Shown here: in pieces, positions 1 through 64,000 of the stretch
How the letters are laid out: every line of letters starts with the position of its first letter
Numbering within the stretch: position 1 is the first letter of the stretch
Source of the DNA: Porphyridium purpureum
Lineage: Eukaryota
DNA: 64,000 nucleotides
Direction: 5' to 3'
NCBI GenBank assembly: GCA_008690995.1
Contig: VRMN01000004.1
Coordinates: 1,426,001 to 1,490,000, forward strand
Position numbers and translations under genes: made by a program
The notes under the pieces: generated by a model
Told to the model about the DNA's origin: nothing
The model's database searches: none
The model's input: the letters and a program-made list of their open reading frames with translations, nothing else

Positions 1-348
1 TGATAAACGTACCATAAGACCAGACCGCTTCGCATTGACTTTGAGCTTCTCGCGCTCGTCCGCATCCACAATATCGATCGAGTACTCGCGCAGCAAGGTG
101 CGATACTCGCTCATCGCGCTCTGCATTCGAACATACTCTTGCAGCGCGCGCTCAGGAGACGAACTCTCCACGTTCCGCGCGAGAAACTCGAACGACATGT
201 GCGAATGCGCCGAAACCTGCTGCTGCAAGACCTGCTGCGTAAGCTCGACACAGCTTTGCGCGCTCCTTTGACTGGCGGCGCGATCTTGCGACTGGCGCAA
301 TGCGCGGCTGGTGCGCAGCGCCGCTCTCAACACCTTCCTCATCGACAT
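1..348 (-). CDS. Partial gene running off the window start; FMC1-like mitochondrial ATP synthase assembly factor
   Basis: Not in the ORF track. Manual translation from ATG at 348 gives MSMRKVLRAALRTSRALR...EYVRMQSAMSEYRTLLREYSIDIVDADEREKLKVNAKRSGLM, open to position 1. The C-terminal pattern resembles FMC1 (LLERY...DEEERVRLTARRVGL); the N-terminus is Arg-rich. Confidence 0.5.
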   Translation of the reverse strand, partial: MSMRKVLRAALRTSRALRQSQDRAASQRSAQSCVELTQQVLQQQVSAHSHMSFEFLARNVESSSPERALQEYVRMQSAMSEYRTLLREYSIDIVDADEREKLKVNAKRSGLMVRLS

Positions 349-654
349 GTTGGTCTCAACCCTGGATAGGCGCTTCTCAGCCTCCTGAAGAACTACGCTT
401 ATTGTACTGCGCGTGCATCAGTGGCGTTCAGTGGCGCGTGAGACTGTGGCCGTCCCGGGAAAAAGTACGAGCAAAGAAATCAAGCAAATGTGCTCGCGTG
501 CCGTGAATCTCGGCACAACCAGAAAGGGAGGGCAGACAAGCGACAAAAGGAGACATTTACATCACCATTTCACAAACTCGACACACAAGGATCGACCCGA
601 TTTCGAACAAAGTCGGAGCAAGATAGCAATCTCTGATTCTCCGCGTAGAAAGCC

Positions 655-3600
655 TCAAGTAAACGCTCTCTCCAATAAAGAAGCAATGGCACCGGTCATC
701 TTCTTGCGTTCCATGTCGGCTTCCAGGCGCAGCGCGTGTTGTTCCGCCGCCTCAGTCACCACGTTCGGAATACCGGCGATCTTTGCGCAATAAATACCCC
801 GCGAATAAGGCGCAGAGCCCTTGATGAGTTTGTACAGGAATGTGATCCTCTGCTCGGCTTCATCGACCTCGGCCGCCATTTGATACTGCGAGACGTGCTT
901 TGCCATTTCCGATGGTAGCGTCTCGCACAGACCGTGATAATGTGTGCTGAAGAGCGCTCGACACTGAAGTCGCTGGATCACGTCTTCGAGCACAGCCCCA
1001 GCTATCGATACCCCATCAAATGTGGATGTACCGCGACCCAATTCGTCCAGAATTAGAAGCGAATGAGGCGAGGCATATTTAAGCATTGCCGCGGTCTCCT
1101 CCATCTCGACCATAAAGGTTGATTGGCCCCTGGTAATTCTGTCAACCGCGCCCAAACGGGTGAAAATGCGGTCGACTGGCGTCAGAGCAAAAGATGAAGC
1201 CGGAACATAGCAGCCAACCTGTGCCATGATTACCGCGAGCGCAATCTGACGCAAGAGCGTGCTTTTGCCGCCCATGTTTGGTCCTGACAAGATCATGACT
1301 CGTGCTTGATGCCCGGTTCCACACCCGCCGACTTTTTCGTCGCAGACACCAAGCGCGACATTATTTGTCACAAATCCGTGCTGCATGCGCAACGCAAGGA
1401 CACAGTGATACAAACCTTCAGCGCGGAGAAACGGACCCTGCGGCTCGAGCTGGCCCAGAGACTTTCCTGAATTTGGATTGACCATGGTGGGCCGACACAT
1501 GTTCTGGTCCAAACTCACCACTGCTAGTGCAAGCAAGGCGTCCATTTCTGCAATGCATGAAGCGACCGACTTCCACAATTCGCCACGCTCCATAAATTTG
1601 GTGATGATTCGGCGGTACGTCTGCTTTTGCACAGCGGCGAGCGTCTCTGACGCTTCCTGCCAGTCCCGTACTAATGCGCGAATATCTGCCGTCCAATAGC
1701 GCGTATCCCCAGATTTTTTGCTTCCTTGCGACATTAGCTGGAAACCATTCAGCTTGTTGCTGTGCTGATGACGCGCAAGCCAACGACCAGGCACTTCGAG
1801 CTGGTATGGCTCCTTTCCGCGGTGGTACCATTTCAGTAGAGGCTCGCCCCACTGCTTTTTCAAGGTATTGAGAATCTGATCGAGGTGAGCTTCCACTTTT
1901 TTCAGTCGATCTGTGGCGGCGTCAAGCTCGACGTCCACGCCTGTCCTCGGAATCAACTCTGGATTCGCTTGTGTGGCCAATGCCCAGTCAAATGCATTTC
2001 CATGCAAATACTCCTCCAGGCTCTGCTGCGCGGTCGCCGGAATGGCGAACCCAGGCCAAAGCAACCATTCGAGCCGCAGCGAACGCCGCCCAGCATCTGC
2101 GCCTGGATTTGGAGTTAAATTATTGGAAGGATGAGTGACGGCAGCATCGGGCCTTGGCGCAGTTGATGGAGGTCCGTCACCGAAAAGATCATCGCGCATA
2201 TCGCGAATGAGCGCAAGCGCGCGGTCCAGTCCTTCCAGCGTTCGCACAAAGTCGCGGACCTTCCTTTCTTGTGAATTGTCAAACATGACAGCGCGGTCCA
2301 CAGTGACTGCTGCCGCCTGCAGTTTAGCAAGACCTCGTTCTAGGTCTGGCAGCTGCTTAAACCGAGCCCGAGTGTTTCGAAACCATACACCGCTCGAGTC
2401 CGCATCGCGACAGAGTATCATGTCGACAGCGTTGAGGCGGTCTGCAACACCCCGCACATCAGCCAGCGGCTGCGCCACCCACTGACGTAGCATACGCCGC
2501 CCGGCGCTGTACACTCCGCGATCGAGGTACTGAATGAGCGAGCCCACCTCACTTCCGTCTTCTCCATTCGAAAGCACCTCGAGATGTGCCAGACACTCCG
2601 CGTCCAGAGTTACACGAGGCGCGTAAATCTGTTTGATGCATTCCTCCAAGGCTGTAGCGGCTTCTTTGTCTCCTGCGCTAGTACCTGCGGCTGCCTCATC
2701 CTGAGCATCATACGACGCGGTGAGCGATTCCTGGGCGCACAATGGGCCAATGTCGGCTCGAGACACAGAGCAAGCAGAATTTGAAAGCGAGGGCTCCAAC
2801 AGGGCAAAAATATTTCCGCCGCTGAAGACTCCTTCCGCAATTTTCAACTCTGAGAGATACGAAAACATCATGCTGAGCGCTTTGGCTGCGGCCGAGCTGA
2901 CCCCGGCCTGTGCGCACGTCCCCGCCATACTTGCGAACGCGGCACTCACGCGCGGGCGAGCCTGCTCGGCAACGCAGGCCGAAACGCGAGATGCTAGTTT
3001 CTTCATCCCTAGGAAAGGCGCTGATGCTTGAATGATTTCAAAGCCACCGCCTCGCGCTCCGAGGCTCAGTTTGGACCGCCGCATGAGGCCATGCACCAGT
3101 GGCGAACGGACATTACTTGTGTCTGGCTCGAGTTGATTGTCTGACGCAACAACGATCTCCAATGGCGATAGGAGCGCCAGTAATCGCTCCAGCTGACTAC
3201 GACGCTTGTCCTCTGGCCACCCCCCGACCAAAATACGTCCTGTCGCAACATCGACGTAGCAAACACCCGTCACTCGATCGTGCAGCACTGGCTGCAGCGA
3301 CAAACTGCCTTCAATGGTCACATGGCTAGGAACCATACCATGTGGTCCATCTGCCTCTTGCTCGGTCACTGCCGTTTCTTCTTCAGCAATAGCAAGAATG
3401 TACCTCGTCTCATGGTCTGAAAGCATTGAAGCTTCGAGAACTGATCCGCGTGTCAGAATTTTCACCAGTGAGCGCTCGCACACGTTCTTGCTCCCAGATT
3501 TTTTGCTAGATTCCAACGCTGACTCTGTCTGCTCGACTCGACCCACCGCGTACCCGTGTTTCAACAGTTCAGCCGCGTGACGATCGAAAGCGGTCTCCGG

Positions 3601-4926
3601 TACGCCGACACAGCGCATATCCACGCGCCCGCCGCCCGTATAGTTCAGACCCAGCAGACTGTGACAAAGATCGGCATCCACATCGTACATCTCGTAAAAC
3701 TTGCCCTTCTTGAAGAAGATAACCACATTGTAGTGCTTCGATTTGACGTCCCAGAACTGCTTCTGATACGGAGTCAGCTTCTCGTAATCTTTCTTTGGTA
3801 TCGATAAAGTTGTCGGATCATACGATGGTTCCGAGGGCCGACGACCTTGCGCGTCACGAACATCCTTGGCCCAGCTGTGATCATGCGACCATTTGGCTTC
3901 GCCGCCTAGAGCCTCAGCACCCAGTGCAGCATCATCACCGTTGCCGAACTTCCCACCCGGAGCCAGCAAAGCGCACTTCTTCTTCCTCTCTTCCGCTGGC
4001 AGAAATTCGGGCTCGACTGAAAATGGATCTGCGAAAGCGCTCTCTGCAAGCGCCGCGCTGTTTCCTAGACCAGGACGTGACCGCATCTCTTCATCACTCT
4101 GCTCTTCATCTGTGCCGTCGTCGAGATCCCGAGCAATGCTAGGTTTTGGGACTGCAGAAACGACCGCACGCCGCGGTCTTTTCACTTGGATTTCTTCGTC
4201 AGAACTGTCGTCCTTCAAATCCTCGTTCTCAGCAAAGTCGGGTTGGTCGACGTGCGGATCGTACGCTTCCGTGTCATCGTCCTCCGACTTGTCTGCATCT
4301 TCCTCTTCATCAGAAGACTGTTCAAAGAGCGGAATTTTGATCGAGGCGGCGCGCCGCTGCTGCCTGTTGGAGAGTTGCGACTCGCCAGTGACAGCCCGGG
4401 ACAGGTGTACGCCCGCCGTTTCATGCCGACGCTCCTCCGGCCTTTTTCCAGTGACCTGGGTCGCCGGAGATGCTGTCTTTTTGCGAGTCACTGCCACGGC
4501 TTCAAGCCTGTCTACCTCTGCAAAAACTTCATCGCATTCCATCTCGTCCGCGCCAAAGTCTGCATCGCTGAAAACAATGGTACGACTGGCTTGGACACGC
4601 GGCTTCTGTTGTTGTGAGTGATAGATTGCACTGCCTCGGCTGGGCTCCGAGGAATTCTGTATCGCCGTGCGCGATGACGAGTCATGAAGAGATCCCGAAT
4701 CCTGCGGGGATATGGGAGTCGTGGTCAGTCCCTGACTTCGGCCGTGTCCAAAAGTAAGAGGGTTTCTGGCCGGTGTCAGGACCGAGCTTACCTTTTGAGG
4801 TGTCGAATTGCCCGTCACGCCCTCCACCCCCTTTGGCTTGCTGAAGAATGAGTGCAGCGTTCCCTGTCGCAAGCCGCCCATACCCATCTCTCCGGGTTTG
4901 GGCGCCACCTGGCGCGACTTGCCCAT
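655..4926 (-). CDS. MSH6: DNA mismatch repair protein MSH6
   Basis: PIP box QGTLHSFF, YDPTTLSIP, mismatch-binding FKKGKFYEMY, Walker A GPNMGGKST, DELGRGTST, FSTHYH; first ATG at 4926. Confidence 0.95.
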   Translation of the reverse strand: MGKSRQVAPKPGEMGMGGLRQGTLHSFFSKPKGVEGVTGNSTPQKVSSVLTPARNPLTFGHGRSQGLTTTPISPQDSGSLHDSSSRTAIQNSSEPSRGSAIYHSQQQKPRVQASRTIVFSDADFGADEMECDEVFAEVDRLEAVAVTRKKTASPATQVTGKRPEERRHETAGVHLSRAVTGESQLSNRQQRRAASIKIPLFEQSSDEEEDADKSEDDDTEAYDPHVDQPDFAENEDLKDDSSDEEIQVKRPRRAVVSAVPKPSIARDLDDGTDEEQSDEEMRSRPGLGNSAALAESAFADPFSVEPEFLPAEERKKKCALLAPGGKFGNGDDAALGAEALGGEAKWSHDHSWAKDVRDAQGRRPSEPSYDPTTLSIPKKDYEKLTPYQKQFWDVKSKHYNVVIFFKKGKFYEMYDVDADLCHSLLGLNYTGGGRVDMRCVGVPETAFDRHAAELLKHGYAVGRVEQTESALESSKKSGSKNVCERSLVKILTRGSVLEASMLSDHETRYILAIAEEETAVTEQEADGPHGMVPSHVTIEGSLSLQPVLHDRVTGVCYVDVATGRILVGGWPEDKRRSQLERLLALLSPLEIVVASDNQLEPDTSNVRSPLVHGLMRRSKLSLGARGGGFEIIQASAPFLGMKKLASRVSACVAEQARPRVSAAFASMAGTCAQAGVSSAAAKALSMMFSYLSELKIAEGVFSGGNIFALLEPSLSNSACSVSRADIGPLCAQESLTASYDAQDEAAAGTSAGDKEAATALEECIKQIYAPRVTLDAECLAHLEVLSNGEDGSEVGSLIQYLDRGVYSAGRRMLRQWVAQPLADVRGVADRLNAVDMILCRDADSSGVWFRNTRARFKQLPDLERGLAKLQAAAVTVDRAVMFDNSQERKVRDFVRTLEGLDRALALIRDMRDDLFGDGPPSTAPRPDAAVTHPSNNLTPNPGADAGRRSLRLEWLLWPGFAIPATAQQSLEEYLHGNAFDWALATQANPELIPRTGVDVELDAATDRLKKVEAHLDQILNTLKKQWGEPLLKWYHRGKEPYQLEVPGRWLARHQHSNKLNGFQLMSQGSKKSGDTRYWTADIRALVRDWQEASETLAAVQKQTYRRIITKFMERGELWKSVASCIAEMDALLALAVVSLDQNMCRPTMVNPNSGKSLGQLEPQGPFLRAEGLYHCVLALRMQHGFVTNNVALGVCDEKVGGCGTGHQARVMILSGPNMGGKSTLLRQIALAVIMAQVGCYVPASSFALTPVDRIFTRLGAVDRITRGQSTFMVEMEETAAMLKYASPHSLLILDELGRGTSTFDGVSIAGAVLEDVIQRLQCRALFSTHYHGLCETLPSEMAKHVSQYQMAAEVDEAEQRITFLYKLIKGSAPYSRGIYCAKIAGIPNVVTEAAEQHALRLEADMERKKMTGAIASLLERAFT

Positions 4927-5787
4927 CGCGAATAGGGCACGACAAGCGATGCACTTCTGCTGGCGCCCAGGGCGTTCAGCGCGGTGCAAATATTATGTAT
5001 GCGTCGAGCAGCTAGGCTCCGAAATACAACCGGCCACTCGCTTCCTCTGCTGACTTGCGCGCTGTCCCGGGCTCGACCCGGATGCAAAACCCACTTTCCT
5101 TGCAGCCGCTCCGCCGCGCGCTGCGTCAAGCCCGGCGCAGAGACACAAGCACACAATGCACCGACGCGCTCGCAGACCCGCATCCACTGCATACAAGCTC
5201 ACTCGATGCCGCGCGCGCCACGTCGGGCCCACCGCAGCGCGCGTTTATGCATGCATTGCGCGCTTGCGCTTTGTGCTTCCCGCACATCGACTGCCGCGCC
5301 AACTTTCTATTCCGGCTGCACTGAACACAAGTTAAAACCACTGTACCATTTTAAATCTTTCGGTTTTGTTAGGGACGATTTTCGCGCTCTTTTTTTTTTC
5401 CTCCCTGGTGAAGTGCCGGAAACGGAAGGCCGCAGGGGCGCGAGCTTTGGCGCCGTTTTCAGTGGAATGCATTGCATTGCAATGAGGCATTCAATGCACT
5501 GTACACGGCCCTAGTGGTGGATGGAGCGGAGCTGTACACCGCCCAGGGGCGCTGTGACCGCCGCGCGGCGACGGTGCGCGAGCATATGCCAAAGCGGGCG
5601 GCAGCGCACAAACCAAACTGAGCGCTAAACGACCGTGTTTTCCTATGAGATGCAGGCAATGGTAGAGAAGAAACATAAAGGCTTGTGCAAAGGGGACGGT
5701 AGAGTCGGCGAGGAGGAAGGGCACAGTTCGCGGCAGCAGGAGAGTAGGTGGACGAAGCAGCGGGGGAGAAACGTCTTACTTGGCATC

Positions 5788-6246
5788 ATGGCCGTTCTCA
5801 TGGATTCGGGAGAGTTCCAACACATCTTGCGAGTGTTGAACACGAATATTCGCGGTGCCGACAAGGTGACGATTGCGCTCACCGCCGTCAAGGGAGTGGG
5901 ACGTCGCTTCTCGAACCTCGTGCTCAAGAAGGCGGATATCGACCTGAACAAGCGCGCAGGAGAACTGTCGAACGAGGAAATTGATCGCATCGTGACCATC
6001 ATCCAGGACCCGGCCGCGTTCAAGATTCCCAACTGGTTCCTCAACAGGCAAAAGAACTTCAAAGACGGAAAGTACTTACAGCTCATCTCCAACAATCTCG
6101 ACGGACAGCTGCGTGAGGATCTGGACAGGCTGCGAAAGATCCGTGCTCATCGTGGTATCCGACACTACATGGGCATTCGCGTCAGAGGTCAGCACACAAA
6201 GACCACGGGCCGACGTGGCAGAACCGTGGGTGTGGTGCGCAAGTAG
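5788..6246 (+). CDS. RPS18: 40S ribosomal protein S18 (uS13)
   Basis: [12 protein letters not shown]...KGVGRRF...[24 protein letters not shown]; start taken at MAVLMD. Confidence 0.97.
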
Positions 6247-6595
6247 ACTGGCGCGCGCCAAAATACTTCCTATCATGCTCGTGGCTACGTTCTAAGCTCG
6301 AGGGCTTTCTCCTCTGTGAACGTGTGAGAGTGAATCGTGCCCTTGGTCTGATGCTTCGACTTGCGCTCATTCCAGATTGGCACGGTGGCTCGTGTATGTA
6401 AAGGAAGAGCGGCCTGTGGGCTTTTGCATGGCGATTGGCAATGTTTGGACATTGAAAGGTACAATAAAAGAAATGACTCTGCGTCTTGCAATGCATACGT
6501 GTATTCCCTTTCACGCTCAAAATCATATCTGGCCTGCGCTGGTTGGTGAAACTCGCTCTGCGCAAACGGCAGAATCATGATCTCCGCCGGCAGTT

Positions 6596-7360
6596 CTATG
6601 CAGAACCCGTCGACTGGCGATGTTCCTTCTTTTCCCTTTTCATCTTCTTCTTGAGCTTGCGCAGCTCCGAGTCAGTCGCTCCAAGTGCGTCCGAATGTCT
6701 GCGTTTCTTTTCAGCTTTTTGTTTGTGACGCACGACAGGCGATCCCTGTCCATGGGTTTGTCCATCGTGGAGCTCTTCTGAACCCGGACCTTCTTCCGAG
6801 AACGCGCCGTGCGATCGCCCTGAACAGAAAGCATGTTCCACCATACGCACCGGCGCATCGTGACTCAGGAGAGTCTTGTGTCGAACATCCAAACGCGCCT
6901 GTTGTGTTGGATACTGCGGCGTGGTCTGGGCGTGCACATCACCTTGCGGTTTCATGAAAGTGTAGCTCGCCGCGGCAAGTGGGTCCTCTGAGTTGACCAG
7001 TCGAAGCACGTGCTCAATGCGCGGCCCGGCTACCCACGCCTCGCCGTCGAATGCGTACACGCGTGCATGTTTCGTATCAAGAGCAGAAACGCGCGCGTTC
7101 AGAGACAATGAATCAGCACCGGACGCGTGCCCGGCATCTGTTGTGTCAGCACAAGAAGGATGCGCCACGCACAATATCCGCCCGTCAAGGCTTTTGAGAG
7201 CAGAGGCCCCGCTACGCGTTCGGTTGTACTGGATGAGCGCGAATTGCTTGTGCGGGCCGTCCGGCTGCAGCGCCCTGAGCAATGCTTTGCTGCAGCTCGA
7301 TGCGCCCGACTTGGCTGCTACGGAGGAGGCGACGTGTGCGCGCCGCGGCTCCGAGGCCAT
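6596..7360 (-). CDS. Hypothetical protein with Lys-rich tail, possibly RNA polymerase I subunit RPA34-like
   Basis: Long ORF with first ATG at 7360 and a basic C-terminus (KKRRH...KLKKKMKREKK). KQFALIQY weakly resembles the RPA34 'LWLIQAP' motif. Confidence 0.4.
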   Translation of the reverse strand: MASEPRRAHVASSVAAKSGASSCSKALLRALQPDGPHKQFALIQYNRTRSGASALKSLDGRILCVAHPSCADTTDAGHASGADSLSLNARVSALDTKHARVYAFDGEAWVAGPRIEHVLRLVNSEDPLAAASYTFMKPQGDVHAQTTPQYPTQQARLDVRHKTLLSHDAPVRMVEHAFCSGRSHGAFSEEGPGSEELHDGQTHGQGSPVVRHKQKAEKKRRHSDALGATDSELRKLKKKMKREKKEHRQSTGSA

Positions 7361-7677
7361 GACCAAAGCTGGTCGATTGACCGCGGGGCTCCCGGCGGCG
7401 GAAATGCTTCCGCTGATCGATGGATAAACCACAACACAAGAGATGGGTGTACAGTTTAGATGTACATAACTTTATTAGGTCGATTGCCAAAGTGCTTATG
7501 CGCCAGGCCACTTCGGAACCGCACGAGTACAAGAGGTCAAAATACAATACAAGAAAACACGCGCGAGGTGCGACGACACGCAGCTCTGCATCCCACACAC
7601 GCACGCAAAAATGCGTGAGAATATCTAATCCCAAGAGTACAAACTGGTAAATGCACCATCATTCACAAAGGCGATAT

Positions 7678-7880
7678 TCAGCTCTGTTGCTCCTTTGAAT
7701 AACGCATCGATGATGTCTGTCCGGTGACGCCAACGTCCACAGCAGGCACACGCCCGTGCCCTGAGTGCTCCCCGAAACTCTCCGATGAAGCACGAAAATC
7801 CATCCAGCCATCGATCGAGAACTCAAGGTCTGCCGCCGCAGCAAAACGAGCTTCATTTTCCACCGCGCTGCCCGCAAACG

Positions 7881-7912
<32 letters not shown>

Positions 7913-10900
7913 TGCTGTTGCTGCTGTTGCTGGTGCTGGTGCTGGAAAAACGGATTCCCAGTGGCATGCTCAAGGAGCCTGCTGGTCTGACTTGCATGCC
8001 TATGATGTGGATGCTGTCGTTGCTGTTGAAATTGATTACGATGATCATGGGGCTGTTGCTGGACGGAAACATTCTGCATGCCATACGCCAGTGCAGACTG
8101 AGAATTCACCATCCCCACATCCCCACATCCCATCTGAGACGTATGAGGTGCTCCTGAGCCGCTCTGGTGCATCACAAGCGCTTGCGATGCCAAATTACCA
8201 GGAGCTTGGTAAATATTTTTCGGCATCCGTTTCATTATTTTGGTCTGGATGCGCTTACCATACGGCGAGGAACGAAGCGCCGGCAAGTGCGGATAGATGG
8301 CTTCACACAGGACCTCAAGTTGTGGAGAGGCCGCCACTGACAATGCCCTTTGTACCACGTAGTTCCCATATGCGTCAAAAAGAAGGCGTCCAATCACATC
8401 CTGAGAAACAATCAGCTCCGATATCAAATGATCACGGATATCGGGGGGTGCTTGCTCGAGACATTTCTCGATAACATTGGAAGAGAACTTCTGCATGGAC
8501 AACTCCGCAAGATTTCCTTGCAGCTGGTGGATGATCGGGATGGTGTACACCGGTTGTGCCAAGTCGAGTACATACTGCACAACATAATTCCCAAACGCAT
8601 TTTGGACCAGTGGGAGCGAGTTCAACGTGACTTCCTGCACAATCTGATCTCGCTGGTACGGCGTCGCATAGTCCATGCATCGCTGCATGACGCAACATCC
8701 ATGCCTGTGCGTGGCCAGTTCAAAGCAATTTCGTGCCACGGCATCGTACACAAACTGGTTGTTTTGGCTACTCATACGCTGCAGACAGCGCTGAACAACG
8801 TGGTTCCCGTTCACATCTTTCATCAGAAAAACAGTGCTCGGCGCAAGTGCGCGAATAACCGCTGAAACCTGCTCCGGGGCGGAGAGGCATTCCACCATCC
8901 GCTGCACAGCTCGCGTGCCATGCATATTGGCACTGACGCGCGCAAGGGCGGGTCCACATTTGCGCACAAGCGCAAGGCGCTGCGTATCCGAGCAAAACTC
9001 AAACAGCTTCTGACACAAGTAGTTGCCGAATGGATCCGTCATCAAATCAACGACACTGTCAAAAATTTCGTCAAACACTGAATCCACTATGTACGCCGAA
9101 CCTTCCTCCAGCTTGGTCTGCAGAAAACGGCAACCGTGTTGATCCCTTGCCAGCTCTACGACTCGACCAATCACTTCTGAAAAGCTGGTCAGTTTCGGCG
9201 CAATGCCAACCCCGCTCCCACCTACATGCTGCATGAGATTCGGATGCTGCGACTGGAACTGGAATTCCATCCCTGGTAGGGGGTGCACGCCCGCTGTTGA
9301 AGCATGCGACGAGTAATGCTGCGCCATGACCCCGGCTTGATGATGCTGATGAGGGTGGTGCACTTTGGACGCACCGTAGCCATTCACATGTTGCATTGAG
9401 TACCTTGGCTGGTGCTGCTGCTGCTGTTGGTGTTCCTGTTGATGGTGCTGCTGGTGATGATGATGATGATGATGCTGAGAATACGGGCGCATTCCACCTC
9501 CACCGCTAGAGCTTCCTCTTCTCGCGTACCCACCAGACATATTCGACGGGCCCGTGCGCGAATGGTGGTGGTGCTGCTGGTACTGATGCACCTGCTGCTC
9601 ATGATGCGTATGGTGACGATGTGCTACCGATCGTTCTGAGCCCATCTGGTTGTACATGGAGTACGTCTCCGCTTCATGGGGTGGATATTCCAACTCCTTG
9701 CTTGTGGCCGCTGAAGACCCGGGCATGAACCCTAACCCAAGTCCAGGGGCTTTTCCGTAGTTCGGAGGGTCAAGCTGGTCCACCAAAAACGGCGCATGTG
9801 AGGGCGACAGACTGGGGCCTCCTCCAAGTCCCCACTGCGCATTCCCAAAGGGCCCAATGAAATCAATCGCCGTCGAACCACCGCTAAGAGACGCAAACGC
9901 CGACGAAATACTTTCGTGTTGTAGTTGCCCAGCACTATTACCACTGACACCATGGCTACCAACAAGCCCGTGATGTGGCAGCTTGTTGGAGTGCGGGTCC
10001 AATTCGAGAGATGAAACGGCCAGGTTTGCAGAGGGTGCGTTCGCAAGCTTCAGTTGCTCCACGTCATTCCATAACATTTTCACTCGGTCCGCAGAAGGCT
10101 GCTGCGTGTTACTGTGGCTGGTAGGACCTTCATCCGCATGAGAGACGGAGCCTCCCTGACGTGCATGCCGATACGCATGGTCGCCAGCTAAACGCGAAGT
10201 CACCACATTTCCATGTGACGTGAGCGTCGACTTTTGGAGTACCGAGTCGCGCCTCTTTGCGCGCAGCTCGTGTGTCCGTGGAGTCGCGACTTCATCCCCT
10301 TCATCCTCACTGGCGAGATGCTCACGATACATCGTGAGAGAGTCAAGAAGCAGCTGGCTACTGCGCGAGTCTTCTCGAAAGTCCAGACCAAAGTCGTCCT
10401 TTGACAAATTGGAGTAGCTGGATACCGGCCGCATCTTTCTGGATTCCCGAAAAATGAGGTCTTCGACAGAGGCGTCCGAGTCTATGCGGCGCAGGACTGA
10501 ATCATCCAGCACCGCAGAGAGCAGCGGGTTCGATGGGACCTTTTTCCCGAACACGGCCTCTCCGTTAAACTGGCCTGCAAATGCCTTCCGCAGCGCTTCG
10601 GAACCCCCGTGTTCATCTGGCGCCACGTGATTGGAGCTCGAAGTGGAAGAGGCTCCCATTCGCCACGCAAACATGTCTGGCGTCGTCGCAGGAGGTACTG
10701 ATCGACCAGGCGTGCTGTCCAGGTCACGACCACCTTGAGTCGTCTGGTTGACGTTTTCCGCAGTGGCCAGGTCGAGCAGGTTTGCAAGCCGGTTCTGATC
10801 CAGGTGATCATGTGCATCAGCCAGGGCACCCGCGCGTCCATCCGCTGGCCTCGGCTTCGAATCCACTTTCGAGGCGTACGAGGGTCTGTCTCCAGGAGTG

Positions 10901-11142
10901 TCTACGTCTGAAACCGGTACGTCCTGGTGGTTGGTCGTCGCCAATGCCGGCTTGCCCACATGCGACTCTGCCCTCGCGCCCGACGCGGTACCGATCAATT
11001 CTGGGGCTGCATCGAGGGCTTCATGGCTTGATGACGAGCGCTCAACCGTGTGCGTTCCCTCACTGCTGGACAATGGGGCCTTTTTCGGAGCAGCAATGTC
11101 TGCCCATGTTTTTGTTACAGTCATGTTCCCAGGATCACTCAT
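7678..11142 (-). CDS. Pumilio/PUF-family RNA-binding protein
   Basis: Eight PUF repeats (DQHGCRFLQ, DPFGNYLCQ, NMHGTRAVQ, DVNGNHVVQ, HRHGCCVMQ, NAFGNYVVQ, QKFSSNVIE, DAYGNYVVQ) with His/Gln-rich disordered flanks. Confidence 0.95.
7882..7944 (-). repeat. (CAG/CAA)n trinucleotide repeat encoding polyglutamine in the PUF protein
   Basis: (CTG)n run on the + strand; QHQHQQQQQQQQQQQQQQQQQ in the protein. Confidence 0.9.
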
Positions 11143-12508
11143 CTTTGACGTCTATAGCAGAGCGACAGCGTGTTCTCTGTTCTCCGCGGGAGCTCAAGGC
11201 CACGACCCCGTAAACGCCGCTCAAGCAAATAAATATATACAGTGGAGCACGTACACAGGCGCTCCGGACAGTATTCTTACAGTTCGAGTACACCAGGATT
11301 ACAATACAACAGGAAAAACAGAGCGGCAACGGAAACAATCTGTGTGCTACGGCACGGGCGCAGGCATGGCGGAATGATCTCCCGTCGCCTCACGACCACG
11401 ACCACGACCACGGCCTCGCGGGGCCACGACGCATGCACAGCTTACACCCACGTGTGCCACTGCAAGTGCGCGCAAGCCCTCAGTCGGCGCTCGCGAATGG
11501 AGACCGCTCAAGCCGCCGATGCGCACCTTTCGCTCCGCTCGCTCGCCGCATGCACACCTGCATGCGCGTGCTCGATACCCCGCGTCTCGCCGTGCACCGG
11601 CGGTGCATGCAGTGCTCTGCGCACCCCCCGCCCTTTCCCACTGAGCCCCTCGCCTCTCCCCGCCCCCCTTACGCGTGCGCCTTATCCAGCACTCTTTCTC
11701 TCTCCCACCCCCGCTGCAAAACCCACGTCCCCACCCCCGCTGCAAACCCACGTCCCCGTCTTCGAACAACCACGCAGGCACACTGTTTAGCGACTGCGCG
11801 CGACAAATCTCTCTATCGAATCCCGACACCAATGTGGCGGTGCTAGTTGCTGCTATTGTTCGTATTGTTTTCCAGCCTCGCGCAAAAAGACCGACTGGCA
11901 TGCCCCCCGCGCGCGCGTTCCTAATAAAGCAGTGGCGACCTGCTAGGAACAGCTACCGCAGCAAGCCGCACGCAGCACGCAGCGCGCAGCGGCACGCCAT
12001 TGTGGGACACCTATCAAATCTCTCTGGAAAATGGGCACGTGCGCGCTTGTCTTCGCGCGTGCGTCTCGCTCCGTCTTTCGCCCAAAACGCGCGCTCGGTC
12101 GTGGCGCTCCTATGAAAACATGCCCGAAAACGCACGCGTCTGTGTTTACCCTCAGCTTCTCTCTCCACTCGGTTCAAAGCGACAGCCTTTCACTCACGCG
12201 CTCCGTCCGTGGCTCAGCTGGAATGAGCGATCCGCTGTACCTCCGTGTCTGTGGCCGTGTCTGTGGCCCTCAACCTAACTGCAGGCTCCAGTCACTTCCA
12301 GGGTCGGTCCAACCGGCGAGCTGGGGATGCCCATGTCATGCGTGCTCGGTCGCTCACCGCAGTGCCGCGCCGTGCGGCGCGTGCCGAGCTGTACTGAACG
12401 CGCGTGCATGTTTGACTCGGACAGGTTGCGAGTGCGGGGAGGTGGGGGGGGTGAAGGGACAGAGGGGATTGTGTGCGGTTGCGTTTCGGAACTCTCGCCT
12501 CGGCAAAC

Positions 12509-12832
12509 ATGAGCTCGAGCGAACTGGCGTGTGCGTACGCCACGGTGATCCTGCAGGATGACGGGCTGACGGTGTCGGCGGACAATATTCAGAAGCTTAT
12601 CGCCGCGGCGGGCGTCTCGGTCGAGGCCTTCTACCCGGGCCTCTTCGCAAAGTACCCCGTCGAGCTGAGCTCCCTCGTGGGCATGACGATTGGTTCCGGC
12701 GGAGGAGCGGCCGCCGGAGGCGCTGCAGCGGCTGCTGGACCGGCAGACGCCCCCGCGGCGGCGGTCGAGGCGCCCCCGGCGGCTGTGGAAGAAGAAGAGG
12801 AGGAAGCAGCGGACTTTGATCTGTTTGATTAG
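12509..12832 (+). CDS. RPLP1: 60S acidic ribosomal protein P1
   Basis: MSSSELACAYATVILQDD, Ala/Gly hinge, acidic tail EEEEEEAADFDLFD. Confidence 0.96.
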   Translation: MSSSELACAYATVILQDDGLTVSADNIQKLIAAAGVSVEAFYPGLFAKYPVELSSLVGMTIGSGGGAAAGGAAAAAGPADAPAAAVEAPPAAVEEEEEEAADFDLFD

Positions 12833-13114
12833 AATCGTAGGAAGCAGCGGACTATGTGCAAGCCTGCGAAACTCACTGAAGGGGGCGAAGTTCAGCCTCT
12901 TTTGTACAAATGGAATAAAGCAAACGGCAGAAGTTTTGACCAGCCATAGCCACACTGGTGTTTCTCAGCAAACGAGTCTGTTTTAGGTGTGCTTTTTTTT
13001 TTTTTTTTGTTTTATTTTGTGAATGTAGCTACCTGAGCGGAACTTGCACGCCCCAGAAGACGCGGGATGAAAAGCATGTAGCCTCCACGCGCTGCTCTGC
13101 CACGCCAAATCACG

Positions 13115-13909
13115 TCACACTCGCTCACTCACAAAAATGGCAGCATGGCAGCCCTGTTTGATGATGTTTGATATGAAATCATACGCTGGCGCCTTCTGAG
13201 CATCATGCTCTATTCCTATATCATGATGATCCATTTCGTCGTCGCGGAACTTGCGAAGTTTCTCGCGAAGCGGCTGCTCGTGCTCCCACCCTGGCTGCAG
13301 CAGTTCGCGAACCTGATCATTGTAGTGCTTGCTTATGACATCTTCAACTGCGACTGTGCAAGCCATTGCAGCTTCCTTGCCCATGAGAGCCGAACCAAAG
13401 CCCAGGGCAAAGCCAGCAATGTTCCACAGCGGAAGCATGACGGTTGGTCTCACGCGGCGCTCCACAACCAGTTTCTCAAACTCTTGCAGGTGCTCGAGTT
13501 CATGCTGGGCCATTTCCCGGATCATGCCTCCCACAGAGCTGTTCCCGAGGACGGCCAACTGTCCAGCATATATTTGCCTGGCACCCAGCTCCCCGGCATG
13601 ATTCACTCTCAGCATCCGTTCAATGACCTTGCGCTGCTCTTCCTTGGCAAGTTGCTCAGATGAGGCCGCGCGCGGGGATGCGCCGCTGCCCTGCTTTACG
13701 TCTTGCATGCTATCCGGGTCTTCGTCAGTCCCATTTGCGCTCCTCGAACGCTCAGATTCTTCTTCCTGCTCAATGCCACGGTGAACCATTCTCACCGTGT
13801 TTCCTGCAGTCTGAGACCCACAAGAGAATACTCCCATGTGCGATGGCAGAGGCCCCCGCATCCTCGCGGCGGAGACCGCAAGGAGCCGTCGTCGCGCGTA
13901 ACCAAGCAT
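13115..13909 (-). CDS. COQ7: 5-demethoxyubiquinone hydroxylase, mitochondrial
   Basis: MLRVNHAGELGARQIYAGQ, ACTVAVEDVISKHYNDQ, FRDDEMDHHD di-iron motifs; Arg-rich presequence. Confidence 0.95.
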   Translation of the reverse strand: MLGYARRRLLAVSAARMRGPLPSHMGVFSCGSQTAGNTVRMVHRGIEQEEESERSRSANGTDEDPDSMQDVKQGSGASPRAASSEQLAKEEQRKVIERMLRVNHAGELGARQIYAGQLAVLGNSSVGGMIREMAQHELEHLQEFEKLVVERRVRPTVMLPLWNIAGFALGFGSALMGKEAAMACTVAVEDVISKHYNDQVRELLQPGWEHEQPLREKLRKFRDDEMDHHDIGIEHDAQKAPAYDFISNIIKQGCHAAIFVSERV

Positions 13910-14126
13910 TGCGCATCACCAGAGTCACTTGAACGGGTAATTTCAAACACGTTCACGTCCACTCAAACGTTCACGTGCGTCCCAACCCAGTCATGTTCCA
14001 CCCCGCCCGACATTTGCGGGCTTGGGTGAAATTTGTTCGCAGTGGCATCGCCGCGCTCGTGCCCGACTTTAGTAAGGGATTCGTCGCCAGCGAGGGAAGT
14101 GGCGAGTGGCGGATGCATTGGTAAGT

Positions 14127-14708
14127 ATGTCGACAGCAAAAGATACTTCGTTGCGGCACCTTTTCTCGTTTGCACGCCCTGCATCCGCGCTTGGATCTGA
14201 CGAGCCGACGCCACTCTTTCCACTATTATCATCGACTCAGGAGCCAAACGAAAAGGCGGACTTCAGCCTACAGCTAGTGGCCGCAGAAAAGCAAGACGAA
14301 AACCGACAGCAGACTCAAGCTACAGAACGCGCCGCCGATCCACAGCCACCCAAGCCCGAAACAGAAGATGCACGCGCTCAAGTGCGTTCAACTCGCGCGG
14401 ATGAAAGAAAGCGGAAGCGAGGTAAGAAAGCGGCTGCAGGTCGCTCAGACACCTATGGTGATGCAGTCCCTGAGAATTCTGTGCTGCCACATAGCACGAG
14501 TCATGTTCTTCCAAAACGGAGAATAGTGGATGAAGCGCTGGTCTATGCGCAGGCTCACTCCTTTGTGGCATCCAACGATGTGCAATGGGATTTGGAGGGC
14601 GAGCATGCGTGGGACGAATGGCGAGCGACATGGAAGCGCGATCTCAAGCAGCGACGCAAAGAAAAACTGCGCGGACGCAGAATTGGTGATGCGGTCAAGT
14701 CCAAATGA
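14127..14708 (+). CDS. Hypothetical protein with charged C-terminus, probably nuclear or nucleolar
   Basis: ORF fills the gap between COQ7 and DBP9. It has RKRKRGKK (NLS-like) and W..WRATWKRDLKQRRKEKLR, weakly reminiscent of the NOL8 C-terminus. Confidence 0.55.
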   Translation: MSTAKDTSLRHLFSFARPASALGSDEPTPLFPLLSSTQEPNEKADFSLQLVAAEKQDENRQQTQATERAADPQPPKPETEDARAQVRSTRADERKRKRGKKAAAGRSDTYGDAVPENSVLPHSTSHVLPKRRIVDEALVYAQAHSFVASNDVQWDLEGEHAWDEWRATWKRDLKQRRKEKLRGRRIGDAVKSK

Positions 14709-14719
14709 TTTTACAGATG

Positions 14720-16789
14720 TCACAACGCAAAGCTTTTCAAAGGATCTCTGTCGCCACGACGGCCGCCGGCTCGGGACTCACCGCGCCCACGCGCCCTACC
14801 CTGAACACTCTTTTCAACACCTCCTGTTGGGTTTGCACCATTTCCCCTGCGGCGTTTAGCATCGCGCATGACGCGGCTTCGGTGCTTCGATGCATTGCGA
14901 TTCCGGCTCATCCCGGATACGCGCGTGGCCACGTCCGCACGAAGAGCAGGCGGCAAGAGGTAATTCGGGACATGCGCGAGGTGGGCAGGTCGGTTCACTT
15001 CTAGCGCACGATCATGTCTCAGAGCTGCGAGGTCATCTGGATTCTCCTCAAAGTAAGCCTTGAGCTTCACCGAATTCAGCAGCTCACGCTTGACTTCTTG
15101 CAACCGCGCATCACGGATTTTTTGCTTCGTCACACTGCGCAAGCAGTCTTCGACGCGGTATCGAAACGCTTCAATTTGCGCGCTCTGCAGAAGTAGTGAG
15201 TTGATGTGCACTTTGGCCTCTGCTGCAAGCTCAGTGATTCGGTCTTGTTCGTCATGGTTCGCGGCGAGCGAGAGAACTGTCCCGGAACGACCTGCGCGCG
15301 CAGTTCGACCGGCACGGTGTGTGTAGGCTTTCCCGTCGCGCGGCAAGTCAAAATTTAGCACGTAACTGACATTTCGAAAATCCAAGCCGCGTACGGCGCC
15401 AAAGTCAGCGTCTCGTGCAGCGTTCGCTTTCTTGCTCTTCGACTTCCCCCTTTTGTCCTTTCTTTCTCCGACGCTCTCGGCAGATGCTCCCTCTGCGATC
15501 TCATCCGCGATCAAGAGGATATCGAAAACGCTGGCATTGAAACCTTCGATGCAGTGTAGTCTGGAGTTCGCCGGTAGTTCTGAGTTGAGCACGGCTGAGC
15601 TGATTGAAAATCGATCCAGGAACAGTTTGAGCTTGAACGCTGCGTCAATGCCGTTCACAAACACCAGGATCTTCCCCGTCAGGACGCCGAGTCGGAGCAT
15701 CGCGTAGGTGACCAGAAACTTGTCATCTACTCTTTGCAATCCTACAAAGTAGTGCAAGCAGGAAGCAGCGAGGGCGCTTTGTTGCTGGGCTTCTGAGTCA
15801 GCAGCCGAGCCCGACCCCGTTTCTGCTTCGATGCGAACGGCCAGTGGTCGCCGTAGCACAATAGTTCGCAGAGCCTCGACGTCTTCATCCAGCGTCGCGC
15901 TCACGAGCATGGCTTGCGCTGATGTGGGTACCATGCTCAGCGCAGCGGTCGTGTCCTGCCCGAAACCATAACTTAGCACCAGGTCGGCTTCGTCAACGAC
16001 AACAAACTCGACACCAGAAAAAAGTGAGCCTCCGTTCTGCACCGAGCTTGCAAGTGCAAGAATTGCAGCGGGCGTGCCTACCAGAATATCTGCAACGCGC
16101 ACGCCTTCTTCTACAGCCTCCGTCCCATTAATTTCTGCACTGGCGACGCGTCGTAAACTTCGCTTCTTGCTCTTGGACGACTTATTATCGGCCGCCTTCA
16201 CGTTTGAAACAGTCAGCCCACCCACACTCCTGGTCAGCGCTTTTAGTACGCGCGTGACCTGCGCGGCCAAGTCGCGCGTCGGGACAAGCACGAGTGCGTG
16301 CACGGCAGCAGCGGTTCCTCGACCCGCATCGCTTTTCTCGTCTGCATTCTTCAGCAAAATGTCCACAAGCGGGATGGCGTACGCAGCCGTTTTCCCAGAG
16401 CCAGTCGGAGCCGCGACCAGCACATCGCGTCCTGCGAGAGCGGCGGGTATGGCGTGCGCCTGCACATCTGTGGGAGTCTCGAATCCAAGCACACGAATGC
16501 CGCGCTGCACGCGCGCGTCCAGAAGCATGGCATTGAACTGGTGCACGGCCTCTGGCGCCGCTGCTACTGCTGCTGCTGGCGCTGCCGCCACCGCCGCCGC
16601 CGTCTGTGCCATCGTCATCGATGTGCGCCGTGGCGTGCTTTCTTGCTGCGTGGCCACGCCGTCGTTGTCCAAAAAAGCGCATGCGGCCGGAAGAAACCCT
16701 AACGACTCCTTTATTGCGCTTTGCGGCTGGACCGCTTTACGAGCTGCGAACAAATGCGCGCTCTGGTGCCATAGGTGTCGAGGCAACAT
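14720..16789 (-). CDS. DBP9: DEAD-box RNA helicase DBP9/DDX56 (true start may be the ATG at 16618)
   Basis: Q motif GFETPTDVQ, APTGSGKT, VPTRDL, DEAD, SAT, RGLD, HRAGRTAR; DBP9-specific IEAFRYRVED, LKAYFEENPDDL..LRHD, HVPNYLLP. Confidence 0.93.
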   Translation of the reverse strand: MLPRHLWHQSAHLFAARKAVQPQSAIKESLGFLPAACAFLDNDGVATQQESTPRRTSMTMAQTAAAVAAAPAAAVAAAPEAVHQFNAMLLDARVQRGIRVLGFETPTDVQAHAIPAALAGRDVLVAAPTGSGKTAAYAIPLVDILLKNADEKSDAGRGTAAAVHALVLVPTRDLAAQVTRVLKALTRSVGGLTVSNVKAADNKSSKSKKRSLRRVASAEINGTEAVEEGVRVADILVGTPAAILALASSVQNGGSLFSGVEFVVVDEADLVLSYGFGQDTTAALSMVPTSAQAMLVSATLDEDVEALRTIVLRRPLAVRIEAETGSGSAADSEAQQQSALAASCLHYFVGLQRVDDKFLVTYAMLRLGVLTGKILVFVNGIDAAFKLKLFLDRFSISSAVLNSELPANSRLHCIEGFNASVFDILLIADEIAEGASAESVGERKDKRGKSKSKKANAARDADFGAVRGLDFRNVSYVLNFDLPRDGKAYTHRAGRTARAGRSGTVLSLAANHDEQDRITELAAEAKVHINSLLLQSAQIEAFRYRVEDCLRSVTKQKIRDARLQEVKRELLNSVKLKAYFEENPDDLAALRHDRALEVNRPAHLAHVPNYLLPPALRADVATRVSGMSRNRNASKHRSRVMRDAKRRRGNGANPTGGVEKSVQGRARGRGESRAGGRRGDRDPLKSFAL

Positions 16790-16864
16790 CTTCTGGTTCT
16801 TGGCCCTCGACGGCGCGTTCTTCGGTTTCGACGCACAGCGCCTCGCGGCATTTTAATGAATTGA

Positions 16865-17734
16865 TCAGCCCTGGCCGGCTGCCTTGAGCTGGCGCTTGTA
16901 GTCACGAATGAGATTACCCAATCGCAGGCTCATGTCGGACGCGCTCACATTCTTGCCGTAGAACTCTAGAAATTCGCCCGTCGGGTCGACTATGTAGGAT
17001 ATGATACTGTGGTCAACCAGGTAGTCGTCGCCTAGAGTCTGATCCTTCGAAAAATAGACGCGGAATTTCTTCGCAACAGCAGTGCACTCTTCCAGACTGC
17101 CGGTCAGACCAACGAACTTGGGGTGGAAGTCTTTCAAGTATTCCTTGATGCGTTCGGGCGTGTCCCTCTCTGGATCGATCGAAATGAATACCGGCTGCAC
17201 AAACTCCTTCAGAGAGCCCAGGCACTCGATTGCCGCGGAGATTTTGTCTAGCTCGTCAGGGCAGATGTCCGGGCAAAAAGTGAAGCCAAAATAAATCAGC
17301 ATAAACTTGTTCCGGAAATCAGTGTCAGACACCTTGTTCCCGTCCGTGTCGACAAGAGTGAACGGGCCGCCGATCTTGGCTTTTCCGGATACCGTCTTTG
17401 TCTGCGACTCGCGGAGTTGTTCCAGCTTGCGCTGCTTTTGATACGAGTAGTAACCCAGCACGCCGCACCCCAGCGCCGAGATGACTCCCAGCGTTTTCCA
17501 GTCCACCATCCCTGCGCGGAATCGGTTCCACAGCGTGGGCGCTGTGGTCCCGGCATCACGCTTGGATGGCGTTCGTGGAGGCGGAGATGCAGAATTCGGC
17601 GGCGGGTTCTGCTGTTGCTGCTGGCTCGTGCAAAATGATCGCCGCCGCAATGACCGACGCTGATCCGCGCTGAGTGGTGGCTTGGTCCCTGCCAGGCGCC
17701 GTATCGAGGCCGTGACTTTTCGCAAGCGCTCCAT
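16865..17734 (-). CDS. SCO1: Cytochrome c oxidase copper chaperone SCO1/SCO2
   Basis: Presequence, transmembrane segment, IGGPFTLVD, FGFTFCPDICPDEL (CxxxC), YLVDHS. Confidence 0.95.
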   Translation of the reverse strand: MERLRKVTASIRRLAGTKPPLSADQRRSLRRRSFCTSQQQQQNPPPNSASPPPRTPSKRDAGTTAPTLWNRFRAGMVDWKTLGVISALGCGVLGYYSYQKQRKLEQLRESQTKTVSGKAKIGGPFTLVDTDGNKVSDTDFRNKFMLIYFGFTFCPDICPDELDKISAAIECLGSLKEFVQPVFISIDPERDTPERIKEYLKDFHPKFVGLTGSLEECTAVAKKFRVYFSKDQTLGDDYLVDHSIISYIVDPTGEFLEFYGKNVSASDMSLRLGNLIRDYKRQLKAAGQG

Positions 17735-18043
17735 TGTAGATGTTTCACCGCAAACCTTCCTCCTCGCAACGTCGTCTCCTCTCCTGCGAAGAACATACAA
17801 CATGGAAGCCAAACACCGGGAATAGAGGGTAAATCGCGGCGGAACACCGTGCTCCTCGTTGGTGACACAAGATAGGCAGTTAATTGGTGACAATGCGATG
17901 ACGTGTTGTTGAGCTCTTATTTACTTCGAACTTGGCTCTCTCTCTCTCTCTTTTTCGCACGGGACACTTCATGTTGCATTCAACGAAAAGAAACAAAAAA
18001 GAGAACGCGGACAGGTTTTCTAGACTTCGACACTCTTCCAAAG

Positions 18044-19852
18044 CTACGCACGCACAGTCCGAGCGGACGCACGCTGGTCCTCAATGGCACGCAGCGCTCT
18101 GGCGCGCAGCACAGCTTTCATTACGATGCTGCGGATGCCTTGAACTGGTAACTCGTCCAACACATTCTTCACAACGCCTTTAGCGCCTTGCGTGTTGTAC
18201 AGTATGCTGAGAGTGCTCCCGATGCGGCGCAGTGCATTAGTCTCCTCCGGGCGGTGCACAATGGGATCCGCGTTCCACGGATCAAACTCAACGATAAAGT
18301 CCGAATAGTGCGCGCGGAAGAATCGCGCCCCTGGCTGACGATTGAGCATGCACGCGGTGAACGAGAACGAACTGTTGCTGATGGCCAGCACGTCACACTG
18401 GGACAAAATGTACCAGTCTGGGAAAAACCCAGCTCCGAGAGATGCGCGCGACTCTGGAAGTTTTGCGTTGAGCATTTCTGACGTTATCGGGTTGTACGCC
18501 GCAAAGTCACGCAGAACGGTGTCGACTTCGTCAGATGCCACAAACAGGACCGGGTTCTCGAGCGTGGGCCAAATTTCCGCGAGCCATTCAAGGTACCAAC
18601 TTGTCGGGGCACAGTATCCGAACGAACTGGCAGAAATATTCTTATAATCACCAAGGCGCAAGTGAAGCCCCACGAGGGTGGTTTTGCCGCTCTTCGCCGT
18701 TCGCAGACCGGACGAAATAATCTGATCAAAGTGCTCGCGAACATCTGCCGCTGGTGTGAAGGTGTCCATGATCAGCTGCTTGTGCGGCGCGTACACGCTG
18801 CTGTGCCACTGGAACCAACCCCACACATCAACATTCGCGAGCTGGACGTCGGGCTTCGACGTGTCAAGCACGTCGTCGAAAACCTCTTCCACGTTCTGTC
18901 CGGCGTTACTTGCCTGGATGTACTCCATAAACTCATCGGTGAAGGTAGAGTTGGCCTTGCGCGTGCGGTCCTCAATCACAGAAGGTAAGCGCCTCACCAC
19001 GCGCGAGTTGTCGAGCTCGAACAAGTCAGTTCCGACCCAGTACGGCACCTGAATCTGCGCACCTGACTTTTCGGCGGCACAGCGAAGGAACGCGTACTGC
19101 AAGATCTGGTTTCCCCAGCGGCCGAGCTCTCCAAACCCGGTCATCGTAAGCACATTTGGCCCGTCGTACGGAGCGTACGGCTCGATGTCCGGCTGCTCAA
19201 CGTCGGCAACTGAACCCAGCTGGAAAATGCGGCTCAGTGCGATTTCCGTCTCCGCTTTGTACTTCTTCGATGCTCCCTTGGCCTCAGCAGAAGGGGGCCT
19301 CGGTGGTAGCACCGCCACCTCGGAAGACTCTGCAGAGCTCAGAACGGGTACTACCGCGGCTTGCGAGAGGCGGGCGCTCACACGGCGCGTCTGCTTGGAG
19401 CTCTTCTTCCCCACCTTGAATGAGGCGAGCGTGCCAGGAACCATAAACTCGTTCATGGCAGCATCGCCACTGCTGCTGCTGTCCTCGCTGTCCGGCACGC
19501 ACGCCGCCTCCGATTCGCTGCTTGACAGCTCCATCTTGGAGGTCGCCGTGAGCGCGCTGTGGCTCAGCGGCTGCTTCTTACCCGAGGCAGTCGCCAGCTC
19601 GTAAAACATGAGCACGGTGCGCAGGCCCGCCTCACCAAGCCTCTGCTCGACTTCAAAGTCCGTGGCTCCGTCCTCGAGCCCGGCATTCTCAAACACCATG
19701 TCGATCATGCGAAGATAGTCTTCTTGTGCCGGCATGGCCGGCGCGCCGGGCTTCCCCGGCGCCTTCCCTGCTGCCTTCTGCCTCTTCGCGGCAGGACCGC
19801 TTGTCGAGCTAAACTGCTCGCAGAAGGCTACGCCACTCATCACGCGCTTCAT
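18044..19852 (-). CDS. Glycosyltransferase family 11-like (alpha-1,2-fucosyltransferase-like) protein
   Basis: GRWGNQILQYAF, VGLHLRLGDY, LFVASDE and DWYILSQCDVLAISNSSFS match GT11 motifs; long low-complexity N-terminus. Confidence 0.8.
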   Translation of the reverse strand: MKRVMSGVAFCEQFSSTSGPAAKRQKAAGKAPGKPGAPAMPAQEDYLRMIDMVFENAGLEDGATDFEVEQRLGEAGLRTVLMFYELATASGKKQPLSHSALTATSKMELSSSESEAACVPDSEDSSSSGDAAMNEFMVPGTLASFKVGKKSSKQTRRVSARLSQAAVVPVLSSAESSEVAVLPPRPPSAEAKGASKKYKAETEIALSRIFQLGSVADVEQPDIEPYAPYDGPNVLTMTGFGELGRWGNQILQYAFLRCAAEKSGAQIQVPYWVGTDLFELDNSRVVRRLPSVIEDRTRKANSTFTDEFMEYIQASNAGQNVEEVFDDVLDTSKPDVQLANVDVWGWFQWHSSVYAPHKQLIMDTFTPAADVREHFDQIISSGLRTAKSGKTTLVGLHLRLGDYKNISASSFGYCAPTSWYLEWLAEIWPTLENPVLFVASDEVDTVLRDFAAYNPITSEMLNAKLPESRASLGAGFFPDWYILSQCDVLAISNSSFSFTACMLNRQPGARFFRAHYSDFIVEFDPWNADPIVHRPEETNALRRIGSTLSILYNTQGAKGVVKNVLDELPVQGIRSIVMKAVLRARALRAIEDQRASARTVRA

Positions 19853-21097
19853 GATGGCAATTTCCGTTCTCCGGGGGGTACTGCACTCTCTCGTCGCCTC
19901 CCGCTGGTCACGTACGCGTCGCTCCTTTCGAATTCTTCTCTTTGCTTGCCTGTCTCTTAGAAAGACAACCACGACCCGTGCCTGCGTTCAGCAGTGCGTA
20001 CCTCCGTGAACTTCGCTTTGTCTGAAACTAATCATTCTCGGCTCCTTGCCTCACACTTGATCCCTGCCCTCTTCTTATCGAGCACGCCTTGCCCGACCTC
20101 TATCTTTCCTGGCACACCACTACGTCGCTCGCACTTGCTTTATACCCGTCTGTTCACTTCTTCCACTCTCGTCTCAACCGTCACAGCGCGCACACAGTTA
20201 TACTGCTCCACCACCTTGTGTGTCCTCAACTTGGTAACACCATTGTCGGAACAAACCATTCATCATCCACCAAGCGTCAAGCGCCCCTCCCAAAGCATGT
20301 GCTGGCGATACACACGCGCGCAACTCGCATGCCGCAAAGCGCATCGCCATTTCTCCTTCTGCGCTGCTCACTTTCCATGTGGGAGAGAGAAAAAGAAAAA
20401 CCGAAGCAACGAGAAGAACGAAAAAGGCGGAGCGAGCGAACGAGCGCACGAGCAAACCACGCGCGCCATCATAAAACCGGGGCGTTTGTGTAGACAGCGC
20501 GACGCGCCCAATCAAAAAATCGCACCAAGCGCACCACAAGCGGTGCACTCCAAAAAGCCGGCCGCGCAATATCAGAAAAACCGGGTGTTTGTGTGGGGAG
20601 CCGGCGGCTGCGGATGCGCATCGAATCCGTCCGAATATGCGATGACCACCACACAATCGAGCGAGCCGAGCCAGCCAGCACCACAAGTTGCGCACGGTCC
20701 ATCGGTTGCGAGTCGAAGCGGCGTAGTAAAATGATAGGCGCGTGCGTTGCCGCGTGCATGCACAGCAAGTGGAGAATGCACGCGAGCGGGCGGAGTGGAA
20801 CGTGGGACGGCACGCGCGCAAGCGAGCGAGCGGGTTGCGTGTGTCGTGCTGGAACGGCGCGGGCGCTCGGGTTTGGTGTCGCACCCACGCGCGGGTGTAC
20901 AGTGAAAGATTGCGGCGCAGGGGAAGTACAGCGTTGACCAGGTAGTGGACTGTACGTTTGGGTACAGTGGGTGAGGGGGGTGTGAGGGGTTTGGTGTGCG
21001 CGGATGGTGGTGGCGGTGGTGGTGGTGGCTGCGCGCGGAGGCAGGGAGTCAGCCCGAGCGAGCGGGAGGGCGCGGGGCGAGAGAGAAGGGGGCATAC

Positions 21098-23449
21098 ATG
21101 GCAGGCGACGAGTGGTCTGCGGCGGGTGCTGCAGGCGGCGCGCCGTCTGCGTCACCGGCCGCCGCGGCTCGTGCCCCAAATGGGCAAAATGGGCAAAATG
21201 CGCAGAATATCATTTCGCCGCTGCAACAAATGTTTGACGCACGGATGATGCCGCCGCCGCCGCAGCAGCACCATCACCCACACCACCATTATCTTCAGCA
21301 GCATCAGTTCCCACAGCAGCAAGAACCGCCGCGCGCACGAAGCGGCTGGGACGTGCCGCAGAGCGGCGAGAGCGCGCGGGATCAGCACTCTGTGTCTGCG
21401 ACGGCGCATTCACCGTGGGGGCCCCCTGTGCCTATGGATCCGGCAGGTGCGTATTGGGGCGCGGCCCGCTCTTCACCATGGCAAGACGGCGCTGGCAACG
21501 CAGCGCCGCGTGTGCCAGACCATCAAGCACAGGCGTGGGCTCCCAAATCGGACGCGGTCCATAATGGCGTGAGCGAGACGTGGGCGCCACAGCGCCCACC
21601 GCTGTCGCAGGCCGGACAAGTGGCGCCTGGTTTCGATGGTATCGAGCTCATGCGACTGGCTGCTGAGTACGAGCAACAGCAGCAGCTCGGGCAGCAGCGG
21701 TTGCGGCCCTATCACGGTCCTCATCAAGCTCCATCCCACTCCCCCGCGGCCGGCCCGTCATACCATCGGCCGCCCGTGACTTCCGCTTTGTCCGTGGCAG
21801 AAGTTGAGAACATGATCGCGCAGGCACGGCAGTTGCAGCTAGATTCACAACCAGAACGCGGCGATGGCGGTGCGGCACGTAAGATGATACCGAACCCGAA
21901 TGAAATTGCCCGGAACACCGAGCAAGCAGGTGCTGCGTCGGCCAATTCGGTAAACGATCGAACCGCAGACGTAGAGGATTCTATTGAGTATGTACTGCCC
22001 GCGAGGGCTCAGCCTCGCCGAGCATACCCGGGTGGCGCAGTGTATGTGCAGCGCGACCGACCGGAATCCACACTGGTACACGATTTCGTCCGTGCCCTTC
22101 AGATCTCGCTCAGGAATGTCATTCACGACATCATGCCGCCAGAGGCGGACGAGAAGCGCAAGGCACGCCTAGTGCGGCACCTGAACAAAATCTGTCGTTC
22201 CGAGTGGTCGCATTCTGAAATTGTCATGTTTGGATCGTCAGGGAACATGCTTTGCCTCCGCGGAGGCGATGTGGACACCGTGCTTATTGTGCCAGCTCAG
22301 GACACGATTTATACACCAAAGCCGCACGGTGATGAAGAGCAACCCACGCCGCGGCCCATGACAAACAAGCAAATCATCCGGCGCATGGGCCGTTGTCTGC
22401 GCCGAGCGAGAATGCAAGATGTGCAGGAGCTGCTCCGCGCGCGCGTTCCAATCATCAAAATGTTTGATCCAGTGAGCGAGTTTCGCGTCGACTTGTGTGT
22501 GAACAATATTCTCGGCTGCCACAATACAAATTTGCTGCGCACATACATGCAAATGGATGAGCGCGTGCGACAATTGGCGTTGCTGATCAAGTACTGGGCG
22601 AAGCGGCGCGCCCTCAACGAGCCGTACCGAGGCACGCTCAGCTCTTATGCCTACGTGCTGCTGGTCATTTTTTACTTCCAGCACGTATTGCGTCTGCTTC
22701 CGTCTCTGCAGATGCTCGACCGCAACGGCAAACCGTGTCGATCGGAGAGTGATGTACCGCGTAGGATTCGGGACGGTTGGAACGTCTACTTTTACGGAGA
22801 TGGCATGGAGATCCCGCCGCGAATTCTTGCTGGCCGGAGCGCTGTGAACGCCTCGCTCACAATGGCCCAAATTGTGATGGGGTTTTTCGAATTTTATGCG
22901 TACGTGTTTGATTTTTCAAATCAGGTGGTTTCTATCCGCCTGGGTCGACCCATTCCGAGTCATGAGCACACATGGAACAAGCAACCATGTGGGCCTGGAG
23001 ATGAATTCGAGCAAGCAGCCGAACCCAGTGACCACGCGTTGCGGGACCACAACTTGAAATCAGCCGAGACGAGTGAGGACGCTCCGAAACGTACGGACAG
23101 ATTAAGTAAGCACTACTTCCAAATAGAAGATCCCTTTGATCTAAGCCATGATCTTGGGCGAGTCATTGATGATGTACAGCTGGGAGTCATCAGGGAAGAA
23201 TTCACGCGTGCATTTGAAACATTGGTAGCGACCGCAGACTTTGCACACGTGTGTGAAGCCTTTGAGGAGCCGCTCATGCCTGTTCAGCGTGCGCATGTGG
23301 TCCAAGGCATTCGAGAGGAGCCAGCTCCGGATTGGCCAGAACTGGAGAAAAGCACGGATCATGATGAAAGGTCGGCGACAGCGTCAATGGGTGGGGCACG
23401 TGAAGTTACGAGTCTGGAGGATGACGGCTCTCGGCAAGGCGGTCCTTAA
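21098..23449 (+). CDS. Terminal uridylyltransferase (Cid1/URT1 family)
   Basis: FGSS...DVD catalytic motif, RARVPIIK, DLCVNN, KYWAK, GTLSSYAY, IEDPFDLSHDLG (with the UTP-selecting His); disordered N-terminus. Confidence 0.9.
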   Translation: MAGDEWSAAGAAGGAPSASPAAAARAPNGQNGQNAQNIISPLQQMFDARMMPPPPQQHHHPHHHYLQQHQFPQQQEPPRARSGWDVPQSGESARDQHSVSATAHSPWGPPVPMDPAGAYWGAARSSPWQDGAGNAAPRVPDHQAQAWAPKSDAVHNGVSETWAPQRPPLSQAGQVAPGFDGIELMRLAAEYEQQQQLGQQRLRPYHGPHQAPSHSPAAGPSYHRPPVTSALSVAEVENMIAQARQLQLDSQPERGDGGAARKMIPNPNEIARNTEQAGAASANSVNDRTADVEDSIEYVLPARAQPRRAYPGGAVYVQRDRPESTLVHDFVRALQISLRNVIHDIMPPEADEKRKARLVRHLNKICRSEWSHSEIVMFGSSGNMLCLRGGDVDTVLIVPAQDTIYTPKPHGDEEQPTPRPMTNKQIIRRMGRCLRRARMQDVQELLRARVPIIKMFDPVSEFRVDLCVNNILGCHNTNLLRTYMQMDERVRQLALLIKYWAKRRALNEPYRGTLSSYAYVLLVIFYFQHVLRLLPSLQMLDRNGKPCRSESDVPRRIRDGWNVYFYGDGMEIPPRILAGRSAVNASLTMAQIVMGFFEFYAYVFDFSNQVVSIRLGRPIPSHEHTWNKQPCGPGDEFEQAAEPSDHALRDHNLKSAETSEDAPKRTDRLSKHYFQIEDPFDLSHDLGRVIDDVQLGVIREEFTRAFETLVATADFAHVCEAFEEPLMPVQRAHVVQGIREEPAPDWPELEKSTDHDERSATASMGGAREVTSLEDDGSRQGGP

Positions 23450-24335
23450 AAGACTTTCGACGCCGCCGTACGTACGCGTCCTCCTCTTCTTCTGAAACCG
23501 TCCGTGGCCGGTCTTCTTGTGAATCTTGGGTTGCAGTCACAGAGTGCTGTTGCAAAACCGTTCTGTCCGAAAAGGGAGCGGACCCGTCGCCACCAGCTCT
23601 GGTTCCAGATACAGGTAAAAGAGCGCTAGAGAAGCTGGTGTCTGGAACACTGCTGCTTTTCCGCGGTACGCTTGTCAACTTGACGCCCTTCCAGAAATAA
23701 ATAAAGTTGGTAAGGGAGGCCCAGACGCCCTTTGGTTTGAGGTACTGCCGGGCAGCGTACTTGTTGACTCGCGTCTGTTTCGTCATTGAATCCAGGACCA
23801 CAAGGTCGTACACGTTCGCCAAGCCCAAAGGATTCACAAAGATAGTGGCTCGCGCACCCTCCGAGCTCCGGAGATAACGTACGTCGACGTCCTCACGTGG
23901 GAAAAACACCTTCCCGTCATAAATTTCGTACCTCGCGGATTTCGCAAGTTGAATGCCTCCCCAAGAGGCCACAGCACATCGGCGGCGCCCCGAGCCATCG
24001 GCGCCGCCTGCGCGCTTTTCTCGCTGCATGACGAAATTGCGTTCCTTGCGACTGCCACCGTCCTTTTTCTCCTTGAGCAGTTCGCGCTCCCAATTCACGC
24101 GCCGCCGCCGCTCGGCTTCCTGCTGCGCTTGCGATGGCTGTTGCTCCAGCATCTTTCTCCTTTTCGTCGCCGAAGGCGGCCGCTGCAACTCTGACATATC
24201 CATCACAAGGTTGTTTGAACGGTAGCAGCGCCTCTGTTTCGTCCCGTGCCATCCTAGTGGCCACGACGCCGCATCAGGCCGCGTCGAGCTGGCCGCGGAG
24301 ACAAATGCAAACTGCACGTGCCCGGCACCCAACAT
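23406..24335 (-). CDS. Plastid-targeted DUF427-domain protein
   Basis: FAFVS transit-peptide motif; DGKVFFPREDV...NKYAARQYLKPK...FIYFWKGVK matches the DUF427 pattern. Confidence 0.7.
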   Translation of the reverse strand: MLGAGHVQFAFVSAASSTRPDAASWPLGWHGTKQRRCYRSNNLVMDMSELQRPPSATKRRKMLEQQPSQAQQEAERRRRVNWERELLKEKKDGGSRKERNFVMQREKRAGGADGSGRRRCAVASWGGIQLAKSARYEIYDGKVFFPREDVDVRYLRSSEGARATIFVNPLGLANVYDLVVLDSMTKQTRVNKYAARQYLKPKGVWASLTNFIYFWKGVKLTSVPRKSSSVPDTSFSSALLPVSGTRAGGDGSAPFSDRTVLQQHSVTATQDSQEDRPRTVSEEEEDAYVRRRRKSFKDRLAESRHPPDS

Positions 24336-24460
24336 GACACTCAAAAATGATCATCGACGCCCACGTGGCCGCGGTTCTTGTCTCTCACATTTGTTGTGCA
24401 CGCAGCCTGGCATCTGGGGATGGACGGATTAAGACCAAGTTGGGGGCTTCGGAGTATTCC

Positions 24461-25327
24461 ATGGGAAAATATGGCGCGCTGATCGTCGATGCCGCCGACG
24501 CAACCGTCGAGCAAGATTCGGAAGCGGCCGAAGCGATTGTGCCTGTTGCATCCCCATCTCTTTTCGTGCGGGCGGGCGTGTTGTCAGAAGCATCCGGAAG
24601 TGCGTATGTGGAGCTTGGAAACACCCAAGTGTTTTGCGCGGTTCATGGTCCGCGTGCGGCCGGGTCTGGCGGGTCAGGACAAGGCTTCGGATCGGGTTCG
24701 ATGTCTGGACAGCCTTCCTCGCAGCGCGGGATCGTGACCTGTGATGTGCGCTCGCTCGGTGAGGGTATGGTCGACAATGCAGGGGCGCTTGCGGTAGTGG
24801 TTAGCTCCATTCTGAGCGCAGTGGTGCGTCTGGAGCAGTATCCGAAGAGCAGGATCGACGTGTATGTTTTGATGGTCAATGATAGCGGTTCGGCGTTCGC
24901 CGCAACCGTCAATGCGGCTTGTTTGGCGCTGTGCGATGCGGGCGTGGCCATGAGGGACCTGGTGTCGGCTTGCTCGATGGGAGTGACGCGTGTACGACCA
25001 GATCCGGCGAGCGAGAGCGCAATGGAAGTCGACAAATGCGATGATCAAGATGATCATGACGGCGTCCTTGCTGTGGTGGCAAATCCGCAGAATTCCAGGC
25101 CCGGATCACGAAAAACGCAAAGGATGACGCTGATGGACTTTGCAATCATGCCAAACCTAGGCAGAGTTGTGTATGCGCATTTGCGTGGGCAGGTGGAATT
25201 CAACCATGTTGAAAAAGCCTCTGAAAAGGCCATGGCTCAGGCACGATTGGTTGCTGCGATCCTATCGTCCTACATGCGTGAGCGCGAGAAATCTGCTCTC
25301 GACGCGATGTCTGCCGGCACGGCATGA
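24461..25327 (+). CDS. Exosome RNase PH-like subunit (MTR3/EXOSC6-like)
   Basis: ASGSAYVELGNTQVFCAVHGPR, VRLEQYPKSRIDVYV, ACLALCDAGVAMRDLV. Confidence 0.85.
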   Translation: MGKYGALIVDAADATVEQDSEAAEAIVPVASPSLFVRAGVLSEASGSAYVELGNTQVFCAVHGPRAAGSGGSGQGFGSGSMSGQPSSQRGIVTCDVRSLGEGMVDNAGALAVVVSSILSAVVRLEQYPKSRIDVYVLMVNDSGSAFAATVNAACLALCDAGVAMRDLVSACSMGVTRVRPDPASESAMEVDKCDDQDDHDGVLAVVANPQNSRPGSRKTQRMTLMDFAIMPNLGRVVYAHLRGQVEFNHVEKASEKAMAQARLVAAILSSYMREREKSALDAMSAGTA

Positions 25328-25387
25328 CCAACTGGGCGACGCCCTTTTTCCCAACTTGATTGTAGATAGAGACGGATGTGCAAACAT

Positions 25388-26146
25388 CTACTTAATGTAG
25401 CTTTCCAAAGCAATGATGAGACGACCGAACGCTGGCTTCACCCATAGATCCCACTCTGTTTCATCGAAGCCACGCTCCTTGGCCATTTCGGCACTGACGT
25501 CGCGAAGGGAGCAAACGCCAAAGACCATGGCATCCAGAGGAACTTCGAATTCCTCGTAAAGCTTTTCCATAATGGAAAGACCCACTGGATCTAGAAAGTC
25601 ATCTTCGAGGCCCAGCGCCACGCTGTACGTCACAACACGCACAAACTCGACAAAGTCGCGCCAGCATGCCTTTGCACGAAACGCCGGGAAGAGGCCGCCT
25701 CCGGGCTGGTCGATGCCAGGGAAGGTTTCGAGCATGCGCTCGCGCGCAGCTTGGACAATCGCATCCACGCGTTCTTCCAAGAATGCAGCCATTTCCGCAT
25801 TGCCAGGCGGGTTCTTATTCCGTACCTGTGCCAGCTCGGACAGTGAAAGGAAGCGCTTTTCCTTCTCCGCCTGCTCGGCAAACGCCCCGCACGCTTCCGT
25901 GTTGTAGATTGGCTGCGCAATCTGCTGTTTGATCAATTCCATGATCCGCGGACTCAAGGCAGACGCCGTCCCTGCTGTCACTGCGTCGGCTCGCGCAGCC
26001 GATCCGTCTGGCGACGTCGCGCCTCCTGTGGCCGAGGAAGACGCGCCCTGCGCCTGCGCACACATGCACAGGCTACGGGATGACTGTGTGCGAAGTGCAG
26101 GCCGTGCTGCATGCCCCGAAGGTGCCGTGAACACGAAATGAAGCAT
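25388..26146 (-). CDS. Nucleus-encoded, plastid-targeted allophycocyanin-like (AplA-type) phycobiliprotein
   Basis: AEKEKRFLS..EL, FPGIDQPGGGLFP, AKACWRDFVEFVRVVTYS (bilin Cys motif), GLSIMEKLYEEFEVPLDAM; Ala/Ser-rich N-terminal extension. Confidence 0.8.
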   Translation of the reverse strand: MLHFVFTAPSGHAARPALRTQSSRSLCMCAQAQGASSSATGGATSPDGSAARADAVTAGTASALSPRIMELIKQQIAQPIYNTEACGAFAEQAEKEKRFLSLSELAQVRNKNPPGNAEMAAFLEERVDAIVQAARERMLETFPGIDQPGGGLFPAFRAKACWRDFVEFVRVVTYSVALGLEDDFLDPVGLSIMEKLYEEFEVPLDAMVFGVCSLRDVSAEMAKERGFDETEWDLWVKPAFGRLIIALESYIK

Positions 26147-26275
26147 TTTCCGTGATTGCGTCTGATCTAGCTCCCCCTTCTCTTCGCAGCTTCATGTCTG
26201 GACTGTAGTTCGCTTGACATCGGACGCAAACGTGTGTTGGGCCAGTTATGTTTGCTCGGCATCACCGTAATCGTG

Positions 26276-27166
26276 ATGCCTGTTGAACACGAGAGCGCTA
26301 CACAGGCGCACACGCCGCGTCGTTTCGTGGACAAGGTGGTTCTTGTGACTGGCTCAACAGCGGGCATCGGCTTTGCTGCAGCCGAGCAGTTTGTGCGCGA
26401 GGGCGCGCAAGCTGTGTTTGTGGTGAGTCGGAAGCAAGCAAATGTTGACGCCGCGGTCGCAGCACTTGAACGTGTGGCCGCTGCTGCTTCAGAGTCGTAC
26501 GCGCGGTCCAGAATCGTCGGAAAGGCATGCAATGTCGGAGACCGTCATGCCATGCAGCAGCTCTTGGAGCAAGTGGAGCGCGAATACGCGCGACTTGACG
26601 TTCTGATTCTGAACGTAGCTGCCAATCCGTTATTCGGACCGCTGCTCGATGCTGCGAATGAAAGTGGGCCATCGGAAAAAGCATGGGATAAACTGTTTGA
26701 AGTGAACGTCAAGAGCACGTTTTATCTAGCGCACGATGCCGCGAAATTGTTGAGAAACGCTCGTGCCGGCAGTGTCGTCGTAGTGGGGTCCATTGCCGGT
26801 TATGACGCGCTACCTGCACTGGGTGCGTACTCGATCACAAAGACAGCCCTGCTGTCGCTCACGAGAACGCTCGCCGTCGAGCTGGCACCTCGCGTGCGTG
26901 TCAACTGTTGTGCACCCGGGATTGTGATGACGAGATTTTCCGAGGCTCTCTGGAGAACCAATGAGAACCACGCGTCTGGAGCGGTTGCCCACTCTGGATC
27001 TGATGAACGTCATGAATCTTCACCCGCTGCGAATTCGATCCCACTTAACCGGTATGCAGAGCCGAGCGAAATTGCAAAAGCAATCGCATTTCTCGCGTCC
27101 TCAGACGCGAGCTACATCACGGGCGAAACATTGGTGGTGGCGGGCGGAATGCGCTCCCGACTTTAA
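26276..27166 (+). CDS. Peroxisomal short-chain dehydrogenase/reductase (DHRS4-like)
   Basis: TGSTAGIG, YSITK (YxxxK), SYITGETLVVAGG, C-terminal PTS1 SRL. Confidence 0.92.
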   Translation: MPVEHESATQAHTPRRFVDKVVLVTGSTAGIGFAAAEQFVREGAQAVFVVSRKQANVDAAVAALERVAAAASESYARSRIVGKACNVGDRHAMQQLLEQVEREYARLDVLILNVAANPLFGPLLDAANESGPSEKAWDKLFEVNVKSTFYLAHDAAKLLRNARAGSVVVVGSIAGYDALPALGAYSITKTALLSLTRTLAVELAPRVRVNCCAPGIVMTRFSEALWRTNENHASGAVAHSGSDERHESSPAANSIPLNRYAEPSEIAKAIAFLASSDASYITGETLVVAGGMRSRL

Positions 27167-27246
27167 GTTTCTCGCCTTGTCCGTTGAGGCGCTCTGTTCC
27201 ACTTCTTCTGGTTGTGCGACACTTCTACCATTCCTTTATCTGATAG

Positions 27247-29397
27247 CTATGCCTTTTTCAAAGAACTGAACAGTGTATCGCTGCCCTGCTTCCGATGCCC
27301 GTGCTTCTCAGGATTCGTCACGCGATTAAAGTCTAAGCTCTGATTGGACTGCGCGCGAGATTTTGGTTCTGAACCGTGATAATGGCCACCATTCGATCCA
27401 CCTTTGCCTGCACCAGCCTGGTTCGAGCTTTCTTCTGATGCAATCCCAAAAAATTCCAGAATCGAAAACTTGTTGTTCCCTTCCATTTGACGACGCTTCT
27501 CTCGAATACTGTTCATGTAATAGATGTTATCGCCGTCAAAATCAAGGCGCTGCGTGATCATTTCAGAGTTTCGCTTCCGGCGCACCGCGGACTTAACCTT
27601 GGTAAACGCACTATTGTTCCGATTGTCCCGCTCAGCCTGGATGTCTGCGAGCAACCGGCGTCCAAGATCATCTTGCAAGATCTTGACCTCATCCCGCTCA
27701 TCTAAGAAAAGAAGAATATCACAGACACTTCCAAACGACGAATGCCGCTCATTGTGTGGCAGAGCCAGCGAGCTCGCCGCAAACGCTGCCATGCGAGGAA
27801 TCATTTGTACTTCGTCCGCTAAGAATCCGGCTAGGGCTACATTTCTGGCGGGTGACGGTTTACCACGCCCGCCTTCCACAATGACTTCAAAGATCGTTTC
27901 GAGAACGCGATCGTACATTGAAACTCTTTCATGGTTGAAAAAGAAATCCACCATGACCTTGGGAACTTGTTGCGTCACCAACGCCTCCACAAGATCCAGG
28001 TCCGAATACTTGAAGAAGAAGCTGAAGCATGTGAGAATCGCAAGCGGCGCACGACCAAAACGAGTCTTTTCGTCAACGTTCCGCTTAACAATGTCAACGA
28101 CGCGTGGGAGGCGCCGAATGATCTCCTCATTAAAGGCTGAGCAATCTGTATGCGTCACATTCTCCTCTTCATCCGGGTCGAGCGACTGAAGCTCTTCGTA
28201 AACACCGAAGACGCCCGAAATGGCTTCGAACACGCAAGCAATCAAGATACCGTCATGGTACTGCTCCTCAATTTCTAGCACGCGGTCCAGAATATCAATC
28301 AGACACTGAGGATATCTGAACAGGTTTAGACGGACAAGCGCATCTGCGTAATCAGCGAGCGCGGTCCCAGGAGTCGTGGACTTGGGCGGTGACGTAATCA
28401 GCACGCGCAACCAAATATCTCGCATCGCAACTAAACTGTTCTCAACGTATTGCACCTTGATTTCCGGTCGAACGTCCTTGTCTTCGACACGCGCCGTTCC
28501 GTCTCTTGGGTAAAGATGGTCAGCATATCGCAGCACCTGGTCACGCATTTTTTCGTACACATTGCAGAGGTGCAAGTGCAGCACTCCTTTCTTGGATACC
28601 TTGTAAAATGCGTAATTGTTTGTTCTTCGCGCGTCCGCGACGCGCACCAGGGAAGGCAAAAGTCGCGCCACGTAAAAGTTTGATAGAAAGCGGACCAGGA
28701 AACCAGCAAATGTAGCCTGTGTGCGGGAAGAGCACAACGTGTCAATGAGCTTCACTTGGTGCTCTTTGGCGACAGCACACAATGAGCGAGTTACGCAGTT
28801 CAGAATCATGGGGTCCACCCGGGAAGCGTGTGCTTCGTGCTTTGCATAATAGTCCAAGAACAGCCCGATGCTCTTTGGGCTGCTCGCAATCTGAGTGCGA
28901 AACAGCGGGTCACCATCCTTAATTAATATCGAAGCGACCCAATTAACGCGGTAGAACTCTCGGACCGACGGGCTGCGCGAATTGTGCGAACCACTCGGAT
29001 TTGTTCCACCGCCCGAGGAGGTCGCTCCAGCAGAAGAAAGCAGAAGACCAGACGCGCTCGACTCCAACTCTGGGCGGGCCTCGCGTGGCGTGTTCATCAT
29101 CAGAACGATCATGTTGTCGATTTGGTGGGTTATGATACCGTACACGCTGCGCACCGTATCTTCCGGGAGGGGCTCGTACAGCTCAAAGAGGTGAGTGAGC
29201 AGGCCCTCAAGAGAAAGCCGGCCCAGATTAAACTTGACGATGTCGCGCTTGATGGTTGAGACATGCACGGCCTCCATCTTTGCCGCCGCGACGCCCGTCG
29301 GCATGGCGGCGGGCACCAACGCCGCCGCGACATCCGTCGACATGCGGCTCGAGCCACTGCCGGTCTTTCCCTGCAGCAAGTTCCTGAGCGCCGCCAT
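27247..29397 (-). CDS. Putative SIT4/PP6 regulatory subunit (SAPS-like), divergent
   Basis: Long helical ORF. LSLEGLL near the N-terminus, YRVNWVASIL and RFGRAPLAIL...MVDFFFNH align by eye with SAPS motifs. Confidence 0.55.
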   Translation of the reverse strand: MAALRNLLQGKTGSGSSRMSTDVAAALVPAAMPTGVAAAKMEAVHVSTIKRDIVKFNLGRLSLEGLLTHLFELYEPLPEDTVRSVYGIITHQIDNMIVLMMNTPREARPELESSASGLLLSSAGATSSGGGTNPSGSHNSRSPSVREFYRVNWVASILIKDGDPLFRTQIASSPKSIGLFLDYYAKHEAHASRVDPMILNCVTRSLCAVAKEHQVKLIDTLCSSRTQATFAGFLVRFLSNFYVARLLPSLVRVADARRTNNYAFYKVSKKGVLHLHLCNVYEKMRDQVLRYADHLYPRDGTARVEDKDVRPEIKVQYVENSLVAMRDIWLRVLITSPPKSTTPGTALADYADALVRLNLFRYPQCLIDILDRVLEIEEQYHDGILIACVFEAISGVFGVYEELQSLDPDEEENVTHTDCSAFNEEIIRRLPRVVDIVKRNVDEKTRFGRAPLAILTCFSFFFKYSDLDLVEALVTQQVPKVMVDFFFNHERVSMYDRVLETIFEVIVEGGRGKPSPARNVALAGFLADEVQMIPRMAAFAASSLALPHNERHSSFGSVCDILLFLDERDEVKILQDDLGRRLLADIQAERDNRNNSAFTKVKSAVRRKRNSEMITQRLDFDGDNIYYMNSIREKRRQMEGNNKFSILEFFGIASEESSNQAGAGKGGSNGGHYHGSEPKSRAQSNQSLDFNRVTNPEKHGHRKQGSDTLFSSLKKA

Positions 29398-29602
29398 CTC
29401 GACCCGTTGCCGTTGCCTCCGATCTACCTCCAATCTCCGGAAACATGAAATGACCACAGCCCTCTTGCCTTCACTCTCCACAACCCGATTCCGTTCGCCT
29501 GCTGCGATACGCGCCTCGAATTTCTCCCCCTCACCCTCAACGTCTACTGAACACTACACGCGTCTTTGCTGTACACACGCGCTTTGGGGAGTGGAAGCGC
29601 AG

Positions 29603-29677
29603 GGATGTACAGTGACATGTTCCGTGTGAATTGTGGGTGTACAGTGACACGTTCAGTGTGCATGAAGGGTGTACAGT
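29603..29677. repeat. Degenerate 32-bp tandem repeat (about 2.3 copies) carrying TGTACAGT, in a divergent promoter
   Basis: GGATGTACAGTGACATGTTCCGTGTGAATTGT / GGGTGTACAGTGACACGTTCAGTGTGCATGAA / GGGTGTACAGT. Confidence 0.8.
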
Positions 29678-29764
29678 CCATGTGGCTGCGTCGACACGCG
29701 CGGTGCGCGGTGGTGCGGTGGTGCGCGCGGCTGCGTGTGGGTGAGTGGTGTGGATGGGTGAGAG

Positions 29765-31762
29765 ATGGGAGAGGCTGAAAGGGTAGAGTCAGAGTCTGCG
29801 CCGGTGCCCTCGGCGCCTCCAGTGAGGGTGCTGATCAGGACGTCCAACGAAGGGCATGTCGGTGAGCTGCACGTGCCGCCGCGCGGCGAGCCGCAGGATG
29901 CTCAGCACGGCCAGCTGGCACGACGAAATGCGCTGCCCACGCAGTACTTGCAGGTGCAGTTTGCTGCAGATGGCTCCCGGATGGTCTGTGTCGAGGAAGA
30001 GCCCGTGGCATACGTCATCGTTCGCGACGCCGCGACGGGCGCAGAGCTGTCCCGCTTTGCGCCCGCGACGCCGGGCGATCCGCTCACCCGCGCCTCTCAA
30101 GTCGCACTAAGTCCGCGTGGCTCGTATGTATTGGTGTGGGCGAAAACGTCCACGGATCCCCGCGGAAATCTGGCGGTGTTTGACGCCACAACTGGACAGA
30201 AGATCGCGGCCTTTGCGCAGAAAAGTCTTACCGCCGACTTGTGGCCGTGCATCCAGTGGAGTGATGACGAAAGCGTCGCTGTGCGAGCATCGGCAAACAC
30301 AGTATTTCTATACGAAGAGAACAAGTTCGCGGAGACACCGGCAAAGAAATACAATGTGCCCGGAGTCGAGCGAGTCGCTTTATCTCCCGGCTCTGTCCCG
30401 TATCGTCTTGGTGCTTTTGTGCCTGCCATAAGGGACCAGCCTTCGAAGCTGATGCTCATCGATTGCGACAGCGGCGAGACGCTTGTAACGCGGAGCACGT
30501 TTCGCGCCGAGTCCACTGCCTTTTTGTGGGCGCCGTCTGGTAAAGCACTGCTTGCGATCATCTCAACCAATGTAGATACTTCGGGGAAGTCATACTACGG
30601 CGAATCTGCTCTGTTTTACATGGATGTTGCCAAGCGCACGGATACGCGAGTGCAGCTACCGAAAGACGGTCCCATCCATGATATTGCATGGGCGCCAGAC
30701 GGCAGAGGATTCATTGCAGTGTATGGGTACATGCCAGCGCGCACCACTCTCTTTAACGCCCTGTGCGAGCCCATTTTTGATTTTGGATCCGGTTCGCGCA
30801 ATACAGTGAGCTTCTCGCCTCACGGTCGGATCGTGGCGCTGTGCGGATTTGGAAATCTGCCCGGTCATGTGGAATTTTGGGACAAGAAGGCGCGCGCTCT
30901 GATCGGGGAAGCGGATATGCACTGCACGACAGAGTACTCGTGGTCGCCATGCAGTCGATACTTTTTGGCAGCAACCACGTTCCCGCGTCTGCGCGTCGAT
31001 AACTGCGTCTCTGTGTTCAAAAGCAATGGAGAGCTGGTATACAAGGAGAAAATGGATAGCGGCAAGTACGTGCACCAGGCGCGCTTCGTTCCCGCTCCGA
31101 CTCATCTGTTCCCAGACTTGCCGGCATCTCCGCGCTCTGGCGCGGCAGTCCGCATCGTGGACGGAAAGAAAGTGGTGGATTTGAGCAAAGTGACGTCGGC
31201 GACACCGGTAGCTGAGAGAAAAGTGTATCGGCCGCCGGGCGCGAGAGGACAGGCGGCCTCTTTCAGCTTGCACGAAAAGGAAGAAGCACGGGTCATCGTG
31301 GGCGGAAAGTTCGGCCCGTCTTCCGGTTCCGACGCTCGCGCCAATCGTGGTCCATCACGCGTCGTTCCGGGTGCAGAGGGTTTTTTTGATGACGACTCTT
31401 CGGCAGCGGGCGGCGGTCAGAAGAAGAAGAGGAGCAAGAGTCGGAACAAAAAGACGACACCGGCCGAAACAGGTTCCACCGCACCGGCTTCTTCCGCAAG
31501 CGCAAACCGTACTGGAAACGACGCGAAGAAGGCTGAACCAGAGAGTGGAGAGGCTGACGCGAGTGTACACCCGGAGCCGGCTAGCGCCGCGGATGAGCCC
31601 GAGGAGGTTAGCAAGGAGAAACGGATCAAGGCGTTGAAGAAGAAGCTCCGTCAAATTGAGACGTTGGAGCTGGTCACGGACAAATCTTCTTTAAACGAAG
31701 AACAGGTGGCGAAGCTGCAATCCAAGCTGGCACTGCTGGAGGAGCTGCGAGCGTTAGAATAA
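29765..31762 (+). CDS. EIF2A: Eukaryotic translation initiation factor 2A
   Basis: DTSGKSYYGE, GPIHDIAW, YGYMPA, GFGNLPG, TFPRLRVDN, YRPPGARG, KKIKALKKKL-type coiled tail. Confidence 0.95.
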   Translation: MGEAERVESESAPVPSAPPVRVLIRTSNEGHVGELHVPPRGEPQDAQHGQLARRNALPTQYLQVQFAADGSRMVCVEEEPVAYVIVRDAATGAELSRFAPATPGDPLTRASQVALSPRGSYVLVWAKTSTDPRGNLAVFDATTGQKIAAFAQKSLTADLWPCIQWSDDESVAVRASANTVFLYEENKFAETPAKKYNVPGVERVALSPGSVPYRLGAFVPAIRDQPSKLMLIDCDSGETLVTRSTFRAESTAFLWAPSGKALLAIISTNVDTSGKSYYGESALFYMDVAKRTDTRVQLPKDGPIHDIAWAPDGRGFIAVYGYMPARTTLFNALCEPIFDFGSGSRNTVSFSPHGRIVALCGFGNLPGHVEFWDKKARALIGEADMHCTTEYSWSPCSRYFLAATTFPRLRVDNCVSVFKSNGELVYKEKMDSGKYVHQARFVPAPTHLFPDLPASPRSGAAVRIVDGKKVVDLSKVTSATPVAERKVYRPPGARGQAASFSLHEKEEARVIVGGKFGPSSGSDARANRGPSRVVPGAEGFFDDDSSAAGGGQKKKRSKSRNKKTTPAETGSTAPASSASANRTGNDAKKAEPESGEADASVHPEPASAADEPEEVSKEKRIKALKKKLRQIETLELVTDKSSLNEEQVAKLQSKLALLEELRALE

Positions 31763-32255
31763 CGGCCATGCGGACTCTGACCCCCACCACCATAATGAGA
31801 CGTCACCGCATCCGCATCGCTGCCCAAACCCCTCTGCTGCCCTACACCGCGTCCAGTAAACGAACCGAATTTGGAAGAAACGGCTCTGTGCGTATTAGAA
31901 CACCGCGGCGCATGATTGCAATGAAATGGCACGGGTCCTCCCGGAACCACCCGTTTGAGCGGAGCGTGTTCAGTGATTCGGTACAGTGGGGTCGTCCCGG
32001 CGCGCCTGGTGGCTGCGCTCTTTTGCTTCGTGGACCGCTGCCTGCGCGCATGCTTCGGCCGGTTGTGCGCGCACGCAAGACTCGCGCATGCTTGGCCCCA
32101 TCTGACATCGACCCGGCGCGATCGAAGCGCCCGCGGACTGGGTTTCGCCTCCCCGCGTCTTTGCTCACGGCCCGTTTCTCGGGCTGGTTGGAGGCCCGCG
32201 TGGCGGCCATTCCCGGCGCGCGGCCGAGCTCCCGCGGTGAATTGCTCGGTTGAAT

Positions 32256-34280
32256 ATGTCATCTGACGACGCGGTGCGACACCCGGCGACGCAGCGGCCG
32301 AGCGTGTATCAGCGGAAAGGGCTTTCGCAACGTGAGCGCGGACAGCACTCGGAGTTTGCCGCCGCGACTGCCGACGCAGATCCTCCATCGGCATCGGAAT
32401 GGCAGTCTTCCTCTGCGCAGCAACCGGTTGCGGGAAGGCAGGCCGCAGGGCGTGGTCGCGAAGGCGACGACGGCGATGGTGGCAGTAACAGCAGACGGCC
32501 TGCGGAAACCGGTGAGCTGGACGCCCGGAGACAAGAGGGCGGCGAGGATGACGATGTCGTGCATACAAAGCGTCAACGCGTTGAAACTGCAGAACAGGCT
32601 GAATACGCTCAGGAGCATCAGCTCCCGCAGAGGCTTGAACCGTCCCTCATGCCGAGTACGGCGGAAGCCCAAACCGAAGATGGGCTTGACTTTCTGGTGT
32701 CTGACGAAAACCCCCTTCCAGTCGACCCGTGGGTTCATGACGATCCGTTCTACTCAAGAAATGACTTTTACGACACACAGTACGTGCAGCTCGCAACAGA
32801 TTCTACGGCTGCTGCAATGCCTTACGGTGCCCCAGACGACGGATTGTACAACGAGTACGCGATCGATTTGGCGCCAGCGCTCCCAGACATGATCCCGGAA
32901 GACCACGCCGAGGGCTACGATGCATCCAGACATGACACCAGCCCAGCAGCGGTTCAGGAGACGACCACTGCTGAGGCTGTTTCGGTAGTTGCCGGTGAGG
33001 CGTCCGCCACTACAGTGCCTGGTCATGCTCGGAACCCAACAACACATCACACGGACGAGGATACTGGAGAGTATCATGCGCGTGCCGAGTCAAGCGCGGA
33101 CATTTCTATTTGGGGACCCACATACCCTTCGGGCGAGCTCGGCGTGGCGGATTCTGACGGGGGCCAGCAGGCGCGTCGGGTCTACGGGACAAACTCGGAG
33201 GGATCAAGTTTGCAGGGCAGGGCGGGCGTGAAGTCGCGAGTGAAGGAACTTCTGAACGTTCCGAGGCAGCCTCGCGCACGCTTGGAGCCGAGACCTGTGC
33301 TTGACAGAACGAGTACCGTATGGAAGCGGGAGGTGACGAAGGCCAATAATCAATCGATCAGCACGGGCGTCGCTGTAGGAACGGGCCACTCAAATCAAGC
33401 AGGGACATCTTCGAGGGCCGGAACAGACGATGGCACTGATTCTGACATGCGGACCCGGCTGGTGTGGACTCCAGAATTGCACGATCGCTTTGTGCAAGCG
33501 GTAAGGGTACTAGGTCTGGGCAATGCAATGCCGAGGACGATTTTGCAAGTCATGAACGTGGACGGGCTCACTACGGAGCACATTAAGAGCCATTTGCAGA
33601 AGTACCGGCAGAGCCTGAAGAAGCAGACGGCTTCGGCAAAGGAGGAGGCGGCGTCGCAAAGCCGTTCCATGAAAATGGTGATGCGTGCTGTCTTCGATCC
33701 AGAGCTTCCTAGCGGATCGGCAGAGCCATTTTCGCCCGAAACGGCACCAGGCACGCTCCTTGAGGACCAGAGTATTGCCGGTGGTCCTGCACGTATGACT
33801 TCCTCTGGGAAACCACCGGCAAAAGCAGAAGTCGCGCCTGCTGCGTCAGAGTCTGCGCAAGCGCATACGCACGACAGGACTGCTGGCGGTTCGGCACAAG
33901 GTGCAAGTTTTGGAGGTAGTGAGAGCGCGCGGGGGCGCCTCTCGATCAAGGAGCAAATAGAACGCCAGCTCGAAATGCAAGAACGCACCATGCAGCTTCA
34001 GCTGGAGATGCAGATGATTGCACATCGGACCGTGAGCCTGCAACGCAAACTTCAGTTTACGCTAGAACGACAGAGTGAAGTTTTGCAGGCGTGCGAGCGC
34101 AATCCAGGTGCGAGTGAAGTCGTCAAGGAGCATTCGCGGCTTCTTGCCGAGCAGCGCCAAATGCAAGAAGACTTGCGGAGACAGCAAGTTCTGTTGAAAA
34201 GCGAGATGGAAGAGCAGGAACGGTTGCGCCGCGAACTTCTTCATGAAAGTACCATGGAAGACTCGTCAAACGCAGAATAG
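32256..34280 (+). CDS. GARP/G2-like MYB transcription factor with coiled coil (PHR1/PSR1-like architecture)
   Basis: RLVWTPELHDRFVQAV..LG...P..IL..M.VDGLT.EHIKSHLQKYR; QLEMQ...QRKLQ..LERQ coiled coil. Confidence 0.88.
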   Translation: MSSDDAVRHPATQRPSVYQRKGLSQRERGQHSEFAAATADADPPSASEWQSSSAQQPVAGRQAAGRGREGDDGDGGSNSRRPAETGELDARRQEGGEDDDVVHTKRQRVETAEQAEYAQEHQLPQRLEPSLMPSTAEAQTEDGLDFLVSDENPLPVDPWVHDDPFYSRNDFYDTQYVQLATDSTAAAMPYGAPDDGLYNEYAIDLAPALPDMIPEDHAEGYDASRHDTSPAAVQETTTAEAVSVVAGEASATTVPGHARNPTTHHTDEDTGEYHARAESSADISIWGPTYPSGELGVADSDGGQQARRVYGTNSEGSSLQGRAGVKSRVKELLNVPRQPRARLEPRPVLDRTSTVWKREVTKANNQSISTGVAVGTGHSNQAGTSSRAGTDDGTDSDMRTRLVWTPELHDRFVQAVRVLGLGNAMPRTILQVMNVDGLTTEHIKSHLQKYRQSLKKQTASAKEEAASQSRSMKMVMRAVFDPELPSGSAEPFSPETAPGTLLEDQSIAGGPARMTSSGKPPAKAEVAPAASESAQAHTHDRTAGGSAQGASFGGSESARGRLSIKEQIERQLEMQERTMQLQLEMQMIAHRTVSLQRKLQFTLERQSEVLQACERNPGASEVVKEHSRLLAEQRQMQEDLRRQQVLLKSEMEEQERLRRELLHESTMEDSSNAE

Positions 34281-34576
34281 TGCATAGTATGGCGAAGCGA
34301 GCAAGGAGGCCCCAAGTTATCGCATGTACTTTTGTCTCCTCGCCTTCCTTCATTGGAGCAAGCGTCTCTTCGCCCAAAGTCATCTGGTGTCGCAGCACTG
34401 GATCGTTCTCGTACAAGTTGCAGGACGGCATGAGTGTGCGCATGAACGCGTCTTTCTCTGTAGCATCCTGCCAAACGGCCTCTGCCAAGTACGCAAAGCG
34501 CCCGGCCACACTAAACATGAACAGCGTTTTCCTCCAATTTACTCAAACAAACGTCTACATAGTTGTTTGCACTGAT

Positions 34577-36139
34577 CTAGGCATCCACGGGCTCTTCCGG
34601 TGCATTCGCGCTCACGATCTCAACTTCAAAAATCAACAGTGCATTTGGCGGGAGCATTTCCCCAAACATGTCCGTCATTCCTTCACACGCTGACGGATGC
34701 ACATAGAGGATCTTCTCCTCTCCCTCCCGCATCCCTACAATACCCGTTTTCAACGCAGCCGGCGCGGAATCAAGTGGAAGCGTCAGAACCTGCACCATGT
34801 TGCTGTCATTCTCTGCAGCGGGGCACGTGAAAAACACGCGCTTATCTAAAAGACGTCCCTGAAGGATCAGCAACACCGTTGCCGTTTCAAGCACCACGGG
34901 CGCGTTTTCATCCAGTTCGTCACTGGGGAAGGATTCGGCGAGCACCTTGCCGGGTTCGAGCACGGTCAAACTGCTCGACTTGGTCTTGAAGAACTCATCG
35001 GCGTCCGCAAGGTCTTGCTCGGCAACCAGTTCTGCAGCGATTTGATGCAGCCCCACCATCTGCTTCTCATATTCAGGATAAGACATGGGGAAGTCCTCGC
35101 CAGCCGCTGCACTTTTCAATCCCTTGACCACAAGGCCCACATCCAAGCCCAGACCCGAGCTCAGCAAGGACTGGCCGAGTGCGTGGCCATATGCCTCTGC
35201 AATCTTGCCCATGTCCGTGCCGGCGGGCGCCACGTCCGCGGCCGTCTTTCGCTTCGTTCCCAGACCTGAGGCTGCGCGCGTGCTTGCTCCTCCTGCTCTT
35301 CTCGCGCCTGCCGATGATACATTCGCACCGCTCTGTTCAAACATGGCCTTTGCCGCCTCCATCGACTCGTGCCACTTGCTCGGGTCGTTTACCACCTTGG
35401 CAAATTCCGGATCTGACTGCAGCCACTGGCTCAGCATGGGATTCTGGCGAATTGCTTCGCGCGACGCCTCCTGCTTTTCCGGATCATTTAGGTATTCTTG
35501 CATCGCTTCGCTGTTCCACAACCCGCTCATCATGTTCGGGAGCTGTGCCATGATGTCGGCAGCGCCGCCAGCGCCGCCAGCGCCTCCATCGGCCTGGTTT
35601 CCGCCGCCCAAGCCGCCGAGCATCTGCATCATCGCGTTCAAATCCATACCTCCCCCAGCCGCTGCTGGATTCGCGCCGGCAGCGCCAGCGGCTCCTGCGC
35701 CACCCATCATCTGCTGCATGAGCGCATTCAAGTCGGGCGCACCCTGCTCGGCACCGCCGCCAAGACCCATCGCATTCAGCTGGGCCATCATATCCGCGAC
35801 GTCTGAGTCGGCGGTCGCGGTGGCCCCTGCGGTCGCGGTGACCGCGCCTCCTGCCGCGGTCGTTGCCGCAGCGGGTGCGGCATCCTTCGCCGCGGCGGTC
35901 GCATTCGCGCCCATTCTGCGCATCACATTAATCGTGGAGCCGTCGGCGACGCCATACTTCTCGAGCGTCTGCGCAGGCTCAAGCTTCTGGCCCTTGAACA
36001 AGAGCATCTGCCGCTCCGCTCCAATCCCGCTCAGCGACGCAATCTGGCCCATGAAGTTCTCCACGGTGTCGCCACCGGACACTCGCAGCTCGTAGCTCTT
36101 CCCATTGAAACACTTCACCTTGACGAAAAAGGGCGCCAT
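34577..36139 (-). CDS. Ubiquitin-like + STI1-like + Mip/FkpA-type FKBP fusion protein
   Basis: UBL domain (VKCFNGKSYEL...QMLLFKGQKL...TLEKYGVADGSTI), Met/Gln-rich ubiquilin-like middle, FKBP_N (KIAEAYGHALG) and FKBP_C (GMREGE..LYVHP...LPPNALLIFEVEIV). Confidence 0.85.
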   Translation of the reverse strand: MAPFFVKVKCFNGKSYELRVSGGDTVENFMGQIASLSGIGAERQMLLFKGQKLEPAQTLEKYGVADGSTINVMRRMGANATAAAKDAAPAAATTAAGGAVTATAGATATADSDVADMMAQLNAMGLGGGAEQGAPDLNALMQQMMGGAGAAGAAGANPAAAGGGMDLNAMMQMLGGLGGGNQADGGAGGAGGAADIMAQLPNMMSGLWNSEAMQEYLNDPEKQEASREAIRQNPMLSQWLQSDPEFAKVVNDPSKWHESMEAAKAMFEQSGANVSSAGARRAGGASTRAASGLGTKRKTAADVAPAGTDMGKIAEAYGHALGQSLLSSGLGLDVGLVVKGLKSAAAGEDFPMSYPEYEKQMVGLHQIAAELVAEQDLADADEFFKTKSSSLTVLEPGKVLAESFPSDELDENAPVVLETATVLLILQGRLLDKRVFFTCPAAENDSNMVQVLTLPLDSAPAALKTGIVGMREGEEKILYVHPSACEGMTDMFGEMLPPNALLIFEVEIVSANAPEEPVDA

Positions 36140-36377
36140 CCTGCACCTACCAGCCGACGCACGCACTCGCTCTCCACGCCCCTCGTCTCTCTCCCACCCA
36201 ACGCCACCACACCTTGCTCTCTCGTCTCTTCCCCCGTCTATCTCTTGCCCCCTTCTTCCCCGTCTTAACCCATCCTTCCAGATCTCGCCCGTCCTACTAA
36301 ATTCACTCCCGTTCCTAGACTCCGACCCACAACCAGCCTGCGCACGGCCGCGCACATCGTCGCACCTTTCGCCCACA

Positions 36378-36411
36378 TTAACTATAGAAATAGATATATA
36401 TATTTTAAATT
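36378..36411 (+). promoter_or_regulatory. AT-rich TATA element, putative upstream Pol III promoter of the permuted tRNA
   Basis: TTAACTATAGAAATAGATATATATATTTTAAATT, exceptional in this GC-rich window; TATATATA at 36395-36402 lies about 25-30 nt before the pre-tRNA leader. Confidence 0.7.
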
Positions 36412-36441
36412 CTCGTTCCATTGTCCCAATCCAGCGAAATG

Positions 36442-36548
36442 CCGCAGTGGGAAACCGCGCGAGTTCGAATCTCGTCACAATCATGCTTGGGACTTCCTCG
36501 AAGACCTTTCGATTGTGTGGCCGAGTGGTCTAAGGCGCTGTGTTAAGG
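36442..36548 (+). tRNA. trnL-AAG: Circularly permuted tRNA-Leu(AAG): 3' half 36442-36483, 27-nt spacer, 5' half 36511-36548, junction at 37/38
   Basis: 5' half GATTGTGTGGCCGAGTGGTCTAAGGCGCTGTGTTAAGG; 3' half CCGCAGTGGGAAACCGCGCGAGTTCGAATCTCGTCACAATCA. Acceptor stem GATTGTG/CACAATC (7/7) plus discriminator A; anticodon stem CTGTG/CGCAG; T arm GCGAG-TTCGAAT-CTCGT; class II variable arm. Confidence 0.93.
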
Positions 36549-36558
36549 AGCTGGATTC

Positions 36559-36564
36559 TTTTTT
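36559..36564 (+). terminator. Pol III terminator (T6)
   Basis: TTTTTT immediately after the trailer helix of the permuted tRNA. Confidence 0.8.
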
Positions 36565-37353
36565 GCCGAGGGCACACTCCCGTTGTCTTTTTTCGTTCTT
36601 GGGCTGAGTTCTGTGTTGAGGAGTCTTCCTCTGCGTTGGTCTTCGTCTCTGGCTGCTACCGCATCACTCTGACCTTCATAGCACTCACCTTTTTCAATTT
36701 CACCGCTCTCGTGCTCTCCGCAAGGTGGGCGACGAACGCTGCCGATCCTCTGCTGCCGTTTCACCAACATGTCCGGGATGCTGTGCGGTCGGCCACGTCG
36801 CACTATGGCTCCAGGGTATGAAAAGTGACGTCGGGCACCGTCATACGGTGAGAGTGCAGTAGCCTTCTGAGCGCTGAGAGCTTCAGCAAGCCCAGCTGCC
36901 GAGCCCGCCTTTAATTTTCATCTTTGAGCTGTGAAGGGAAGCACCTTTCTGGTCTTTTGCTCGTCTCGTCTTCCACTGCGCACCGCAACAGTTTTTTTTT
37001 CCTGCGCACAGGCCACCTCATTTCGCAAGACAACGCGAGCAAACTAGACCACGGAATCAGAACCTGTGCCAGTTACTGCGCCGGCTAGACCACATCCTTC
37101 GTTTACTCTCAGATACTGTGGACATTGGACCATTTTTTTCTTCGACGACGAACGGAAGCGGAGGTTGCGAACGGAAGCTGACAACGGTGGCGGAAAGCTG
37201 CCGGACACGAGATAAGCACGCCGCAGAGGCTAGGAAACGGACGGACAACGGACTCTGCGAAGCACGGCGCCTGTTGTGAGCGTTCAAAGAGGCGCCGGTT
37301 CCGCGCTGTGAGGAGTTCTCGCGCGTGCAGGCCACTGGCAAGGTTTGGGCCAC

Positions 37354-37638
37354 ATGAGCGACGGCGGAGAGCGCCGCCCGCCAAGCAAAGGCGCCGGCGA
37401 GAGCAGTGGCAGTGTGCCGCCGGGTAAGGCTGCGTTTTTTGAGGAGCAGAATGGTGATTCAGAAAACGCACATGAAGGCCGCGACCTGCATGATAACGTG
37501 GGCGGCGCGGTGCAACGAAACGGCGGCAGGACGATGAGTTTATTTGGGGAGGGACAAGACGTGCAGGTGCTCGTGGGCCTGGCGGTACTCGCTATGATAT
37601 TGGAGTACATCTACTCGCGCTTTCGGTGCGGTTGTTGA
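37354..37638 (+). CDS. Small hypothetical tail-anchored membrane protein
   Basis: 94 aa: hydrophilic N-terminus, one C-terminal hydrophobic helix (VLVGLAVLAMILEYIY), short basic/Cys tail RFRCGC. Confidence 0.45.
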   Translation: MSDGGERRPPSKGAGESSGSVPPGKAAFFEEQNGDSENAHEGRDLHDNVGGAVQRNGGRTMSLFGEGQDVQVLVGLAVLAMILEYIYSRFRCGC

Positions 37639-37813
37639 GGCATGTTAGCCTGCAAGTTTGGCACTTGCGTCGCGTTGCTTCGCGTTGTGGTTTGTCGCCG
37701 CTTGCTGAGGTCCAGTGTGCCCTCATGTCGAGTGTCAGTCATAATGTGGGTCACAAGACCTCTACAAAATGCTAGTTATACTGTTTGGAGAAGGTCTTTC
37801 TTGCTACTCCGTG

Positions 37814-39742
37814 CTATAATTCAATAATGTCATTCAGATTCACTTTGGCTCGCTTTGTCCGTGGCGGCCCCTCAGTCTCTTGCCCATCTGCATCCAAAGC
37901 ATGCTTTCTCGACTCCACGGTAGGTCCGCTCCACATTTCAAGACCAGCGTCGTCCTCCGATTTGCGCGCCGAGCTGCCCATATCCAACGTATTCGCCTCG
38001 ACGTGGGCGACGTTTTCCTTCATGCCTCCATCCAAAAGAAAGCCATCCGGAAATGCCCTGGCCTCCTTTTGGCTCACATCAGTAATGCACACCAGGCAGG
38101 AGCGGTTCAAAACCAAATCACTCACTTCCAAGATGCACCCGTTCGAAAAACCAAGTTCAACAAGTCCTTTTTTCAGGTTCGCATCGTACATCTCTTTTTC
38201 AACGTCATCCGCGCCATCGTCCGAGTCAAACAACAAGTCGTTCTTCAGAACCAAGGCGACCGTTTTAGCACAAAGCGCATTCTGTACGACGCGAGTCAGA
38301 AATTCACCGAGTGTGTAATCTGCCAACGGAATCTTCAGAGCCGCATAACCTCGCGAGCAGGTCACGCAAGTAAGATTCGGGGGCTTCGACACCTCATTAT
38401 TGATCAAAAATTGCCTGCCCACCGCCCCCGTCAAGTGACTCGTGACAAATGCCGCTCGGTGACTTTGGCCATACGCAATAGGGTCGCTCAGGATACGCAA
38501 GACTTGCAAGACGACCAAACCGGCCACAATGGCGTTCGTCGTGGCAACGGCATGAACTATATTTCCAGCAATGCCCTTTGCCTTGAATGGACTCACCAGC
38601 TCGACTCCGTACGCGGCCGCGCGCAAGTTGGCTGCCGCTGCAACAAACGCCATCGCCACGGCGTCATCCTTGTCAAAGGATAGTGTTCCGATTTTGTCCG
38701 CGCGATATCTCTTAATAAAGGCAATCACGTCAAGGAACACTCGCGCAGAGTACGCCGTAGACCAGCAATCCTGAACGCTCAAGTCTACACGTCTCGACAC
38801 GCTCTCCCTGGGTGCACTGGCATTGCTCCCACCAAACGAGACCTCTTCTTCTTTAGCAGCTAAACCTTTCACATCAAGTGCGGTTGGAGGTGCTCGCCTG
38901 GTCCATAGATCTTCCATAGAGATCTGAGTTTCAATATCTCTTTGAAACACAGACGCCGCAACGTGTAATGCATACGCCTGGGGTGATTCGTGGCGTGCGT
39001 GATTTCCTTCGTCGGAGCAGGATTCGTGGATCCCTTGGATGTCTGTCAAGACGTTTGATTCGTCCCGTGGTCCAAACAGTAAGCTGTACAGGTATTTGGC
39101 CCATACGATACAGTGCTCTGGTTTGTCTGGTGTCGACCGGATCGTGCACACGGCAAATGTTTTCGGTGGGACCTTTGGTTTGCAATCATAGCACTCTGTC
39201 TTGCCCGGAATGACGACATCGACCTGTCCCTTGTACCCAGTAGAGCCCGACTCCACAAGCGGCACGCCTGCAGCGACGCACATCCTATTCACGTGGCGTC
39301 TGGCGTCCGCATTGTCCAGCGCATTGCATACTACGGTGAATGAGCGATAGAATGACACGTCAAAGCGCGGATCAGTGACATTGGACACGACGCCTTTCAC
39401 TTGGCACGTGCCTGGGCGCATGCTTTGCACCTGCTCCGCAGCCACAATGGACTTGGGCTGTCCGACATGTCGCCGTCGAAAAAGAAACTGTCGGTTGAGA
39501 TTCGACACATCAATCCCGTCCATGTCGACCACCTCCACGCACGTAAAGCCTGTCTGCACCAGATCTTTGAGCAGCTCACACCCGACTCCGCCAGCCCCGA
39601 CCACAAGCAGGCGCGCTGCTTGAACGCGGGGCACCATCTCGGCTCCATAAATGACTGCGAGCGATTTATAACTCTCGGCCAGGGCGCGGGCGCTCGCGCG
39701 ATGCGCACTTGCGAGCGCATCGCGTGCCTGATCTTCTGCCAT
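37814..39742 (-). CDS. UBA2: SUMO-activating enzyme subunit 2
   Basis: VGAGGVGCELLK, SNLNRQFLF, ALDN..ARRHVN, TECYDC, catalytic CTIRSTP, AGNIVHAVATTNA. Confidence 0.95.
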   Translation of the reverse strand: MAEDQARDALASAHRASARALAESYKSLAVIYGAEMVPRVQAARLLVVGAGGVGCELLKDLVQTGFTCVEVVDMDGIDVSNLNRQFLFRRRHVGQPKSIVAAEQVQSMRPGTCQVKGVVSNVTDPRFDVSFYRSFTVVCNALDNADARRHVNRMCVAAGVPLVESGSTGYKGQVDVVIPGKTECYDCKPKVPPKTFAVCTIRSTPDKPEHCIVWAKYLYSLLFGPRDESNVLTDIQGIHESCSDEGNHARHESPQAYALHVAASVFQRDIETQISMEDLWTRRAPPTALDVKGLAAKEEEVSFGGSNASAPRESVSRRVDLSVQDCWSTAYSARVFLDVIAFIKRYRADKIGTLSFDKDDAVAMAFVAAAANLRAAAYGVELVSPFKAKGIAGNIVHAVATTNAIVAGLVVLQVLRILSDPIAYGQSHRAAFVTSHLTGAVGRQFLINNEVSKPPNLTCVTCSRGYAALKIPLADYTLGEFLTRVVQNALCAKTVALVLKNDLLFDSDDGADDVEKEMYDANLKKGLVELGFSNGCILEVSDLVLNRSCLVCITDVSQKEARAFPDGFLLDGGMKENVAHVEANTLDMGSSARKSEDDAGLEMWSGPTVESRKHALDADGQETEGPPRTKRAKVNLNDIIEL

Positions 39743-39900
39743 CTGAGTTGCTCGAAGAGGACAGAGTCCCGAACACTTTTATCGCGCTCTCAGTGGATCT
39801 GCCAAGGGGCCGGTAGAACAAAAGCCTAGCGCCAAGAATTTCCAGAGGTGAGGTCTAGTGAGGAACGGTGATGCGGTGGATAAAGAGGATTTTGTAGGCA

Positions 39901-40422
39901 ATGGACGCGACAGGGAATGAGCAAGGCGGGCTGCTGATCCCGCCAATCAACTTTGGGATGGTCGAGGAAAACCTGTACCGCAGCGGGATGCCGAACGAGC
40001 TCAACTTTCCGTTCCTCGAGCGCCTGAATCTACGCAAAATCATATACCTTGCGCCGGAAGATTTGACGCAGCAGTTTCTCAACTTTGTCGACGACCAAGG
40101 CATCGAGCTGTTGCCCTTGTCGTGGGAGGGCAACAAGTCACCATGGAAGCCTGTCTCTGAAGAGGTCGTACTCACTGCGTTGGACTACATTCTCGACGCG
40201 AATAGCAACTATCCACTTTACATCATGTGCAATCTTGGACGACACCGCACGGGCACCATCGTGGGTTGCTTGAGAAAGCTGCAGCGATGGAACTTGACTG
40301 CCGTGTTCGAGGAGTATCGTCGCTTCGCCGGTCCGAAGGTGCGGCTGCTGAATGAGCAGTTCATTGAATTGTTTGACACCGACCTTGTGCGCGTTCCGCA
40401 AAATCCTCCTGAGTGGTTATGA
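39901..40422 (+). CDS. OCA1: OCA1/SIW14-family (PFA-DSP) phosphatase
   Basis: IPPINFGMVEENLYRSG.P, CX5R motif CNLGRHRTG, LRKLQRWNL, EQFIELFD. Confidence 0.88.
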   Translation: MDATGNEQGGLLIPPINFGMVEENLYRSGMPNELNFPFLERLNLRKIIYLAPEDLTQQFLNFVDDQGIELLPLSWEGNKSPWKPVSEEVVLTALDYILDANSNYPLYIMCNLGRHRTGTIVGCLRKLQRWNLTAVFEEYRRFAGPKVRLLNEQFIELFDTDLVRVPQNPPEWL

Positions 40423-40468
40423 AGAAGCAAGCGTTCTCATGGCAGAGATCCGGCAGCTTTGGCTATGC

Positions 40469-42199
40469 TTACTTCTTCAGAAGCAGGCAGCGTGGATGGT
40501 CCGCGACATAGGTCGCCACGTCCGATGGAGCAGAGCCAAGCAATACAGATATTTCGTCGAGATGCAGTCTACCCGTCAACAAGGATGTGTCAATGCTTGC
40601 ACCTTGCAAGGGCAGTGCCGAGCTGGACGAGTTCGTGCTTATTCGACCGACTTCCTTGTCGTCGCCTGACGCATCGGTCGAATACCCGCCGATCGAGCTT
40701 GCTGGTCCACCTGCCATGTCCTGCGGGACGGCGTTGAATCCCGGAAAGGGAAGGCCCCGCAGGCCCTCGTCACGATCCGTTACCCCCATTACCGTAGCAG
40801 GTGGAGTGGCGGTCATCGTTGCAGCCGCCGTGCGTGCACCATTCGGACTGTGTGAGATGTGCAGTCGGTACGGGCTTTCTACAGATGAATTTCGTTTTCT
40901 ATGCGGAATTGATTTTGCGTAGGAATCGAACCCGTCCGGGCAGACATACAAAGGGTAGTCGTGTATTCTGCGGATCAGCTTGAGCGTAATCCCGAAAGCA
41001 ATCCATCTCCTGGGATCGAATGCAGTCGGAAGTGAATCTCTCACTTTCGGGCTCGACAGCAAATCTGCCACACTCTTGCCGTTTTCCAGCAAGGTGTATA
41101 GTAAAAGCAAACTCAGCTGGTCGGTGTTGGCATATTCGGCAGAGTGAGCTTGGGCCGCGCTGATCTCAGGATCCGAAAGCAGATACGGCGTGGTACCGGT
41201 AGAGAACCGAAAACACCGGTCGCGCAGATCCGAATCTGTCAAAGTGCGCACAAGCATCTCGGTAGGCACGTATTCGTTCTTATACTGGAACAAATCGATG
41301 AGCACGACGACCCCGTCCAACATGCACAGCTCGTGAATTGCCCGCTGGACGATTTGGACGTCCACGTTGGCAACTTCCGCGAGACGCTCAATGTGTCGAA
41401 TTCCATCGATCAGTGGCAGAATCACGCTCAGAGCAAGGTCCGGTTCATGCCATACATTCGGCGTCACGAAATCTAGAAGGCTCCGAAGTGGTAAGGGCAC
41501 CGCGGACCGTGGCACGTCCTGCCAACGCGGGCGCGCTTTGCGGTTGGGCGCGGTTCTGCTTAGCGGCGCTTGCCCGATGTTCGTCGCAGTGGCCTGGTGC
41601 GCGAGCTCCTCGAACACATTATTTTGTGTGTGGCTCTGATTCTCGGCGCCTCGCTGGACGAAAGACGCTAGGAATGGCTGCTGGAACCCATAGCGTTGAC
41701 CTTCAATGCTCAGGAAAAGTTGGTTCGCGGCATCAAGCCGCACAATACACATGTTGTCGGCCTGGATGCCGCTCAAGACATTTGTGCAGAGATTTTGTAG
41801 CTGCTGCTTTCTGGCCGTATCTGAAACGAAGCGGCATTCGATCTCCATTTTCCTGAGCACAAACGACATTTTGCGGACGGCGCTCTGAAAGGCGACGAGG
41901 TGGTTCGAATGGACGGAAAGAGCTTGTGAGTACCCAGACAGCACAAAGCAGGTATTAAATATGAGTCGATTGCGGCGGTATATTTTATCGTCGACGCACG
42001 CGGCCACGCTGAGAAAGACGCGCGCAAATGCGTCGACCGAGAGCACTGTGCCAAACAGCTCTGGCGCGGGCACAAGCAGCGGAGACAGCGCGCCCACTGT
42101 GGCCGCGTCCACCGCGCCTCTCGGCGCCTGACAAGAAATCACGAGCCCGGCGTCATTGTCGAACTCCGAGATCAACACCGCCTCCAATGCCACTGCCAT
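40469..42199 (-). CDS. NPR2: GATOR1 subunit NPR2/NPRL2
   Basis: SEFDN..G..ISCQAP, YRRNRLIFN.CFV, DLAL..ILPLIDGI, IDLFQYKNEY, DPRRWIAFG...LIRRIHDYP, LDEI. Confidence 0.88.
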   Translation of the reverse strand: MAVALEAVLISEFDNDAGLVISCQAPRGAVDAATVGALSPLLVPAPELFGTVLSVDAFARVFLSVAACVDDKIYRRNRLIFNTCFVLSGYSQALSVHSNHLVAFQSAVRKMSFVLRKMEIECRFVSDTARKQQLQNLCTNVLSGIQADNMCIVRLDAANQLFLSIEGQRYGFQQPFLASFVQRGAENQSHTQNNVFEELAHQATATNIGQAPLSRTAPNRKARPRWQDVPRSAVPLPLRSLLDFVTPNVWHEPDLALSVILPLIDGIRHIERLAEVANVDVQIVQRAIHELCMLDGVVVLIDLFQYKNEYVPTEMLVRTLTDSDLRDRCFRFSTGTTPYLLSDPEISAAQAHSAEYANTDQLSLLLLYTLLENGKSVADLLSSPKVRDSLPTAFDPRRWIAFGITLKLIRRIHDYPLYVCPDGFDSYAKSIPHRKRNSSVESPYRLHISHSPNGARTAAATMTATPPATVMGVTDRDEGLRGLPFPGFNAVPQDMAGGPASSIGGYSTDASGDDKEVGRISTNSSSSALPLQGASIDTSLLTGRLHLDEISVLLGSAPSDVATYVADHPRCLLLKK

Positions 42200-42651
42200 C
42201 AATCACACCCAATCCACCCTGGTTCCTCCTCTTCCCCCCTAGTTCCGCCTCCCACTCCACAAGCGATCGCGCCTTGACCTGTGTCCAGTCGCGGTACAGT
42301 CCATTCCATGAATAGTGTACAGTTGCATGTACAGCGCGGGAGAAAAGAAAATCGGCAGGAGGTTCAGTGCTGGAGACATGAGGAGCCAGAGCGGGGTGTG
42401 GCGGCATGGCGGTGGATGGAACGCTCGTGGCTGTGAGGGAGGCGCGATCAGACGGGTATAAGTCACAGCACAGCTCGCGCGAATTGGTGGCGGCCCGGCG
42501 CGATCTGGTGGCTGCGGAGAAGAACGTGTCTGAGTGAGTGGTAGATAAGTCAGATCGGACGATCGGGGGGTCAGAGGTTCTGGACACACCGATAAGGAAA
42601 GCAGCTTGCGGTGACTTGTGACTGGACAGCAAGAGCTGCAAAACAGGGAAA

Positions 42652-43275
42652 ATGGCGCCCAGGACGTACAAGCTGTCATACTTGCCCTTCAAGGGACGCG
42701 CTGAGTCCGTGAGGATCGCGTTTTTCGTCGCTGGTATCGAGTTTGAAGACGAGCGCATCCCGCTCACTGAGTTTGGGGAGCGCAAGAAGGATCTGCCCTT
42801 GGGGCAGTTGCCAGTATTGACGATTGATGGGTCGATCGTGATCACGCAGCAGGTCGCTATACTCGAGTATGTTGGAGCACAGGGCGGGCTCGTGCCGACG
42901 GATCACCTCATCAAGGCCTACAACGACGAGATCATCAACTTGCTTGAAGACCTGACGTACAGGACTTCGGCGACCATCCAGATGCCCGAGGAAAAGAAGA
43001 AGGAAGCGCGTGCGATCCTCAACAACCACACCATTCCAAAGTATGCAAAGGCATTGGACGGAATACTCGCCACGCACGACAAAAAGCATGCGGTGCGCGC
43101 CCAGTTGTCGACGTCTGACATTTTGATCAACCGCGTGGTCGAGCAGTTGGAGTCTGGCATGCTCGACGGAATCTCCAAGGATATTCTCAAGCCGTACGCG
43201 CATATTCAGCGCGTTCAGAAGGCCTTCCTGGAGAATGAGAAGATCAAGCAGTATTTTGCAAAGGTCGCGAAATAA
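42652..43275 (+). CDS. Glutathione S-transferase, sigma-like
   Basis: KLSYLPFKGRAESVR, FEDERI, PLGQLPVL. Confidence 0.92.
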   Translation: MAPRTYKLSYLPFKGRAESVRIAFFVAGIEFEDERIPLTEFGERKKDLPLGQLPVLTIDGSIVITQQVAILEYVGAQGGLVPTDHLIKAYNDEIINLLEDLTYRTSATIQMPEEKKKEARAILNNHTIPKYAKALDGILATHDKKHAVRAQLSTSDILINRVVEQLESGMLDGISKDILKPYAHIQRVQKAFLENEKIKQYFAKVAK

Positions 43276-43334
43276 ATATCAGTCTGTATTAGTCGTTTCG
43301 TAAAGTCAGTGTTCTAGTTGTCGCCTCTTTCGCA

Positions 43335-43820
43335 ATGGCCTTTGCGGTCGGCATTCATGCAGGACTTTGCACCCAGCCGGTCTTGGGGCGCGCACCCGCT
43401 GCGTGCGCGGTGCACGCGCTCCGACAGAGAAACGCTCGAGCAAGTCGCGTAGCAGGGAGGGCAACGAAGCGGCCGCAGGATGGCGAGTCGCCGTCGATTG
43501 AAGACACTTTGGCCGAAGATTTGGCACGGCTGAAAGCAAAACGTGCACGGGAGAAGCAGCAGCAAGGCGCAGCATCAGACCAGGACGAATCAGAGTCAGC
43601 CAGGGCGAGAGCGGCGTCGTTTGTGCAAACCGTGCTGGTTGCAGACTTTTTCGTTGTGCTCGGCTTTTTGGCATGGCTTGCTGTGGCTGTCGTGAAAAAC
43701 GACGACGATCTCTACTCACAGTGGTACGCCCTTTGGACGCCACTGATTCAGCCCGCTCTGGGCGTACTGATGCTCGGTACCATCGTGTCAGGTGTGCTTG
43801 GCATGGGCAAGAAAGCTTAG
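43335..43820 (+). CDS. Plastid-targeted small membrane protein, cyanobacterial-type conserved family
   Basis: MAFAV transit peptide; two hydrophobic segments VLVADFFVVLGFLAW and WYALWTPLIQPALGVLMLG. Confidence 0.75.
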   Translation: MAFAVGIHAGLCTQPVLGRAPAACAVHALRQRNARASRVAGRATKRPQDGESPSIEDTLAEDLARLKAKRAREKQQQGAASDQDESESARARAASFVQTVLVADFFVVLGFLAWLAVAVVKNDDDLYSQWYALWTPLIQPALGVLMLGTIVSGVLGMGKKA

Positions 43821-43943
43821 ATATGGAGTACGGTCGACGGAGTTGAACGAGAGAGAAAAAAGGAGATCCCCGATTTAGTAGCACATCTTCGACCGGATAT
43901 GTAAAAAACACAGCGCTAAGCGTGACAAAACCGCTCCCCGCGC

Positions 43944-45461
43944 TTACGCTTTGCTACTTTTCCTAAACACGCGGACGGGAAGGTAAGTCTGTGCGCCCTT
44001 ATGCTGCTGGAGCTTGGACTGACGCCGAAGTCGAGGTCGCATGGTCAAGGAGTGAAACTCCATAATATCTTCCGGCGGACACGCCAGCTTGAAGTCGTAC
44101 CTCGCGAAAAGCACGGCCAGCACGACCAACGCCTCATGCGTGGCAAAGATCTGCCCAATGCAGTTCCGTGGACCGCTAGAAAACGCCTGCAGTGCATACG
44201 GGTGGCGACCGAGCGAATTTTCTCGCGTCCATCTCAAAGGGTCGAATGCCTCTGGCTTGTACCAATACCTCTCATTCTGATGGATCAAGTACGGCGGAAT
44301 TAGCACTTCAGTGCCCTTCCTCAGCTTTGTTTTGGTGCCTGGTAGCTCGACATCGTCAGTGATCACCCGGTATGTTCCTGTCGCTGTGACTGGCCGCTTA
44401 CGCAAGGTCTCCTTCCATACCATGTTAAGGTAGTCCAGCTGGCGAACCTGGTCAAAGCTCGGCCACGGAAAGCCGTTTTCGCCCTCCTTCAGAACGACTG
44501 TTTCGCACACTTCCTTTTGAATCTGATGCATGATGTCTTGTCGTTGCACAACCTCGTACATGAGCCAGGCCAGCGTATGCGATGTGGTGTCGTGCCCAGC
44601 AAAGAGGAATGTCGAAACCTCGCTCGCGACGTAGTTGTTGTCCATGCCTGGGACCGATAGAAAGATGTCCAGCAAATCGACGGGACGCTCATCACGCGCA
44701 AGCTCACTTTCACTCCTGCGCGCGCGAATCATGTCTAGCACAAACTCGTGTACTTTGTGTGCGGTCTCAAAAAGCGCCGGAGCGGCAAGCTTGCCAAGCC
44801 ACCACGTGTAGCGCGCGTGCACCAAATACTTTGCCGAATGGCGCAGCGCCGCGTCGACAAGACTAGGCAACTCATCCTCACGATTCAAAAAGTCCGTGTT
44901 ACTGCCAAAGGCGCTGCGGCAAATCACGTTGAGCGTAAACTTTGTGATCTCAGCGTCAAAGTCAAGCACAGATCCTTCATCCGCGGCCCTGTCCAAGATC
45001 TGCACAAAGGAGGCCATGGTAGCCTCAATGTGCAGATGCAAGTCCTTCATAAAATCCTGATTAAATCGCGCAGCAATCGCGCGCCTTTGTGCCTTGTGTC
45101 GATTGTTGTCAATTAGCAGCAACCCGTCACCCAGAAATGGCGACAAGCCAGATACAAAGCCGTCGGACTTGGGGAAGTTCATCTCTGCGGTCACAAAGCG
45201 CACGTCGTCTGCGTTGCTCAGCACAATCACTCGCGTTTGCAGCAACCAGACCTGAAAAACCTCTCCATACTCACGCTGCCGCGCAAGCAGCCAAGCCGGA
45301 AAGCCTCCCTTTGGAACATACTTCACATTTCCGTACAAGTAAGAGTCTGGCGCCGGGCCGGGAAAGTTGCGGAACACAATTTTCGGCAGCACAAACACCA
45401 ATAATACCAGCATGCCGACGACCAATGCCGCCAGTCCCAAGATCTCTGTGTACACATTCAT
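43944..45461 (-). CDS. Cytochrome P450
   Basis: N-terminal membrane anchor, AGHDTT, ETLR, FDPLRW, heme motif FSSGPRNCIG. Confidence 0.95.
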   Translation of the reverse strand: MNVYTEILGLAALVVGMLVLLVFVLPKIVFRNFPGPAPDSYLYGNVKYVPKGGFPAWLLARQREYGEVFQVWLLQTRVIVLSNADDVRFVTAEMNFPKSDGFVSGLSPFLGDGLLLIDNNRHKAQRRAIAARFNQDFMKDLHLHIEATMASFVQILDRAADEGSVLDFDAEITKFTLNVICRSAFGSNTDFLNREDELPSLVDAALRHSAKYLVHARYTWWLGKLAAPALFETAHKVHEFVLDMIRARRSESELARDERPVDLLDIFLSVPGMDNNYVASEVSTFLFAGHDTTSHTLAWLMYEVVQRQDIMHQIQKEVCETVVLKEGENGFPWPSFDQVRQLDYLNMVWKETLRKRPVTATGTYRVITDDVELPGTKTKLRKGTEVLIPPYLIHQNERYWYKPEAFDPLRWTRENSLGRHPYALQAFSSGPRNCIGQIFATHEALVVLAVLFARYDFKLACPPEDIMEFHSLTMRPRLRRQSKLQQHKGAQTYLPVRVFRKSSKA

Positions 45462-46002
45462 GGCGGCTCGTCTGATTCTTCCACAATCTGCGTCTCACGT
45501 CAGTTCTCTGTTGTCTGTCGTCTGTCGTCTCCCGCAGCGTGGCTGCGTCTCGCTTTCCAGTCACAAGCACAGCGGTCGTTCTCACGCCAAGTTATCAATC
45601 GGTTTCAAAACTTTCGCCGATAACAACAGTCTCTGAGTAAATGGGGTTGTTCTTACAGGAATGAAAAGATGAACCGAATGAACCGAGAAGCGCGGTCGAT
45701 GGGAAGCGGCTACACGAGGAGTCGAGAGGGCGAGAGTGCGACTGAGGGAACGGGGGGGAAACGGGGAGAGCGAGGAAGCGTGGTGGTGGCAAGTGTATGG
45801 GAGCGTGGTTGGTGGCGGCTGCACAGACTCTTGGCTTCTCCGTGTGCACGTGCTTGCGCGTGCGTAAGCTTGGGTTCGGACTCTGAGCGAGGACACCGCA
45901 GGTTCTGGGGAGCCTTTGTTTTTGGGCTTCGTCGTGCTCGTTTGTTTGGCCTGGACTGGAGACTGGGCCTGTTTGTCGGGGTTTCTGCGTGGCAGGGAAG
46001 AT

Positions 46003-49000
46003 ATGGCGTCTGGGAATGATGAGGAGGCGTACGAAGAAGATATGATGGAGAGTGAGGATGACTTGCAGGATCGCATCCTGGCCGGCATGGACGAAGAGAG
46101 TACTGAGAGTTACAGTGACAGTGAGGGCGACAGTGAGAGTGAAGGTATTTTCGGAGATGGACATCTGGACAGGGAAGTAGAGCTCGAGCATCATTATCAC
46201 CATCATCACGAGAGCGACGAAGAGGATGGAGAGTCAGAAGACGAACAAGACGACCCTGACGACGAGGAAGATGAAGATGAAGATGATGAGGACGATGCCG
46301 AGTCCGATGAAATGCACCACTCGGGTGTGGACGACTCGGACGAAGATGATGACGAATTCAATGAAAGTTTTCGATTAGTTTTCGATCTGGATCGCATGGA
46401 CCGCGACGAGCTTTTAGACATGGACATGGACGCGTCTGACGGCGGCGAGGATTTCCGTGGCCTCATATCGCGCAGATTCGCGCTGAGAGAAAATGTCGGC
46501 GGGTATGGCGACACGGATCTCATGGATGCTCATGCGCATGATGCTCGACCTCGCGCCCGCTACGGTGCCAGTGTGTCAGAGCGCACAGAGCTGGAGGACG
46601 ACTCTGCGTATGAAGTCACTCTGGACGCTCGCCGTGGCTTCTTGTTGAATTCGGCTACCAGCTCGTCGCATGCGAACGCACGAGCGGCGACAGCACTGCT
46701 GAATATCCCGCAGCAGGCATGGATGTCTCTTGCAATTGGAATCTTCCAGTCGCTCGGCGATTCACCCGGCATACCTACACCCTTTGGCGTCGATCCTATG
46801 CAACGTGCATTTCGTTTTGACTTCACACCCGATACGTTGACAGGTCACAAAACCGGGCTCTGCCAGCAACTGCATCAGCAAGATCAGAATCAAAACACCG
46901 CAGATCATGAGGGCGCTGGGTCATCACAATCATCTGCTGGCGCGCACGCGGTACCCGCAGCAGCAGTACCTGAATTATCAGCAACGTCAGCGGTACAAAG
47001 CAAAACAAACACTGCAACAACGATAACGGCGGTACCTGCACCAATCGTGTATGTGACAAAACCGAGCGAAGCAATTGAGCTTTTGTTTCGATCGGGTGCC
47101 ATGGACGATCTTTCTGTCTCTGGAAAGGCGCCTTTGAAACTGGGGGCATCCGCTTCTGCGAACGATGGTCACATGCACACAAAAGCGAGTACAAGCAATC
47201 GTCGTGGTCGGGGCACGGCCGGCACAGCCTGCTCGATAGCGAATGAGACGCGCCATGCATCGAAGGCCTCATTTCAAACGGCAGGAGCGGACAGCGCGGC
47301 TGCTGCCCGCACGTCATCTCTGCTGGCGAATGCCTTGGTTCTTGAATCGCTCGGGTTCAATGCGCAAGACTGTGCTTACGTGAAAAGCCTTCTTGACGTG
47401 TGCCCGAAAGAAAAGGACGAGCACCGATCCGTGGAGAGCGATAAGCGTCATGCCTCGACCAACGATAAAGAAAAAGACAAGGATCGGGACGCTTCGCAGT
47501 CAGGAAACGCGTATTTTGGAAAGTGCGTTGCCGAGCTGGATCGGTGGGGAAGCCTGAGTATGATGCGCGTTTTCCCTGCCCAGCGGGCAGGTGAGCGGAG
47601 TAGTTCGGGTATCACTTCGGCTTTCAAGACCATTCCGGGCTGGAGCGCACGCGAGCTGAGACTTTCTTTTCACCATCTCGCTAACAATTCCCTCCGCGGC
47701 GTGACAAGGGAAGAAATAGACGCCTGGCTGATGCCTTTCGAAAACCATCATGCTCTGGACGAAATAACAACCAGTGGCTTCGCTGGCGCAGGATCTAGCG
47801 CTCGACGAGGAGCCGGACGGTTCAGGAGCTACGCCGTCAATCCATCCACTACGTATACGTCTGCCGCGGCGTCGCAGAATATTCGCAAGGGAGTGCGGCC
47901 TCCTGTGCTCCACCCGTTGCTCTCGCCGCCCTTCCCTTCCAGTGTCTGTAGGGATGCTGCCGGGACCGAAGCAAGAGCGTCCGAGTGCGGTGCAGGGTCG
48001 GCCCTGTCAAAGCCAGACAAACTTCGCATGGCATTGGACGCACTCGAAAAGAAAGTTATGGATGCACGATTCGAAGCGCTTCGCAGTCTACAGCGCATCA
48101 TCGCGAGTCATGGAGCGACAAACCCGACGTCTGATGTCAAAGGCAAGCAGCGCCAGTCTCAGGCTCCGCCGCACATGAAGCACACGGGGGAACAGTCGTG
48201 GATGCCTGGAATGCGGAAAGATGTACACGCCTTTGCGAATACGTTCCTTAGCATGCCTCAAAGTTCACAGGAAAAGCTGATAGGCGGCAGCGAGGGAGTC
48301 CGCGTAGGTTTCGGTTTTCCTCATGGTGCAAACGCATTCACTCATACAATTTCCCCTGCGGCGTTCGCAGGGTCGTACTCAAGTCGTTTCTTGTTAAGGG
48401 AGCGGGAGAAGGATGTTCCGGTAGGAGTCCATGATCGTTGGAGCATGGATCCGCAGGGCCAGGGAGGCGACGAGTTACTTGCGCTGCGTAGTCATGCGCT
48501 AGATGCTGCGGCAGGTTTGGCCGAGACGGGGATGGATTTACGCCATCGCCTGGCAAATGCAAGTGGTACGGATTTGAACATGAGGGACCGCTTGTGTCTG
48601 CGCGCGTGCGGGCGCGCTCAAGGGTTTCCGTCTGGAAGTAGTTTAGCATTGCCGGGCGCACCTCATTTGATCGGACTCGGGGCGGGCACGGCGCCTGTGG
48701 CTCCCGCTGCGCCAACCACAATTCCAAACGCTGGGCTTTCTTCCCCTCAGGAAGCGCTGCTCGTGGCCATTTCTGTCCTCTTGGAAGGTGTGAATGCGGC
48801 GGAGCAGCAGATATTTGACAGTGAATCCACAAGGGCTGCAGATTCAGCCGTGGCTGAAGTGAAAGGTATCGCCGAGGGCTCCGAGAGTCCGGGCACATTG
48901 GCGGAGGTAGGCAAAACCGAGAACTTGAGCGAGATGATGAGTGATGGCTCTCCAGCTCAAACTGTCCTTGACGATCGGCGTACCGAGCAGCTGGCGGAAG

Positions 49001-52000
49001 TCGGCACATCTAGCAGGCATGCAGCCCGTGTGGCACCTTCGACGGTTGCCGCTGACGCCACAGAGATTCCGCCGTCTGAACCTGCTTCGACTGAAATGCA
49101 CATTTCGATGGACACAAGTGGTGGCGGGGACAATACATCACGAACCGAAGCCCAAGCAGACAGCGAGGATTTGGTCGTCTCCACGGCCCATCCAGCGGCT
49201 CTGCATCATGAATCAGACAATAATGTGGGCGCGGCGGTTCTACGACGAGCGAATGAGTTGGGGGTTTCGCTGGACGCGCCCGCGGTCGAAGATCCAACCG
49301 TTGTGCAAGACGTTACGCGAGAGACAGGCATCGATCCGACGTTTTTGGCCGCATTGCCCGAAGATGTTCGCCGAGAAGTGATTGGCGCTCATTTTGACCG
49401 GCTCATTTCGACCTCTTCGCTCAGAGGCAGCGATGGAGTAATGGCCAATCCCAATTTGAGCACGGAATTGAATATCTCCAGTGCGTCCTCCGCAATGAAT
49501 GAGGCTCTGACAGGAAACTCGGTATCTTTGGGCAGAGACTTTTTGCACGCATTACCGCCTGATATTCGAACCGAAATTCTCGAAGCCGAAGTGCGCATCC
49601 TGTCTGTGCACAATAACCAGGTACCATCGAATGCAGATGCAAGTGGTGGTGGGAATGCGTCCGCCGTAGTAATTGACAGGGGAGACGGATCGGCACAAGC
49701 ACCTGCCACAGGAACCAATCGCACAAGTGAAGTCGCTTCGCCGGTTGCAGATGCCAACGCAGTTTTCTTCTCTTCCTTGCCAGACGACTTGAGGCGCGAG
49801 ATTCTTGCGACCTCAGACGACAGCTTTATTTCGTCTCTGCCTCCCGCGCTTGCGGAGGAAGCTCGGCATTTACAGGGACAGCGAAACGCTGGTATGAGAG
49901 GATCACTCCTTGGCATTGCGGCATCGCTGGGGAACGGAACAGCATCGGGCACCACCGAATTAGGCCTGCCCGCTCTGGTAGGTTCGGCCCCTAATCGGGT
50001 GCACCGACGACTGGGCAGCACTGATTTTGGCGCATTGTATGGAATCATGGACAACGCGGACGACCTCAGCGCGCTCCTTCGCGGCCGACCTCAAGGTCGT
50101 AACCATGGCGATGAGAGCGGAGGGAATGGCAATGATCGCCATCGTGATCCAAGCTCGGTTACAACGGTATACAGACTTCGCGCACGGAGCAGCGGATTGA
50201 CAGGGTCTTTTAGATCTGCTCTGGCTATGAATGGGGGCCGAGGGGGAGGTTACGGTCGACGCACGGCTGGTCTGCTGGGCGCGAGTAATGTGACGGATGC
50301 GTATGATCCAATGCTTGCTGACTATGGCAGACCTGGCAGTTCTAGTGCGCAGTTTCGCACTTCGACTTCAGGTATGACCGATCGCAACATGTACAACCAT
50401 TGGCTCACATCCTTGGAGCAGCACCAGCGCTACCCATTTCCGCTTGCAATACAACCTGACAGCGAGCGAGCGCCGCGAATTGGTGACCTGGTCACGCGCA
50501 TTTTTAATGGGGATTCGGCTGGATTACGTGTGAATGCTGGATCTGGCCATGTGAACGGTATTGAGCACGCTCATCGCAGTCCGGGTCGTCGCGCACCGGC
50601 AATCTCTGGATCCAATGTTAAACGGCACGGGGAGGCAGGCGATGATGCTCCCACACAGCGCGTGAAAGAGTTTATGAGCGAAGAGGCCGTGGTCTGCATG
50701 TTGAGTTTGCTTTTCCAACCGGGTTCTTTTTCCAGAGCCTCCAGCTCTGGCAGATCAAACTCTTTTTCGATGATTTCTGTTAATCGCGTTCTTCTCTTCG
50801 TGTCTGAGAATGAGCGCTTATGTAGGTTTGTCCTTGTGGTACTGATGGAGCTAGTAGAAGTTCTGTTGGGGATTCCGCAGGAAGAAATGGTCGAAGGCGC
50901 TCTACCGTTCCTTTTGCATGAAAAGATCCGTCTAAGCACCGCCGCGGGTTTGAATGCGCATGTGGTATCAGAGCGTGCGGTAGTTGCGCAACGTGCACTC
51001 GATCTGATACACCATTTAATAATGTACAACGAGAGTGCAGTGCGTCAACTTTTTTCTGAGGACATTAGTTCGGAGAAAGGCGACAGAATGGCCTCGAACA
51101 CCATGTTCGTGCGTCTTTTGCGCTTGCTCGAACCCCGCTTTTCCGGCGGTGGTCCAAGCGCCTCGGGCTTCTGGTCGAGCTTGGACACTCTAATTTCAAT
51201 CATTTCGCACGCAAGCTCATGTCCGGCCTTGACGATATCTCCGGAGAAGGTTCAGAAGTCGACGCAATCAGATGCGGGGCCCGCAGAAGCTACAAGTTCC
51301 AAAGCATCATCCGGCGGGCGTGTCACGTCACAGGATGGAAACGCTCCCCCGCAATTTTCGATAGCTGTGCCCATGCTTAATGCACAGGAGGTGCGGAACC
51401 TTGTCAGTGTATTGGGGTGGACGGCGTGTTCAGAAAAAACGCTCCATCGCGTGGAAAAAGTCTTGAAGCGGCTGTGCTGCATTTGTGATGGCGATCCACC
51501 AAATCTGAATCCGAACGGCGTGGTCGCTGCTAGAGTGTTGAAGCGTGAATTATGTGCTTTGGCAGACCGAATTGGCATCGAGTACGATCGTTTCCGTACG
51601 CGCTTCTGCAACGCTAGTGGTAGCAGTTCCTCGGGGAGTGAGGACGCGAACACCTTTGCAGTGCGACATGAGCTCATTCGAGGGTTCGCGTCAGATGCGC
51701 ATGAACACGAGGTGCAATTCTTGCGTTTTGCAAAGACGTTTGCCTCCTTAGACGAGCACGCAGCGTTTGCCAAGCTCGTGGCCGCTCATGATGATGATGA
51801 CAACGACGCAAAGGATGATTTCCTTCTTGACTCTCTGTGGGAAAAGCTGGGTCAGGTTTTGGAAATCCTAGAGTCGTCCGGAATCGATCCGTACAAGTCG
51901 CTTGCATCCTTTGATGTGTCAGACGGGGAAGGGGATGGCGAAGGCGATGACAATCGGGATAAGAAGGGTAAGAAGAGCGACGCGGTTCCAGCGCTTAGTC

Positions 52001-53433
52001 GAGTAAGTCCCGTCATGGAAGCATTCTTCGTGATGCAGGAGCACCGGTTGCGGCGGTCCTCTTTCGATAACGCTCCCGACTCCGGTTCTGGTACTTTGTT
52101 GAACCCAGTGGAAGGGCAAGATGAGAAGGCGCAGAGGAAGAGTGCGGATGATTCAAAGTTTGATGCCTTTGTTGACACCCACCGCGCCGCGATCAATGCC
52201 CTTCTGCGCTTGCGGCCAGGGCTATTGGAGGGAAGCATGAAATGTGTACTTGAGCATCCTCAACACCTGGACTTTGAAAACAAGCGCGCATACTTTCGAT
52301 CGCAAATTCGGCGCCAGCGTGCGAGCGCGCCGCCGGTTTCTTCACTGCGCATTCACGTGCGGCGCGAGCAAGTCTTTGAAGACAGCTACCACCAGCTGCG
52401 GCTGAAGAGTGCCGCTGAGATGAAGGGGCATTTGCACGTTGAATTTGTCGGCGAGGAAGGGATCGACGTGGGCGGGGTCACCCGTGAGTGGTATGCAATC
52501 CTCGCGCGGCGTATTTTCGACCCAAACCATGCACTGTTTGTTCGCTCGGCGGCAAAGACCGCAACGTACCAGCCGAATACGCTTTCGTATGTTAATGAAG
52601 ACCATCTGGCGTTCTTCCGCTTTGTTGGGCGCATTTTTGCAAAGGCGATTTACGACGGCGCTCTTCTGGACGCGTATTTCACGCGTTCTTTCTACAAGCA
52701 TATTCTTGGCGTGAAGCCGTCTCTGCATGACCTCGAACCGGTGGATCCAGACTACTACAAGAGCATGGTTTGGATTTTGGAGAACGATATTACGGATGTG
52801 TTTGGAGAAGGTGATTTGACCATGAGTGCCGAATACGACGAATTTGGCGCCAATCGTGTTGTAGACCTCATACCGAACGGCCGTCATGTCGCTGTGACCA
52901 ACGAGAACAAGCGCGCGTACGTGCAGCATGTGACGGACCTTCGACTCACCAAGGCTATTGAGAAGCAAATCGAGCATTTTTTGGCCGGGTTTTACGACAT
53001 TGTGCCGCGCGAGCAGATCGCTCTGTTCAACGAGTGCGAGCTGGAGCTGCTAATGAGCGGCACGCCGGAAATTGACGTGGCGGACCTGAAGGCCAACGTT
53101 GAGTACAGCGCTGGCTACTCAGCGTCTCGCGCCCAGATTGTATGGTTCTGGCGCTCCGTCGCGCTCATGGACAAGGATGATCTGGCTCGACTGATCATGT
53201 TTGTAACAGGTACGAGCAAGGTGCCCCTCGAGGGCTTTGCGGCGTTGCCGGGCATGAATGGCGGCGTGCAAAAGTTCCAGATCCACCGCGTCGCCGGTGA
53301 CTCCGATCGGCTTCCCAGCGCACATACCTGCTTCAATCAGCTCGACCTGCCAGAATACTCTTCGTTCGAAAAATTGCATGACCGTCTTCTGATCGCCATC
53401 CGCGAGGGGGCGGAGGGCTTTGGGTACGCTTGA
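46003..53433 (+). CDS. HECT E3 ubiquitin ligase, HUWE1/Tom1/UPL1-type C-terminal part
   Basis: Acidic tract, three UBM repeats (IDPTFLAALPEDVRREV etc.), LDFENKR, HECT domain ending LPSAHTCFNQLDLPEY...EGFG. Confidence 0.93.
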   Translation: MASGNDEEAYEEDMMESEDDLQDRILAGMDEESTESYSDSEGDSESEGIFGDGHLDREVELEHHYHHHHESDEEDGESEDEQDDPDDEEDEDEDDEDDAESDEMHHSGVDDSDEDDDEFNESFRLVFDLDRMDRDELLDMDMDASDGGEDFRGLISRRFALRENVGGYGDTDLMDAHAHDARPRARYGASVSERTELEDDSAYEVTLDARRGFLLNSATSSSHANARAATALLNIPQQAWMSLAIGIFQSLGDSPGIPTPFGVDPMQRAFRFDFTPDTLTGHKTGLCQQLHQQDQNQNTADHEGAGSSQSSAGAHAVPAAAVPELSATSAVQSKTNTATTITAVPAPIVYVTKPSEAIELLFRSGAMDDLSVSGKAPLKLGASASANDGHMHTKASTSNRRGRGTAGTACSIANETRHASKASFQTAGADSAAAARTSSLLANALVLESLGFNAQDCAYVKSLLDVCPKEKDEHRSVESDKRHASTNDKEKDKDRDASQSGNAYFGKCVAELDRWGSLSMMRVFPAQRAGERSSSGITSAFKTIPGWSARELRLSFHHLANNSLRGVTREEIDAWLMPFENHHALDEITTSGFAGAGSSARRGAGRFRSYAVNPSTTYTSAAASQNIRKGVRPPVLHPLLSPPFPSSVCRDAAGTEARASECGAGSALSKPDKLRMALDALEKKVMDARFEALRSLQRIIASHGATNPTSDVKGKQRQSQAPPHMKHTGEQSWMPGMRKDVHAFANTFLSMPQSSQEKLIGGSEGVRVGFGFPHGANAFTHTISPAAFAGSYSSRFLLREREKDVPVGVHDRWSMDPQGQGGDELLALRSHALDAAAGLAETGMDLRHRLANASGTDLNMRDRLCLRACGRAQGFPSGSSLALPGAPHLIGLGAGTAPVAPAAPTTIPNAGLSSPQEALLVAISVLLEGVNAAEQQIFDSESTRAADSAVAEVKGIAEGSESPGTLAEVGKTENLSEMMSDGSPAQTVLDDRRTEQLAEVGTSSRHAARVAPSTVAADATEIPPSEPASTEMHISMDTSGGGDNTSRTEAQADSEDLVVSTAHPAALHHESDNNVGAAVLRRANELGVSLDAPAVEDPTVVQDVTRETGIDPTFLAALPEDVRREVIGAHFDRLISTSSLRGSDGVMANPNLSTELNISSASSAMNEALTGNSVSLGRDFLHALPPDIRTEILEAEVRILSVHNNQVPSNADASGGGNASAVVIDRGDGSAQAPATGTNRTSEVASPVADANAVFFSSLPDDLRREILATSDDSFISSLPPALAEEARHLQGQRNAGMRGSLLGIAASLGNGTASGTTELGLPALVGSAPNRVHRRLGSTDFGALYGIMDNADDLSALLRGRPQGRNHGDESGGNGNDRHRDPSSVTTVYRLRARSSGLTGSFRSALAMNGGRGGGYGRRTAGLLGASNVTDAYDPMLADYGRPGSSSAQFRTSTSGMTDRNMYNHWLTSLEQHQRYPFPLAIQPDSERAPRIGDLVTRIFNGDSAGLRVNAGSGHVNGIEHAHRSPGRRAPAISGSNVKRHGEAGDDAPTQRVKEFMSEEAVVCMLSLLFQPGSFSRASSSGRSNSFSMISVNRVLLFVSENERLCRFVLVVLMELVEVLLGIPQEEMVEGALPFLLHEKIRLSTAAGLNAHVVSERAVVAQRALDLIHHLIMYNESAVRQLFSEDISSEKGDRMASNTMFVRLLRLLEPRFSGGGPSASGFWSSLDTLISIISHASSCPALTISPEKVQKSTQSDAGPAEATSSKASSGGRVTSQDGNAPPQFSIAVPMLNAQEVRNLVSVLGWTACSEKTLHRVEKVLKRLCCICDGDPPNLNPNGVVAARVLKRELCALADRIGIEYDRFRTRFCNASGSSSSGSEDANTFAVRHELIRGFASDAHEHEVQFLRFAKTFASLDEHAAFAKLVAAHDDDDNDAKDDFLLDSLWEKLGQVLEILESSGIDPYKSLASFDVSDGEGDGEGDDNRDKKGKKSDAVPALSRVSPVMEAFFVMQEHRLRRSSFDNAPDSGSGTLLNPVEGQDEKAQRKSADDSKFDAFVDTHRAAINALLRLRPGLLEGSMKCVLEHPQHLDFENKRAYFRSQIRRQRASAPPVSSLRIHVRREQVFEDSYHQLRLKSAAEMKGHLHVEFVGEEGIDVGGVTREWYAILARRIFDPNHALFVRSAAKTATYQPNTLSYVNEDHLAFFRFVGRIFAKAIYDGALLDAYFTRSFYKHILGVKPSLHDLEPVDPDYYKSMVWILENDITDVFGEGDLTMSAEYDEFGANRVVDLIPNGRHVAVTNENKRAYVQHVTDLRLTKAIEKQIEHFLAGFYDIVPREQIALFNECELELLMSGTPEIDVADLKANVEYSAGYSASRAQIVWFWRSVALMDKDDLARLIMFVTGTSKVPLEGFAALPGMNGGVQKFQIHRVAGDSDRLPSAHTCFNQLDLPEYSSFEKLHDRLLIAIREGAEGFGYA

Positions 53434-53553
53434 TCTGCTCTCTTACATGTAAACTGCATGTCCCAGGAGGCCCGTGACCGCCCGTTCTCCTAAACGTGTA
53501 CATCTGAGTTTGTTTGTCTAGTCTTGTAGAATGAGTTTCTGTTCATTGATTTG

Positions 53554-54066
53554 TTATTGTGTCATCTCTGCGAACGGATTGGCGTGGATGGTGACCGACT
53601 CTATGGCTATAGGCGCCACTGGCCGATCTACTTCTGGGTCTGTGTCACTACTCTCGATTCTCTGTAGCGTTTCCCACCCGTCAATCACGCGACCAAAGAC
53701 TGTTCCGACACCAGCCGTACCCGGCAGCGCGCCCAGCGTGATGAGAAACTGGCTGCCATTCTGGTCGGGCGCGGCAGACGCCGTCGCCAGTACTCCGCGA
53801 TGAGCTAAGCGCACAAGCAGTTCACCTCCACTCGGCGGCGCTTCGTCTTCAAAAGGTGCCCCATAAATCGACTTGTTCACCGTGCCTACGCCGTGCGGAT
53901 CCGAACCGCCCTGGACAAGCAAGCGCGGAATTACGCGGTGAAACACGACGCCGTTGTAGAAGCCGCTCGCACAGAGCGCCAGGAAGTTCTTGCTCGCAAT
54001 CGGACACTGCTCACACTCGAGCTCGAGTTTGAGCGGGCCGCGCGTGGTGTGGAGAGTCACTGCCAT
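53554..54066 (-). CDS. Cyclophilin-type PPIase, PPIL3-like (divergent)
   Basis: MAVTLHTTRG, NFLALCASG.Y, FHRVI, SIYG.PFEDE, NGSQF, VFGRVIDG, TIHANP. Confidence 0.9.
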   Translation of the reverse strand: MAVTLHTTRGPLKLELECEQCPIASKNFLALCASGFYNGVVFHRVIPRLLVQGGSDPHGVGTVNKSIYGAPFEDEAPPSGGELLVRLAHRGVLATASAAPDQNGSQFLITLGALPGTAGVGTVFGRVIDGWETLQRIESSDTDPEVDRPVAPIAIESVTIHANPFAEMTQ

Positions 54067-54084
54067 TGTAACGCACTCGTTGCG

Positions 54085-54648
54085 ATGGCGGGCGATGGGA
54101 CCGACTCGCTAAATCAGCGCGAGACACGCGAAATGCAGCGCTGCGAAAAACTTCGTGCTGGCGCACTCAGTGATCCGACGGTCAAGTTTATGTTGGAGCA
54201 CTTACAAAAGGCCGGCTGCGTAATGCCCGAGGAGGCGATTCGATGCATGCGTTGTGATGAGCGCGTGTTCGGCGGCTATCAAGGCGACGGCTCGATCGTG
54301 ATGGCGGCCAACCACATAGCGACCCAGGGCATCGCGAACGCGACGCTAGTACATGAGATGGTGCATGCGTTTGACGAGTGCCGGGCTTACATGGACTGGA
54401 ACAGCTGCAAGCAGCACGCGTGCAGCGAGGTGCGCGCGGCCGCTCTCTCGGGTGACTGCAACTGGGGAAAAGAGATACAGAGGGGGAATTTCAACTTTGC
54501 CAACCAGTTTCCGAGATGCATACGCAGACGCGCAGAGCTGTCCGTCGCGATGAACCCAAATTGTGGACCTGTGCTCGCGAAGGAGGCGGTTGCTGATGTG
54601 TTTGAGGTGTGCTATAATGACACCATGCCTTTCGACCGCATTCCTTGA
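54085..54648 (+). CDS. ATP23: Mitochondrial inner membrane metalloprotease ATP23
   Basis: PTVKFM, HEMVH (HExxH), HACSEVRAAALSGDC, CIRRRA..SV, CYNDT.PFD. Confidence 0.95.
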   Translation: MAGDGTDSLNQRETREMQRCEKLRAGALSDPTVKFMLEHLQKAGCVMPEEAIRCMRCDERVFGGYQGDGSIVMAANHIATQGIANATLVHEMVHAFDECRAYMDWNSCKQHACSEVRAAALSGDCNWGKEIQRGNFNFANQFPRCIRRRAELSVAMNPNCGPVLAKEAVADVFEVCYNDTMPFDRIP

Positions 54649-55259
54649 CAAAGGTGTCCTAGAAGCGCTTGCGGCCTTGTTGCGCAAAACACCCGCATGA
54701 TCTGTGTGATACCTCATACGCGATGAATTTTCATTTCTTGGCCCGCTTCTATTAATGAGAGTAAAGAACGCTACCAGGCATCCTTGAACATGGGTCACCA
54801 CACACATTTTCTTCAGAGTGGCGAAGCGCGAGAAGAAACGACATGGAGAATTCTGCAATCCAATCTCACGATCAGGGTGTTCACAACAAGCTTTTATCGT
54901 ATGCCTCGCCATCGTTCCAATACCTGACGCTGGCGCAAAGGGTGGGCGAGTTGGATGAAGGCCTGACAACGCGTTTCTCGGAGAAAAGCAATTGACGCAT
55001 TTCTGACCGAATTTTCTTGTTTCCTTCTGTGATGGAGGCGTCACGAAGCGTCTCGTGACTGCTCGTGTGTCCGAGTGCTCAACCTTTCTCGCCGAATGGA
55101 TATCACGAGCGCTCGGCATGCGGTCAATGCAATTAACAGCCTCTTTCAAGAGAGACAAGACTGCTGGTGGCTCTCCGAGGACGAAGGAGAACAGTGTGAG
55201 CGGTCGCGGGAAGAGGGAAGAAAGAAGAGTGCGGAAGCCATAGGACAAAGACGCTTGCG

Positions 55260-55865
55260 ATGGTGCTCAGAGTTCCCGTGTATCGGATATCTGAACCCCA
55301 CCATAGGAGGACATGTCCATTGCCAACATCCCCACGGACAGCCGCCTACGCGTGGTTGAGCCTCCCAATGTGTTTCACAGAGCTGTGCTCGATTGTGGAA
55401 GATGTTGGCAAAAGCGAAAATGAAGGTATTGCGTTCTTGGAGCTTGAATGTGACGCTGTTCCAGGTATTCGAGACTTGCTACTTCAAGAGTTACGAGAAA
55501 GAATACCCAGCGTAGAGAACGCGTTGTCGAGCCGCACTCTAGAAATTTTGCTGGAGCTTAACGATATCGCGAAGACAATCCAGGACCTTGCGATCCAGGT
55601 TGACTTTTGGGAGTATGCATTCCAGTTTTTGGTGGAAGTCAAACACAGAAGCCTCCGCAACGCGCTTGAGCGTATGCCAGATGTGATACTATTTTGCGGG
55701 TCAAGGAGTGAATTTGCTCAGGAACTCATTAATTCAAATCATACGGTCCCGTATATTTTGCAGAGCTACATTGACTGGGACAGAATGGGTTATGACATGG
55801 AAGCAAATGGTGAAATTTTCCTCGTGGCGCCCGAGCTGTATATTGTTAACCCCCATGACTTGTAA
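55260..55865 (+). CDS. Antirestriction protein ArdA-like
   Basis: WLSLP near the N-terminus; C-terminal FCGSRSEFAQELI...VPYILQSYIDWDRMGYDMEANGEI matches the ArdA signature (EFAEELI...IPE.L..YIDYE..ARD...G); net acidic. Confidence 0.7.
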   Translation: MVLRVPVYRISEPHHRRTCPLPTSPRTAAYAWLSLPMCFTELCSIVEDVGKSENEGIAFLELECDAVPGIRDLLLQELRERIPSVENALSSRTLEILLELNDIAKTIQDLAIQVDFWEYAFQFLVEVKHRSLRNALERMPDVILFCGSRSEFAQELINSNHTVPYILQSYIDWDRMGYDMEANGEIFLVAPELYIVNPHDL

Positions 55866-55931
55866 GCACTAGTACGGACGGTATGCTTCCATGCTAGCAC
55901 GCAAGAGACCTAATATCTCGTGGCAGAAATA

Positions 55932-56534
55932 CTAAAAGGCCTCTTCGCACTCAGAAAGCGTGACCAGCGCGCGTGCCCATTTGATATATTTCCAATTTCC
56001 AAGCTTTCCAATCGTGTCGAGCTTGTACGCCTGCAGCGCCTCATCTGCCTTCGATGTGATGCCCTGTAGCGCGGACGGCGGCAACGCAATGATTTCCGAA
56101 AGCGATTTTGTTTCGTGCTCTTTGTCCACCGCCTTATTTATGTTCATCATGGATCCAGCTGGACGCTTCCCTTCGCGCTCCAGCTCCTGCAACACTGCAA
56201 TTGCGGTTGCCCACTTGCCAAATTTCCACTCGGCAAGATCCTTGATTGTCTTCACATTCAGGGTCGCAAACATTTCGTCTGCGCGGGTTGTGATGCCCTG
56301 CAGCTGGTGCACGGGGCCGTTGACAATCTCGCGAAGAGTTTTACCCTCGGCAGCCTTCACCACGCATTCGGAGAGGTTCATTGAGTGCGACTCTAGACCC
56401 ATCGTAATCCAGCGTTTCTTCTGCGCCAGCATCACCCGTGGCGCCGATTTCGCGACGCACGCCACGCGCCACGGGCGTGCACGTGCGCCAATCCCAATCC
56501 CAATCCCATTATTCACAAATGCAACCATCTTCAT
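55932..56534 (-). CDS. Plastid-targeted protein with two tandem ~70-aa bacterial-type domains
   Basis: MVAFV transit motif; repeats MNLSECVVKAAEGKTLREIVNGPVHQLQGIT..ADE..KTIKDLAEWKFGKWATAI and MNINKAVDKEHETKSLSEIIALPPSALQGIT..ADE..DTIGKLGNWKYIKWARAL. Confidence 0.8.
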   Translation of the reverse strand: MKMVAFVNNGIGIGIGARARPWRVACVAKSAPRVMLAQKKRWITMGLESHSMNLSECVVKAAEGKTLREIVNGPVHQLQGITTRADEMFATLNVKTIKDLAEWKFGKWATAIAVLQELEREGKRPAGSMMNINKAVDKEHETKSLSEIIALPPSALQGITSKADEALQAYKLDTIGKLGNWKYIKWARALVTLSECEEAF

Positions 56535-57216
56535 CGCACGATAGTTCCCTACAAATGCCCTTCAGCCCGTCGCGCCGCTCGCCGATCGCCAAAAAGTATC
56601 CTAACACCTGCCGGGGATCACACTAAATGACAGTCCGCAGCAGCCGCGTGCGGGAACTGGCCACGTGCCCGATGTTGCCTGAATCGACAGCTTGTGGCAC
56701 GGCGTATCCTGCTCGGATCGCGGCGCTTAGCCAGGTTCCAAAAATTTGTGCTGCGTCCACCGGCAGACTCCCCCGTGAAGCAATAAACAGATATGAACTC
56801 GCGCTTCCGCCTCGTCGCAGATCCAACTTGGCCAATCGCTCGCGGACGTCAAACCTGCAGTGCACCCTTTCCTCCCTCGCGCGTCGCGTGGCTTTCGTCG
56901 CGGACCTTGCTTGTTGAGGATACTGAGTCGCACGCACGCTTGCAGATTCGGCTTGCGCAGGTCTCGTTCGCACCGACACACCCTCGTAGGACGAGTCGTT
57001 GTGCAATCGAGCCGGCACCAGCTGACAGCACCGGCGTTATCGGTTCGTCAATTAATGATACCGATGCCTCTTAAACGGTTTCGGGAGGGAGGAGTGGGGG
57101 GATCGCAGGAGAAATGCCCGACGTGTGAGGGATTGTATTCGTGAGAGCTCTGACAGGCTGGCTCGTGCCCTTGAGATTGTGTTGCTCGCAGAGCGACGCA
57201 CAACAGCACGCGAAAT

Positions 57217-57762
57217 ATGGCGACTAGCGCGTTCCACTTCCCGGCGTTCCATGCCTTTCCGCCTTCGTACACGCGGCAGCCCGTGCGCGCGACGCGGGAA
57301 AAGCAAGTGAGCCTGTGGTGCGATCTGATGCTTGCGTTCTGCAAGCACCGCGGCGATTTCTGGGTGGACATGGCGGAGATTACGCAGTCAGAGCTCTTTG
57401 TGAACGCGGCCATCAATCGGCGTATGAAAGGAGAGGACGTCGTGTTCCTGTTCGACGAGCTCGTGAATCGCGGTGATGCTCAGTGGGACGTGCAAGGTGC
57501 CGGGAAGACCAGGTGCCTGGTCTTCTGGCGAAGCCCGGCAGAGTGGGGTGACTTGGTTTACACGTATATTGACCGCACGGGACAGAACAATAGCGTCATG
57601 ACCTTGTATGAGCTGCGGTGCTCGGACATGACAAAAGGAGAGCCATTCCATAATCTCGACCTCGACTTGATGCTCCTTGCGCTTCAGAGCCTGGAACTTG
57701 CCAACAAGGCGGCCATCTTTGAAGGCGCTAAATCAGACCAGTTGGGTGTCAAGTTCTTATAA
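57217..57762 (+). CDS. VPS25: ESCRT-II subunit VPS25
   Basis: FP..HAFPPSYTRQP, LFVN.AINRR, WRSPAEW, TLYEL, GVKF. Confidence 0.95.
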   Translation: MATSAFHFPAFHAFPPSYTRQPVRATREKQVSLWCDLMLAFCKHRGDFWVDMAEITQSELFVNAAINRRMKGEDVVFLFDELVNRGDAQWDVQGAGKTRCLVFWRSPAEWGDLVYTYIDRTGQNNSVMTLYELRCSDMTKGEPFHNLDLDLMLLALQSLELANKAAIFEGAKSDQLGVKFL

Positions 57763-57793
57763 ACAAGTTTATACAGTACATTTCCAAGTCGAA

Positions 57794-59722
57794 TCATGGC
57801 TGTTGTAGGCGTTCGAAAAGCTGCCCCGCACTACCTTCGCGGCCGACTGTCGGGATGATACGGAGAGGGCGAAGCCAACGGCAGAACTCCACGAGCTCAT
57901 CGAAAGAGCTGTGCTCCGAGTACGGCGCTTCGTACAAAACGCAGTTCTTGCTCTGCATCCGATGCAGCGTAAGCTGCCCACCTTTAACGCTGTCTTTCGT
58001 CCGCCACGTCCATCCCGTCGGCCGAAAGCCTACCGCGTACTTGAATCGACTAGCGTTACGAGCCAGGAACTCGCGGAAATGGTTCATGTTAAGCTGTCCC
58101 ATCGGTACTATGAAAATATGTGGACGAGTGCTAGCAGATGTGTCCACCACATTCGAGATCCGCTCCCAGTCAGACAAAGGCAAATCAAGGCACTTCAGCA
58201 CGGCCTGTTTCCGTTTTGATACTACAAGCCGTGCGTCGAGCGCCTCTGCAAGCTCGAGATACACGCGCTCCTTACCAATGGTGTACGATCCGACAAAGTA
58301 CGCTACGTCGCGCCCACTAAATTGCTCACATCGTGCGGCTCGAAGAACAGCGTCGATGACTTGCCGCTGCGGAGGGAACGTGTACTGCTTGTTCGAATAG
58401 GTGGTGTCCAGGTACAAAACGTCAAGCCGGGTGTCATCCGTCGCATTTGTAGACAAAAGGCGCAGCGGTTCTTGAAGCTCGAAAATGGAGCGCTCGAAGC
58501 GACAGTCTCCACAATGGAGAATTCGCTTCCCTGTCGTCCAGACCAAAAAGAGAAACATGACCGAGCCAGGGCAGTGGTTTGCGTCCAGCGCAATGCACGT
58601 TGCTCCTCGTAATATGATGCCTTTTGCTGCGTCGTGACCTTGCTCCCTCTTGATTGCCTCGCGCGTCGCCAGCGATACGCCCTCATCATGAATTTCAACG
58701 GGCTTCATGAGGGGCAGCACGACAAACTGGCTGTCGCTGAGATTGAATTCGAGCTGCACAAGCCTCGCTGTGATCGAAGAACAAAAAATCTTCCACGGAA
58801 ACTTCCGCGAAAGCCCGCCATAATGATCTGAGTGGAAGTGACTGAGGAAAAAATTTCGACAGTGGCCAGGGTCAGCCCTGAATGAATCCACGGTGAACGT
58901 TGTCCCAGGTACACGCTTGTTAGGCGCATGCTGGTACTTTCGCTTGGTTGAATCAGTTCCCTCCGGTCCGACGTCACAAATTGCGTGCTCCGAAGCAAGC
59001 GCACTCTGCTCTCCTGTGGCATGCTCGCTCTTGATTCCGCGCCCGCGCTTGGCTTCAGGCTCTTTCCACTTGACCGGCCAACGCATGCTAGATGCCTTCT
59101 TTCGCATTTCCGCAGGTTTGTAGCTACCTCCACGTTGTCCACCAACTGAACCATCAAGCCCGACGGAGACGCCTTCATCTTTAGCGGAGAGCCCCTCGGC
59201 CGGCTTTTCTGTGGATGATAGAGCCAGATAAGCGCAGGCGCCCCTCGGCGCTTCGTGTTCTGTGAATTTTCCGGCACGGCAGGTTTCTGTCTGCTTTTTC
59301 CCTGCAGCCGACCGAAACGGCCACGCAGCCAGTGACTTTGATGTTGAAGATCCCTTGGATGTACTTTCAGGCCGTGCCTTCTGCGACACGAGCTCGACGA
59401 CGTCATCTGCATCTACGTCAATGACATAATCCACCATTGCCGGATTTTCGACATGTGTTTGGGTGCCCTCCTGTTCACTCTTTGTTTCCGCAAGTGCCTT
59501 GCCAAGATCCTGTTCATTTTGCAGTTCCAGACACGCTCCAAGTACCGGTTGCTCAGGCCCTCCGGTCCTAACATTTTCTGAGGCTGACGCTGCGGCGTTC
59601 GTGCCGCCGGGGAGCCTTCTGCGCTTCAGACTGTGACTGTCACAGAAATCCGAGTCATCGCTGAGCGGCATATCCCAGCCTGAGTGCTCGCCATTGGCGC
59701 GCACGTCTACTGCGCGCTTCAT
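57794..59722 (-). CDS. DNA cross-link repair nuclease SNM1/PSO2 (MBL beta-CASP)
   Basis: FTVDSF, FLSHFHSDHYGGL, DANHCPGS, HCGD, YLDTTY, YTIGKER, RPTGW, YSEHSSF. Confidence 0.93.
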   Translation of the reverse strand: MKRAVDVRANGEHSGWDMPLSDDSDFCDSHSLKRRRLPGGTNAAASASENVRTGGPEQPVLGACLELQNEQDLGKALAETKSEQEGTQTHVENPAMVDYVIDVDADDVVELVSQKARPESTSKGSSTSKSLAAWPFRSAAGKKQTETCRAGKFTEHEAPRGACAYLALSSTEKPAEGLSAKDEGVSVGLDGSVGGQRGGSYKPAEMRKKASSMRWPVKWKEPEAKRGRGIKSEHATGEQSALASEHAICDVGPEGTDSTKRKYQHAPNKRVPGTTFTVDSFRADPGHCRNFFLSHFHSDHYGGLSRKFPWKIFCSSITARLVQLEFNLSDSQFVVLPLMKPVEIHDEGVSLATREAIKREQGHDAAKGIILRGATCIALDANHCPGSVMFLFLVWTTGKRILHCGDCRFERSIFELQEPLRLLSTNATDDTRLDVLYLDTTYSNKQYTFPPQRQVIDAVLRAARCEQFSGRDVAYFVGSYTIGKERVYLELAEALDARLVVSKRKQAVLKCLDLPLSDWERISNVVDTSASTRPHIFIVPMGQLNMNHFREFLARNASRFKYAVGFRPTGWTWRTKDSVKGGQLTLHRMQSKNCVLYEAPYSEHSSFDELVEFCRWLRPLRIIPTVGREGSAGQLFERLQQP

Positions 59723-59914
59723 CACGCCACTCAAGCCCGACGAAACCGAGCAAGACGCGGTCAAGCTCTTGCCACACAATAATCACAACAGAACGCGCAA
59801 ACTCTCTCTGCCTCGTTGCCAGCTCGACACGAGCGAGAGATGCCGGTGGAGGTTGAAGGGCGTTGCCGGATATCACACTGGCCGGCACAGGCTGGGAGAG
59901 AAGATTGACGAAGC

Positions 59915-62506
59915 ATGACGCTGGCTTGGACGCGCGCGCGGGATTGTCCAAATCGAGGCTGCATGGAGCCTGGATTTCAGTGTATGTCGGTGCCTGGACT
60001 GGAACAGACGCGTCGTGTGGCCAGACGAGATGGGACCTGTCGACCTGTGCGCACGTCCGCCCGTGCTCCGATGAGAGCCTTTGTGCCAAAGAAGGTGGTT
60101 GCAAGGTCTTTGTTTGTGCCGTACGAAAGGGTAGGCTCGAACAAGATGTGTTCGCCACGCACGGATCTTATTGTGGCATGTGCGTCCCCGGAAGATGATT
60201 CGTCTGTGACTGAACGACTTAAGTACGCCTTCAGCGATGTATTTCGGCGTTTTGGTCGCGGGCAGAGCAAGACAATGTCGCGCATCGAAGGCAAGGTTGG
60301 AACCGATGCAGAAACAGACAGCCGTGCGGAAGACTCGTCTGAGGATGACGATCCTTGGTATTCGGCGCTTCAGAGCTCGAGCATCGGTCAGTTGATAAAT
60401 TTCAGCAAGCTTGAGAAGTCGCTTCCATCTTTAGACTCGGCGAAAGGTCAGCTCGAAGCGCTCCAATTCTTAGAGGAAGTCCAAAAGGCGCTCAGCGGCA
60501 GCGATGAGGATCAAAGTGGTGAAGAAGGAAAAAGTGGAGGTGAGAGTGACACAGAAGGCACTGCGGGGCAGAACTGGGACTTGCTCGGACAGGTCAAAGC
60601 GCTTCTTTCTTTCGCACGAGGATCTGATGGAGAGCCTGCTGAGGAGGGGGAGAATAGTACCGCTCGCTTGTCAGCGGGTGCGAGAGCTTTTCTTAGCGAA
60701 AAGCTTGGCATTCCGGACTTAGCTTCACAGGAAAAAAGCGTGGAGGAGATGAAAATGGAACTGTCGTCTCTGTTAAAGTCCGAATCCAAGACAGAAAAGT
60801 CAGATTTTTCGTCCATGATCCAGGCGAGTATTTCTGAGGTGCAATCGCTCCTGGACGATGGTCTGCGAGCCACGTTCGCAATGGACGCGTCTAAATCATC
60901 CGAAGAGAAGGAAGAATTTCTGGAAATCGCGTATCAGCAGTATCTGAGATCCATAGGATGGGCAGATGAACAGATTCAAGTGAAACCGCCAAGCACGGAT
61001 GAGACCTTTGAGCCAATGCATCTGCCGATCTGGGCAGCATATGCATTTGATGCCTACCTGGACCCAGTCGGCGGGTTCTGGCAAAGGCTGGTCACAGGCT
61101 CGCGCGTAAACTTTACTTCATCGTCGCTGGTGTCTAAGACATTCGAGGCTCTGTTGCACATAGATGTGGACGGCATCAAACTGGGCACGGGGAAGAAGAT
61201 TTCGAGCCCTTCAAATATGAAGATTGTTATGCAGCAAGGCGAAATGCTGCAGACCGACATCACTTTGACTGATAAGGGTGCGACCATGCGTCCCATTTTT
61301 CTTTACGTGCAGAGCGTACGCGAACCCCTTGTCATTGAGATCTTTCGCGAAGCAAGCATGATGGACGGGCGAAAGCTGTACGGATCTGCGCGATTGGACG
61401 TTTCCCAACTTGTCGACAAACACTCTGCAGGTGATAACACTTGGCACGAGATGAAGTGCATCGTGAAAGATGCCGAAAATCCGGATAAAGACGAAATCAC
61501 CTTGGACGTCAGGATCACAGGCTTTTGTCTGAAAAGCGCTCAGGGTGCAGAGGAGCACATTCAAGAAAAGAGCGACAACGAGCAGATGAGCAAGCAGGAG
61601 GCACAACTGCTGATTGATTCGCTGAGCGCGGCCGAACTTTTGGATTTGGAGGATGTCAGCTGGGACGCTCTTGCAGATCTCGTGGGCATGCATCATTTTG
61701 CGCCACGACGGGCCGAGCGCTTGCTATTCTTAGATAATGAGGAATACGATACTCAACTACGCATCTGGGCTGTGCGTGATCAGAAGTTTCTCATTGTCGC
61801 CTTCCGAGGAACGGAGCAAAACCAATGGAAGGACTTTGTCACGGACTCACTCGTCGGACTGCAACCGTTCGTGAGCGGACAAGAAGACGTCAATCTTGAC
61901 TTTAACTTTGATGATTACCAGAACCGAGTGGCTGAGCAGAGCTGCGTGCACTATGGTTTTCTGCGCGCATACGCAAGCGTACGCCAGGAGCTGCGTGCCT
62001 GCGTGGCATCATACTTTAAAGTCACAGGTGAAGATATGTCGAGGTGGACCATCTGTTCACTCGGGCACTCCCTTGGCGGTGCTTTGGCCACGCTGTTTGC
62101 AGGCGACGCAGCGTGCTGGTTCTCGGAACCAGGAGCGCGTGTCATCATGCGAAATTTCGGCTCGCCCAAGGTTGGAAACCTAAAGTACGTGATTGATTAT
62201 AACGAGCGGGTGCCTTCTTCGTTCCGCGTCGTGAACGAGACCGACGTTATTGCCCGGATGCCCCGTGGCAAGTTTCATCATGTTGGGTACACTTGCTTGG
62301 TGAGCAAGGATGGGAATGTTTGGGTCGATGACTTTAAGGGGGAGGACCCAACCATGAGCAGATTCAGCAAGTCCTTTGCAGAGATGATCGAGTCGGAGCG
62401 CAACATGATGCAATCCCTGCTGCAGGGAAAGTCGCTCAATGACCACTTCGAAGTTGCATACTTTCAGACCGCGATGAACCTTGTGCCTCGAAGCGCAGTG
62501 GCATGA
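59915..62506 (+). CDS. Class 3 lipase with C2-like domain (plant HIL1-like architecture), probably organelle-targeted
   Basis: AFDAYLDP, FLDN...DTQ..IW, VAFRGTEQ..WKD, VHYGFL.AY, GHSLGGALA, FGSPKVGN, RVVN..D. Confidence 0.88.
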   Translation: MTLAWTRARDCPNRGCMEPGFQCMSVPGLEQTRRVARRDGTCRPVRTSARAPMRAFVPKKVVARSLFVPYERVGSNKMCSPRTDLIVACASPEDDSSVTERLKYAFSDVFRRFGRGQSKTMSRIEGKVGTDAETDSRAEDSSEDDDPWYSALQSSSIGQLINFSKLEKSLPSLDSAKGQLEALQFLEEVQKALSGSDEDQSGEEGKSGGESDTEGTAGQNWDLLGQVKALLSFARGSDGEPAEEGENSTARLSAGARAFLSEKLGIPDLASQEKSVEEMKMELSSLLKSESKTEKSDFSSMIQASISEVQSLLDDGLRATFAMDASKSSEEKEEFLEIAYQQYLRSIGWADEQIQVKPPSTDETFEPMHLPIWAAYAFDAYLDPVGGFWQRLVTGSRVNFTSSSLVSKTFEALLHIDVDGIKLGTGKKISSPSNMKIVMQQGEMLQTDITLTDKGATMRPIFLYVQSVREPLVIEIFREASMMDGRKLYGSARLDVSQLVDKHSAGDNTWHEMKCIVKDAENPDKDEITLDVRITGFCLKSAQGAEEHIQEKSDNEQMSKQEAQLLIDSLSAAELLDLEDVSWDALADLVGMHHFAPRRAERLLFLDNEEYDTQLRIWAVRDQKFLIVAFRGTEQNQWKDFVTDSLVGLQPFVSGQEDVNLDFNFDDYQNRVAEQSCVHYGFLRAYASVRQELRACVASYFKVTGEDMSRWTICSLGHSLGGALATLFAGDAACWFSEPGARVIMRNFGSPKVGNLKYVIDYNERVPSSFRVVNETDVIARMPRGKFHHVGYTCLVSKDGNVWVDDFKGEDPTMSRFSKSFAEMIESERNMMQSLLQGKSLNDHFEVAYFQTAMNLVPRSAVA

Positions 62507-62612
62507 CGCGAAGTTTGATGCGGAGCGAAAAGACGTGGCTACAAGTAGCCTTGCCTGCTCAGAAAGCTTGGGATTTTCTTCGCAATCCTTTTCTTTTTGT
62601 CTCCCACTTGCT

Positions 62613-63182
62613 CTATACGTCATAGAAACGATTTGCAAGCGCTTCGTCTGAAGCCAAATCTTCCATGCTTCCGCATGTGTAGCAAATGGTGCCATCACAA
62701 CTGTCACGCAAGCTTTCAAGAGAAGCGTTCAGACTACCTGGAATTCCCATCAATGTCCGACAGACACGGCATTCACGCTCCAGCATTGCAATGAAAACGC
62801 GCAAGCCATCAGACGCTCCACAGATGAACGTGGGTCTTCCTGATGGCAATGATGACGGCAGTCCCAGTTCAGCCAACCGCGTCTCATGCTTGCACTTTTC
62901 GACAAGCCAAGGGAGTATCTGCATTGGATTTGCCACTCTTGGCCAGCGCGTCGCGATAAACGTGCGCCACTCGCCATCCATCCTTTCACTCACCAGTGCG
63001 TCCCACTTCCGACACACGCTGCGCAAGCGAAGCAACTCTTTCCAGCCCCCGCAAGCGCGCAGTATGACCAGCTCAACTTCATCTGGCAAGTCCATCTCTG
63101 TCCGTGACAGCCTTCCACGGTTATCGCCGCACCTTCGCTCACATGCTCTCTCCGCCACTGCAACACCCAGGCACGACTCCAT
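62613..63182 (-). CDS. F-box domain protein (alternative start 63095)
   Basis: MDLPDEVELVIL...ELLRLRSVCRKWDALV F-box motif; two CxxC pairs (CRVC, CYTC) downstream. Confidence 0.7.
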   Translation of the reverse strand: MESCLGVAVAERACERRCGDNRGRLSRTEMDLPDEVELVILRACGGWKELLRLRSVCRKWDALVSERMDGEWRTFIATRWPRVANPMQILPWLVEKCKHETRLAELGLPSSLPSGRPTFICGASDGLRVFIAMLERECRVCRTLMGIPGSLNASLESLRDSCDGTICYTCGSMEDLASDEALANRFYDV

Positions 63183-64000
63183 CCGAGAACACGCGCAGGC
63201 AGAGCGACAGAGAATGCAAGCGAGTGAAAGCACGAAGGAGAGACCTCAAGCACGCGTGGCTGTGTTGATCAGTGATCCATCCATGGATCCATCCATCATT
63301 ACATCCGCCTTGCTGCTGCGTCACGTCCAGCTCGGACCCTTGACTCCAATCCGGCGCACTTTCTCGTCTAACGACTAAACAGTTTCTCGGTCCGAACCAC
63401 TTCCACGCCACGGTACAGTACGTTATGTACAGTGCCTCACGCTAGGGTTGCCTGCTTACACGATCCGATCTGCCAAACACCGTGCGTGCGTTTGCAGCGC
63501 GCGAATCGACGTCCCGGCACAGGCGAGACATTGCATTTGTGTGAGAGGCGATAGTGGAGAGGAGAATGGCAGGGGGTGCATGAGGTTCCAAGCGCACTGC
63601 CTTGTGCAACCACCAGTCAAAAACAGCACACGGTAGCAAGGGTTGCCGACGCGTGGAGTAAAGCAACTTGCTTCCGTGACACATGCGCAGCAATATCTAC
63701 GTCAGAAAGCCGGAGAACGATGTTGCGCGGAACTGCGTGTGCAGCTCACGCTCCAGTGCCAGAAGTCAAGGCTCGGACCTCTGCTGATATCCAGGTTGCG
63801 GACGCCGGCGGCGTGCGATAAGAGGCATGTGTTAAAATGCCGCGGCGATGGTCCGCGACATGCACATGCAGACGTATACTTGAAATCGGACGATGCTCGC
63901 GCCATGCGCCTTTGCTATGTGCTCCTGCCTTTTCGGTTTCGCGAAAGTATCGCCAGACATGATTGTATTCACTAATTAAACAAAATCTACCCTGCGTGGG

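What the first reader, a model, noticed from the sequence alone, without database searches (positions are those of the whole stretch)
36378..36564. Circularly permuted tRNA-Leu(AAG) gene with a complete expression cassette
Seen in sequence: the tRNA 3' half (36442-36483, C38 to discriminator A) precedes the 5' half (36511-36548, G1 to G37), separated by 27 nt. Swapping them gives an 80-nt class II Leu cloverleaf: 7-bp acceptor GATTGTG/CACAATC, anticodon loop TT-AAG-GC, GAAA-capped variable arm and a canonical T loop. The B box therefore lies upstream of the A box, and a TATA tract (36395-36402) and T6 terminator (36559-36564) bracket the unit. Established knowledge: permuted tRNA genes, which mature through a circular intermediate, are known from Cyanidioschyzon merolae, some prasinophytes, a chlorarachniophyte nucleomorph and one archaeon, and standard tRNA scanners miss them. 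Inference: this is a functional and probably unannotated permuted gene, in what looks like a non-Cyanidiales red alga.
Basis: partly seen in the sequence, partly recalled or inferred. Interest (0 to 1): 0.93.

Follow-up and report, generated by a model that had tools for sequence, protein, structure and literature searches.

The report
Swapped-halves leucine tRNA in red microalga
A red microalga, likely of the Porphyridium group, writes a leucine tRNA gene back half first, and one public RNA data set holds the halves rejoined in what is likely a ring-shaped intermediate, so the gene likely supplies a tRNA that standard scans miss and would extend this rare gene layout beyond the hot-spring red algae.

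Summary
Confirmed. The 3' half (36442-36483) precedes the 5' half (36511-36548) across 27 nt. Swapped, they give an 80-nt tRNA-Leu(AAG), ARAGORN score 119.8, against a best of 111.1 in 300 simulated windows. One of 8 public runs laid (random-primed RNA) gives a 137-nt contig: a 107-nt ring with the spacer and the G37-C38 junction, flanks absent. A DNA-type run shows genomic order and no junction. RPS18 groups the host with Porphyridiales (96/86); P. purpureum is likely. Its published tRNAscan-SE list has no CUN-reading leucine tRNA. The public protein model overlaps the 3' half. This is a new member of the known type II permuted tRNA genes. New are the lineage (a red alga outside Cyanidiophyceae; no report in 8 paper searches) and the anticodon. 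The scan noted other permuted tRNAs on other DNA (C. merolae, Ostreococcus, a diatom, a giant virus). CCA-tailed, charged tRNA was not seen.

The parts
36380..36411 (+). A+T-rich upstream tract with TATATATA at 36395-36402; likely TFIIIB/TBP site
   Evidence: Sequence; the only TATATATA in the window, 29 of 32 A+T. Role inferred from C. merolae (PMC3978253).
36428..36441 (+). Leader. 36428-36435 is the 5' strand of the terminal 8-bp helix; 36436-36439 faces tRNA positions 35-32; 36440-36441 with C38 form the 3'-site bulge. A CAA triplet lies at 36427-36429, near the predicted start of transcription.
   Evidence: Pair probabilities 0.94-1.0 for 7 of 8 helix pairs, 0.58 for the outermost; helix in all 4 MFE folds. 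Start site inferred only.
36442..36483 (+). tRNA-Leu 3' half (C38 to discriminator A73): anticodon stem 3' strand, long variable arm, T arm (B box), acceptor 3' strand; no encoded CCA
   Evidence: held in the RNA ring contig
36484..36510 (+). 27-nt intervening sequence closing the acceptor stem; kept in the ring, predicted to be removed by tRNase Z and RNase P
   Evidence: Sequence; present in the ring contig of run X20
36511..36548 (+). tRNA-Leu 5' half (G1 to G37): acceptor 5' strand, D arm (A box), anticodon AAG at 36545-36547
   Evidence: one unbroken DNA contig in run X4 at the depth of the flanks
36549..36557 (+). Trailer. A36549 completes the 5'-site bulge (G36, G37, A); 36550-36557 pairs with the leader.
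36559..36564 (+). T6, likely RNA polymerase III terminator (a second T6 at 36588-36593)
   Evidence: Sequence; role from established knowledge

Best explanation
This is a tRNA-Leu(AAG) gene with its halves in swapped order (type II, junction 37/38), likely working, in a red alga that is likely a Porphyridiales species; its RNA is found rejoined at G37-C38 in what is likely a 107-nt ring. Proposed path: (1) RNA polymerase III is recruited by the upstream TATA tract, because the reversed B and A boxes suit TFIIIC poorly. It starts near 36428 and stops at the T6 (inferred). (2) The roughly 135-nt precursor folds into a cloverleaf closed by the spacer at the acceptor end. Its two ends pair over 8 bp and put a relaxed bulge-helix-bulge on the anticodon loop (folding predicted, register read from sequence). 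(3) The tRNA splicing endonuclease cuts after G37 and before C38, and the ligase joins them (enzymes inferred; the junction itself is seen in RNA). (4) RNase P and tRNase Z open the ring at the acceptor stem and CCA is added (inferred from C. merolae). (5) A34 becomes inosine and the tRNA reads CUU and CUC (inferred).
For: Cloverleaf score 119.8, the median of intact Leu genes, above all 300 simulated windows. Both bulges are 3 nt and both predicted cuts fall at 37/38; U32 pairs with the third-last leader base, as in the anticodon-intron pair (motif terms from PMC3978253; the third-last position is recalled). Run X20 (RNA-Seq, random primed) has one 137-nt contig, depth 15.7, no other letters, going 36452-36547 then back to 36441-36481. 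Rebuilt from those coordinates, it is a rotation of 36442-36548 with the first 30 letters repeated at the end, the form a 107-nt ring takes with 31-letter words; shifts by one further base do not fit. X20 covers neither flank, so genomic DNA is an unlikely source. A34 reads as A, not G, which fits an unmodified intermediate (inference). Run X4 (DNA by guess) bridges leader/3' half and 3' half/spacer/5' half/terminator in genomic order, with no joint, and the 5' half at flank depth. RPS18: 83% to Erythrolobus, 80% to Porphyridium aerugineum, 71-78% to Cyanidiophyceae; clade 96/86. Window GC 0.560, P. purpureum 0.559. The P. purpureum tRNAscan-SE list (30 rows) has Leu CAA and TAA only, while CTT+CTC are 421 of 13,006 codons in 17 window ORFs.
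Against: The junction appeared in 1 of 8 runs laid; X18, from the same study, lacks it. The one raw-read run, X24 (about 20% read), put 0 of 59 reads on the tRNA halves, spacer or leader. The evidence is an assembled contig: no strand, no single molecules. A mix of linear precursor and mature tRNA could in principle close the same loop in the graph. The central helix has 2 of 4 standard pairs, at probability 0.12-0.14 in the ensemble. No CCA-tailed or charged tRNA was seen. The whole genome was not held, so a diverged intact AAG copy was not searched for directly. The species rests on one 154-column tree and GC content. No orthologue in another Porphyridiales species was found, so there is no covariation evidence.
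Confidence: 0.9

Rival explanations
1. The gene is real, but the ring is not the route. The contig closes because the assembler merged linear precursor (spacer) with mature tRNA (junction), and the acceptor end may be cut before the anticodon end is joined.
For: Only a contig was available, with one mean depth and no strand. Short leader and trailer tips could be pruned in assembly.
Against: The contig has no other letters, and A34 reads as A where mature inosine would be expected to read as G (inference). No leader, trailer or CCA piece was listed. A ring is the shown route in C. merolae and green algae (PMC3978253). Random priming with size selection would favour rolling copies of a ring (inference).
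Confidence: 0.05
2. The halves are inner remains of a decayed tandem pair of intron-bearing genes; the ring is a dead-end by-product and an intact gene elsewhere supplies the tRNA.
For: Loss of the outer exons of a tandem pair is the favoured origin of permuted genes (PMC3978253). A second genomic copy of 34 nt of the 3' half exists (depth 600 against about 245).
Against: No decay: top-range cloverleaf score, intact TATA, helix and terminator. The second copy has other letters on both sides (T at position 38, no AAG loop before it) and the 5' half has no identical second copy in X4. The P. purpureum list has no Leu(AAG). The RNA is cut and joined exactly at 37/38.
Confidence: 0.03
3. The order is an assembly artefact, or the stretch is protein-coding: the public 635-aa model starts at 36484 on the minus strand and covers the 3' half and the TATA tract.
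For: That exact 635-aa protein is in NCBI, UniRef, nr and EukProt; the 521-aa form from 36142 is not in the collection.
Against: A separate run rebuilds the same order. RNA cover of the minus-strand gene stops at 36188-36250 in X18, X24, X5, X6 and X7, short of the tRNA; X19 and X20 do not cover that gene here. The ubiquitin domain starts at residue 7 of the short form.
Confidence: 0.01
4. The halves join at another register and give tRNA-Ile(AAT).
For: Three junctions give Ile(aat) at the same ARAGORN score.
Against: The RNA junction is 36547>36441, the same letters as 36548>36442. The long variable arm marks a class II body. P. purpureum has a listed Ile(AAT) gene.
Confidence: 0.01

Closest known systems
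Type II (37/38) circularly permuted tRNA genes of Cyanidioschyzon merolae, e.g. tRNA-Leu(CAG) (Soma et al. 2007; table in PMC3978253)
   Same: 3' half first, junction 37/38, spacer within the 7-74 nt range, upstream TATA, downstream T run, relaxed BHB, ring that keeps the spacer, no encoded CCA, class II tRNA.
   Different: The host groups with Porphyridiales, not Cyanidiophyceae. AAG is not among the permuted genes in the 2014 table. Leu(AAG) is listed as an ordinary 80-84 bp gene in C. merolae, C. yangmingshanensis and G. sulphuraria (PMC10496412 Table S4). The spacer is 27 nt against 9 nt for C. merolae Leu(CAG).
Type II permuted tRNAs of Ostreococcus, Micromonas and the Bigelowiella nucleomorph (Maruyama et al. 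2010, as tabulated in PMC3978253); Auxenochlorella (PMC12633428, passages)
   Same: Junction 37/38, bias to class II tRNAs (Ser, Leu), A+T-rich upstream region, missed by tRNAscan-SE.
   Different: Green lineage. Their permuted Leu is TAA. Their junctions are described as hBH; here the central helix has only 2 of 4 standard pairs and the outer helix is a strong 8 bp. The Auxenochlorella gene list (Fig. S1) was not seen.
Intron-bearing tRNA genes of Chondrus crispus (PlantRNA 2.0, 10.1101/2021.12.21.473619; PMC13578239)
   Same: Red alga outside Cyanidiophyceae with BHB-type disrupted tRNA genes that tRNAscan-SE miscalls.
   Different: C. crispus is stated to lack permuted genes; its genes keep 5'-to-3' order.

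Membership tests
Circularly permuted tRNA gene, type II (37/38) | 3' half upstream of the 5' half on one strand, joined by an intervening sequence at the acceptor end | tested here: met
   order rebuilt in run X4
Circularly permuted tRNA gene, type II (37/38) | Swapped halves give a canonical eukaryotic cloverleaf, CCA not encoded | tested here: met
   80 nt, Leu(aag), score 119.8; tRNAscan-SE itself was not available
Circularly permuted tRNA gene, type II (37/38) | Leader and trailer form a strict or relaxed BHB motif at the junction | tested here: met
   Two 3-nt bulges in register, anticodon stem on one side, 8-bp helix on the other; central helix 2 of 4 pairs, so the relaxed 'no H' kind named in PMC3978253
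Circularly permuted tRNA gene, type II (37/38) | Upstream TATA-like tract and downstream T run, neither in the spacer | tested here: met
   promoter and terminator activity not tested
Circularly permuted tRNA gene, type II (37/38) | Halves joined in RNA at 37/38 | tested here: met
   Joint in run X20, 1 of 8 runs laid
Circularly permuted tRNA gene, type II (37/38) | Covalently closed intermediate that keeps the intervening sequence | tested here: inconclusive
   A 107+30 nt ring-shaped contig with spacer and junction fits exactly, but an assembled contig does not show single molecules
Circularly permuted tRNA gene, type II (37/38) | Mature CCA-tailed, aminoacylated tRNA | not testable with these tools
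   No small-RNA or tRNA-seq run was offered; X24 had no reads on the gene
Circularly permuted tRNA gene, type II (37/38) | Often the only gene for its anticodon (supporting, not strictly defining) | tested here: inconclusive
   No identical second 5' half in X4; no Leu(AAG) in the P. purpureum list; genome not held and species inferred
Split (trans-spliced) tRNA genes of archaea | Halves transcribed from separate loci, each with its own promoter | tested here: not met
   One cassette, no promoter- or terminator-like tract in the spacer, spacer kept in RNA

The most novel reading that the evidence does not exclude
Porphyridium hides a second, C. merolae-sized set of permuted and otherwise disrupted tRNA genes, including its whole CUN leucine box. 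The published scan of P. purpureum lacks any tRNA for Asn, Asp, Cys, His, Thr, Trp and the CUN codons, and a second Leu-type 3' half without an adjoining 5' half lies elsewhere in this genome. Its permuted anticodon differs from those of C. merolae. So the machinery that tolerates permutation would go back to the red algal ancestor, while single genes flip again and again in each lineage.
Probability: 0.45. Interest if true: 0.7.

Novelty: new member of a known kind. Interest (0 to 1): 0.52.

Why it matters
Among red algae, permuted tRNA genes were reported in the papers I could search only from C. merolae, and a 2026 review states that Chondrus lacks them. A case in the other great branch of red algae, on an anticodon that is unpermuted in three Cyanidiophyceae, bears on the open question of ancient versus repeated origin: it favours an old tolerance and independent flips. 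It explains part of the gap in the published P. purpureum tRNA set and corrects a protein model that overlaps the gene. It also shows a cheap test: a ring-shaped contig of unit length plus 30 in public random-primed RNA assemblies marks the intermediate without bench work. The mechanism itself is known, which caps the interest.

Tried and rejected
No whole genome was held, so no genome-wide scan. Rfam and ARAGORN on the native DNA found no tRNA; the weak mir-2032 match (E 0.21) is chance. The in-window scan found no second permuted gene; it needs an intact T arm followed by the acceptor strand, so it would miss junctions in the T arm and intron-bearing halves. The UBA2 search placed the host only loosely: best named red algal hits 41-43%, no Cyanidiophyceae among the 120 listed. 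The phycobiliprotein-like gene gave no named red algal hit. Cluster look-ups gave no names for window proteins. The B-box-before-A-box pattern in metagenomes (scan cut at 24 of 64 parts) gave 162 matches in 131 loci: 146 were two intact tandem tRNAs, 14 had one side in an intact tRNA, 2 had neither; one of these is a clear permuted gene, and no orthologue of this gene turned up. In viral contigs 0 of 61 matches were permuted, so no sign of a viral source under this pattern. Runs X18, X19, X24, X5, X6 and X7 showed no junction; missing cover in contigs proves nothing. Look-ups of earlier scan notes by place, by sequence and with 'Porphyridium' gave nothing. The 2013 P. purpureum genome paper was not held.

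Full report
Observation. The sequence is as described. The 3' half spans 36442-36483, a 27-nt spacer 36484-36510 and the 5' half 36511-36548. ARAGORN sees no tRNA in the native window, and Rfam none at E<=1 in 35000-38000. Swapped in a script, the halves give an 80-nt tRNA-Leu(aag) with a 7-bp acceptor, a long variable arm and a canonical T loop. It scores 119.8. The 162 intact Leu calls in fetched loci run from 102.7 to 126.2, median 119.85, and the six closest of 111 distinct ones all carry AAG (59-61 of 80 letters). A permissive scan for a 3' half before a 5' half gave 5 candidates in the window and passed only this one. On simulated windows it passed 3 of 407 candidates in 60 windows, and 8 of 300 windows had any pass, best 111.1. 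The feature is well beyond chance. The TATA tract is unique in the window; the T6 is common taken alone.

The leader at 36428-36435 pairs over 8 bp with the trailer at 36550-36557. The helix is in all four folds tried, with pair probabilities of 0.94-1.0 for seven pairs. It fixes a bulge-helix-bulge register: anticodon stem; a 3-nt bulge of two leader bases and C38; four positions facing tRNA 32-35; a 3-nt bulge of G36, G37 and one trailer base; then the 8-bp helix. A cut after the second base of each bulge (the usual rule, recalled) falls at 37/38. Only U32 and U33 make standard pairs in the central stretch (probability 0.12-0.14), so this is the relaxed 'no H' kind. This matters because sequence alone does not fix the junction: 317 of 440 trial junctions passed and six tied for best, three reading Ile(AAT).

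RNA evidence. Twenty public runs hold the 2-kb stretch; I laid 8 of the 24 listed. Run X20, a random-primed RNA library, has one 137-nt contig at depth 15.7 with no other letters. It runs 36452-36547 and goes back to 36441-36481. Because 36441 and 36548 are both G, this is the same as joining 36548 to 36442. Rebuilt from those coordinates, the contig is a rotation of 36442-36548 (107 nt) whose first 30 letters recur at its end, as a ring does when assembled from 31-letter words; shifting one further base either way does not fit. It holds the spacer and the G37-C38 junction. X20 has no cover at 36100-36440 or 36548-36752, so it is unlikely to be DNA. A34 reads as A, which fits an unmodified intermediate better than mature inosine-bearing tRNA (inference). 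Against: the other seven runs show no joint, including X18 of the same study; the one raw-read run (X24, cDNA library, about a fifth read) has 0 of 59 reads on the tRNA halves, spacer or leader; and a contig cannot show strand or single molecules, so a merge of precursor and mature tRNA is not excluded.

DNA control. Run X4 (DNA by guess, depth about 245) covers all 30 bins. One contig bridges leader and 3' half. Another runs from 36447 through spacer, 5' half and terminator to 37100. There is no joint, and its three differences lie outside the halves, spacer and helix. The 5' half is unbroken and at flank depth, so it has no identical second copy in that genome. The stretch 36443-36476 does have one (depth 600, and a 2.3-kb contig that enters it from other letters, with T at position 38 and no AAG loop): a second Leu-type 3' half that I could not read further.

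Host. The window is gene-dense, with long intron-free ORFs of eukaryotic families. RPS18 is closest to Erythrolobus australicus (83%), an unnamed MMETSP protein (82%) and Porphyridium aerugineum (80%); Galdieria is at 76-78% and Cyanidium at 71%. A tree of 29 chosen rows of the 120 listed (all named red algae, 9 unnamed neighbours, 6 outgroups) puts the window with these three at 96/86 and apart from the five Cyanidiophyceae. Window GC is 0.560; P. purpureum is given as 0.559 (PMC10496412), though C. merolae at 0.550 is close, so GC alone does not decide. Porphyridiales is supported; P. purpureum is likely, not shown.

Need for the gene. The tRNAscan-SE list for P. purpureum (PMC10496412 Table S4d, 30 rows) has Leu CAA and TAA only, two undetermined calls, and nothing for Asn, Asp, Cys, His, Thr or Trp. 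CTT and CTC make 421 of 13,006 codons in 17 window ORFs, and all CUN codons 827. If the species is right, this gene fills a real gap. The same table lists Leu(AAG) as an ordinary 80-84 bp gene in C. merolae, C. yangmingshanensis and G. sulphuraria, and AAG is not in the 2014 table of permuted genes.

Annotation. The public protein set holds a 635-aa model starting at 36484 on the minus strand, across the 3' half and TATA tract. RNA cover of that gene ends at 36188-36250 in five runs, and its ubiquitin domain begins at residue 7 counted from 36142. The 114-residue extension is likely an annotation error.

Mechanism. Shown by calls: gene layout, cloverleaf, genomic order, and an RNA junction at 37/38 with the spacer. 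Predicted by folding: the terminal helix and bulge register. Inferred from C. merolae (PMC3978253): TATA-led polymerase III transcription, cutting by the splicing endonuclease, ligation to a ring, opening by RNase P and tRNase Z, CCA addition. From general knowledge: inosine at 34 and reading of CUU and CUC. The likeliest origin is a tandem pair of 37/38-intron genes that lost its outer exons, leader and trailer being the two ends of the old intron (model; not tested here).

Prior knowledge. Permuted tRNA genes are known from C. merolae, four prasinophytes, the Bigelowiella nucleomorph and Thermofilum, and from Auxenochlorella. A 2026 review says Chondrus crispus lacks them and does not mention Porphyridium. 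Eight searches listed no paper that, by title and abstract start, reports one in Porphyridiales. What I saw: PMC3978253, parts 1-6 of 11 and a term search; PMC10496412, passages and part 1 of 4 of Table S4; passages only of PMC13578239, PMC12633428, PMC13437025, PMC6811547 (no 'tRNA' in its main text), PMC3728597, PMC13353863 and the PlantRNA 2.0 preprint; the rest as search listings. Not seen: Soma 2007, Maruyama 2010, the 2013 P. purpureum genome paper and its supplements, the Auxenochlorella figure, the species tables of PlantRNA and PMC13437025, and the tRNA databases. Any of these could hold a prior mention. Earlier scan notes report permuted tRNAs in C. merolae, Ostreococcus, a diatom and a giant virus (unchecked).

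Verdict. A real and likely working type II permuted tRNA-Leu(AAG) gene: a known kind, in a red algal branch and on an anticodon where I found no report, with public RNA evidence of the junction and likely of the ring. Interest 0.52.

Noticed in passing
window 36443-36476 (run X4): These 34 nt of the 3' half occur at least twice in the genome. The other copy is entered from unrelated letters with T at position 38 and diverges in the acceptor stem: likely another disrupted or permuted leucine tRNA (CAG or TAG), or a decayed copy.
   Followed up: partly
window 34577-36484 (-): The public 635-aa model overlaps the tRNA gene; RNA points to a start at 36142. The protein joins a ubiquitin-like domain, a ubiquilin-like stretch and an FKBP domain.
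   Followed up: partly
L055 (Ga0209090_10041613), reverse strand 282-365: Another permuted tRNA gene, Leu(TAG), junction 37/38, 6-nt spacer, T8 behind it; 78 nt when swapped, unseen by ARAGORN in place. Host unknown; no strong terminal helix was evident.
   Followed up: partly
L016 (Ga0194117_10042245), about 296-360: A T arm with acceptor strand precedes a matching Leu 5' start with D arm (7 of 7 acceptor pairs), but with no anticodon arm, at the head of an A+T-rich tRNA array: a decayed tandem or permuted remnant.
   Followed up: partly
window 36454-36900: Contigs of runs X5, X6 and X7 begin inside the tRNA gene (36454, 36470, 36518) and run past the terminator; stranded reads in X24 show RNA of both strands behind it, the likely plus-strand RNA starting near the T6. 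Read-through or an overlapping untranslated region.
   Followed up: no
window 25388-26146 (-): Nuclear phycobiliprotein-like gene (PF00502) with an N-terminal extension of about 85 residues; weakly closest to allophycocyanin alpha chains; only 4 other proteins found, 37-41% identical, none named to a red alga.
   Followed up: partly
window 55260-55865 (+): ORF matching the bacterial antirestriction family ArdA (PF07275, E 4e-8, above cut-off) in a eukaryote; possible horizontal transfer.
   Followed up: no
PMC10496412 Table S4d: The P. purpureum tRNAscan-SE list lacks tRNAs for six amino acids and all CUN codons, which points to many more hidden disrupted genes and undermines that paper's codon-tRNA matching for this species.
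   Followed up: no

Follow-up and report, generated by a model that had tools for sequence, protein, structure and literature searches.

The window, by which we mean the whole 64-kb stretch of Porphyridium purpureum DNA that was analysed, carries on its plus strand a circularly permuted tRNA-Leu(AAG) gene, in which the tRNA's 3' half (36442-36483) is placed upstream of the 5' half (36511-36548) and the two are separated by a short spacer of 27 nt across the acceptor ends, as in the type II layout. From upstream to downstream the locus comprises a TATA-like AT island, a leader, the 3' half, the spacer, the 5' half, a trailer and a run of six T residues. The whole unit measures approximately 135 nt and is closed at both ends by a helix formed between leader and trailer. 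A search pattern describing this permuted layout matched once in the window and in none of 100 shuffled sequences.

The 3' half, as assigned by ARAGORN, contains C38, the 3' strand of the anticodon stem, the variable arm, the T arm, the 3' strand of the acceptor stem and the discriminator A73, CCA not being encoded, while the 5' half runs from G1 to G37 with the anticodon AAG at 36545-36547. Once the halves were re-ordered, ARAGORN returned an 80-nt tRNA-Leu(aag) with a canonical cloverleaf, in which the acceptor (7/7), D (3/3), anticodon (5/5) and T (5/5) stems are fully paired, the variable arm is short, and U8, G18G19, U33 and the T-loop consensus are all present. In genomic order no tRNA was reported at the locus by ARAGORN or Rfam, which is expected because the gene is permuted. 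A scan of the window for T-arm motifs gave five sites, and only the one at 36459 has a tRNA context. When ARAGORN was applied over all junction pairs many of them passed, so the junction is not singled out in this way, and the 29 calls that it made in the window at a lowered threshold, all flagged as possible pseudogenes, were set aside. The intervening sequence (36484-36510), which closes the acceptor stem and is predicted to form a small hairpin, is within the 1-74 nt reported for the spacers of published permuted genes (PMC3978253).

Flanking signals of the kind associated with type II genes, an upstream TATA-like element and a downstream T run, are both found. The AT island at 36394-36411, a predicted upstream RNA polymerase III promoter, is the longest pure A/T run in the 64 kb (18 nt) and sits within its lowest-GC 35-mer, G+C along the window being 52-61%. 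It is followed by a CAA triplet (36427-36429), and both the spacing rule that relates a TATA element to the start of transcription and the CAA start motif of plants lead us to predict A36428 or A36429 as the first transcribed base; A36428, with which the helix also begins, lies at a distance of 29-33 nt from the possible TATA starts at 36399, 36397 and 36395. The T6 run at 36559-36564 is the predicted polymerase III terminator, one of 17 runs of T6 or longer on the plus strand of the 64 kb.

A tRNA of this specificity is needed, since CUU and CUC together account for 453 of the 1224 leucine codons in 19 open reading frames of the window. The published tRNAscan table for P. purpureum, of 30 rows, lists only CAA and TAA as leucine readers and thus no reader for CUN codons, and has nothing for Asn, Asp, Cys, His, Thr or Trp (PMC10496412 Table S4d). 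Judged from sequence, the permuted Leu(AAG) gene would fill a real gap in the P. purpureum tRNA set, and the gaps in the list predict that many permuted or atypically spliced genes have gone undetected.

Leader/trailer helix and splice junction

A preliminary description of the locus had proposed that leader and trailer pair into a bulge-helix-bulge (BHB) splice motif. All of its coordinates are correct, and the leader strand (36428-36435, h') matches the trailer strand (36550-36557) exactly as its Watson-Crick reverse complement, with eight of eight pairs and no G-U pair or mismatch. This 8-mer is the sole run of at least five Watson-Crick pairs between leader and trailer among all registers scanned, and the folding model gives it a pairing probability of 0.74-0.99. 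Across the window, 312 of 12,750,000 position pairs start a run of at least eight Watson-Crick pairs (2.4e-5). Random real segments gave such a helix in 6 of 400,000 trials at the strict register and in 112 of 400,000 with 15 registers allowed, and shuffling the flank letters gave 27 and 153 of 400,000, respectively. The 8-bp helix is not due to chance.

The 3+4+3 spacing of the motif is likewise as proposed, with two 3-nt bulges and two flanking helices, of 5 bp and 8 bp, in register. The bulges are G36-G37^A (36547-36549) and U-G^C38 (36440-36442). Six leader bases (36436-36441) separate the helix from C38, four of them facing positions 32-35 and the last two belonging to the bulge, and a single trailer base (36549), the third base of the 5'-site bulge, separates G37 from the helix. 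The predicted 3' cut, which the two bulge bases precede, would therefore fall at 36441/36442, and the predicted 5'-site cut, deduced from the register, at 36548/36549.

The claim of a full BHB geometry holds for this spacing and fails for the centre. At the four central positions U32/A36439 and U33/A36438 are pairable and A34/A36437 and A35/G36436 are not, such that two of four pairs are possible, and these are disfavoured by the folding model, in which the two U-A pairs have a probability of 0.12-0.14 and forcing them costs approximately 4.5 kcal/mol (-29.6 vs -34.1). The strict archaeal motif (hBHBh') has the same 3+4+3 spacing and two flanking helices, but it requires a central helix of 4 bp, which is not present here. 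In the in silico fold that the preliminary description had called for, the 8-bp helix does form, whereas the junction is a 7x7 internal loop without a central helix. The A-I pair claimed for U32 can form, its partner being A36439, third from the end of the leader, at a probability of 0.12-0.14. The junction is of the relaxed 'no H' type, and so is still a BHB-like leader/trailer motif in the sense that covers strict, relaxed and 'no H' forms.

Within Soma's classes, a C. merolae intron likewise has the 'no H' form at 37/38 (PMC3728597). Eukaryotic endonucleases are described as using the tRNA body together with the proximal anticodon-intron pair, the rest of the motif being relaxed, and in the eukaryotic substrates described only that proximal pair appears to be conserved (PMC10485636). 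Because the eukaryotic enzymes rely on these two features, the weak centre would be no obstacle to cleavage. The junction resembles a canonical 37/38 intron with an A-I pair in its 3-nt bulge at the 3' site and in the placing of U32 opposite the third-last base (PMC10485636). It differs in that a canonical intron is released, whereas here the 'intron' is open and forms the two ends of the transcript, so that splicing would circularise the tRNA.

The exact cut sites have an alternative. G36548 and G36441 are the same letter, and because of this, cuts at 36547/36548 and 36440/36441 would give an identical ligated product; the sequence of the junction alone therefore cannot discriminate the cut sites of the preliminary description. 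The register of the helix favours the 37/38 junction over the 36/37 cuts that give the same product. Folding of the whole precursor had a z-score of -0.47, with 67 of 200 shuffled sequences folding as well, and in this model the global stability of the precursor is no evidence either way.

Related loci and the history of the helix

A pattern search of metagenome sequence gave 24 loci, of which 12 were tandem tRNA arrays and were dropped before junctions were counted. The pattern required a T run no further than 28 nt away and is thereby biased to short trailers. The 12 remaining loci (L005, L010, L011, L012, L014, L016, L018, L020, L021, L022, L024 and L025, each at approximately 380-500 on the matched strand) are permuted tRNA-Leu genes, with the anticodon AAG in five and UAG in seven, spacers of 6-9 nt and very short trailers; they are more AT-rich than the window, with a local G+C of 35-49%. 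They fall into four junction types, not all of them independent. U32 is pairable with the third-last leader base in all four (U-A in three and U-G in one), while the outer helix in strict register amounts to 0, 0, 3 and 0 bp. Outside that register these types do have looser helices, often ones that make use of the T run. On these sequences, it appears that the outer helix is not a universal requirement.

One of the dropped tandem tRNA arrays, L017, contains a tRNA-Leu(AAG) gene (436-540, minus strand) with an intact 25-nt intron at 37/38, and this intron has a 7-bp helix in exactly the register of the window's leader/trailer helix. The preliminary description had suggested that the two termini mimic a 37/38 intron opened in its loop, and the geometry matches that of this one intact example, which is consistent with the suggestion. 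In a viral collection the single match to the permuted-Leu pattern proved to be a tandem tRNA array. Matches to tmRNA on five of the metagenome loci were weak, far below the family threshold, and were rejected. We also observed, on a giant-virus contig (L001, 225-252), a lone D-arm fragment of Leu/Ser type followed by an A run, lying between two tRNA-Ser genes.

Two histories could explain the helix, namely selection for processing, or inheritance from the intron of a duplicated gene. In the intron-duplication model a single intron supplies leader and trailer, one from each of its ends (PMC3978253). It had been claimed that the helix is independent evidence of selection outside the mature tRNA, and this claim is not borne out in that form, as under the duplication model the two strands are complementary from the outset and three of the four other junction types do without the helix. 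Nevertheless, ongoing selection on the helix is likely from the sequence, because eight clean pairs run from the predicted start to the terminator.

Folding in silico bears on the same question. When the leader 8-mer was shuffled, the anticodon stem was formed (P>=0.5) in 8 of 300 sequences, and when complementarity was restored by a compensated trailer it was formed in 279 of 300. However, the anticodon stem also forms in the tRNA body stripped of its flanks (P 0.78), and the mature tRNA comes out misfolded in this model (P 0.01). The test is thus a weak one and, within the model, says only that this particular trailer would be harmful if left unpaired. The idea that the helix is an obligatory clamp for the anticodon stem was on these grounds not retained as a firm claim.

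Proposed processing of the precursor and rival explanations

We think it probable that the locus is a permuted nuclear tRNA-Leu(AAG) gene whose 8-bp helix likely holds the ends of the transcript in the manner of an opened 37/38 intron, the endonuclease cutting at both sites and a ligase circularising the product. Cutting and circularisation of the precursor by the splicing machinery had already been put forward in the preliminary description, and the proposal fits the locus and would match the type II pathway as published (PMC3978253). By analogy with C. merolae and green algae, transcription of the precursor by RNA polymerase III would be driven from the TATA element. The leader/trailer helix would hold the ends of the precursor in register and keep the trailer from mispairing, while, as in other eukaryotes, it is probably for the most part the tRNA body and the U32-A pair that would set the cut sites. 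Both termini would then be cut by the tRNA splicing endonuclease, G37 would be ligated to C38 to give a circle, and RNase P and tRNase Z would take out the spacer, with CCA addition to follow. In C. merolae and green algae the precursor, the circle and the mature tRNA have been detected by RT-PCR and northern blots (PMC3978253); the C. merolae circles are thus established by experiment, whereas the gene described here is known from its sequence alone.

RNA was surveyed over 36150-36850 in three raw-read runs (20-25% of each) and one contig run, which gave 44, 38, 20 and 2 records and a mean depth over the gene of 0-1.6, apparently from mRNA libraries. No read covering the joined junction was found in any of the four runs, whose libraries look like mRNA and are ill-suited to tRNA, and the flanking transcripts are covered by reads as such libraries would give. 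In run X22 two antisense reads match only approximately 36443-36476 of the 3' half, an extent estimated from binned depth, and two reads of the run continue in sequence unlike the window; they may derive from another Leu tRNA gene that shares positions 39-66.

Three other explanations were weighed. The gene might be real and matured through a circle, with the helix a dispensable leftover of an ancestral intron stem and the endonuclease using the body and the U32-A pair only. Three of the four other permuted Leu junction types, which lack a strict-register helix and retain the U32 pair, speak for this, as does the ability of the body alone to fold the anticodon stem (P 0.78) and the duplication model, in which leader and trailer begin as two ends of one intron (PMC3978253); moreover, the permutation may be young, as six other red algae carry an unpermuted Leu(AAG). 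We nonetheless regard a dispensable helix as unlikely, given that all eight pairs between the predicted start and terminator are clean and that an unselected helix would decay unless the event was very recent, and also that loss of the leader strand in the presence of this trailer misfolds the precursor in silico.

Much less probable still is that two intron-containing tRNA-Leu genes once stood in tandem and that the locus, made up of the 3' exon of the first and the 5' exon of the second, is what is left of them, dead and making no tRNA. All conserved tRNA positions and stems are intact, the order that a permuted unit needs is kept, with the TATA element before the 3' half and the T6 run behind the 5' half, the stretch 35800-37300 showed nothing left of the outer exons, and the published P. 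purpureum tRNAscan list is without any CUN reader (PMC10496412). What such a remnant would account for is the lack of transcript and junction reads, in what are apparently mRNA libraries, and the two reads confined to approximately 36443-36476, which suggest a related Leu gene elsewhere. Equally improbable is that the tRNA is made by another route, be it through cuts at 36/37, through joining of halves from two transcripts, or as an unligated tRNA in two pieces. Cuts at 36547/36548 and 36440/36441 do yield the identical product, but on both strands the helix register makes 37/38 the second bond of the bulge, and although permuted tmRNA and rRNA exist in two pieces (PMC3978253), decoding requires that a break in the anticodon loop be sealed by ligation, and the circle has been detected in both red and green algae (PMC3978253). 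Our preference therefore remains with the helix-held precursor that is cut and circularised.

Host range and neighbouring sequence

Of the 34 permuted genes in the 2014 table, more belong to type II than to any other class, and the hallmark of type II is its BHB-like termini (PMC3978253). The C. merolae genes of this class are those for Leu(CAG), Gln(CTG), Thr(CGT), Thr(AGT) and Gly(CCC) (Soma et al. 2007, via PMC3978253 Table 1). As there described, they share with the P. purpureum gene a red algal nuclear location, the order leader, 3' half, spacer, 5' half and trailer, the 37/38 junction, which the helix register favours here, an upstream TATA element, a downstream T run, BHB-like termini, class II tRNA and an unencoded CCA, and the 27-nt spacer compares with 7-31 nt in C. 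merolae. Most C. merolae tRNA genes have TATA-like elements upstream (PMC3978253). In contrast, the anticodon AAG is absent from the table of 34 genes, and Leu(AAG) in C. merolae is an ordinary gene (PMC3978253; PMC10496412). Type II permuted tRNAs are also described from Ostreococcus, Micromonas, Bathycoccus, Auxenochlorella and chlorarachniophyte nucleomorphs (PMC3978253; PMC3673656; PMC12633428; PMC4494063), with seven permuted tRNA genes given for Bathycoccus, and later reports of permuted tRNAs concern Bathycoccus, a prasinovirus, Amorphochlora and Auxenochlorella. In these accounts the green-lineage genes resemble ours in a 37/38 junction, probable in our gene, in the relaxed motif and in the bias to Ser and Leu; their junctions are described as hBH, with the central helix present, whereas here the centre has two of four pairs and it is the outer helix that is strong.

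Leu(AAG) is listed as an ordinary gene in C. merolae, Cyanidiococcus, Galdieria, Chondrus, Gracilaria domingensis and Gracilariopsis (PMC10496412 Table S4). In the passages covered, a 2026 review mentions no red alga other than C. merolae as having permuted tRNAs and gives Chondrus crispus as having none, and PlantRNA 2.0 agrees with it in substance on red algae. Within the literature covered, which takes in few subscription papers, we found no report of a permuted tRNA in Porphyridium or in other red algae outside the Cyanidiophyceae. The motif and the pathway are already known, having been described between 2007 and 2014, and it is the host that may be new. With slightly better than even confidence, we propose that this gene is the first permuted tRNA to be seen among red algae other than the hot-spring Cyanidiophyceae, and that the permutation of Leu(AAG) arose independently and is lineage-specific, in a mesophile that keeps the opened intron stem intact. 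If this is true, the gene would supply the missing reader of CUU and CUC, and further permuted or oddly spliced tRNA genes, a whole set of them, would be expected to lie hidden in the genome.

The finding would leave ideas on how permuted tRNAs work unchanged, and its value would lie in host range and timing. Leu(AAG) is ordinary in the six other red algae, and its permutation in this alga speaks for origins from intron-containing genes that were repeated and recent, as against ancient inheritance. Genes of this kind could also explain the incomplete tRNA sets that standard scans return for unicellular red algae. Moreover, the combination of a strong outer helix with a weak central one would make a clean substrate with which to ask whether the algal endonuclease needs the outer helix, the A-I pair or the tRNA body.

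The neighbouring genes have long unbroken frames and encode eIF2A, a Myb protein, a ubiquitin-like/FKBP protein, a SUMO E1 subunit, NPR2 and a HECT ligase. A conserved phosphatase nearby is identical to its counterparts at 78% in Galdieria, 73% in Rhodosorus, 72% in Pyropia and 71% in C. merolae, some non-algal proteins being likewise 70-73% identical. For eIF2A the matches from Agarophyton, Hildenbrandia and Gracilaria rank above all named non-red proteins. Red algae are thus the best named relatives, though not close ones, and a tree of 30 proteins put the host sister to one transcriptome protein (100/99), at an open fork, and in no one red algal class. A glutathione S-transferase searched at E<=1e-30 had no match but itself.

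Low-depth transcription of the plus strand begins near 36570-36600, just past the T6 run, and single reads start inside the spacer and run through the terminator; no long open reading frame accounts for the plus-strand RNA of the region 36487-36850. A minus-strand transcript ends near 36650. On the other side, the open reading frame of the upstream gene (34577-36484, minus strand) reaches an ATG at 36484, inside the tRNA unit, and gene callers may in consequence annotate the tRNA's 3' half as coding. Reads of this upstream gene stop near 36225-36245 and its ubiquitin domain begins at an ATG at 36139. The protein encoded by this frame combines ubiquitin-like, ubiquilin-like and FKBP domains.

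What the first reader, a model, noticed from the sequence alone, without database searches (positions are those of the whole stretch)
55260..55865. Bacterial ArdA-like antirestriction (DNA-mimic) gene in an algal nuclear genome
Seen in sequence: an intact 201-aa ORF, about 31 D/E versus 17 K/R, with WLSLP and EFAQELI...VPYILQSYIDWDRMGYDMEANGEI motifs. The DNA is visibly more AT-rich than its neighbours and lies between ordinary eukaryotic genes (ATP23, VPS25). Established knowledge: ArdA proteins of conjugative plasmids and ICEs mimic DNA to inhibit type I restriction-modification enzymes, which eukaryotes lack. Inference: a horizontally acquired gene, possibly repurposed as a decoy for DNA-binding proteins, or a relic of plasmid or conjugative DNA integration.
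Basis: inference. Interest (0 to 1): 0.78.

Follow-up and report, generated by a model that had tools for sequence, protein, structure and literature searches.

The report
Bacterial DNA-mimic gene in red alga
An algal (likely red-algal) chromosome carries an intact relative of ArdA, the DNA-mimicking protein that phages and plasmids use to jam bacterial restriction enzymes; it was likely acquired from a bacterium or phage, keeps the conserved core but has about half the usual negative charge, and likely serves as a weakened, retargeted decoy rather than a restriction blocker.

Summary
Window 55260-55865(+) is an intact 201-aa ORF (31 D/E, 17 K/R, 47.7% GC against 56%) that passes Pfam's ArdA cut-off (E=4e-8). 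Its predicted fold matches Tn916 ArdA best, for residues 70-200 only (Z 7.7, moderate). DNA contigs from two studies span it with its eukaryotic neighbours, so it is not a chimera. Contigs from three other studies begin 52-87 nt upstream of the ATG, a weak hint of transcription (strand unknown). Of 29 other hits among 1.84 billion proteins, 28 are ArdA-like (best 44-48% over the C-terminal part); none of the 20 looked up had a eukaryotic source. The nearest kin lie in phage, integrase and chromosomal settings, apart from the classical ArdA group; the donor is unresolved. The C-terminal half keeps 23 of 23 hydrophobic columns and the dimer motif, but only 9 of 19 acidic columns (net charge -14 against a median of -28). 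Best reading: an old horizontal acquisition kept for its fold, as a weakened or retargeted decoy; a decaying relic is nearly as likely. No function was tested. No paper or earlier scan note on a eukaryotic ArdA turned up; databases already carry the Pfam label.

The parts
55260..55865 (+). ArdA-family ORF, 201 aa (P0001); no intron seen
   Evidence: no joints or gaps in the contigs that cover it
55260..55349 (+). Residues 1-30: basic, Pro-rich N-terminus (5 R, 1 E, 5 P; pI 10.8) in place of the family's Y-N-x-G strand-loop; remodelled domain 1 or a targeting peptide (undecided)
55350..55553 (+). Residues 31-98: diverged rest of domain 1, opening with AWLSLPM (7 of 7 identical to relative P0148); about 15-20 extra residues; alignment ambiguous
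   Evidence: pLDDT under 50 for most of residues 1-60
55554..55862 (+). Residues 99-201: conserved ArdA domains 2-3, ending at the same C-terminal position as the nearest relatives
   Evidence: hmmsearch 95 bits over 99-201; hhalign probability 99% over 124-192; pLDDT 87-98 over residues 101-201; matches 2w82
55746..55796 (+). Residues 163-179: anti-restriction / dimer-interface motif; V163, L167, Y170, I171, D172, D179 correspond to Tn916 V130, L134, Y137, I138, D139, D146
   Evidence: mapped by eye from the 2w82 alignments and alignment A1; residue roles from PMC2731889
55173..55259 (.). Possible 5' leader: contigs of three studies begin at 55173, 55176 and 55208, while 54812-55172 is uncovered in all four runs of that call
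   Evidence: weak hint, strand unknown, RNA status of the runs is a guess
55932..56534 (-). Convergent neighbour gene (200 aa, P0003); RNA contigs that cover it reach into the last 100-150 nt of the ArdA ORF
54085..54648 (+). Upstream neighbour ATP23 (Peptidase M76)
57217..57762 (+). VPS25 (ESCRT-II), second gene downstream

Best explanation
This is an intact ArdA-family gene in the alga's chromosome, likely taken up long ago from a bacterium or phage, whose protein keeps the C-terminal core and dimer motif but has about half the usual negative charge, and which likely acts as a weakened, retargeted decoy that binds a DNA-binding protein of the alga itself. Shown: family membership, nuclear location, intact frame, loss of charge with retention of the hydrophobic core. 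Inferred: horizontal origin (about 0.9); upkeep by selection (about 0.6); head-to-head dimer through the Y170/I171/D172/D179 motif and binding of a basic host DNA-binding protein in the nucleus or an organelle (about 0.35-0.4 overall). A type I restriction enzyme is unlikely to be the target, as eukaryotes are not known to have one (established knowledge, not checked in this genome).
For: Family: PF07275 above cut-off; the Atlas hits shown are ArdA clusters, by features 0.91 and by structure TM 0.60 over 161 residues; top PDB match is 2w82 in both fold searches (Foldseek probability 0.98, E=0.15; Z 7.7, rmsd 2.9 over 109 residues, next row 6.1). Location: contig X1-2 covers 53646-56652 and X3-17 covers 53500-58000 in one piece, two studies. 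Origin: 28 of 29 other hits match PF07275; none of 20 looked up has a EukProt or MMETSP source; all 33 other window genes scanned lack mobile-element domains (34 other ORFs minus none mobile; 6 had no family). Selection on the fold: 23 of 23 hydrophobic columns kept in residues 115-201 (relatives' median 96%) against 9 of 19 acidic columns (median 68%; 1 of 52 relatives as low); a neutral frame would stay open 11% of the time at 0.1 and 2% at 0.2 changes per base, while the end branch is 1.25-1.95 changes per column. Precedent for other targets: ArdA binds the repressor AllR (PMC13300388, abstract) and alters expression of many genes (PMC10746416, abstract); a C-terminal-only sArdC is active (PMC12548430, passages).
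Against: No orthologue in another eukaryote was found, so there is no dN/dS. The long branch may lie in an unsampled donor lineage rather than in the alga. GC3 of close relatives reaches 0.45-0.48, so amelioration, and hence age, is not shown. The acid loss is only borderline against the family mean (binomial P 0.05). Codon usage is the least host-like of 29 window genes, as expected of a barely expressed gene. Losing charge weakens the mimic itself: by eye only 1 of the 7 acids that run across the Tn916 dimer interface is kept. The first 100 residues show no significant profile match to domain 1 (hhalign probability 0.14%). The transcription hint has no strand and may be read-through from the convergent neighbour.
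Confidence: 0.4

Rival explanations
1. Relic: a horizontally acquired ardA that is barely expressed, has no function and has not yet picked up a stop codon.
For: Least host-like codon usage of 29 genes and GC3 equal to intergenic GC; remodelled N-terminal half; reduced charge; no orthologue found.
Against: 23 of 23 hydrophobic columns kept while 10 of 19 acidic ones changed; an open 201-codon frame is unlikely after more than 0.2 neutral changes per base; contig starts at 55173 and 55176 in two studies.
Confidence: 0.28
2. Domesticated for a role unrelated to DNA mimicry: the ArdA fold is used as a small dimeric scaffold, possibly in the mitochondrion or plastid by way of the basic N-terminus.
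For: Fold kept, charge halved; residues 1-30 are basic and nearly acid-free, like the N-termini of COQ7, the DEAD helicase and the phycobiliprotein in this window. Precedent: the ArdC-N domain was reused in XPC/Rad4 and kinetoplastid Tc38 (PMC5512222, passages).
Against: The protein is still acidic (pI 4.3 for residues 31-201). VPS25 has a similar N-terminal make-up, so composition does not discriminate. The Atlas model aligns residues 1-198 with an ArdA, so the N-terminus may still be domain 1.
Confidence: 0.22
3. A still active inhibitor of type I restriction enzymes, acting on bacteria around the alga or kept from a mobile element that shuttles between them.
For: Anti-restriction motif and the hydrophobic pair matching the VF motif are kept; short C-terminal ArdAs are active (PMC12548430); bacterial plasmids replicate in the nucleus of one red alga (PMC6110788, passages).
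Against: Net charge -14 against medians of -28 and -31; no mobile-element genes or terminal repeats nearby; no evident route to a bacterial cytoplasm (inference).
Confidence: 0.06
4. Assembly chimera or bacterial contamination.
For: Lower GC and odd codon usage.
Against: Single contigs of two studies span the ORF and both flanks with no joints; contigs of four further studies join parts of the ORF to the neighbour gene or its leader; no near-identical bacterial copy among 5.8 billion proteins. X1 or X3 may be the data the window was assembled from, so one of the two may not be independent.
Confidence: 0.02

Closest known systems
ArdA of Tn916 (ORF18; PDB 2w82, 7bto, 7btr; Pfam PF07275)
   Same: Profile match above cut-off; domains 2-3 superimpose (rmsd 2.9 over 109 residues); V130, L134, Y137, I138, D139, D146 and a hydrophobic pair at I160-F161 have counterparts.
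   Different: Nuclear gene of a eukaryote; pI 4.7 against 4 (PMC2731889); by eye 1 of 7 interface acids kept; Y-N-x-G loop of domain 1 replaced by a basic, Pro-rich stretch; 36 residues longer.
Metagenomic ArdA subgroup ending ...N-(A/P)-x-D-(F/L) (P0127, P0128, P0131, L020, L023)
   Same: 44-48% identity over the C-terminal 65-82 residues, same C-terminal end, same side of a starred branch (98/99) in the C-terminal tree.
   Different: These keep the acidic surface (C-terminal net charge median -15 against -8 over 52 relatives); they lie beside a phage portal and Rha (L023), an integrase (L024, a further member) or housekeeping genes (L020).
Chromosomal ardA of Bifidobacterium bifidum and small sArdC / sArdN (PMC10746416, PMC12548430)
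   Same: ArdA kept outside a conjugative element; effects on host gene expression reported; C-terminal part alone suffices for activity.
   Different: Those are bacterial and were shown to inhibit type I restriction; nothing has been shown here.
ArdC-N domain recruited into XPC/Rad4 and kinetoplastid Tc38 (PMC5512222)
   Same: An anti-restriction module of mobile elements taken into a eukaryote.
   Different: ArdC-N binds single-stranded DNA and is unrelated to ArdA; those transfers are conserved across lineages, while this one is known from one genome.

Membership tests
ArdA (PF07275) | Profile score above the Pfam gathering cut-off | tested here: met
   34.4 bits against 27, E=4e-8, residues 31-189
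ArdA (PF07275) | Fold of domains 2 and 3 | tested here: met
   2w82 is rank 1 in both PDB searches, model 70-200 on chain 52-165. Z 7.7 is moderate, and the model was built on an ArdA alignment, so it is not independent of the sequence match.
ArdA (PF07275) | N-terminal domain 1 (three-stranded sheet, Y-N-x-G loop) | tested here: inconclusive
   hhalign probability 0.14% for residues 1-100, only AWLSLPM aligned; low pLDDT; but the Atlas model aligns 1-198 at TM 0.60. Y-N-x-G itself is absent.
ArdA (PF07275) | Anti-restriction / dimer-interface motif (Tn916 126-140, Y137, I138, D139, D146) and VF motif | tested here: met
   V163, L167, Y170, I171, D172, D179 kept; L193-Y194 at I160-F161; L127 not kept (by eye)
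ArdA (PF07275) | Strongly negative surface that mimics the phosphate backbone | tested here: inconclusive
   Still acidic (pI 4.7) but at the low edge: net -14 against median -28, 2 of 51 relatives as low per residue; 9 of 19 C-terminal acidic columns kept. Surface geometry not computed.
ArdA (PF07275) | Head-to-head homodimer | not testable with these tools
   needs a purified protein
ArdA (PF07275) | Inhibits type I restriction-modification enzymes | not testable with these tools
   needs a lambda plating or in-vitro assay
Conjugative plasmid / ICE leading region | ardA beside relaxase, transfer, integrase or other establishment genes | tested here: not met
   34 other window ORFs scanned against Pfam show no such domain; 6 had no family; no convincing terminal repeats in 54600-56000

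The most novel reading that the evidence does not exclude
A red alga has domesticated a phage-type anti-restriction DNA mimic and rewired its charge pattern and N-terminus into an inhibitor of one of its own DNA-binding proteins (nuclear, or an organellar nucleoid protein reached by the new basic N-terminus): a eukaryotic cellular regulator built from a prokaryotic anti-defence protein.
Probability: 0.25. Interest if true: 0.82.

Novelty: new variant of a known kind. Interest (0 to 1): 0.5.

Why it matters
Eukaryotes have borrowed many bacterial defence genes, but counter-defence genes have no obvious target in them. An intact ArdA-family gene in an algal nucleus is either a trace that phage or integrative-element DNA reached and entered the nucleus, or a DNA mimic put to a new use. 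Both can be tested cheaply: the gene is small, lambda plating assays for ArdA are standard, and at least one unicellular red alga is transformable (PMC6110788). The split between a kept core and an eroded acid surface also offers a natural test of how much charge an ArdA needs. Horizontal transfer as such is common in such algae (5.4-9.3% of genes with reticulate history in Porphyridium purpureum, as quoted in PMC6110788), which caps the surprise.

Tried and rejected
No whole genome is held, so paralogues and a host restriction system could not be searched. NCBIfam: no family. phmmer against PDB sequences with the single protein: only chance hits, best E=0.15. Single-sequence fold: pLDDT 40, discarded. 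Word-based searches with the protein alone found only itself among 221 candidates and nothing in viral contigs. Homodimer prediction: no answer, score 0.29 under the mark 0.32, alignment not used; no evidence either way. Atlas search of residues 1-100 did not complete. Viral fold library: best rows are phage ArdAs (E 2e-3 and worse, none at 0.001 or better); no eukaryotic-virus row scored better than E=1.4, which does not exclude that route. The two runs on record as RNA (X19, X20, one study) cover the neighbours but not 55260-55712; a hole in contigs proves nothing. Contig depths were not used to rank genes. Strain differences: 8 places in 53500-58000, none in the ORF, about 1 expected, so uninformative. 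Donor: the full-length tree pairs the protein with P0131 (99/84, both long branches), the C-terminal tree leaves it unresolved; no AU test was run and no donor is named. P0126, the top non-self hit, is a repeat artefact and was dropped. The Fisher test compares columns picked at different thresholds and is not relied on. The neighbour P0003 as a control for sister species gave nothing above 47% identity, so the presence of sister species in the collections is not shown. A genome paper of the guessed genus was not held, so its transfer lists were not seen.

Full report
Observation. An in-frame stop lies 21 codons upstream of the ATG, so the frame cannot be extended far. Upstream is ATP23; directly downstream is a convergent 200-aa gene, then VPS25.

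Host. The window is gene-dense, with long uninterrupted ORFs of eukaryotic housekeeping genes (MutS, HECT ligase, COQ7, SCO1, eIF2A, ESCRT-II). It also encodes an allophycocyanin-like protein with a long N-terminal extension, which points to an alga with phycobilisomes, most likely a red alga. A Porphyridium-like species is my guess from genome style; no call established it. The protein is in NCBI, UniRef and EukProt as a singleton on a 1.85-Mb contig, with PF07275 already precomputed.

Is it really nuclear? One contig of run X1 (study P1) covers 53646-56652 and one of X3 (study P2) covers 53500-58000, with no joints. One of them may be the window's own source data. Four more runs from four studies hold parts of the ORF. 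No near-identical prokaryotic copy turned up. A chimera or contaminant is very unlikely.

Family. Pfam ArdA matches residues 31-189 at 34.4 bits, cut-off 27. A full phmmer scan of 1.84 billion representatives gave 29 other hits; 28 match PF07275, 26 of them above the cut-off, and one is a repeat artefact. Sources were looked up for 20 of the 29: all metagenomic or bacterial collections, none EukProt or MMETSP. An orthologue over 50% identical would be hidden behind the query in that library, and the word-based search can miss it, so absence from other algae is not shown. A model built on a 32-row alignment has pLDDT 76, high in the C-terminal half and under 50 for most of residues 1-60. Its best PDB match is Tn916 ArdA by Foldseek (probability 0.98, E=0.15) and by VIA-align (Z 7.7, rmsd 2.9, 109 residues). 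These scores are moderate and cover domains 2-3 only. The Atlas's own model aligns residues 1-198 to an ArdA at TM 0.60. Profile comparison finds no significant match for residues 1-100 except AWLSLPM, so domain 1 is remodelled or replaced.

Relatives. From 278 ArdA-like sequences of 140-240 aa, 51 were kept at under 62% mutual identity and P0127 was added back. In the tree of the C-terminal part the algal protein falls, with 34 others, on one side of a starred branch (98/99), apart from the group that holds most named proteobacterial ArdAs; within that side it is unresolved. The set was gathered by similarity to the query, so it is biased. Of the close loci examined, L023 has a phage portal and Rha, L024 an integrase, L040 an OLD-UvrD pair and Rhs, L020 housekeeping genes, and L021, L026, L027 and L100 mostly unknown small genes. 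A phage or integrative element is therefore at least as likely a source as a conjugative plasmid. No donor is named.

What was kept and lost. Mapped by eye on the Tn916 sequence shown, the residues that PMC2731889 places at the dimer core are kept (V130, L134, Y137, I138, D139, D146 = V163, L167, Y170, I171, D172, D179), L127 is not, and only 1 of the 7 acids that run across the interface is. Net charge is -14, against a median of -28 in 51 relatives (2 as low per residue) and -31 in 120 classical ArdAs. In residues 115-201 the protein keeps 23 of 23 hydrophobic columns but 9 of 19 acidic ones; 1 of 52 relatives is as low, binomial P about 0.05. Over the whole length the counts are 34 of 38 and 17 of 30, with an uncertain N-terminal alignment.

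Expression and selection. Contigs of X13, X6 and X8 (three studies; RNA status guessed or unrecorded) begin at 55173, 55176 and 55208, and 54812-55172 is uncovered in all four runs while DNA runs go through. This is a weak hint of a transcript end 85 nt before the ATG; the strand is unknown, and read-through from the convergent gene fits as well. Codon usage is the least host-like of 29 window genes, between host-like and uniform, and GC3 equals the intergenic GC: this fits low expression and does not date the transfer, as close relatives have GC3 of 0.19-0.48. A neutral frame would rarely survive more than 0.2 changes per base, but how much of the long branch lies in the alga is unknown.

Mechanism. 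Shown: an intact nuclear ArdA-family gene with a kept core and halved charge. Inferred: horizontal origin (0.9), upkeep by selection (0.6), and a dimeric acidic rod that binds a host DNA-binding protein (0.35-0.4). Bacterial ArdAs do reach non-restriction targets such as AllR (PMC13300388). Rivals: relic (0.28), unrelated scaffold role, perhaps organellar (0.22), true anti-restriction (0.06), artefact (0.02).

Literature. Searches: ArdA + antirestriction + eukaryot (47 papers, 30 listed); ArdA + red alga (8, all unrelated by listing); ArdA + DNA mimic + chromosome + H-NS; antirestriction protein ArdA + Porphyridium (0); anti-defense + eukaryot + HGT + ArdA (9); DNA mimic protein + eukaryot + horizontally acquired (6); PF07275 (9). 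No title or abstract start reported a eukaryotic ArdA; most papers were seen as listings only, and subscription papers and genome-paper supplements were not seen. Read: PMC2731889 parts 2-3 of 6; passages of PMC5512222, PMC6110788, PMC12548430 and PMC11724313; abstracts of PMC13300388 and PMC10746416. Earlier scan notes: 444 mention ArdA; the 13 ArdA notes shown were all prokaryotic or phage, and searches with eukaryote words, by sequence and by place found nothing.

Verdict. A real and apparently unreported placement of a known family, with a distinctive loss of charge; function untested and known from one genome. New variant of a known kind, interest 0.5.

Noticed in passing
window 55932-56534 (-): 200-aa protein with a basic N-terminal extension and two similar halves; no Pfam family; relatives at 37-47% in Salpingoeca and MMETSP/EukProt sets, strong match to phrog_36017 of unknown function (E=1.8e-32), weak match to a DinB/TM0106 stretch. 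RNA contigs over it extend into the 3' end of the ArdA ORF.
   Followed up: partly
window 25388-26146 (-): Nuclear-encoded, diverged allophycocyanin-like protein with about 90 extra N-terminal residues.
   Followed up: partly
L020:4623-5252, L022:662-1291, P0128: ArdA subgroup with a four-cysteine (CxxC...CxxC) insertion in domain 1, like a zinc ribbon; L020 sits among housekeeping genes (HU, csrA, aspartokinase and alanyl-tRNA synthetase, named by eye).
   Followed up: no
L040:72-9859: Two different ardA genes about 700 nt apart, between an OLD-type ATPase/TOPRIM plus UvrD pair and an Rhs gene.
   Followed up: no
P0143, P0146: Metagenomic proteins of 497 and 267 aa with two ArdA C-terminal stretches, P0143 fused to a basic N-terminal region.
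   Followed up: no
window 34577-36484 (-): One ORF joins a ubiquitin-like domain, a ubiquilin-like domain and an FKBP domain.
   Followed up: no
window 18044-19852 (-): Glycosyltransferase family 11 domain; origin not examined.
   Followed up: no
window 53554-54648: Cyclophilin (-) and ATP23 (+) start head to head only 18 nt apart by first ATG; the true ATP23 start may lie further down.
   Followed up: no
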